Shown here: in pieces, positions 1 to 15,592 of the stretch | Numbering within the stretch: the stretch's first letter is position 1 | Layout: each line of letters begins with the position of its first letter | Assembly (NCBI GenBank): GCA_964473625.1 | Contig: CAYYPT010000044.1 | Coordinates: 1 to 15,592, forward strand | Direction of reading: 5' to 3' | Source of the DNA: an uncultured bacterium | GTDB lineage: Bacteria > Zhuqueibacterota > QNDG01 > DSAB01 | Length of the DNA stretch: 15,592 nt | Made by a program: the position numbers and the translations under genes | The notes under the pieces: model-generated | The model's database searches: none | Told to the model about the DNA's origin: nothing | The model's input: the letters and a program-made list of their open reading frames with translations, nothing else

Positions 1-1684
1 GGATTTGTTTTCCTGTGGTGGTAAATTTGGGTTTGCTCCCACCGAGAAGAATGTTGAGTCCACGTCTGTCCATTGCAGAAATAATATCCAGTACATTTGG
101 ATCCAGAACTTCAGGGTAGGGAAAAACAACGGAGTTGTATTTTCGTTCTTTAATTTGTATACCATTGGGTAAAATACGACTGTTTTTAAGAAGTGCAGTT
201 GAGACAACATCTAACTGAATTCCAGCTTTTATCAATTTTAAAATTAATTTTCTTATTGATTCAGTTATCTCCTTGGCATCGTTTGGGTCCTTAACCATAA
301 TCGTTTCGGTTGGGAATATAATAATCACGTCTGCTTCAGGAGAACGAAACCCAGTGATGTTATTTATCAACTCAATTTTTTTGTTCCATTCTTCCGCCTT
401 GCGAGTATGAGATAACCATTTAATTGAAAAGAGTCCCATTAAATCTATCAAATATGAAAGTTCTTCTTTAGTGTAATTTTTTTTGTGGAAATTTAAGAAG
501 GTTGTTTTAGTTTCAGAGAAAATACTCAAACTCTTGGCAATGGCCAGTGTTGGAATAATAGAATCGGAATCAAAGCTTTTCGCTCCTTCTGTTTCTGTGA
601 ATATTAAGTTTACTTTATCTAGACTCCGCCATGGGTCAAGATTCCCCTGGACTAATGAATCAGCTGGGTTCTTTTGGAAATTAGAGGTGTAATGAAGTCC
701 AATATTCAGCTGACTAAAAAAACTATGGATAGCCTTAAAGAAATCTTGCTGTGCACCGAAGACAGTATCCATAAGAAGTGAGTAATAATTACATCTTATA
801 TATATGTGAGATCCATCATCTACATTTAACACTAATCCGTATAAAACCTCTCTTAAGTCGTATCCGTATTCTGATATAAAAGAATTATAAAGTGAGAGAC
901 TTACTGGGAAACGTCCCATTTCTACCAGGTAACCTGTTCCTCCTCTGCCCCATGTTGTACCGTCCATATGAGCGCAGGCGTCAAATAGGTTTTCGATAAA
1001 TTCGTACAGCAAATCGTTGCTATTACGTCCTGCATAATCATAGAGATTGGTATCGAATTTTGGGAAAGCCATTACCCACCATTCTTCGTCATCCGGTACT
1101 TTCACATTCCCGAATACTTCTGCGTATCCTTTTGCAATGTTGGTGAAAAAATGACTCACAGAGGTAATATCTCGTATTGTATCTTTTAAGATTGTTCTGT
1201 TTGTCATTTGAAATAAGAAAGCTTTTTCCAGCCCTGCAGGTTCAAAACATAGGGATGTTTCCTGAAGTAAGGAAGAATGATACACCCGTGGATATTCATA
1301 TCGTAGCTCAAAGTGATTTTCTGTTACAGGAGTAATGTTTAAATTTTTTTTGTTGAGTCTATCCCTGGATTTTCTGGTAATAATAAGATTCTGTGTTCGT
1401 TCACCTGTTTTGTTTATAAGAGTACGAGATGCCTGACGGGGGTCGGTATGGAACCAGAAAGCGAGATTTCGTTTTTTTGCCCACTGACTTACCTGCGCCA
1501 CTGTTTGGAGCACTTTCCAGTCGGTTAGTTCATATCTTGTCCCGCTGATGTCTACCAGAATACCAGAAAATCCCTGCGAGCATATTTTTACTAATTCTGT
1601 TTTTGCTGTTTTTGGATTTTCTATTTCTCGGTCTTTCCATTTCCATAGAAAAAAGGTTTCCTTGTATTTTTGGTGATCGGACAC
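1..1684 (-). CDS. Large hypothetical protein, C-terminally truncated by window edge (more than 560 aa present). Function unknown; possibly a TIM-barrel glycoside-hydrolase-like protein.
   Basis: Minus-strand frame is open from GTG at 1682-1684 to position 1 with no stop, so it is absent from the complete-ORF track. An in-frame TAG lies 8 codons upstream of the GTG. GGAGG precedes the GTG by 4 nt. Product begins VSDHQKYKETFFLWKWKDRE and contains GFSGILVD and FWFHTDPRQ. Other frames here hold only short ORFs. Confidence 0.6.
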   Translation of the reverse strand, partial: MSDHQKYKETFFLWKWKDREIENPKTAKTELVKICSQGFSGILVDISGTRYELTDWKVLQTVAQVSQWAKKRNLAFWFHTDPRQASRTLINKTGERTQNLIITRKSRDRLNKKNLNITPVTENHFELRYEYPRVYHSSLLQETSLCFEPAGLEKAFLFQMTNRTILKDTIRDITSVSHFFTNIAKGYAEVFGNVKVPDDEEWWVMAFPKFDTNLYDYAGRNSNDLLYEFIENLFDACAHMDGTTWGRGGTGYLVEMGRFPVSLSLYNSFISEYGYDLREVLYGLVLNVDDGSHIYIRCNYYSLLMDTVFGAQQDFFKAIHSFFSQLNIGLHYTSNFQKNPADSLVQGNLDPWRSLDKVNLIFTETEGAKSFDSDSIIPTLAIAKSLSIFSETKTTFLNFHKKNYTKEELSYLIDLMGLFSIKWLSHTRKAEEWNKKIELINNITGFRSPEADVIIIFPTETIMVKDPNDAKEITESIRKLILKLIKAGIQLDVVSTALLKNSRILPNGIQIKERKYNSVVFPYPEVLDPNVLDIISAMDRRGLNILLGGSKPKFTTTGKQI

Positions 1685-1792
1685 GATACCTCCTTTTTCC
1701 CTTGATTTCTAACTATTCAAGGATGAATATAAGAATAGAAAATAACAAATCAAAATTTCTCTACAAATAGTGTGCCACTTTCCTTTTTAAGC

Positions 1793-1821
1793 TTGACAAT
1801 GTCTGGGCGAAAACGTATATT
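1793..1821 (+). promoter_or_regulatory. Sigma-70-type promoter for gatC and the downstream cluster: TTGACA (1793-1798), 17-nt spacer, TATATT (1816-1821).
   Basis: Perfect -35 hexamer and near-consensus -10 with 17-nt spacing, 43 nt upstream of the gatC ATG. Lies in the 180-nt divergent intergenic region. Confidence 0.45.
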
Positions 1822-1863
1822 TATCGTGTACTTGTTGGTTAGTGTTTTTAAGGGATACGGTTT

Positions 1864-2154
1864 ATGCAGATTACTAAAAGAGACGTAGAAACAGTTGCCA
1901 GCCTGGCAAAACTTTATTTTTCTGACGAAGAAAAGGAGAAATTTAGAACCCAACTTGAGCAAATTTTGACTTATGTTGAACAGTTAAATGAACTAAATAC
2001 AGAAAATGTGGAACCGACTTATTTTGTTCAACATACAGGAGATGCTATGCGTGAAGATCAGGTAAAGGCATCTCTGCCGAGAGATGAAGCTTTACGAAAT
2101 GCTCCAGCAAAGGCGCATGGGTTTGTACGAGTACCAAAAGTTATACAAGAGTAG
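1864..2154 (+). CDS. gatC: Asp-tRNA(Asn)/Glu-tRNA(Gln) amidotransferase subunit C (GatC)
   Basis: 96 aa: MQITKRDVETVASLAKLYFSDEEKEKF...QLNELNTENVEPT...VPKVIQE. Length and sequence are typical of GatC. AAGGGA lies 7 nt upstream of the ATG. Confidence 0.85.
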   Translation: MQITKRDVETVASLAKLYFSDEEKEKFRTQLEQILTYVEQLNELNTENVEPTYFVQHTGDAMREDQVKASLPRDEALRNAPAKAHGFVRVPKVIQE

Positions 2155-2162
2155 CTATACCG

Positions 2163-4584
<2,422 letters not shown>

Positions 4585-4613
4585 TAACTCTTTTAACCGA
4601 AAAGGGAGATATA

Positions 4614-5462
4614 ATGCGTACAATTCACGTTGGTTCTGTTCCGATTGGGGAAAATTATCCGTTAGTTTTAATAGCAGGACCGTGTGTTATAGAATCTCTG
4701 GATCTAGTTTTGCAGGTAGCTGATACTGTGAGTAAAATTTGTGCAAAACTTAAAATTCCTTATATATTTAAGTCTTCATATCTGAAAGATAACAGGTCTT
4801 CATCCCTCAGTTTTCAGGGGCCGGGTTTGGAAGAAGGCCTTAAAATACTTGAGAAGGTAAAAAATGAGATAGGTGTTCCTGTTCTTTCTGATGTACACGA
4901 TCAACACAACATGAAAGCTGCGGCAGAAGTCTTAGACGTAATTCAAATCCCTGCTTATCTTTCCATGCAAACGAGCCTCACTCTGGCAGCGGCCAGAACA
5001 GGAAAAGTTATCAATGTAAAAAAAGGACAATTTCTCGATCCTCATGATGTAAAAAATATTGTAGGGAAGATCGAAGGGGAAGGGAATTATAATATCCTTT
5101 TAACAGAAAGAGGAAGCTGTTTTGGATATCACAACCTTGTAGTTGATATGCGCTCTTTTAAAATAATGCGTGAAATCGGATACCCAGTAGTTTTTGACGC
5201 AACGCATTCTATTAGAATATATGGGATTCCAAGTTCTGATCCCAGAGGGGGAGTTCCTCAATTTGTTCCAGCACTTTCTCGTGCAGCTGTAGCTGCTGGA
5301 ATAGATGCTATTTTCATTGAAACACATCCTCATTGTAGTGATGCACTTTGTGATGCAGCCAGCATGTGGCCTCTGGATCTTTTGGAACCTCTTCTTCTGC
5401 AACTAAAAGATATAGATGAGATGGTAAGATCCCAGAAAGAAATTGAACTGGAGGTGAAATGA
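4614..5462 (+). CDS. kdsA: 2-dehydro-3-deoxyphosphooctonate aldolase (Kdo-8-phosphate synthase)
   Basis: 282 aa: [12 protein letters not shown]...DVHD...VLQIPA...FDATHS. This is the KdsA/DAHP-synthase-fold signature. GGGAG SD upstream of ATG 4614. Confidence 0.9.
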
Positions 5463-6109
5463 AATTTTTTGTTGATACTGCAGATGTTGAAGAAATAAAA
5501 GCGGCAAAAGCTCTTGGCCTTGCCGATGGTGTTACAACAAATCCCACGCTTATCCAGAAGTCGGGGAGAGATTTTCGCGAAACAATTACAGAAATAGCAG
5601 AACTTGTTGAGGGCCCTGTTAATGCCGAAGTTGTCAGTACTGATCTTAAAGGGATTATCAAAGAGGGAAAAGAAATGGCAAGCTGGGCTCCTAATGTTGT
5701 TATAAAAATTCCAATTACAAGGGAAGGCCTTGAAGCTGTTAAAGTTCTTGAATCCGAAGGAATCCATACTACAGTCACCCTTATTTTTTCTCCCTCTCAG
5801 GCTCTTTTAGCAGCCAAAGCCGGTGCTTCTTACATTTGTCCTTTTGTTGGTCGGCTTGATGATATTTCTCTGAATGGAATGGCTGTTGTTGAAGAGATAG
5901 CAGAGATTTATTATAATTATCCTGACATTAAAACTGAAATTATTGTTGCAAGCATCCGTACGCCAAATCATGTTTTAGAATCAGCACTCATTGGTGTGGA
6001 CGGTGTCACTGTTCCTTTCAAGGTTATTGAAAAGTTAATACACCATCCGCTGACTGATATCGGAATCAAGCGGTTCTTGGATGATTGGGAGAAGGTATGG
6101 AAGAGATAA
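5459..6109 (+). CDS. tal: Short-type transaldolase / fructose-6-phosphate aldolase family protein
   Basis: 216 aa: [16 protein letters not shown]...GVTTNPTLI...KIPIT..G...[26 protein letters not shown]. Closely parallels B. subtilis Tal and E. coli FsaA/TalC. The ATGA overlaps the kdsA stop. Confidence 0.9.
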
Positions 6110-8403
6110 GTGTAAAAATAAGCCAAGATCAAGATAATAATGAGCTAGTCATACTAGATAAAAATCGTGTTAAATTACCTAAATTATCTGCGGCAGAGAT
6201 GATAACTAACTTTGGGATCAAAAGTGAACATTATAAATGGAGCCTTAATCAAATCCGTGAACTCTATCACAAATTAGAAAGCCATAGAGAATCGAGTTTA
6301 AATCATCTTTTTAAGGAGTGGGAATCTATATATTCCCGAATATATGAAAAGTCCCCTTCTTTAGAGATTTTCCTGAACCAAGTTTACTTAACTGTTATAG
6401 CTAAGGCAACTCTATTTTTGAAATTTTCTACGAAAGATGCAGTGGATATTATTAATTGGCCTTCTTTTGATAAAAATACCATAGACTTTACTGGATGGAT
6501 GACTGATGAGAAGATAGTTAATAATGCAATAGTTTTGTTTCAAAAAACGGCAAAGATACTGTCAAATTATGATTTAGCAATTATAGAAGAAGATGTCTTC
6601 AGAGCATTATATGAAGAAATAATTGAGGGAGCTCAGAGGCACAAACTTGGTGAATATTATACACCAAAGTGGCTTGTAGGACTTGTTTTAAAAGAAGCAC
6701 TATCGCTGTGGGATAGAAATTTTCCTCCGAAAATTTTTGATCCAGCTTGCGGTTCTGGTACATTTTTAGTTTATGCAGCTTTATACTTAAAAGAAAAATA
6801 TAAATTACCTGCCAACGCCCTTGTAGAATATATTGCTGGATTAGATATAAATCCTATTGCAGTTATAGTAGCAAAAACAAATCTTGCAGTAGTATTGGAT
6901 GATCCTAATCTTTCCCGATTTCAAATCTATAACCGAGATGCATTAAAGAACTATGATTTATTCGATTCCAATACAGATGTAAGTAGATATAACGTAATTG
7001 TAGGGAACCCTCCTTGGATTGTGTTAAGATCAATTAAAAATAAAAATTATCAAAATTTTGTTAAAAAGGAAATGATAAAGTATAAGTTGATAACAAATGG
7101 TGACGTGCATCTTTATACCCAATTGGACACATCGGCACTATTTTTCAATAAATGCACGGATAGATATCTAAATAAAAATGGTATTATCGCTTTCGTAATG
7201 CCCAGAAGTGTAATTGGAGGTACCCATCAACATAAAAATTTCAGAAAGTTTAAATATCCTTCAACAAGGCTAATAAAAGTTATTGATTTGGAAGAGGTTA
7301 ATCCGCTTTTTAATATGCCTTCCTGTGTATTAATAGGTCGCAAAGGTGATAGGAATGTCTATCCAGTTCCTTTGGATAAATATAGAGGGGAGTTACCCGA
7401 TAGAGATTTAGATTTCCAAAATGCAAAATCGATCTTATGTTTGCAGAGTGATAAATACATCCCGAAAATTAATGGAGAGAAAAAAAGTTATTACTATAAT
7501 AAATTCAAAGTCGGATTAAGTATTTTCCCCCGTTCCTTTTACTTCCTCGACTTGGAGCGGATTAATGACAAAATTGTCTCAGTTAAAACGTCTAAAGAAG
7601 TCCTTAGAATCGTAAAAGAACCTTGGAAACATGAATTAACCGGAGCTATCGAGAAGGATTTTATATTTTGTACTATTCTTCCCTGTAAAATGGTGCCATT
7701 TGGGTATATGGAAGTGCATCCAGTGGTTTTACCTATAAGGAGAAATGACAAATATGAGCTTCTTGACTTTAATGATATGAAACAAATGGGTTGCAATGGC
7801 TTGTATAAATGGTTTAAAAATGCCCAAAGAATATGGGATAATTATAAAACTGAGAAGGCTAAAGAGAGATTTCCACGATTATTAGATAGACTTAATTACA
7901 ATAATCTTATTGAGTTTCAGCACCCTGGCAATAAATACGTCGTTCTATACAATGCCACTGGCAAAAATATAACATCCTGTGTTATAGACAAAAGATATCT
8001 CCCCGAATTTATGGTAAATAGTAAAAATCTTCACCCAAAAGGATTCATAGCGGATGTTAAAACCTGGCTATTTGAAACAAATTCCGAAAATGAAGCATAT
8101 TACCTTGCTACAATTCTTAATTCTGCTCTTCTGAACATGCTAATTAAGCCTTTTCAACCTCGCGGTTTGTATGGTGCAAGAGCGATACATCGCAGACCGT
8201 TAGAATTTCCGATATCAAAATTTGATGATAAAAATGGAACACATGCTGAAGTCGCTTTGTTAGGGAAAAATCTTCATTCAAAAGTCCAAAATTTAATCCA
8301 GAAAAATATATCTAAGAGTCAGATAAGAAAATATATACAAAATGATCTCAGTAAAATAAATATGCTTATGAAGAATTTGTTTCGGATAGAGGAGGTAAGC
8401 TAA
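6097..8403 (+). CDS. Gamma-class N6-adenine-specific DNA methyltransferase, 769 aa from ATG 6097. It carries a ~180-aa N-terminal domain and a ~450-aa C-terminal putative target-recognition region. Probable R-M or defense-system component.
   Basis: Motif [11 protein letters not shown] (about 6649-6678). Motif [16 protein letters not shown] (about 6736-6780). Motif [12 protein letters not shown] (NPPW at 7006-7017). The order X-I-IV with a C-terminal TRD defines the gamma class. ATG 6097 follows GGGAG (6087-6091) at 5-nt spacing. The track's TTG 6085 is an alternative start. The region is very AT-rich relative to its flanks. Confidence 0.85.
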
Positions 8404-9152
8404 TGTCAGTTAATAAGCTAAGCTTAATCCAAACTCTTCGGAGGATAAAACAGGAGTATGAAGATGCGATAAGAAATGGAAATTATACTAATTTGATACG
8501 TTCAAAGAAATTAATAAATATACTTCATAAGTTCGTTATAAGTGAATTGCGTAATATGGTAAATGATGGTTGGATAATTACAGATAAAAAGGTGTATGGA
8601 TTCCCAAAGAAAAAAGAACAAGATATTCTAATTCAGCCCCCTCAAGATGGTACAAACATTACTGTGGGACCTATGCTTTCTATTAACGTGAGAAGCCAAT
8701 TGAGTTCTATCGAGAAAAATTATGATACTCTTTTTGAAAGGATTTTTGCCGAGGCACTGAATTTACACAATCGTTTTCCATACATGGTTTTAGGATATCT
8801 ATATTTGCTTCCATATATTGGGTATGATTCTGATGCTGCAAAGGAAAGAGAGGTAAGACTTAGAGAGCAGTATGATTTAGAAAAATATATTTTGAGTTTT
8901 CTTTCAGTTTCTGGTAGGCAAAATCCAAGTGACGTTCCTTGGAAATACGAAAGGATATGTTTGCTAATAGTAGATTTTGCAGAGGATCCTCCCAAGATAA
9001 TTGATGATATGAAGCTATTTGTTGAAAGAGATTTAGTATCTGAAAAATTTGCAAATATGTATAGTTTTAATAGTCTATCAATAGAGAATTTCTTCAATGA
9101 ACTTTATAAGTATATGATGGAAAGGCACTATCTTTTGATTAAGGGTGATTAA
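8403..9152 (+). CDS. Hypothetical 249-aa protein translationally coupled to the methyltransferase. Candidate cognate restriction endonuclease or other defense effector; unproven.
   Basis: ATG 8403-8405 overlaps the MTase TAA (8401-8403) as TAATG. Same AT-rich composition as the MTase. No recognisable family motif; a weak D...(E)QD stretch at ITDKKVYGFPKKKEQDILIQ is the only PD-(D/E)xK-like candidate. Confidence 0.6.
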   Translation: MSVNKLSLIQTLRRIKQEYEDAIRNGNYTNLIRSKKLINILHKFVISELRNMVNDGWIITDKKVYGFPKKKEQDILIQPPQDGTNITVGPMLSINVRSQLSSIEKNYDTLFERIFAEALNLHNRFPYMVLGYLYLLPYIGYDSDAAKEREVRLREQYDLEKYILSFLSVSGRQNPSDVPWKYERICLLIVDFAEDPPKIIDDMKLFVERDLVSEKFANMYSFNSLSIENFFNELYKYMMERHYLLIKGD

Positions 9153-9159
9153 AAATGGT

Positions 9160-9300
9160 TAAACGCAGCGACGGCGGGCACTCTTGCGGCCCTTCGAGTT
9201 GCTCGGGGTGATCACACTCTCACCTAACAGTGTGTGTATGGTTCGTTCTATTTACTCAAATGTTGCCTTAGGTGTTTTGCGAACTCGCCACTTCTTAGGT
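9160..9300. other. GC-rich structured non-coding segment. Possible small RNA, insertion scar or att remnant.
   Basis: Abrupt switch from about 25 percent GC in the island genes to a GC-rich run (gcagcgacggcgggcactcttgcggcccttcgagttgctcggggtg). Hairpins cgag-ttg-ctcg (9195-9205) and cacact-N10-agtgtg (9213-9234). No ORF of 60 aa or more on either strand. Confidence 0.35.
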
Positions 9301-9350
9301 AAAACATTTAAAAAGAATTGTATCTATAAATAGCTATTGGCATTACTGTT

Positions 9351-10310
9351 ATGAGCATTGAAAAAGGAAAAGAGGTCATCAGGATAGAAGCCGAAGCTGT
9401 CCAGGCTCTGATAGATCGGATTGATGAAAATTTTGAAAAAGCTGTAAATATGCTTTTGAACTGTAAGGGAAGAGTTATCGTAACTGGTATGGGAAAGTCC
9501 GGAATTATTGCCCAGAAGATTGCTTCCATGTTAACCAGTACAGGTACAGCAGCTTTTTTCCTTCATCCTGCTGAAGGCGTGCATGGTGATCTTGGAGCTG
9601 TTTTAAAAGAAGATGTTGTTATCTGTATTTCCAAAAGCGGTAACACTGAAGAGATTCTCCGATTGCTTCCCCTTTTCAGGCGCCAAGGGGTTCCTCTTAT
9701 AGCGCTGACAGGAAATTTGAATTCTGATCTTGCCAAGCGAAGTGATATTGTATTAGACGTAAGTGTAAAAGAAGAGGCCTGTCCTTACGACATCATTCCG
9801 AGTTCCAGTACTACTGCTGCCCTTGTTATGGGAGATGCTTTGGCACTGGCAGTTTTTCAGGAAAGAGGCTTGAGTGTTGAAGACTTTGCTCAGTTTCATC
9901 CCGGAGGCGACATTGGTAAACGTCTGCTTCTCAAAGTGGACGATGTAATGCGAACGGGAGAGGACATTGCCAGCGTAAATGTGGATACTCCTCTTCCCCA
10001 GACGATTCTGGAAATTACTTCCAAAAGGCTGGGAGCTACCTGCGTAATGAATGGTAATGGAAAGCTGGCAGGGATTATTACTGATGGCGATCTTCGCCGT
10101 CTCATGGAACAAAGACATAATGTATGGGATCTTAAAGCTAAAGATATTATGACGAAAGATCCTAAATGTGTTCCTTCTGGCGTATTAGCAGCAAAGGCAC
10201 TTCATGTTATGGAGGAATACAGTATTAACCAGTTGATAGTTGTGGATGAGAAGAATCAGGCAGTGGGTATGGTTCATGTTCATGACTTGTTAAAAGCAGG
10301 GCTTGCTTGA
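9351..10310 (+). CDS. kdsD: Arabinose-5-phosphate isomerase (KdsD/KpsF family; SIS domain plus tandem CBS domains)
   Basis: 319 aa. VIVTGMGKSGIIAQKIASMLTSTGT...FLHP.E..HGDLG is the SIS domain. The C-terminal CBS pair ends VVDE...VGMVHVHDLLKAGL. The alignment to E. coli KdsD holds over the whole length. No SD is visible before ATG 9351. Confidence 0.85.
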   Translation: MSIEKGKEVIRIEAEAVQALIDRIDENFEKAVNMLLNCKGRVIVTGMGKSGIIAQKIASMLTSTGTAAFFLHPAEGVHGDLGAVLKEDVVICISKSGNTEEILRLLPLFRRQGVPLIALTGNLNSDLAKRSDIVLDVSVKEEACPYDIIPSSSTTAALVMGDALALAVFQERGLSVEDFAQFHPGGDIGKRLLLKVDDVMRTGEDIASVNVDTPLPQTILEITSKRLGATCVMNGNGKLAGIITDGDLRRLMEQRHNVWDLKAKDIMTKDPKCVPSGVLAAKALHVMEEYSINQLIVVDEKNQAVGMVHVHDLLKAGLA

Positions 10311-10323
10311 AGGACAAAGCAGT

Positions 10324-10965
10324 ATGAAAAGAAATATTTTTTTATATTTGTTTTTCCTATTTTTTCTGTGGATATTTTTATCAGGATGTGCAAGGAAAAA
10401 GCATGAGAATGTTTTAATAACGGATCAACAAAATAAAGAATATCCCAGTCAAGAAGGATGGAATTCTGAAATAATTCTTTCGAGAGCAGGCCTTTGTCAG
10501 GCTGTAATTCATTATGCTCACATGGTGAAATATGATAAGAAAAAAGTGGTTTTTTTTGATGGGGGAGTTGAAGTGGATTTTTATGATAAGAATGGGAATC
10601 ATACTTCACATCTGACTTCTGAAAAAGGAGAATATCACGAAGCAACAGAAGATGTTGTTGGGTTAGGTAATGTAGTTGTGGTATCAGACAGTGGAGTTAC
10701 ACTCCGAACAGAAGTTTTAAGGTGGGATAACAGACGAGAAAAGATTTTTTCTGATACGACTGTAATGATAACTACTGAAAAACACGATACTCTTTACGGT
10801 GTTGGATTTGAATCCAATGCTGATTTGAGTCACAGGGTTATTTATAAACCGTGGGGGATAACTGATAAAAAAATAAATATCCAGGAACTTGAGACTTCGT
10901 TTTCTCGATCTTCTCGTAATGATACTTTGGCAAGAAAGGATTCTACTGTAATCAAAAAGAAATGA
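10324..10965 (+). CDS. lptC: LptC-like LPS export component, predicted lipoprotein
   Basis: Position between kdsD and lptA/lptB, as in the E. coli kdsD-(kdsC)-lptC-lptA-lptB-rpoN locus. Size is about 213 aa from ATG 10324. The N-terminus MKRNIFLYLFFLFFLWIFLSGC has a signal peptide and an L-S-G-C lipobox. The track start TTG 10303 is less likely. Assignment rests on synteny and size, not motif identity. Confidence 0.5.
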   Translation: MKRNIFLYLFFLFFLWIFLSGCARKKHENVLITDQQNKEYPSQEGWNSEIILSRAGLCQAVIHYAHMVKYDKKKVVFFDGGVEVDFYDKNGNHTSHLTSEKGEYHEATEDVVGLGNVVVVSDSGVTLRTEVLRWDNRREKIFSDTTVMITTEKHDTLYGVGFESNADLSHRVIYKPWGITDKKINIQELETSFSRSSRNDTLARKDSTVIKKK

Positions 10966-12086
10966 GGCTAATAACACAAATATTTATTTTTGTTCTTTTT
11001 TATCTTGTGGGAAGTAGAACAATTCTTTTTTCTGAACCTGTGAAGTCTTCACCTGTGGAACATCTAAAATTGGTTCATGCGGATAGTTTGGTAATTGTTT
11101 CGATCAAAGGTAGAGATGTTCACGAACTGTGGGGTAATGTGCAGCTTGTTCAGGGAGAAGCATTCTTATCCTGTGAAATGGCGAAGTGGTGGCAGGGTGA
11201 AGACAGATTGCTTCTTCTTGGCATGGTTACAATTTACGATGGGAAACGTACTCTAAAAGCAGATCGAATATACTACGACGGTAAAACAAGGGTAGAAAAA
11301 GCTTTCGGACATGTTCTTCTCGAAAGTAAAAAAAGAAAATTAAAAGCCCGGTCTCTTATATATTTTCAAAAAAAGGAAAAGGCGTTTGCTTCTGGAGATG
11401 TAGTGATATCGGATCTTATTGAGAAGGTTAAATTGTTAGGGGAAAAAGCTCTGTACGATCGCTCTATGGACTACGGTGTAATAGAAGGTTGTCCCAGGTT
11501 AGTTAAGATCGATACTACTTCAGGCAAAATGATGATAGTAAGAGGGCTAAAAATAGAGGCATGGGGGAAAGAGCAAAGAGCTGTTGTCTCTGATAGTGTT
11601 CAGATAACAAAAGGTGATATGAAAGCTTTCTGTCAGAAAGCGGAGTATAGGTCTGAGAAAGATTTGCTTATTTTAAAAATAGAACCTATAGTCTGGCAGC
11701 AACAACGAGAAATGCGGGCTGATAATATTAATATTCAACTGGAAGGGTTGAAGTTTTCCAGGGCTTTTCTTACGGGAAAAGCAGAGATTATTTCAAAAGA
11801 GGATAGTGTTAAAAATGTACTGAATGGAGAAAAAATTACAGTAACTGCCAGTGACGATACTGTTCGCAGGGTGGTAGTAGAAGGGCAGGCAAGCAGTATG
11901 TACCATATTTTTGATGAAGTCAGACATGAACAGGGAACTAATTCTGTCACAGGAGACATTATTGTTCTTACTTTTGATGAGAATCGTTTAAAAGAGGTTA
12001 AAGTGAAAAGCAGCCCTGGCCAGTGTACAGGTGTTTACACACCAATAGAAGTAAGTACGGGAATGGTGAAAGGAAAGAGTCTGTGA
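10962..12086 (+). CDS. lptA: LptA/OstA-family periplasmic protein. Long 374-aa form, probably tandem OstA-like beta-jellyroll repeats.
   Basis: N-terminal signal-like [18 protein letters not shown]. The internal [21 protein letters not shown] resembles the LptA/OstA_N core. Sits immediately upstream of lptB. The ATGA overlaps the lptC stop. Confidence 0.55.
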
Positions 12087-12865
12087 ATCAGTCCGCAGGG
12101 CAAAAAGGTAAAACGTTCACAGAGGTGTTAAGGGCGGAGGGGCTTGTTAAAATTTATCGGGGGAGAAAAGTTGTTGATCATGTTTCCATTGAAGTTAAAC
12201 GCGGTGAGATTGTGGGGCTCTTAGGACCAAATGGGGCAGGTAAGACAACAACTTTTTACATGATTACTGGAATGATTCGACCCAATGAGGGAAAAATCTT
12301 TTTTAATGAAAAGGATATTACGAAGTTACCAATGTACAAACGTGCCCGAATGGGTATTGGATATTTAAGCCAGGAACCATCAGTCTTTCGCAAACTTACT
12401 GTTGAGGAAAATATTCTGGCTATTCTGGAAACATTAAAAATCAGCAAAGAAGAGCAAAAAAGACAGTTAAAGATGTTTTTAAAAGAGCTTTCTATTGATC
12501 ATCTGTCTAAACAAAAGGCATATACTCTGTCCGGAGGAGAAAGACGAAGAGTTGAGATCACAAGAGCACTTGTAACGCATCCTAAGTTTATTCTTTTAGA
12601 TGAACCTTTTGCAGGGATTGATCCCATTGCAGTGGAAGATATTCAAAATATTGTACATCATCTTAAAGATAGGGGAATTGGAGTACTTATTACTGATCAT
12701 AATGTACATGAAACTCTTTCCATAACGGATCGTTCCTATCTTCTATTTGAGGGAAGAATTCTCAAATCAGGAACTTCAGAATTTCTGGCAAATGATCCGG
12801 AAGCGAGAAAAATTTATTTAGGAAAGCAATTTCGGTTAGATCGTTACTCTGGAGTCAGGAAGTAA
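12083..12865 (+). CDS. lptB: LPS export ABC transporter ATP-binding protein LptB
   Basis: [43 protein letters not shown] (Walker A), [15 protein letters not shown] (ABC signature), [11 protein letters not shown] (Walker B) and DHNVHETL (H-loop). Near-colinear with E. coli LptB. Start chosen at GTG 12083 (GTGA overlap with the lptA stop, AGGAAAGAG upstream). GTG 12125 ([11 protein letters not shown]) is an alternative. The track's 12023 start is an over-extension into lptA. Confidence 0.9.
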
Positions 12866-12875
12866 GAGGAGAAAG

Positions 12876-14279
12876 ATGGTTCAAATTGGTCAAAGGCTAT
12901 TATTACAACAGAAACAGAGCCCACAACAGGTACTTTTGTCTACTCTTCTTCAGCTTCCTGTACTGCGTCTTGAACAACGCATTAAGCAGGAACTTGAGTT
13001 GAATCCTTTGCTTGAACTCGATACGGAGGAGGAAGAAGAGTTAGAGTTAAAAGAGGAAATAGAAGAAAAAGATGATGATGAGGAAGAGAAAGAAGTTGGA
13101 GAAGAGAACGAAGTTGATTGGGAGACTATCCTTAATGATGAGGATGAATATGAAGTGAAGGCTCCACGGGAACATCATGAAGAGGAATTGGAACATACTG
13201 AGCCAGCTCCCGTAACATTGATGGACCATCTTTTTGAACAGCTCAGGCTTTCTCCACTGTCGGACAAAGAGATGGAAATTGGCGAATACATTCTTTGGTG
13301 CATTGATGATGATGGCTATCTTGCATGTGATGTAGATTCTATTGCAGAGAATTTTAATACCACGGAAGAAAAAGTAGAAAAAGTCTTATCAGTGATCCAG
13401 CGATTTGATCCTGTGGGAATTGGAGCAAGGAATCTCCAGGAATGTCTTCTCATTCAACTTTATGAAAAAGAACCGAGAGATGAACTGGCTATCCGAATGC
13501 TTCAGGAATGCTTTGATGATTTTACAAACAAACGTTTTGAAAAAATTGCCAAAAAACTTAACATCTCTCTTGCTGAAGTAAAAAGAATTATAGGGCTCGT
13601 TTCTCGTTTGAACCCCAAACCGGGTGAAAGATACGTTTCAGAAGCAGAAAATTATATTGTACCTGATGTAATAGTAGAAAGAGTGGAAGGTGATTTTGTT
13701 ATTACTTTAAACGATTGGAATATCCCGCGGCTTCGTATTAATGAATCGTATAAGCAACTTCTTAAAGAAAAAGACAAAGTTAGCAAAGAGACTCGCGACT
13801 ACATCCGACAGCGATTGGAATCGGCTCGGTGGCTAATTAATTCCATTTATCAGAGGAGATCTACCATACTAAGGGTAATGGAATCTATTTTGAAACACCA
13901 GCGAGAATTTTTTGAAAAAGGAAAGAAATATCTTAAGCCTATGATCTTGAAAGACGTGGCAGATGATGTGGACCTGGATATTTCTACTGTCAGTAGGGTT
14001 ACTAATGGAAAATATGTTCAAACAGATTTTGGCGTGTTTGAATTAAAGTATTTTTTCAGCGAACGACTTGAGACCGCCAGTGGAGAAGAAGTTTCAAATA
14101 AATTAATTAAAGCGAAGATCAAAGAGATCATTGAAAAAGAAGATCCACGAAAACCGTTCAATGACTTGACTATATCTAATTTGTTAAAAAAAGAAGGTTT
14201 TATTGTAGCCAGAAGAACTGTTGCAAAATATCGTGAGCAGATGATGATTCCTGTCGCGCGACTTAGAAGAAAGATTTAA
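12876..14279 (+). CDS. rpoN: RNA polymerase sigma-54 factor
   Basis: Gln/Leu-rich region I (LLLQQKQSPQQVLLSTLLQLPVLRLEQRIKQELELNPLLE), acidic region II, the C-terminal HTH and the RpoN box ARRTVAKYREQMMIPVARLRRK. AGAGGAG SD upstream of ATG 12876. Confidence 0.95.
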   Translation: MVQIGQRLLLQQKQSPQQVLLSTLLQLPVLRLEQRIKQELELNPLLELDTEEEEELELKEEIEEKDDDEEEKEVGEENEVDWETILNDEDEYEVKAPREHHEEELEHTEPAPVTLMDHLFEQLRLSPLSDKEMEIGEYILWCIDDDGYLACDVDSIAENFNTTEEKVEKVLSVIQRFDPVGIGARNLQECLLIQLYEKEPRDELAIRMLQECFDDFTNKRFEKIAKKLNISLAEVKRIIGLVSRLNPKPGERYVSEAENYIVPDVIVERVEGDFVITLNDWNIPRLRINESYKQLLKEKDKVSKETRDYIRQRLESARWLINSIYQRRSTILRVMESILKHQREFFEKGKKYLKPMILKDVADDVDLDISTVSRVTNGKYVQTDFGVFELKYFFSERLETASGEEVSNKLIKAKIKEIIEKEDPRKPFNDLTISNLLKKEGFIVARRTVAKYREQMMIPVARLRRKI

Positions 14280-14428
14280 TGGAACAGATCCAGAGACTAA
14301 ATAACTAAATCTTTAACTAAATTTTGGCAAGGGCGGTCACTCAGAATAAATTTCATTTAAAGGTTTTCTCATGCTGAGTCCCTCGATAAGCTCAGGGGAA
14401 ACTACATCGATAGTTATAATAAACAATA

Positions 14429-14511
14429 CTGTCATTCCCGCATGTTTTAAGCGGGAATCCAGGTAGTGGGGTTGAAGGTGGATTCCCGACATAACATTTC
14501 GGGAATGACAG
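14429..14511 (+). promoter_or_regulatory. Pair of related hairpins plus an enclosing 12-nt inverted repeat in the rpoN-hflK spacer. Candidate regulatory RNA leader or small repeat element.
   Basis: Hairpin 1: attcccgc (14434-14441), atgttttaa loop, gcgggaat (14451-14458). Hairpin 2: attcccga (14482-14489), cataacatt loop, tcgggaat (14499-14506). ctgtcattcccg (14429-14440) is the exact reverse complement of cgggaatgacag (14500-14511), giving mutually exclusive pairings. Confidence 0.4.
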
Positions 14512-14549
14512 GGGGAAAAGTTTAGTCTTTAATAAAAAGGAGAAATATT

Positions 14550-15542
14550 GTGACTGCATTTAAAAGAAAAATTCGTGTCGGAGGAGAAGAAGTAGAAATT
14601 CCTGCTTCAATTAATCCAAAGAATATCGGTTTGGTAATTGCAGGAATTTTTATTTTGATTTTTGTGATTTCTTCTCTTTACTCTGTAGGGCCTGATGAGC
14701 AAGGAGTGGTCCAGCGATTTGGTAAATACGTGAGAACGACAAATTCGGGGCTTCATATGAAGTTTCCGTTCGGTATTGAAACGGCCAAGAAAGTAAAGGT
14801 GAAGTACATTTTCAAAGAAGAATTTGGGTTTAGAACTGTTAAGGCAGGTGTTCGGAGTGTTTATTCACCTAACAAGTATCTGGGGGAATCTTTAATGCTT
14901 ACAGGAGATTTAAATCTCGCCGTAGTTGAATGGATTGTTCAGTACAAAATCAAAGATGCAAAGGATTATCTTTTTAATGTGCGGAATCCAACAAAAACTT
15001 TAAGAGATATATCCGAATCAGTAATGCGAAAAATTGTTGGTGATAGAAGTGTGAGTGAAGTACTTACCACAGGGCGAATGGAGGTGGCTCAACAAGTTCA
15101 ACAGGGACTTCAGAAAATTCTTGACAGCTATGAATCTGGTATAAAAATCGTTACAGTCAAACTTCAGGATGTGAATCCTCCAGATGTAGTTAAACCGGCT
15201 TTTAATGATGTAAACGAAGCAAAGCAGGAAAAAGAAAAGATGATCAACCAGGCATGGGAATTTTATAACAAGAAAATCCCATTAGCCAAGGGAGAAGCAA
15301 AAAAAATGATTCAGAATGCAGAAGGGTACGCCCTGAACAGAGTTAATAGAGCCAGGGGAGATGCCGCTAATTTTCTGGCTGTTTGGCGAGCTTATAGTTT
15401 AGCAAAAGATGTTACCCGAAGGCGACTTTACTTAGAAACGTTAAATGAAATTCTTCCAAAGGTGAAGCGCAAATATATTTTTGACGAAAGTCAAAAGGGG
15501 TTACTTCCGTTTCTCCCATTGGAGAAAGGAGGTTCACAATGA
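14550..15542 (+). CDS. hflK: FtsH protease modulator HflK (SPFH/band-7 family membrane protein)
   Basis: 330 aa. N-terminal TM segment IGLVIAGIFILIFVISSLYSV followed by the SPFH core (VGPDEQGVVQRFGKY..., ...LTGDLNLAVVEWIVQYKIKD..., ...VQDVNPP). AAAGGAG SD 6 nt upstream of GTG 14550. Confidence 0.85.
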   Translation: MTAFKRKIRVGGEEVEIPASINPKNIGLVIAGIFILIFVISSLYSVGPDEQGVVQRFGKYVRTTNSGLHMKFPFGIETAKKVKVKYIFKEEFGFRTVKAGVRSVYSPNKYLGESLMLTGDLNLAVVEWIVQYKIKDAKDYLFNVRNPTKTLRDISESVMRKIVGDRSVSEVLTTGRMEVAQQVQQGLQKILDSYESGIKIVTVKLQDVNPPDVVKPAFNDVNEAKQEKEKMINQAWEFYNKKIPLAKGEAKKMIQNAEGYALNRVNRARGDAANFLAVWRAYSLAKDVTRRRLYLETLNEILPKVKRKYIFDESQKGLLPFLPLEKGGSQ

Positions 15543-15592
15543 GTGTGCCAAGCGAAGCTTGGTGTTTCTTGTCGGTTGAAGTCCGACATGGT
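15539..15592 (+). CDS. hflC: Probable HflC, N-terminal 18 codons only (runs off window)
   Basis: ATG 15539 overlaps the hflK TGA stop (ATGA). hflK-hflC is a conserved pair. Too short to verify by sequence. Confidence 0.35.
   Translation, partial: MSVPSEAWCFLSVEVRHG

Follow-up and report, generated by a model that had tools for sequence, protein, structure and literature searches.

A probable, horizontally acquired Type II restriction-modification cassette at the 3' end of tal in an uncultured bacterial lineage

The sequence CTRYAG is recognized by SfcI (PMC5567051) and by HpyF2I (PMC4041143), and CTRYAG methylation in H. pylori F57 has been assigned to the gene HPF57_1130 (PMC3983042). The locus described here lies in a window of 15,592 nucleotides (the whole stretch of DNA that was analyzed). 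It is likewise a two-gene Type II system and is linked to the SfcI and HpyF2I systems through its predicted specificity alone. The best profile and Foldseek matches of its methyltransferase (M) are M.BseCI and CamA, monomeric gamma-class N6-adenine (m6A) enzymes with a C-terminal recognition domain. The structural neighbours of its nuclease (R) are PspGI, NgoMIV, BbvCI, Kpn2I, PfoI, and BstEII, PD-(D/E)XK enzymes with a CCGG-family-like fold that share only 8–15% sequence identity with R. Moreover, the helical, methyltransferase, and target-recognition modules of the single-chain Type IIG/IIL enzymes (MmeI, BpuSI, DrdV, and the metagenomic P0226 and P0235) are homologous over nearly all of M.

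Our analysis indicates that the segment from 6097 to ∼9200 is probably a self-contained Type II restriction-modification (R-M) cassette that was acquired horizontally and is located at the 3' end of tal. Separate, adjacent methyltransferase and endonuclease genes are present, M contains motifs I and IV, and R falls into a recognized restriction-nuclease family and fold. The system is conventional and of a known type, not a new sort of defence system. The original prediction had proposed an undescribed R-M variant or another methyltransferase-coupled defence pair; the R-M pair was retained, while the undescribed variant was abandoned since R matches a catalogued restriction endonuclease model and M stays below the cut-offs for MAD2 and PglX. 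The layout of the genes, the status of the segment as an insert, the domain families and folds, and the conserved linkage of M and R in other genomes are shown here, whereas activity, CTRYAG specificity, cut position, co-transcription, and catalytic residues are properties that we infer for the system.

The insert between tal and kdsD

A segment of ∼3.1 kb, extending from 6097 to about 9185–9230, separates tal from kdsD (Table 1), and the lowest-GC stretch of 3,056 nt in the entire window begins at 6101. That a two-gene methyltransferase segment interrupts these host genes, as originally proposed, was borne out by the open reading frames and by eight relatives in which tal adjoins kdsD without the M or R gene, the arrangement expected from a synteny comparison. 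Relatives with these genes in this position would have argued against a recent gain; the relatives lack them at this site. The eight comprise L008, the closest relative with 86–88% nucleotide identity, and seven more distant ones. In the DNA alignment, homology to L008 stops at base 6096, directly before the ATG of M, and picks up again weakly from ∼9230 and clearly (blastn) from 9302; the right junction was placed between about 9185 and 9230. The ATG of M falls 13 nt inside tal, in line with the overlap that had been predicted, and the tal stop codon is located at 6107–6109. The C-terminus of tal was rewritten by the insertion and reads ...DDWEKVWKR* in the window versus ...DDWKKVNI* in L008.

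Table 1. Features of the insert and its borders (positions in the window)
Feature	Position	Strand	Evidence or remark
tal (transaldolase/FSA family)	5459–6109	+	host gene, left edge; Pfam TAL_FSA E 6.7e-61
Left junction	6087–6099	+	SD-like GGGAGAAGG 6087–6095, then ATG of M 6097–6099
M gene, 768-aa gamma-class N6-adenine DNA methyltransferase	6097–8403	+	Pfam, PADLOC, structure model, Foldseek
GEYYTP, motif X-like, upstream of motif I (aa 185–190)	6649–6666	+	invariant in family
Motif I, SAM-binding loop (aa 214–224)	6736–6768	+	invariant D215 P216 C218 G219 G221 F223
Motif IV GNPPW, catalytic motif (aa 303–307)	7003–7017	+	invariant G303 N304 P305 P306 W307
M/R junction	8390–8405	+	AGGAGG 8390–8395, then TAATG: M stop TAA 8401–8403, R ATG 8403–8405
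R gene, 249-aa predicted Type II restriction endonuclease, PD-(D/E)XK fold	8403–9152	+	PADLOC model and predicted fold
GC-rich non-coding tail, right end of insert	9153–9230	+	57.7% GC
Native kdsD-upstream DNA, kept from ancestral tal–kdsD spacer	9231–9350	+	L008 alignment
kdsD (SIS + CBS arabinose-5-phosphate isomerase)	9351–10310	+	host gene, right edge; Pfam SIS and CBS

The GC-rich non-coding end of the insert that had been noticed earlier was recovered (Table 1). About 15 nt of this tail (GCGACGGCGGGCACT) resemble DNA 3' of the R gene at L089, an unrelated locus, and the region 9150–9300 folds no better than shuffled sequence (z −0.87). On the far side, kdsD is 91% identical to its L008 counterpart. 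The host belongs to an uncultured lineage; judged by KdsD, the named groups closest to it are Kryptonia and Ignavibacteria, at about 60% identity. At the same tal–kdsD site, L008 holds a 667-nt filler that shows no similarity to the insert.

The GC contrast of the insert is genuine yet modest. With 32.5% in the insert and 39.0% in the flanking genes, the description of the insert as AT-rich stands, but the difference is far smaller than hand-counted lines had suggested. It sits in codon positions 1 and 2 (GC1 and GC2), i.e. in amino-acid composition; at the third position the insert (GC3 27%) is like the host genes (24–35%), and a few synonymous codons (ATA, CAA, AGA, CTA) are shifted.

The segment had also been described as a minimal, horizontally acquired islet without integrase or transposase, a view that is upheld by the relatives lacking M and R and by the genes checked: neither an integrase nor a transposase was found among the window genes that were family-scanned or matched to relatives, and all other window genes checked are housekeeping orthologues present in relatives. 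A tRNA scan and an Rfam search of the window gave no matches, and no flanking repeats were detected at the insert junctions in a repeat scan. An integrase-mediated island would be expected to have a mobility gene (integrase or transposase), a target such as a tRNA or att site, and direct repeats on either side; the insert does not show these features. We consider the segment an insert because the comparison with relatives shows it, beyond composition alone, and the cassette appears to have been gained horizontally by one lineage, into the 3' end of tal and upstream of kdsD.

Alternatively, the pair could be ancestral at tal–kdsD in this clade and could have been lost repeatedly in relatives, with no recent import. 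This would be compatible with the equal GC3 of insert and host, with closest homologues of only about 74% DNA identity and no donor, and with the unexplained 667-nt filler at the same site in L008. However, we regard this scenario as very unlikely: the pair is missing from all eight relatives that keep tal–kdsD, including the sister at 86–88% nucleotide identity, the homology breaks are sharp and the filler is dissimilar to the insert, and vertical descent cannot explain R homologues at 60–78% identity with source names from both bacteria and archaea.

Regarding expression of the acquired cassette, the SD-like sequence for M lies within tal coding sequence that is common to relatives, and no terminator-like site was found between tal and M. 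A sigma-70 promoter scan gave sites no more numerous than in shuffles, using a consensus that may not fit this lineage. Read-through of M–R from tal is plausible, given the ATG and the SD-like sequence inside tal without an intervening terminator-like site. The cassette would probably be transcribed from the kdsA–tal transcript, with use of a ribosome-binding site in the tal coding sequence.

The methyltransferase, the nuclease, and their relatives

The open reading frame of M extends over 6085–8403 (772 aa) from the first TTG and over 6097–8403 (768 aa) from the ATG, which is also the start called for the gene on L002, an identical contig. Both predicted open reading frames and their 1-nt overlap were confirmed, while the length of 769 aa given for the methyltransferase was off by one. 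M consists of a helical N-terminal region (residues 1–165), a catalytic domain (166–420), and a C-terminal target-recognition domain (TRD; 421–700). It matches the Pfam families N6_Mtase (2.6e-19; 70 bits versus a cut-off of 20.4) and Eco57I (4.3e-14), and its best PADLOC model is REase_MTase_IIG PDLC03630 (2.4e-49). The structure model (pLDDT 85) gave Foldseek matches to CamA, M.BseCI, MmeI, BpuSI, and DrdV; the fold match to CamA, M.BseCI, and MmeI spans the catalytic domain and the TRD. M displays the gamma-class order of motif X, motif I, motif IV, and C-terminal TRD, and both motif I and GNPPW are invariant across 35 homologues. The TRD is conserved to the same extent as the catalytic core (55% each), which fits one specificity across the family; variation is concentrated in the N-terminal 165 aa and in the C-terminal tail.

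In profile searches M matched CamA with an E-value of about 9e-18 and M.BseCI with 3.7e-11, and the corresponding Foldseek matches (E 1e-20 to 5e-19) cover about 640 aligned columns; identity is 14–17%. The motif order of both enzymes is that of M. Unlike them, M begins with an additional helical region of ∼165 aa, such as is found between nuclease and methyltransferase in Type IIG enzymes, and while CamA is an orphan enzyme, M is paired with R. A gamma-class methyltransferase domain is also common to M, MAD2 of MADS, and PglX of BREX (PADLOC mad2 4.6e-27, PglX 2.6e-9). M was rejected as MAD2 or as BREX-2 PglX by its NCBIfam scores (47 versus a cut-off of 720 bits and 31 versus 400 bits, respectively), and membership of the locus in either system was dismissed since no partner genes of either are present, the neighbours being tal and kdsD.

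Contrary to the earlier statement that the 249-aa partner protein has no recognizable family, R matches the PADLOC Type II REase model PDLC03558 (E 1.6e-41, profile positions 43–280 of 293) and its predicted fold is that of a PD-(D/E)XK restriction nuclease. According to the structure model, R is a predicted small endonuclease of the PspGI/NgoMIV/BbvCI structural group. No match to PspGI-type enzymes was found among PDB sequences, including with a profile, and searches of R against Pfam, NCBIfam, and PDB sequences, with the single sequence and with a profile, yielded nothing meaningful; a match to retinol dehydratase (E 0.046) was discarded as noise. The candidate catalytic residues of R are E48, D74, N95/R97 (or K105), and E112. 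D74 and E112 are invariant in the family and K105 is invariant nearby, but the third-strand motif N95-V-R97 replaces (D/E)xK, so that the sequence by itself is no direct guide to catalysis; PspGI/NgoMIV-type enzymes have (S/E)-x-K where the R family has the invariant N95-x-R97.

We found 736 close homologues of R and >2000 in a broader search. Annotation pipelines miss the family, since it has no Pfam or NCBIfam model and its members nearly always carry the label hypothetical; a family model would be defined by the invariant core NVRSQLSS...KN(Y/F)DTL(F/Y)ER. All 73 residues that are invariant in the family alignment are carried by the window R. A tblastn search of R against annotated plasmids returned three distant matches, all hypothetical, and one against phages returned none. 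A profile search with distant R homologues, aimed at names from CTRYAG hosts (Enterococcus, Helicobacter, Staphylococcus pseudintermedius), retrieved 2037 proteins, with 'restriction endonuclease [Bacteroidales]' as the sole informative source name.

M and R are encoded on the same strand, with one base common to the stop of M and the start of R, and this TAATG overlap suggests translational coupling. A full-length M (41–70% identity) lies directly upstream of R (58–78% identity) in every close-family contig that has enough upstream DNA for the full gene. An apparent orphan R in the 5.2-Mb genome CP070762 was traced to an assembly gap of Ns, with the M C-terminus directly after the gap. Likewise, a seemingly conserved third gene (Pyr_redox/Fer4) downstream of R in L005, L006, and L007 belongs to the host neighbourhood of a single lineage, with 83% identity among these loci. 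Across close-family loci R is consistently more conserved than M, and TRD swapping was rejected as the cause, the TRD being as conserved as the catalytic core. The source names of the family cover bacteria and archaea (among them Spirochaetes, Atribacteria, KSB1, Dehalococcoidia, Promethearchaeota, Thermoplasmata, Methanophagales, and Thermoprotei), and the genes flanking M–R vary between loci, with integrases or an IS110 transposase near some. The window pair itself recurs in several independent metagenome contigs, either unchanged or at 99% identity. No donor was identified, as the nearest homologues sampled reach only about 74% DNA identity. Distant R homologues (33–45% identity) partner unrelated, convergently oriented gamma methyltransferases that are 20–28% identical within the catalytic domain.

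The single-chain relatives of M are 1005–1045 aa long (about 1000–1040 aa for P0226 and P0235). At the N-terminus they have a D...ExK nuclease module in addition, and they occur by themselves, as Type IIG enzymes do. M shares 43–46% identity with P0226–P0240 in the best local alignments (61–67% query cover) and 36% with P0226 end to end. However, M lacks the D...ExK module (GSADLIFSNVVFEIK in P0226), the alignment beginning at P0226 residue 137, and it also lacks a ∼140-aa insertion between motifs I and IV of the single-chain relatives. The fused nuclease of Type IIG/IIL enzymes is thus absent from M, and the nuclease is the separate protein R; no similarity was detected between R and the nuclease module of these relatives.

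The nearly full-length alignment of M, including the TRD, with proteins that carry an N-terminal nuclease, and its best PADLOC match to a Type IIG model, could also point to a split Type IIG/IIL-like enzyme, a two-subunit version of MmeI in which R by itself would have no useful DNA specificity and would cut only in a complex with M, which would recruit or license it and select the site through its recognition domain. The strict adjacency and translational coupling of the two genes would agree with this, and recruitment by M could explain why R is the more conserved protein. We consider such an arrangement unlikely, as the structural neighbours of R are autonomous sequence-specific Type II enzymes of equal size, R does not need a window-type M, as shown by distant homologues paired with unrelated gamma methyltransferases, and R and the single-chain nuclease module have no detectable similarity. 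In addition, CTRYAG is depleted at the distant R loci too, which would be expected were R the protein that recognizes it. A conventional Type II pair is the reading followed below.

Predicted specificity and proposed function

Word avoidance predicts CTRYAG, the SfcI site, as the specificity of the system. Depletion was expressed as observed/expected (O/E) counts, and CTRYAG was ranked within a set of palindromic hexamer patterns, about 1000 in all. It was the most depleted of them in the host flanks, with 74 sites observed versus 131 expected (O/E 0.56, z −5.0), and in the M–R genes, whose copies are phylogenetically non-independent, it ranked first with 11 observed versus 66.9 expected (O/E 0.16, z −6.8). 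The pattern first came to light in the pooled data; the loci with distant R homologues, where its avoidance ranked 3, are the one set that is independent of that observation. In control loci without the system, which are Ignavibacteria-like and taxonomically unmatched, it ranked 125. The recognition sequences of PspGI, NgoMIV, BbvCI, Kpn2I, PfoI, and BstEII differ from the predicted R site. The window contains six CTRYAG sites versus 13.2 expected, with zero inside the insert. These six sites are kept and the kdsA–tal region has more CTRYAG sites than that of L008, so that the host gives no indication of long-term purging.

The six remaining sites would also be compatible with the locus being a decayed or domesticated remnant, with an inactive nuclease and M kept as an orphan epigenetic or regulatory enzyme that is expressed with the envelope operon. 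The location of the pair within a housekeeping operon and the arginine at R position 97, where the canonical motif has lysine, are consistent with this possibility. Nevertheless, it appears quite unlikely, since both open reading frames are full length, R97 is invariant family-wide and therefore a family trait rather than decay (with 73/73 invariant residues present), several independent metagenome contigs carry the pair unchanged or at 99% identity, and R is under strong purifying selection in the family (58–78% identity).

In the proposed Type II system, M would act as a monomeric m6A methyltransferase with its own C-terminal TRD and would protect host DNA, probably by methylation of the predicted site CTRYAG on A. 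Through the TAATG coupling the methyltransferase may be made first and R second. R would then cut unmethylated incoming DNA at the site of M itself, and by analogy with SfcI and the structural neighbours cleavage would probably leave a 4-nt 5' overhang.

Significance of the cassette

As a classical Type II R-M cassette, the locus carries little weight for the discovery of defence systems. If the link to SfcI and HpyF2I is confirmed, this uncultured lineage would encode an isoschizomer of these enzymes. The CTRYAG prediction could supply thermostable or archaeal SfcI isoschizomers. The insertion lies in an essential envelope/rpoN cluster (kdsA–tal / kdsD–lptCAB–rpoN), where it appears to borrow the tal ribosome-binding site and rewrites the tal stop, and it is a clean example of a minimal cassette integrating without a mobility gene. 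One helical-methyltransferase-TRD module serves two unrelated nucleases, a fused D...ExK nuclease in the Type IIG relatives and a separate PspGI/NgoMIV-like protein here. Through this common recognition domain, M forms a link between the two-gene Type II systems and the single-chain Type IIG enzymes.

An insert between tal and kdsD

From kdsB to the hflK-like gene, all cluster genes lie on the forward strand, with the methyltransferase (M) and nuclease (R) genes between tal and kdsD. The most likely start of M is the ATG at 6097, the codon at which the gene call on the identical-strain contig L002 also begins. This ATG lies 13 nt inside tal and is preceded by GGGAGAAGG. The TAA stop of M and the ATG of R share one base (TAATG), and an AGGAGG is found 7 nt upstream. 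On the reverse strand, an open frame of at least 569 aa (2-1708) is cut off by the window's left end and gave no significant match in a Pfam scan. In the same strain, a region beginning just past the window's right end, downstream of the hflK-like gene (L002:9573-11313), contains an ORF of 123 aa and a gene for a reverse transcriptase of 458 aa (Pfam RVT_1, E 4e-38). The region could represent a group II intron or an element of the retron type, and it is the second mobile or defence-like element in this neighbourhood.

Features of the window around the M-R pair
Feature	Position	Strand	Remark
gatC	1864-2154	+	recognised by eye from sequence; after the 2-1708 frame
kdsB	2163-2933	+	cluster gene
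pyrG	2941-4584	+	cluster gene
kdsA	4614-5462	+	cluster gene
tal	5459-6109	+	cluster gene
large ORF (M)	6085/6097-8403	+	768 aa from ATG 6097
249-aa ORF (R)	8403-9152	+	directly after M
spacer R-kdsD	between 9152 and 9351		198 nt
kdsD	9351-10310	+	cluster gene
lptC, lptA, lptB	between kdsD and rpoN, in that order	+	
rpoN	12876-14279	+	cluster gene
hflK-like gene	after rpoN	+	cluster gene

Loci of relatives were fetched with KdsD, one genome per species, and all window proteins were mapped onto them. The nearest relative (L008, CAZPNF010000156; 91-95% protein and 86-88% DNA identity) shows the gene order pyrG-kdsA-tal-kdsD-lptC-lptA and lacks both M and R. Seven further relatives (L009, L010 and L014-L018; 67-79% protein identity) have a tal-kdsD gap of 34-230 nt, and tal also adjoins kdsD in two more distant genomes (L047 and L076), as the original prediction had anticipated for loci without the insert. 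When the window is aligned with L008, DNA homology ends at 6096, one base 5' of the M start codon; it is weak from ~9230 and clear again from 9302, with ~120 nt of the native DNA upstream of kdsD kept beside the insert. The C-terminus of Tal was altered by the insertion, reading ...DDWEKVWKR (stop) in the window and ...DDWKKVNI (stop) in L008. This comparison identifies the segment from 6097 to ~9185-9230 as an insert between tal and kdsD, composition alone being weak evidence.

The original prediction had also described the insert as AT-rich. The contrast is real (32.5% GC versus 39.0% in the flanking genes), and nowhere else in the window does a 3-kb stretch have a lower GC content, but the size of the contrast had been overstated: GC3 is alike (27% versus 24-35% in host genes), and the gap sits in codon positions 1 and 2, reflecting K/N/I/Y-rich proteins. 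Usage of a few synonymous codons differs (ATA 0.50 versus 0.22, CAA 0.71 versus 0.44). The non-coding right end (9153-9230), predicted to be GC-rich, indeed has 57.7% GC amid sequence of 32-39% GC. This stretch has no Rfam match and no significant fold (z -0.87), and has ~15 nt in common with the DNA that follows R in the unrelated locus L089. A search for flanking repeats at the insert found none, tRNA and Rfam scans of the window yielded no element, and, as predicted, no integrase or transposase was present among the window genes scanned or matched to relatives. The insert lacks the defining features of an integrase-borne island.

At exactly the same site, the tal-kdsD spacer of L008 (L008:3108-3765) carries an unlike filler of 667 nt, compared with 34-230 nt in the other relatives. 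Among its small ORFs are one of 58 aa and a weak remnant of a DUF433 C-terminus (sub-threshold at E 0.01), and the filler has no similarity to the window insert. Small elements may land in the tal-kdsD spacer repeatedly.

The METHYLTRANSFERASE and its single-chain relatives

The Pfam domains N6_Mtase and Eco57I span residues 169-420 of M. GEYYTP (185-190), motif I (214-224) and motif IV GNPPW (303-307) do not vary among 35 homologues, and the motif order is that of the gamma class. A PDB profile search with M matched CamA, M.BseCI, BsaXI, DrdV and MmeI, while its AlphaFold model (pLDDT 85) matched CamA and M.BseCI over ~640 alignment columns and MmeI, BpuSI, PglX and DrdV over 800 or more. By these profile and model matches, M is a monomeric methyltransferase with a C-terminal recognition domain of its own.

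The best PADLOC model for M is the Type IIG fusion enzyme PDLC03630, a match explained by the 1005-1045-aa Type IIG-like relatives P0226-P0240. These align with nearly all of M, the target-recognition domain (TRD) included (43-46% identity in the best local alignments; 36% for P0226 end to end), and also carry an additional nuclease module (D...ExK) at the N-terminus and a ~140-aa insertion, both absent from M. In P0226 and P0235 (L171:527-3640 and L170:6001-9018), the insertion lies between methyltransferase motifs I and IV. The P0226 gene is followed by one for a 581-aa protein without a Pfam match. One of the P0226-P0240 genes is solitary amid housekeeping genes, as single-chain enzymes are. 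M is thus a nuclease-less sibling of the Type IIG enzymes, which are defined by a fused nuclease that the M-R pair lacks. M scores far under the cut-offs for MADS MAD2 and BREX PglX, and the pair does not show the features that define these systems.

The pair in other genomes

Searching a large protein database with R gave 736 homologues, and identity among the best 120 of them is 58-100%. For some of these, the source names are Spirochaetes, KSB1, Thermoplasmata, Thermoprotei and Methanofastidiosia; homologues of M have source names that include Promethearchaeota, Atribacteria, Dehalococcoidia, Methanophagales, Halobacteriota and Bathyarchaeia. The R family has no Pfam or NCBIfam model but already has one in PADLOC, whereas the original prediction had seen no recognisable family in the partner of M.

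In metagenome loci of the close family, a full-length M directly precedes R on all contigs with enough upstream DNA. An apparent orphan R in the 5.2-Mb genome CP070762.1 (L005) was rejected as an assembly gap: ~100 Ns (L005:7754-7855) replace most of M in this genome, which is labelled complete, and R lies beside a truncated AOR gene. This artefact is worth remembering when orphan REases are counted. The neighbourhoods of the pair vary by locus, some containing tyrosine integrases, an IS110 transposase or another DNA methylase. In L094, two paralogous 175-aa SAM methyltransferase genes of the small-molecule type (Methyltransf_31/11; 2920-3447 and 6747-7274) bracket the pair, suggesting that a tandem gene pair either received an insertion or was duplicated. 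No donor of the window insert can be named, as even its closest relatives at the DNA level share only ~74% identity with it.

Throughout these loci (L088-L134), R is more conserved (58-78% identity) than M (41-70%), the reverse of the usual pattern in Type II systems. This arises partly from the variable terminal regions of M: conservation is 26% in the N-terminal 165 aa and 35% in the C-terminal tail, versus 55% in both the TRD and the catalytic core. With the TRD and the core equally conserved, the alignment suggests a single specificity throughout the close family.

Distant R homologues (33-45% identity) have the same core motif and occur with unrelated, convergent gamma methyltransferases. 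In places they form two tandem R paralogues followed by the convergent methyltransferase (L147:5133-6861, L150:2792-4516, L164:698-2422, L144 and L146), an arrangement that recalls heterodimeric enzymes like BbvCI, itself among the top structural matches.

Predicted specificity and mode of action

Hexamer counts were compared with order-4 Markov expectations. The words that fell furthest below expectation in pair-carrying DNA included CTACAG, CTATAG and CTGCAG, together CTRYAG. In a second test, host flanks and M-R genes were analyzed apart with ~1000 palindromic patterns, including degenerate ones. CTRYAG ranked first in the flanks (157 kb; 74 observed versus 131 expected, O/E 0.56, z -5.0) and in the M-R genes, whose copies are non-independent (124 kb; 11 versus 66.9, O/E 0.16, z -6.8), compared with rank 125 (O/E 0.87) in a taxonomically unmatched control of 1.08 Mb of kdsD loci without the system. 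CTRYAG had first been picked out post hoc, from pooled data; the sole independent check is the distant-homologue set, in which it ranked third (77 versus 161). The window has six sites against 13.2 expected, and the insert has none. This word avoidance points, with moderate confidence, to CTRYAG as the specificity of the pair. CTRYAG is the site of SfcI (PMC5567051) and HpyF2I (PMC4041143), and its methylation has been attributed to an H. pylori gene (PMC3983042).

The main alternative is a split Type IIG enzyme in which R cuts only while docked on M. Two points speak against it: R is similar to autonomous enzymes, and its distant homologues are paired with unrelated methyltransferases while CTRYAG is likewise avoided in their loci. 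The pair is most likely a classical Type II system: M would methylate the adenine of its site in host DNA, and R, produced after M via translational coupling, would cut unmethylated incoming DNA at the same site. A controller (C) protein gene is absent. Since no terminator-like site was found at the tal-M and R-kdsD boundaries and promoter-like matches were no more frequent than in shuffles, co-transcription with kdsA-tal is plausible, with possible read-through into kdsD-lpt-rpoN.

In its adjacent M and R genes, its methyltransferase motifs and the family of its nuclease, the pair agrees with Type II restriction-modification systems with a gamma m6A methyltransferase, and it would work like one. 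To these systems it adds, modestly, a predicted SfcI-like specificity and a TRD common to M and single-chain Type IIG enzymes.

Follow-up and report, generated by a model that had tools for sequence, protein, structure and literature searches.

The window, by which we mean the whole 15,592-nucleotide stretch of DNA that was analysed, carries a two-gene restriction-modification (R-M) system on its forward strand. The upstream gene (6097–8403) encodes a predicted gamma-class N6-adenine DNA methyltransferase of 768 amino acids, with Pfam matches to N6_Mtase (E=2.6e-19) and Eco57I (E=4.3e-14). Its mechanically called open reading frame begins at TTG 6085; the 768 residues are counted from ATG 6097, which has a GGAG element ahead of it, and the gene is called at the same length on the near-identical contig L026. 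The translation contains NPPW, motif IV of adenine methyltransferases, preceded by another 11-residue motif, and its best PADLOC match is PDLC03630, a Type IIG fused enzyme-methyltransferase model (E=2.4e-49).

The downstream gene (8403–9152, + strand) begins with ATG and encodes the 249-amino-acid protein that an initial annotation of this DNA had correctly translated; we assign it as a Type II restriction endonuclease. The TAATG junction described there is also real: the methyltransferase stop codon TAA (8401–8403) and the nuclease ATG (8403–8405) have one base in common, giving an overlap at 8401–8405. A Shine-Dalgarno element, AGGAGG (8390–8395), lies within the end of the methyltransferase gene, 7 nt ahead of the nuclease start; both features are read directly from the DNA. 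Loci L008, L009, L010 and L014 have a comparable GGAGG ahead of their nuclease genes, the TAATG junction recurs in L003 and L009, and in 9 orthologous loci the two genes are closely spaced (-28 to +28 nt). The low G+C content noted earlier is indeed common to both genes (0.327 for the methyltransferase and 0.317 for the nuclease, versus 0.387 elsewhere in the window). Antisense open reading frames at 8720–9097 and 8860–9054 fall within the conserved coding frame and were dismissed. A single codon, K43E, is the sole difference between this nuclease and its only close relatives.

Comparison with the closest relative that lacks the R-M system (L030) delimits the insertion. DNA homology ends at 6096 and restarts at 9302, and the flanking genes, tal (transaldolase) and kdsD, retain ~91% amino acid identity; in more distant relatives, kdsD directly follows tal with no insert. 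The R-M system is thus a 3,205-bp island (6097–9301, + strand; G+C 0.333 versus 0.387 outside) inserted into a housekeeping operon. The methyltransferase start overlaps the tal stop codon (6107–6109), and promoter- and terminator-like matches over 5400–9600, which covers the island and both flanks, occur at chance level. Both genes would be co-transcribed, probably by read-through from the kdsB-pyrG-kdsA-tal operon as there is no space for a separate promoter, and the TAATG overlap would couple translation of the nuclease to that of the methyltransferase, so that no nuclease would be made without methyltransferase. A controller (C) protein or third gene was considered and rejected, the island holding no candidate open reading frame. 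The intergenic segment 9153–9350 has no Rfam family, folds no better than shuffled sequences (z = -1.2), and has no match in other R-M loci.

The nuclease had been labelled an ORFan, which proves wrong: clustering at 90% identity gives 736 homologues at E≤1e-3 and clustering at 50% gives 251 clusters, spread over many bacterial and archaeal phyla. The PADLOC REase_II model PDLC03558 matches it at E=1.6e-41 and 140.7 bits, in a library that has no curated cut-off and in which core members of this family score ~300 bits; the alignment places nuclease residues 29–237 on model positions 43–280 of 293. Homologues from Firmicutes reach ~300 bits, and some of these are named 'restriction endonuclease' by NCBI; most database entries among the homologues are 'hypothetical protein'. 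On these scores (141 versus ~300 bits), the window nuclease represents a divergent subfamily of PDLC03558. The earlier statement that the protein has no assignable motif holds for Pfam (at E≤0.1) and NCBIfam, neither of which gives a match, and for sequence searches of the PDB, where both the single sequence and a 54-member profile return chance matches only, with no nuclease for the former and no link to any solved restriction enzyme for the latter; it fails against PADLOC. A phage collection contains no homologue.

An AlphaFold model of the nuclease has a predicted PD-(D/E)xK fold with an alpha-beta-beta-beta-alpha-beta core, and Type II restriction enzymes of this class make up nearly all of its best structural neighbours. 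Foldseek finds no significant match in the PDB (best E=0.02), its weak top matches being restriction enzymes, including subunits of heteromeric enzymes (the R.BspD6I small subunit and BbvCI). Of the folds raised in the initial annotation, the model thus favours PD-(D/E)xK; HNH, GIY-YIG and PLD find no counterpart, either in Pfam at E≤0.1 or among the structural neighbours.

We used conservation across 54 diverse family members, together with position in the predicted fold, to locate a candidate active site. D61 (codon 8583–8585, strand beta-1), the candidate first acidic residue, is acidic (E or D) in 51/54 members; D74 (8622–8624, strand beta-2), whose place in the fold suggests the 'D' of the PD motif, is invariant (54/54) and is preceded by conserved K69, K71 and Q73. 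The nuclease lacks a canonical (D/E)-x-K triad: where that motif would fall, on strand beta-3 (residues 92–98), it has N95-V-R97-S-Q99 (8685–8699), part of a family-wide (N/G/S)-x-(R/K)-S-Q motif in which the basic residue is R in 48 and K in 4 of the 54 members and Q99 is conserved in 53. The helix after beta-3 carries E112 (48/54), R113 (48/54) and E117 (52/54); the segment from E112 to E117 (8736–8753) may supply a relocated acidic residue of the NgoMIV/Cfr10I/PspGI type. A candidate catalytic set of D/E61, D74, N95-x-R97 and E112/E117 would accordingly be laid out like the E...D...S-x-K...E of NgoMIV, Cfr10I and PspGI, with N-x-R as the putative equivalent of the NgoMIV/Cfr10I S-x-K. It is unusual for arginine to stand where the catalytic lysine is expected. 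The nuclease-like hint reported earlier, 'D60 ... E72-Q-D74', survives in part: its D60 is really D61 and its E72 is not conserved, while its D74 is the invariant residue. Beyond the catalytic core, ~100 further residues are strongly conserved.

Linkage of the nuclease to a methyltransferase extends across domains of life and takes three gene arrangements. Orthologues of the window methyltransferase (40–72% identity) lie directly upstream of a nuclease orthologue in ~17 bacterial and archaeal loci, from Atribacteria, Cytophagia, Clostridia, ANME-1, Bathyarchaeia, Nitrososphaerota, Thermococci and others. More distant nuclease homologues (32–51% identity) adjoin other Eco57I-family methyltransferases, convergently in L017, L019 and L020 and divergently in L024 and L025. 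In two loci (L015 and L023), the nuclease is frameshifted or internally deleted beside an intact methyltransferase. One homologue, on a Pontibacillus megaplasmid (L001), has no methyltransferase within 5 kb.

A clue to the target site comes from a homologue in Staphylococcus pseudintermedius ED99 (ADX75381.1, our P0388, 296 aa), which is 33% identical to the window nuclease (E=3e-30). By strain, length and early genome position it fits the PADLOC-called REase_II of that strain, which lies at 35075–35966 beside a methyltransferase at 33256–35017 and belongs to an R-M system with a REBASE-based predicted site of CTRYAG (PMC13198106). We asked whether carriers of the window-type pair avoid this sequence. 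Across 18 loci with the orthologous pair, which are short and partly homologous, no other of the 352 six-bp palindromes is as depleted as CTRYAG (44 observed versus 93.2 expected; O/E 0.47). It ranks first within the R-M genes (1 versus 22.8 expected; O/E 0.04), with none in the island of the window, and second of 352 in the flanks alone (43 versus 75.4; O/E 0.57); the flanks of two carriers, L004 and L011, show no depletion. By contrast, controls unselected for the system (584 kb) give O/E 0.93 (rank 188 of 352), and 15 close relatives of the hosts give 0.96. Broken down by CTNNAG word (16 in all), O/E is 0.40–0.50 for the four R-Y words, 0.55 for CTCGAG and 0.81–1.10 for the rest. The NPPW motif of the methyltransferase fits the m6A modification reported at CTRYAG-like motifs (PMC6265443). 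Site depletion and the ED99 homologue together suggest that the target palindrome is most probably 5'-CTRYAG-3'.

A genuine Type II enzyme working with this methyltransferase could nonetheless have diverged to a site other than CTRYAG, such as a subset of it or a related palindrome. Identity to the ED99 enzyme reaches only 33%, the ED99 site comes from a published prediction based on REBASE, and the window methyltransferase comes from another lineage, the target-recognition regions showing no similarity that could be detected; since this enzyme shares only the catalytic domain with the methyltransferases of Firmicutes members (27% over 193 aa), specificity could have shifted. Against this stands the depletion itself, in which CTRYAG heads all 352 palindromes in loci with the window-type pair and is scarce both inside the genes and in the flanks, the controls show nothing comparable, and all four R-Y variants are low with CTCGAG the only other CTNNAG word near them. 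We therefore consider a different site improbable. A second reading, in which the nuclease has no DNA recognition of its own and is recruited by a Type IIG-like methyltransferase in the style of Type III or split Type IIG systems, draws on the sizes of the two proteins (768 and 249 aa), the PDLC03630 match and the heteromeric subunits among the weak Foldseek matches. The nuclease family, however, pairs with at least three unrelated lineages or arrangements of Eco57I-type methyltransferases (768 aa upstream, 585–615 aa divergent, others convergent), which favours an enzyme that can act alone; the symmetry of the depleted palindrome is what a homodimer would produce, and the many conserved residues outside the catalytic core also speak against recruitment, which we judge very unlikely.

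The initial annotation had also entertained a toxin, an Abi-like or novel effector, and a regulatory or specificity protein merely riding with the methyltransferase could be imagined too. The absence of a Pfam or NCBIfam family, the prevalence of 'hypothetical protein' entries, the non-canonical triad and the one solitary homologue (L001) could be read in this way. Yet the sole PADLOC match of the nuclease is REase_II, and Abi and toxin models give none; the genomic context offers a methyltransferase only, the structural neighbours are dominated by Type II restriction enzymes, and the protein has no helix-turn-helix or controller-protein features; moreover, avoidance of a palindrome in carrier genomes is the signature of sequence-specific restriction. 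The effector alternative thus finds no support, and we give this whole group of explanations almost no weight. By contrast, the role that annotation preferred, a Type II restriction enzyme acting with the adjacent methyltransferase, has five independent lines in its favour: the family model, the predicted fold, conserved linkage, decayed nucleases and CTRYAG depletion.

Together, these results indicate that 8403–9152 very probably encodes a Type IIP restriction endonuclease, the DNA-cutting half of a two-gene R-M system, with CTRYAG the most probable site. The assignment as a nuclease is solid, whereas cleavage activity is inferred. The methyltransferase would mark the target adenine in host DNA, and the nuclease, most likely a Mg2+-dependent homodimer, would cut unmethylated incoming DNA at the same palindrome, presumably as C^TRYAG to leave 4-nt 5' overhangs in the manner of SfcI, SfeI and LlaBI.

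This is an ordinary R-M system whose nuclease adds a divergent member to a family already known, and nothing in it is conceptually new. Its interest lies partly in annotation, as several hundred 'hypothetical proteins' of bacterial and archaeal metagenome-assembled genomes could be relabelled as Type II restriction enzymes with a predicted site of CTRYAG. Neither Pfam nor NCBIfam has a model for the family, none of its members has a solved structure, and a predicted PD-(D/E)xK fold whose variant motif reads N-x-R would modestly extend what is known of restriction enzymes. The island is also a tidy example of an insertion hotspot, a mobile R-M cassette placed seamlessly in a KDO/LPS-transport operon and apparently using the upstream operon for expression. 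More speculatively, though we think it less likely than not, the window nuclease may belong to a compact CTRYAG-specific subfamily, probably associated with thermophiles and archaea, that kept its specificity while exchanging its methyltransferase for the unrelated Type IIG-like 768-aa enzyme, and that cuts with a non-canonical PD-(D/E)xK site in which arginine (N-x-R) replaces the catalytic lysine. If so, this would be the first fold and active-site assignment for a family listed under 'unknown superfamily' in 2008. Because orthologues come from hydrothermal and ANME-type archaea, a thermostable isoschizomer of SfcI is conceivable.

Among enzymes with known structures, the closest are PD-(D/E)xK Type II enzymes of the EcoRI-like branch: PspGI, EcoRII-C, Ecl18kI, NgoMIV, Cfr10I, Bse634I, SgrAI, AgeI, BsaWI, Kpn2I, PfoI and BstEII. 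The window nuclease is only 5–17% identical to these, with no HMM match; they have other recognition sequences, and the lysine of their S-x-K or E-x-K is an arginine in most members of the nuclease family.

SfcI, SfeI and LlaBI are Type IIP enzymes specific for CTRYAG that cleave after the first C (C^TRYAG) and so produce 4-nt 5' overhangs, and the window system would have the same recognition sequence. The LlaBI system consists of a ~299-aa nuclease and a ~580-aa gamma-type adenine methyltransferase, divergently transcribed. Family members on a plasmid of Lactobacillus sp. D1501, a 298-aa nuclease and a 585-aa methyltransferase, have the same arrangement and size, and this likeness, with the matching predicted specificity, points to a possible link to LlaBI. 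That enzyme was described in Lactococcus lactis W56 (Nyengaard et al. 1993, cited by PMC4712225), and the fold of its family was 'unknown' in a 2008 classification of Type II enzymes (PMC2441816). Lactococcus is absent from a set of 225 homologues retrieved with the lactobacillus protein, and neither PLSDB plasmids nor ten clusters at 90% identity yield a member from that genus.

The nearest known relatives remain the PDLC03558 members, such as the ED99 enzyme and those of lactobacillus plasmids, whose homology with the window nuclease is near full-length. Residues R33, H42, K71, Q73, D74, R97-S-Q99, K105-N106, D108-T109, E112, E117 and D191 are common to both, both pair with an Eco57I-family adenine methyltransferase, and their inferred target, CTRYAG, is the same. 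The window nuclease is ~45–50 residues shorter (249 versus 296–300 aa), with shorter loops, and carries Y132 in place of the E of most PDLC03558 members. It is paired with a 768-aa methyltransferase of another lineage, upstream, co-oriented and joined by a stop/start overlap, whereas theirs is a divergent or adjacent enzyme of 585–615 aa; and while their hosts are Firmicutes, window-type systems are found mostly in uncultivated archaea and bacteria, including ANME-1, Atribacteria and Bathyarchaeia.

The 249-aa open reading frame at 8403–9152 (forward strand, ATG start) lies immediately downstream of a gene for a gamma-class N6-adenine DNA methyltransferase (MTase; Pfam N6_Mtase, E=2.6e-19; Eco57I, E=4.3e-14), in which motif I is N-terminal to motif IV (NPPW). 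The MTase stop codon TAA (8401–8403) shares one base with the downstream ATG within the sequence TAATG, and AGGAGG can be read at 8390–8395 on the same strand. G+C content is 0.327 in the MTase gene and 0.317 in the nuclease gene, as compared to 0.387 in the rest of the window; frame, translation, overlap and low G+C thus stand as the initial annotation had described them. Based on an upstream GGAG and the same call in the near-identical contig L026, the true MTase start is most likely the ATG at 6097, giving a protein of 768 aa. The MTase gene is identical between the window and L026, and the sole difference in the nuclease gene is codon 43 (8529–8531), which encodes K here and E in three near-identical metagenome contigs (L026–L028); this residue adjoins the near-invariant H42, and E is the family majority, with K also present in other members.

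The nuclease had been called an ORFan, a description contradicted by 736 homologues (E≤1e-3) among 90%-identity clusters and by 251 clusters at 50% identity in an exhaustive profile search. Bacterial genome hits include Atribacteria, Cytophagia, Clostridia and Patescibacteria, and archaeal hits include ANME-1/Methanophagales, Methanofastidiosia, Bathyarchaeia, Nitrososphaerota, Thermococci, Acidilobaceae and Halobacteria, a patchy cross-domain spread that is typical of mobile defence genes. Searches of Pfam, NCBIfam and PDB sequences returned no match, which accounts for the "hypothetical protein" labels on the family; the PADLOC Type II restriction-enzyme model PDLC03558, however, matches residues 29–237 (E=1.6e-41). 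One 281-aa member, scoring 293 bits on this model, is solitary: it lies between MFS transporter and DNA helicase genes on the 898-kb plasmid of Pontibacillus sp. ALD_SL1 (locus L001, 5001–5846), where a 5-kb surrounding yielded no methyltransferase.

In ~17 genome loci, an orthologous MTase (40–72% identity) lies directly upstream of a nuclease orthologue (59–72%); in the nine mappable loci the junction varies between an overlap of 28 nt and a gap of 28 nt, and TAATG recurs in two of these orthologous loci (L003 and L009). Distant homologues adjoin other Eco57I-family methyltransferases, in convergent pairs in Halorientalis (51% identity) and two Patescibacteria (40–41%), and in divergent pairs on plasmids of Lactobacillus sp. 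D1501 (298-aa nuclease, 36% identity, beside a 585-aa MTase) and Limosilactobacillus oris (300-aa nuclease, 37%, beside a 615-aa MTase with a TaqI_C domain). The window and lactobacillus MTases have only the catalytic domain in common (27% over 193 aa), and the nuclease family has therefore switched MTase partners. Three orthologous loci carry a nuclease broken by frameshift, truncation or internal deletion of ~residues 100–176 (L015, 5842–6484; L018, 5528–5904; L023, 6001–6501), while the neighbouring MTase gene is whole in L015 and L023 but falls into two frames in L018; the nuclease breaks reflect either the usual decay path of restriction-modification (R-M) systems or metagenome assembly error.

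The pair lies between housekeeping genes, with gatC, kdsB, pyrG, kdsA and tal upstream and kdsD, lptC, lptA, lptB and rpoN, together with a Band_7 protein gene, downstream. DNA homology to the closest relative found, locus L030 (tal and kdsD ~91% identical in protein), ends at 6096 and restarts at 9302, and in more distant relatives kdsD follows tal directly with nothing between, which makes the pair an insertion of 3,205 bp (6097–9301). Its left end is exactly the MTase ATG, placed 13 nt before tal ends (6097–6109), so that the MTase frame overlaps an altered tal end; the insertion changed the C-terminal residues of transaldolase, which read ...DDWEKVWKR in the window and ...DDWKKVNI in L030. 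Because there is no room for a promoter and no promoter-like site in or near the island rose above chance, the R-M genes presumably depend on transcription running on out of the upstream kdsB-pyrG-kdsA-tal operon. The right end (9153–9301) is 149 bp of non-coding, locally G+C-rich DNA that matches no Rfam family, does not fold significantly (z = -1.2) and lacks a counterpart in other R-M loci. L030 holds a different 613-bp cargo at this junction (773–1385), comprising an ORF of 58 aa and a DUF433-domain frame that seems to lack a clean start, which makes the tal-kdsD junction a variable site. Past the window's right end, L026 continues from the Band_7 gene through a 123-aa ORF to a 458-aa RVT_1 reverse-transcriptase gene (9937–11313), which could represent a group II intron or a retron-like element close to the region that hosts the island.

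A candidate target site came from the Firmicutes branch of the family, which includes a 296-aa protein of Staphylococcus pseudintermedius ED99 (ADX75381.1) that is 33% identical to the window nuclease (E=3e-30). For ED99, a 2026 paper gives PADLOC calls of MTase_II (33256–35017) and REase_II (35075–35966) and reports CTRYAG as the site predicted from REBASE (PMC13198106). Taking CTRYAG as a prior hypothesis, we compared observed counts with maximal-order-Markov expectations for 352 palindromes of 6 bp, the complete set of exact and singly degenerate patterns. In the 18 carrier loci, which are short and whose R-M genes are homologous and hence not independent, CTRYAG was the most depleted pattern overall (147 kb; 44 observed, 93.2 expected, O/E 0.47, rank 1/352) and inside the R-M genes (49.5 kb; 1 against 22.8, O/E 0.04, rank 1/352), and ranked second in the flanks alone (43 against 75.4, O/E 0.57, rank 2/352). 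By contrast, O/E was 0.93 in 80 control loci chosen through kdsD (584 kb; 337 against 360.8, rank 188/352), where the median over all palindrome patterns was also 0.93, and 0.96 in the 15 closest host relatives (117 kb; 85 against 88.6, rank 209/352). Of the 16 words that fit CTNNAG, the four with R-Y at the centre had O/E values of 0.40–0.50, CTCGAG (0.55) was the only other low one, and the remainder ranged from 0.81 to 1.10. The window contains six CTRYAG sites, none inside the island. Within the R-M genes of these 18 loci, GMATKC came next in depletion (14 observed, 41.4 expected), and GATC, CTAG and GGCC were strongly depleted over the loci as a whole; either further R-M systems of the hosts or common descent of the genes may lie behind this.

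An AlphaFold2 model built from a 38-sequence alignment (mean pLDDT 82, pTM 0.82) has a core of helix 36–50, strands 58–64, 71–77 and 92–98, helix 107–124 and strand 129–137. Across 54 diverse members D74 and N106 are invariant, and R33, H42, E/D61, K69, K71, Q73, R/K97, S98, Q99, S102, K105, D108, T109, E112, R113, E117 and D191 are at least 87% conserved. In the model, D74 lies in beta-2 at the place of the PD-motif "D", N95-V-R97 in beta-3 occupies the (D/E)-x-K position, and E112/E117 lie on the following helix. Of the earlier nuclease-like hint, D60 ... E72-Q-D74, D74 survives as the key residue, while E72 is not conserved and "D60" is actually D61. Four subfamily members of 275–298 aa (P0037, P0061, P0085 and P0119) carry an extra ~45-residue insertion in the loop that joins beta-2 to beta-3 (in the family alignment, after residue ~82 of the window protein), Lys/Glu-rich and probably helical; this loop is shortest in the window protein.

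Together, the PDLC03558 match, the predicted PD-(D/E)xK fold, the MTase linkage, the decayed nuclease copies and the CTRYAG depletion uphold the proposal of a restriction endonuclease acting with the adjacent MTase, and a conventional Type IIP R-M system is the best explanation. The MTase would protect host CTRYAG sites by N6-adenine methylation, and the PD-(D/E)xK nuclease, coupled to it in translation and probably homodimeric, would cut unmethylated CTRYAG in incoming DNA. Two carriers show no CTRYAG depletion in their flanks; despite this, the short loci and the gene homology, the signal is specific and was predicted beforehand. A different specificity is improbable. That the nuclease is instead a subunit recruited by the Type IIG-like methyltransferase is less probable again: partner exchange is the behaviour of independent Type IIP enzymes. 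A non-restriction effector, the other role initially entertained, has a negligible likelihood given the restriction-enzyme match.

As a Type IIP enzyme, the nuclease is a divergent member of an already known kind and is not conceptually surprising; the assignment is useful for annotation and might yield a thermostable SfcI isoschizomer. In its arrangement, the candidate active site is similar to that of NgoMIV, Cfr10I and PspGI (E...D...S-x-K...E), although Arg replaces Lys in most family members; judged from the model and the layout, the sites may be equivalent. LlaBI cuts C^TRYAG (Nyengaard et al., 1993, as cited in PMC4712225), and its family was assigned an "unknown" fold in a 2008 classification (PMC2441816). 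Our searches of the nuclease family found no Lactococcus homologue. LlaBI, a candidate member, has a nuclease of about 299 aa and a methyltransferase of about 580 aa that are encoded divergently, a layout like that of the lactobacillus plasmid members of the family.
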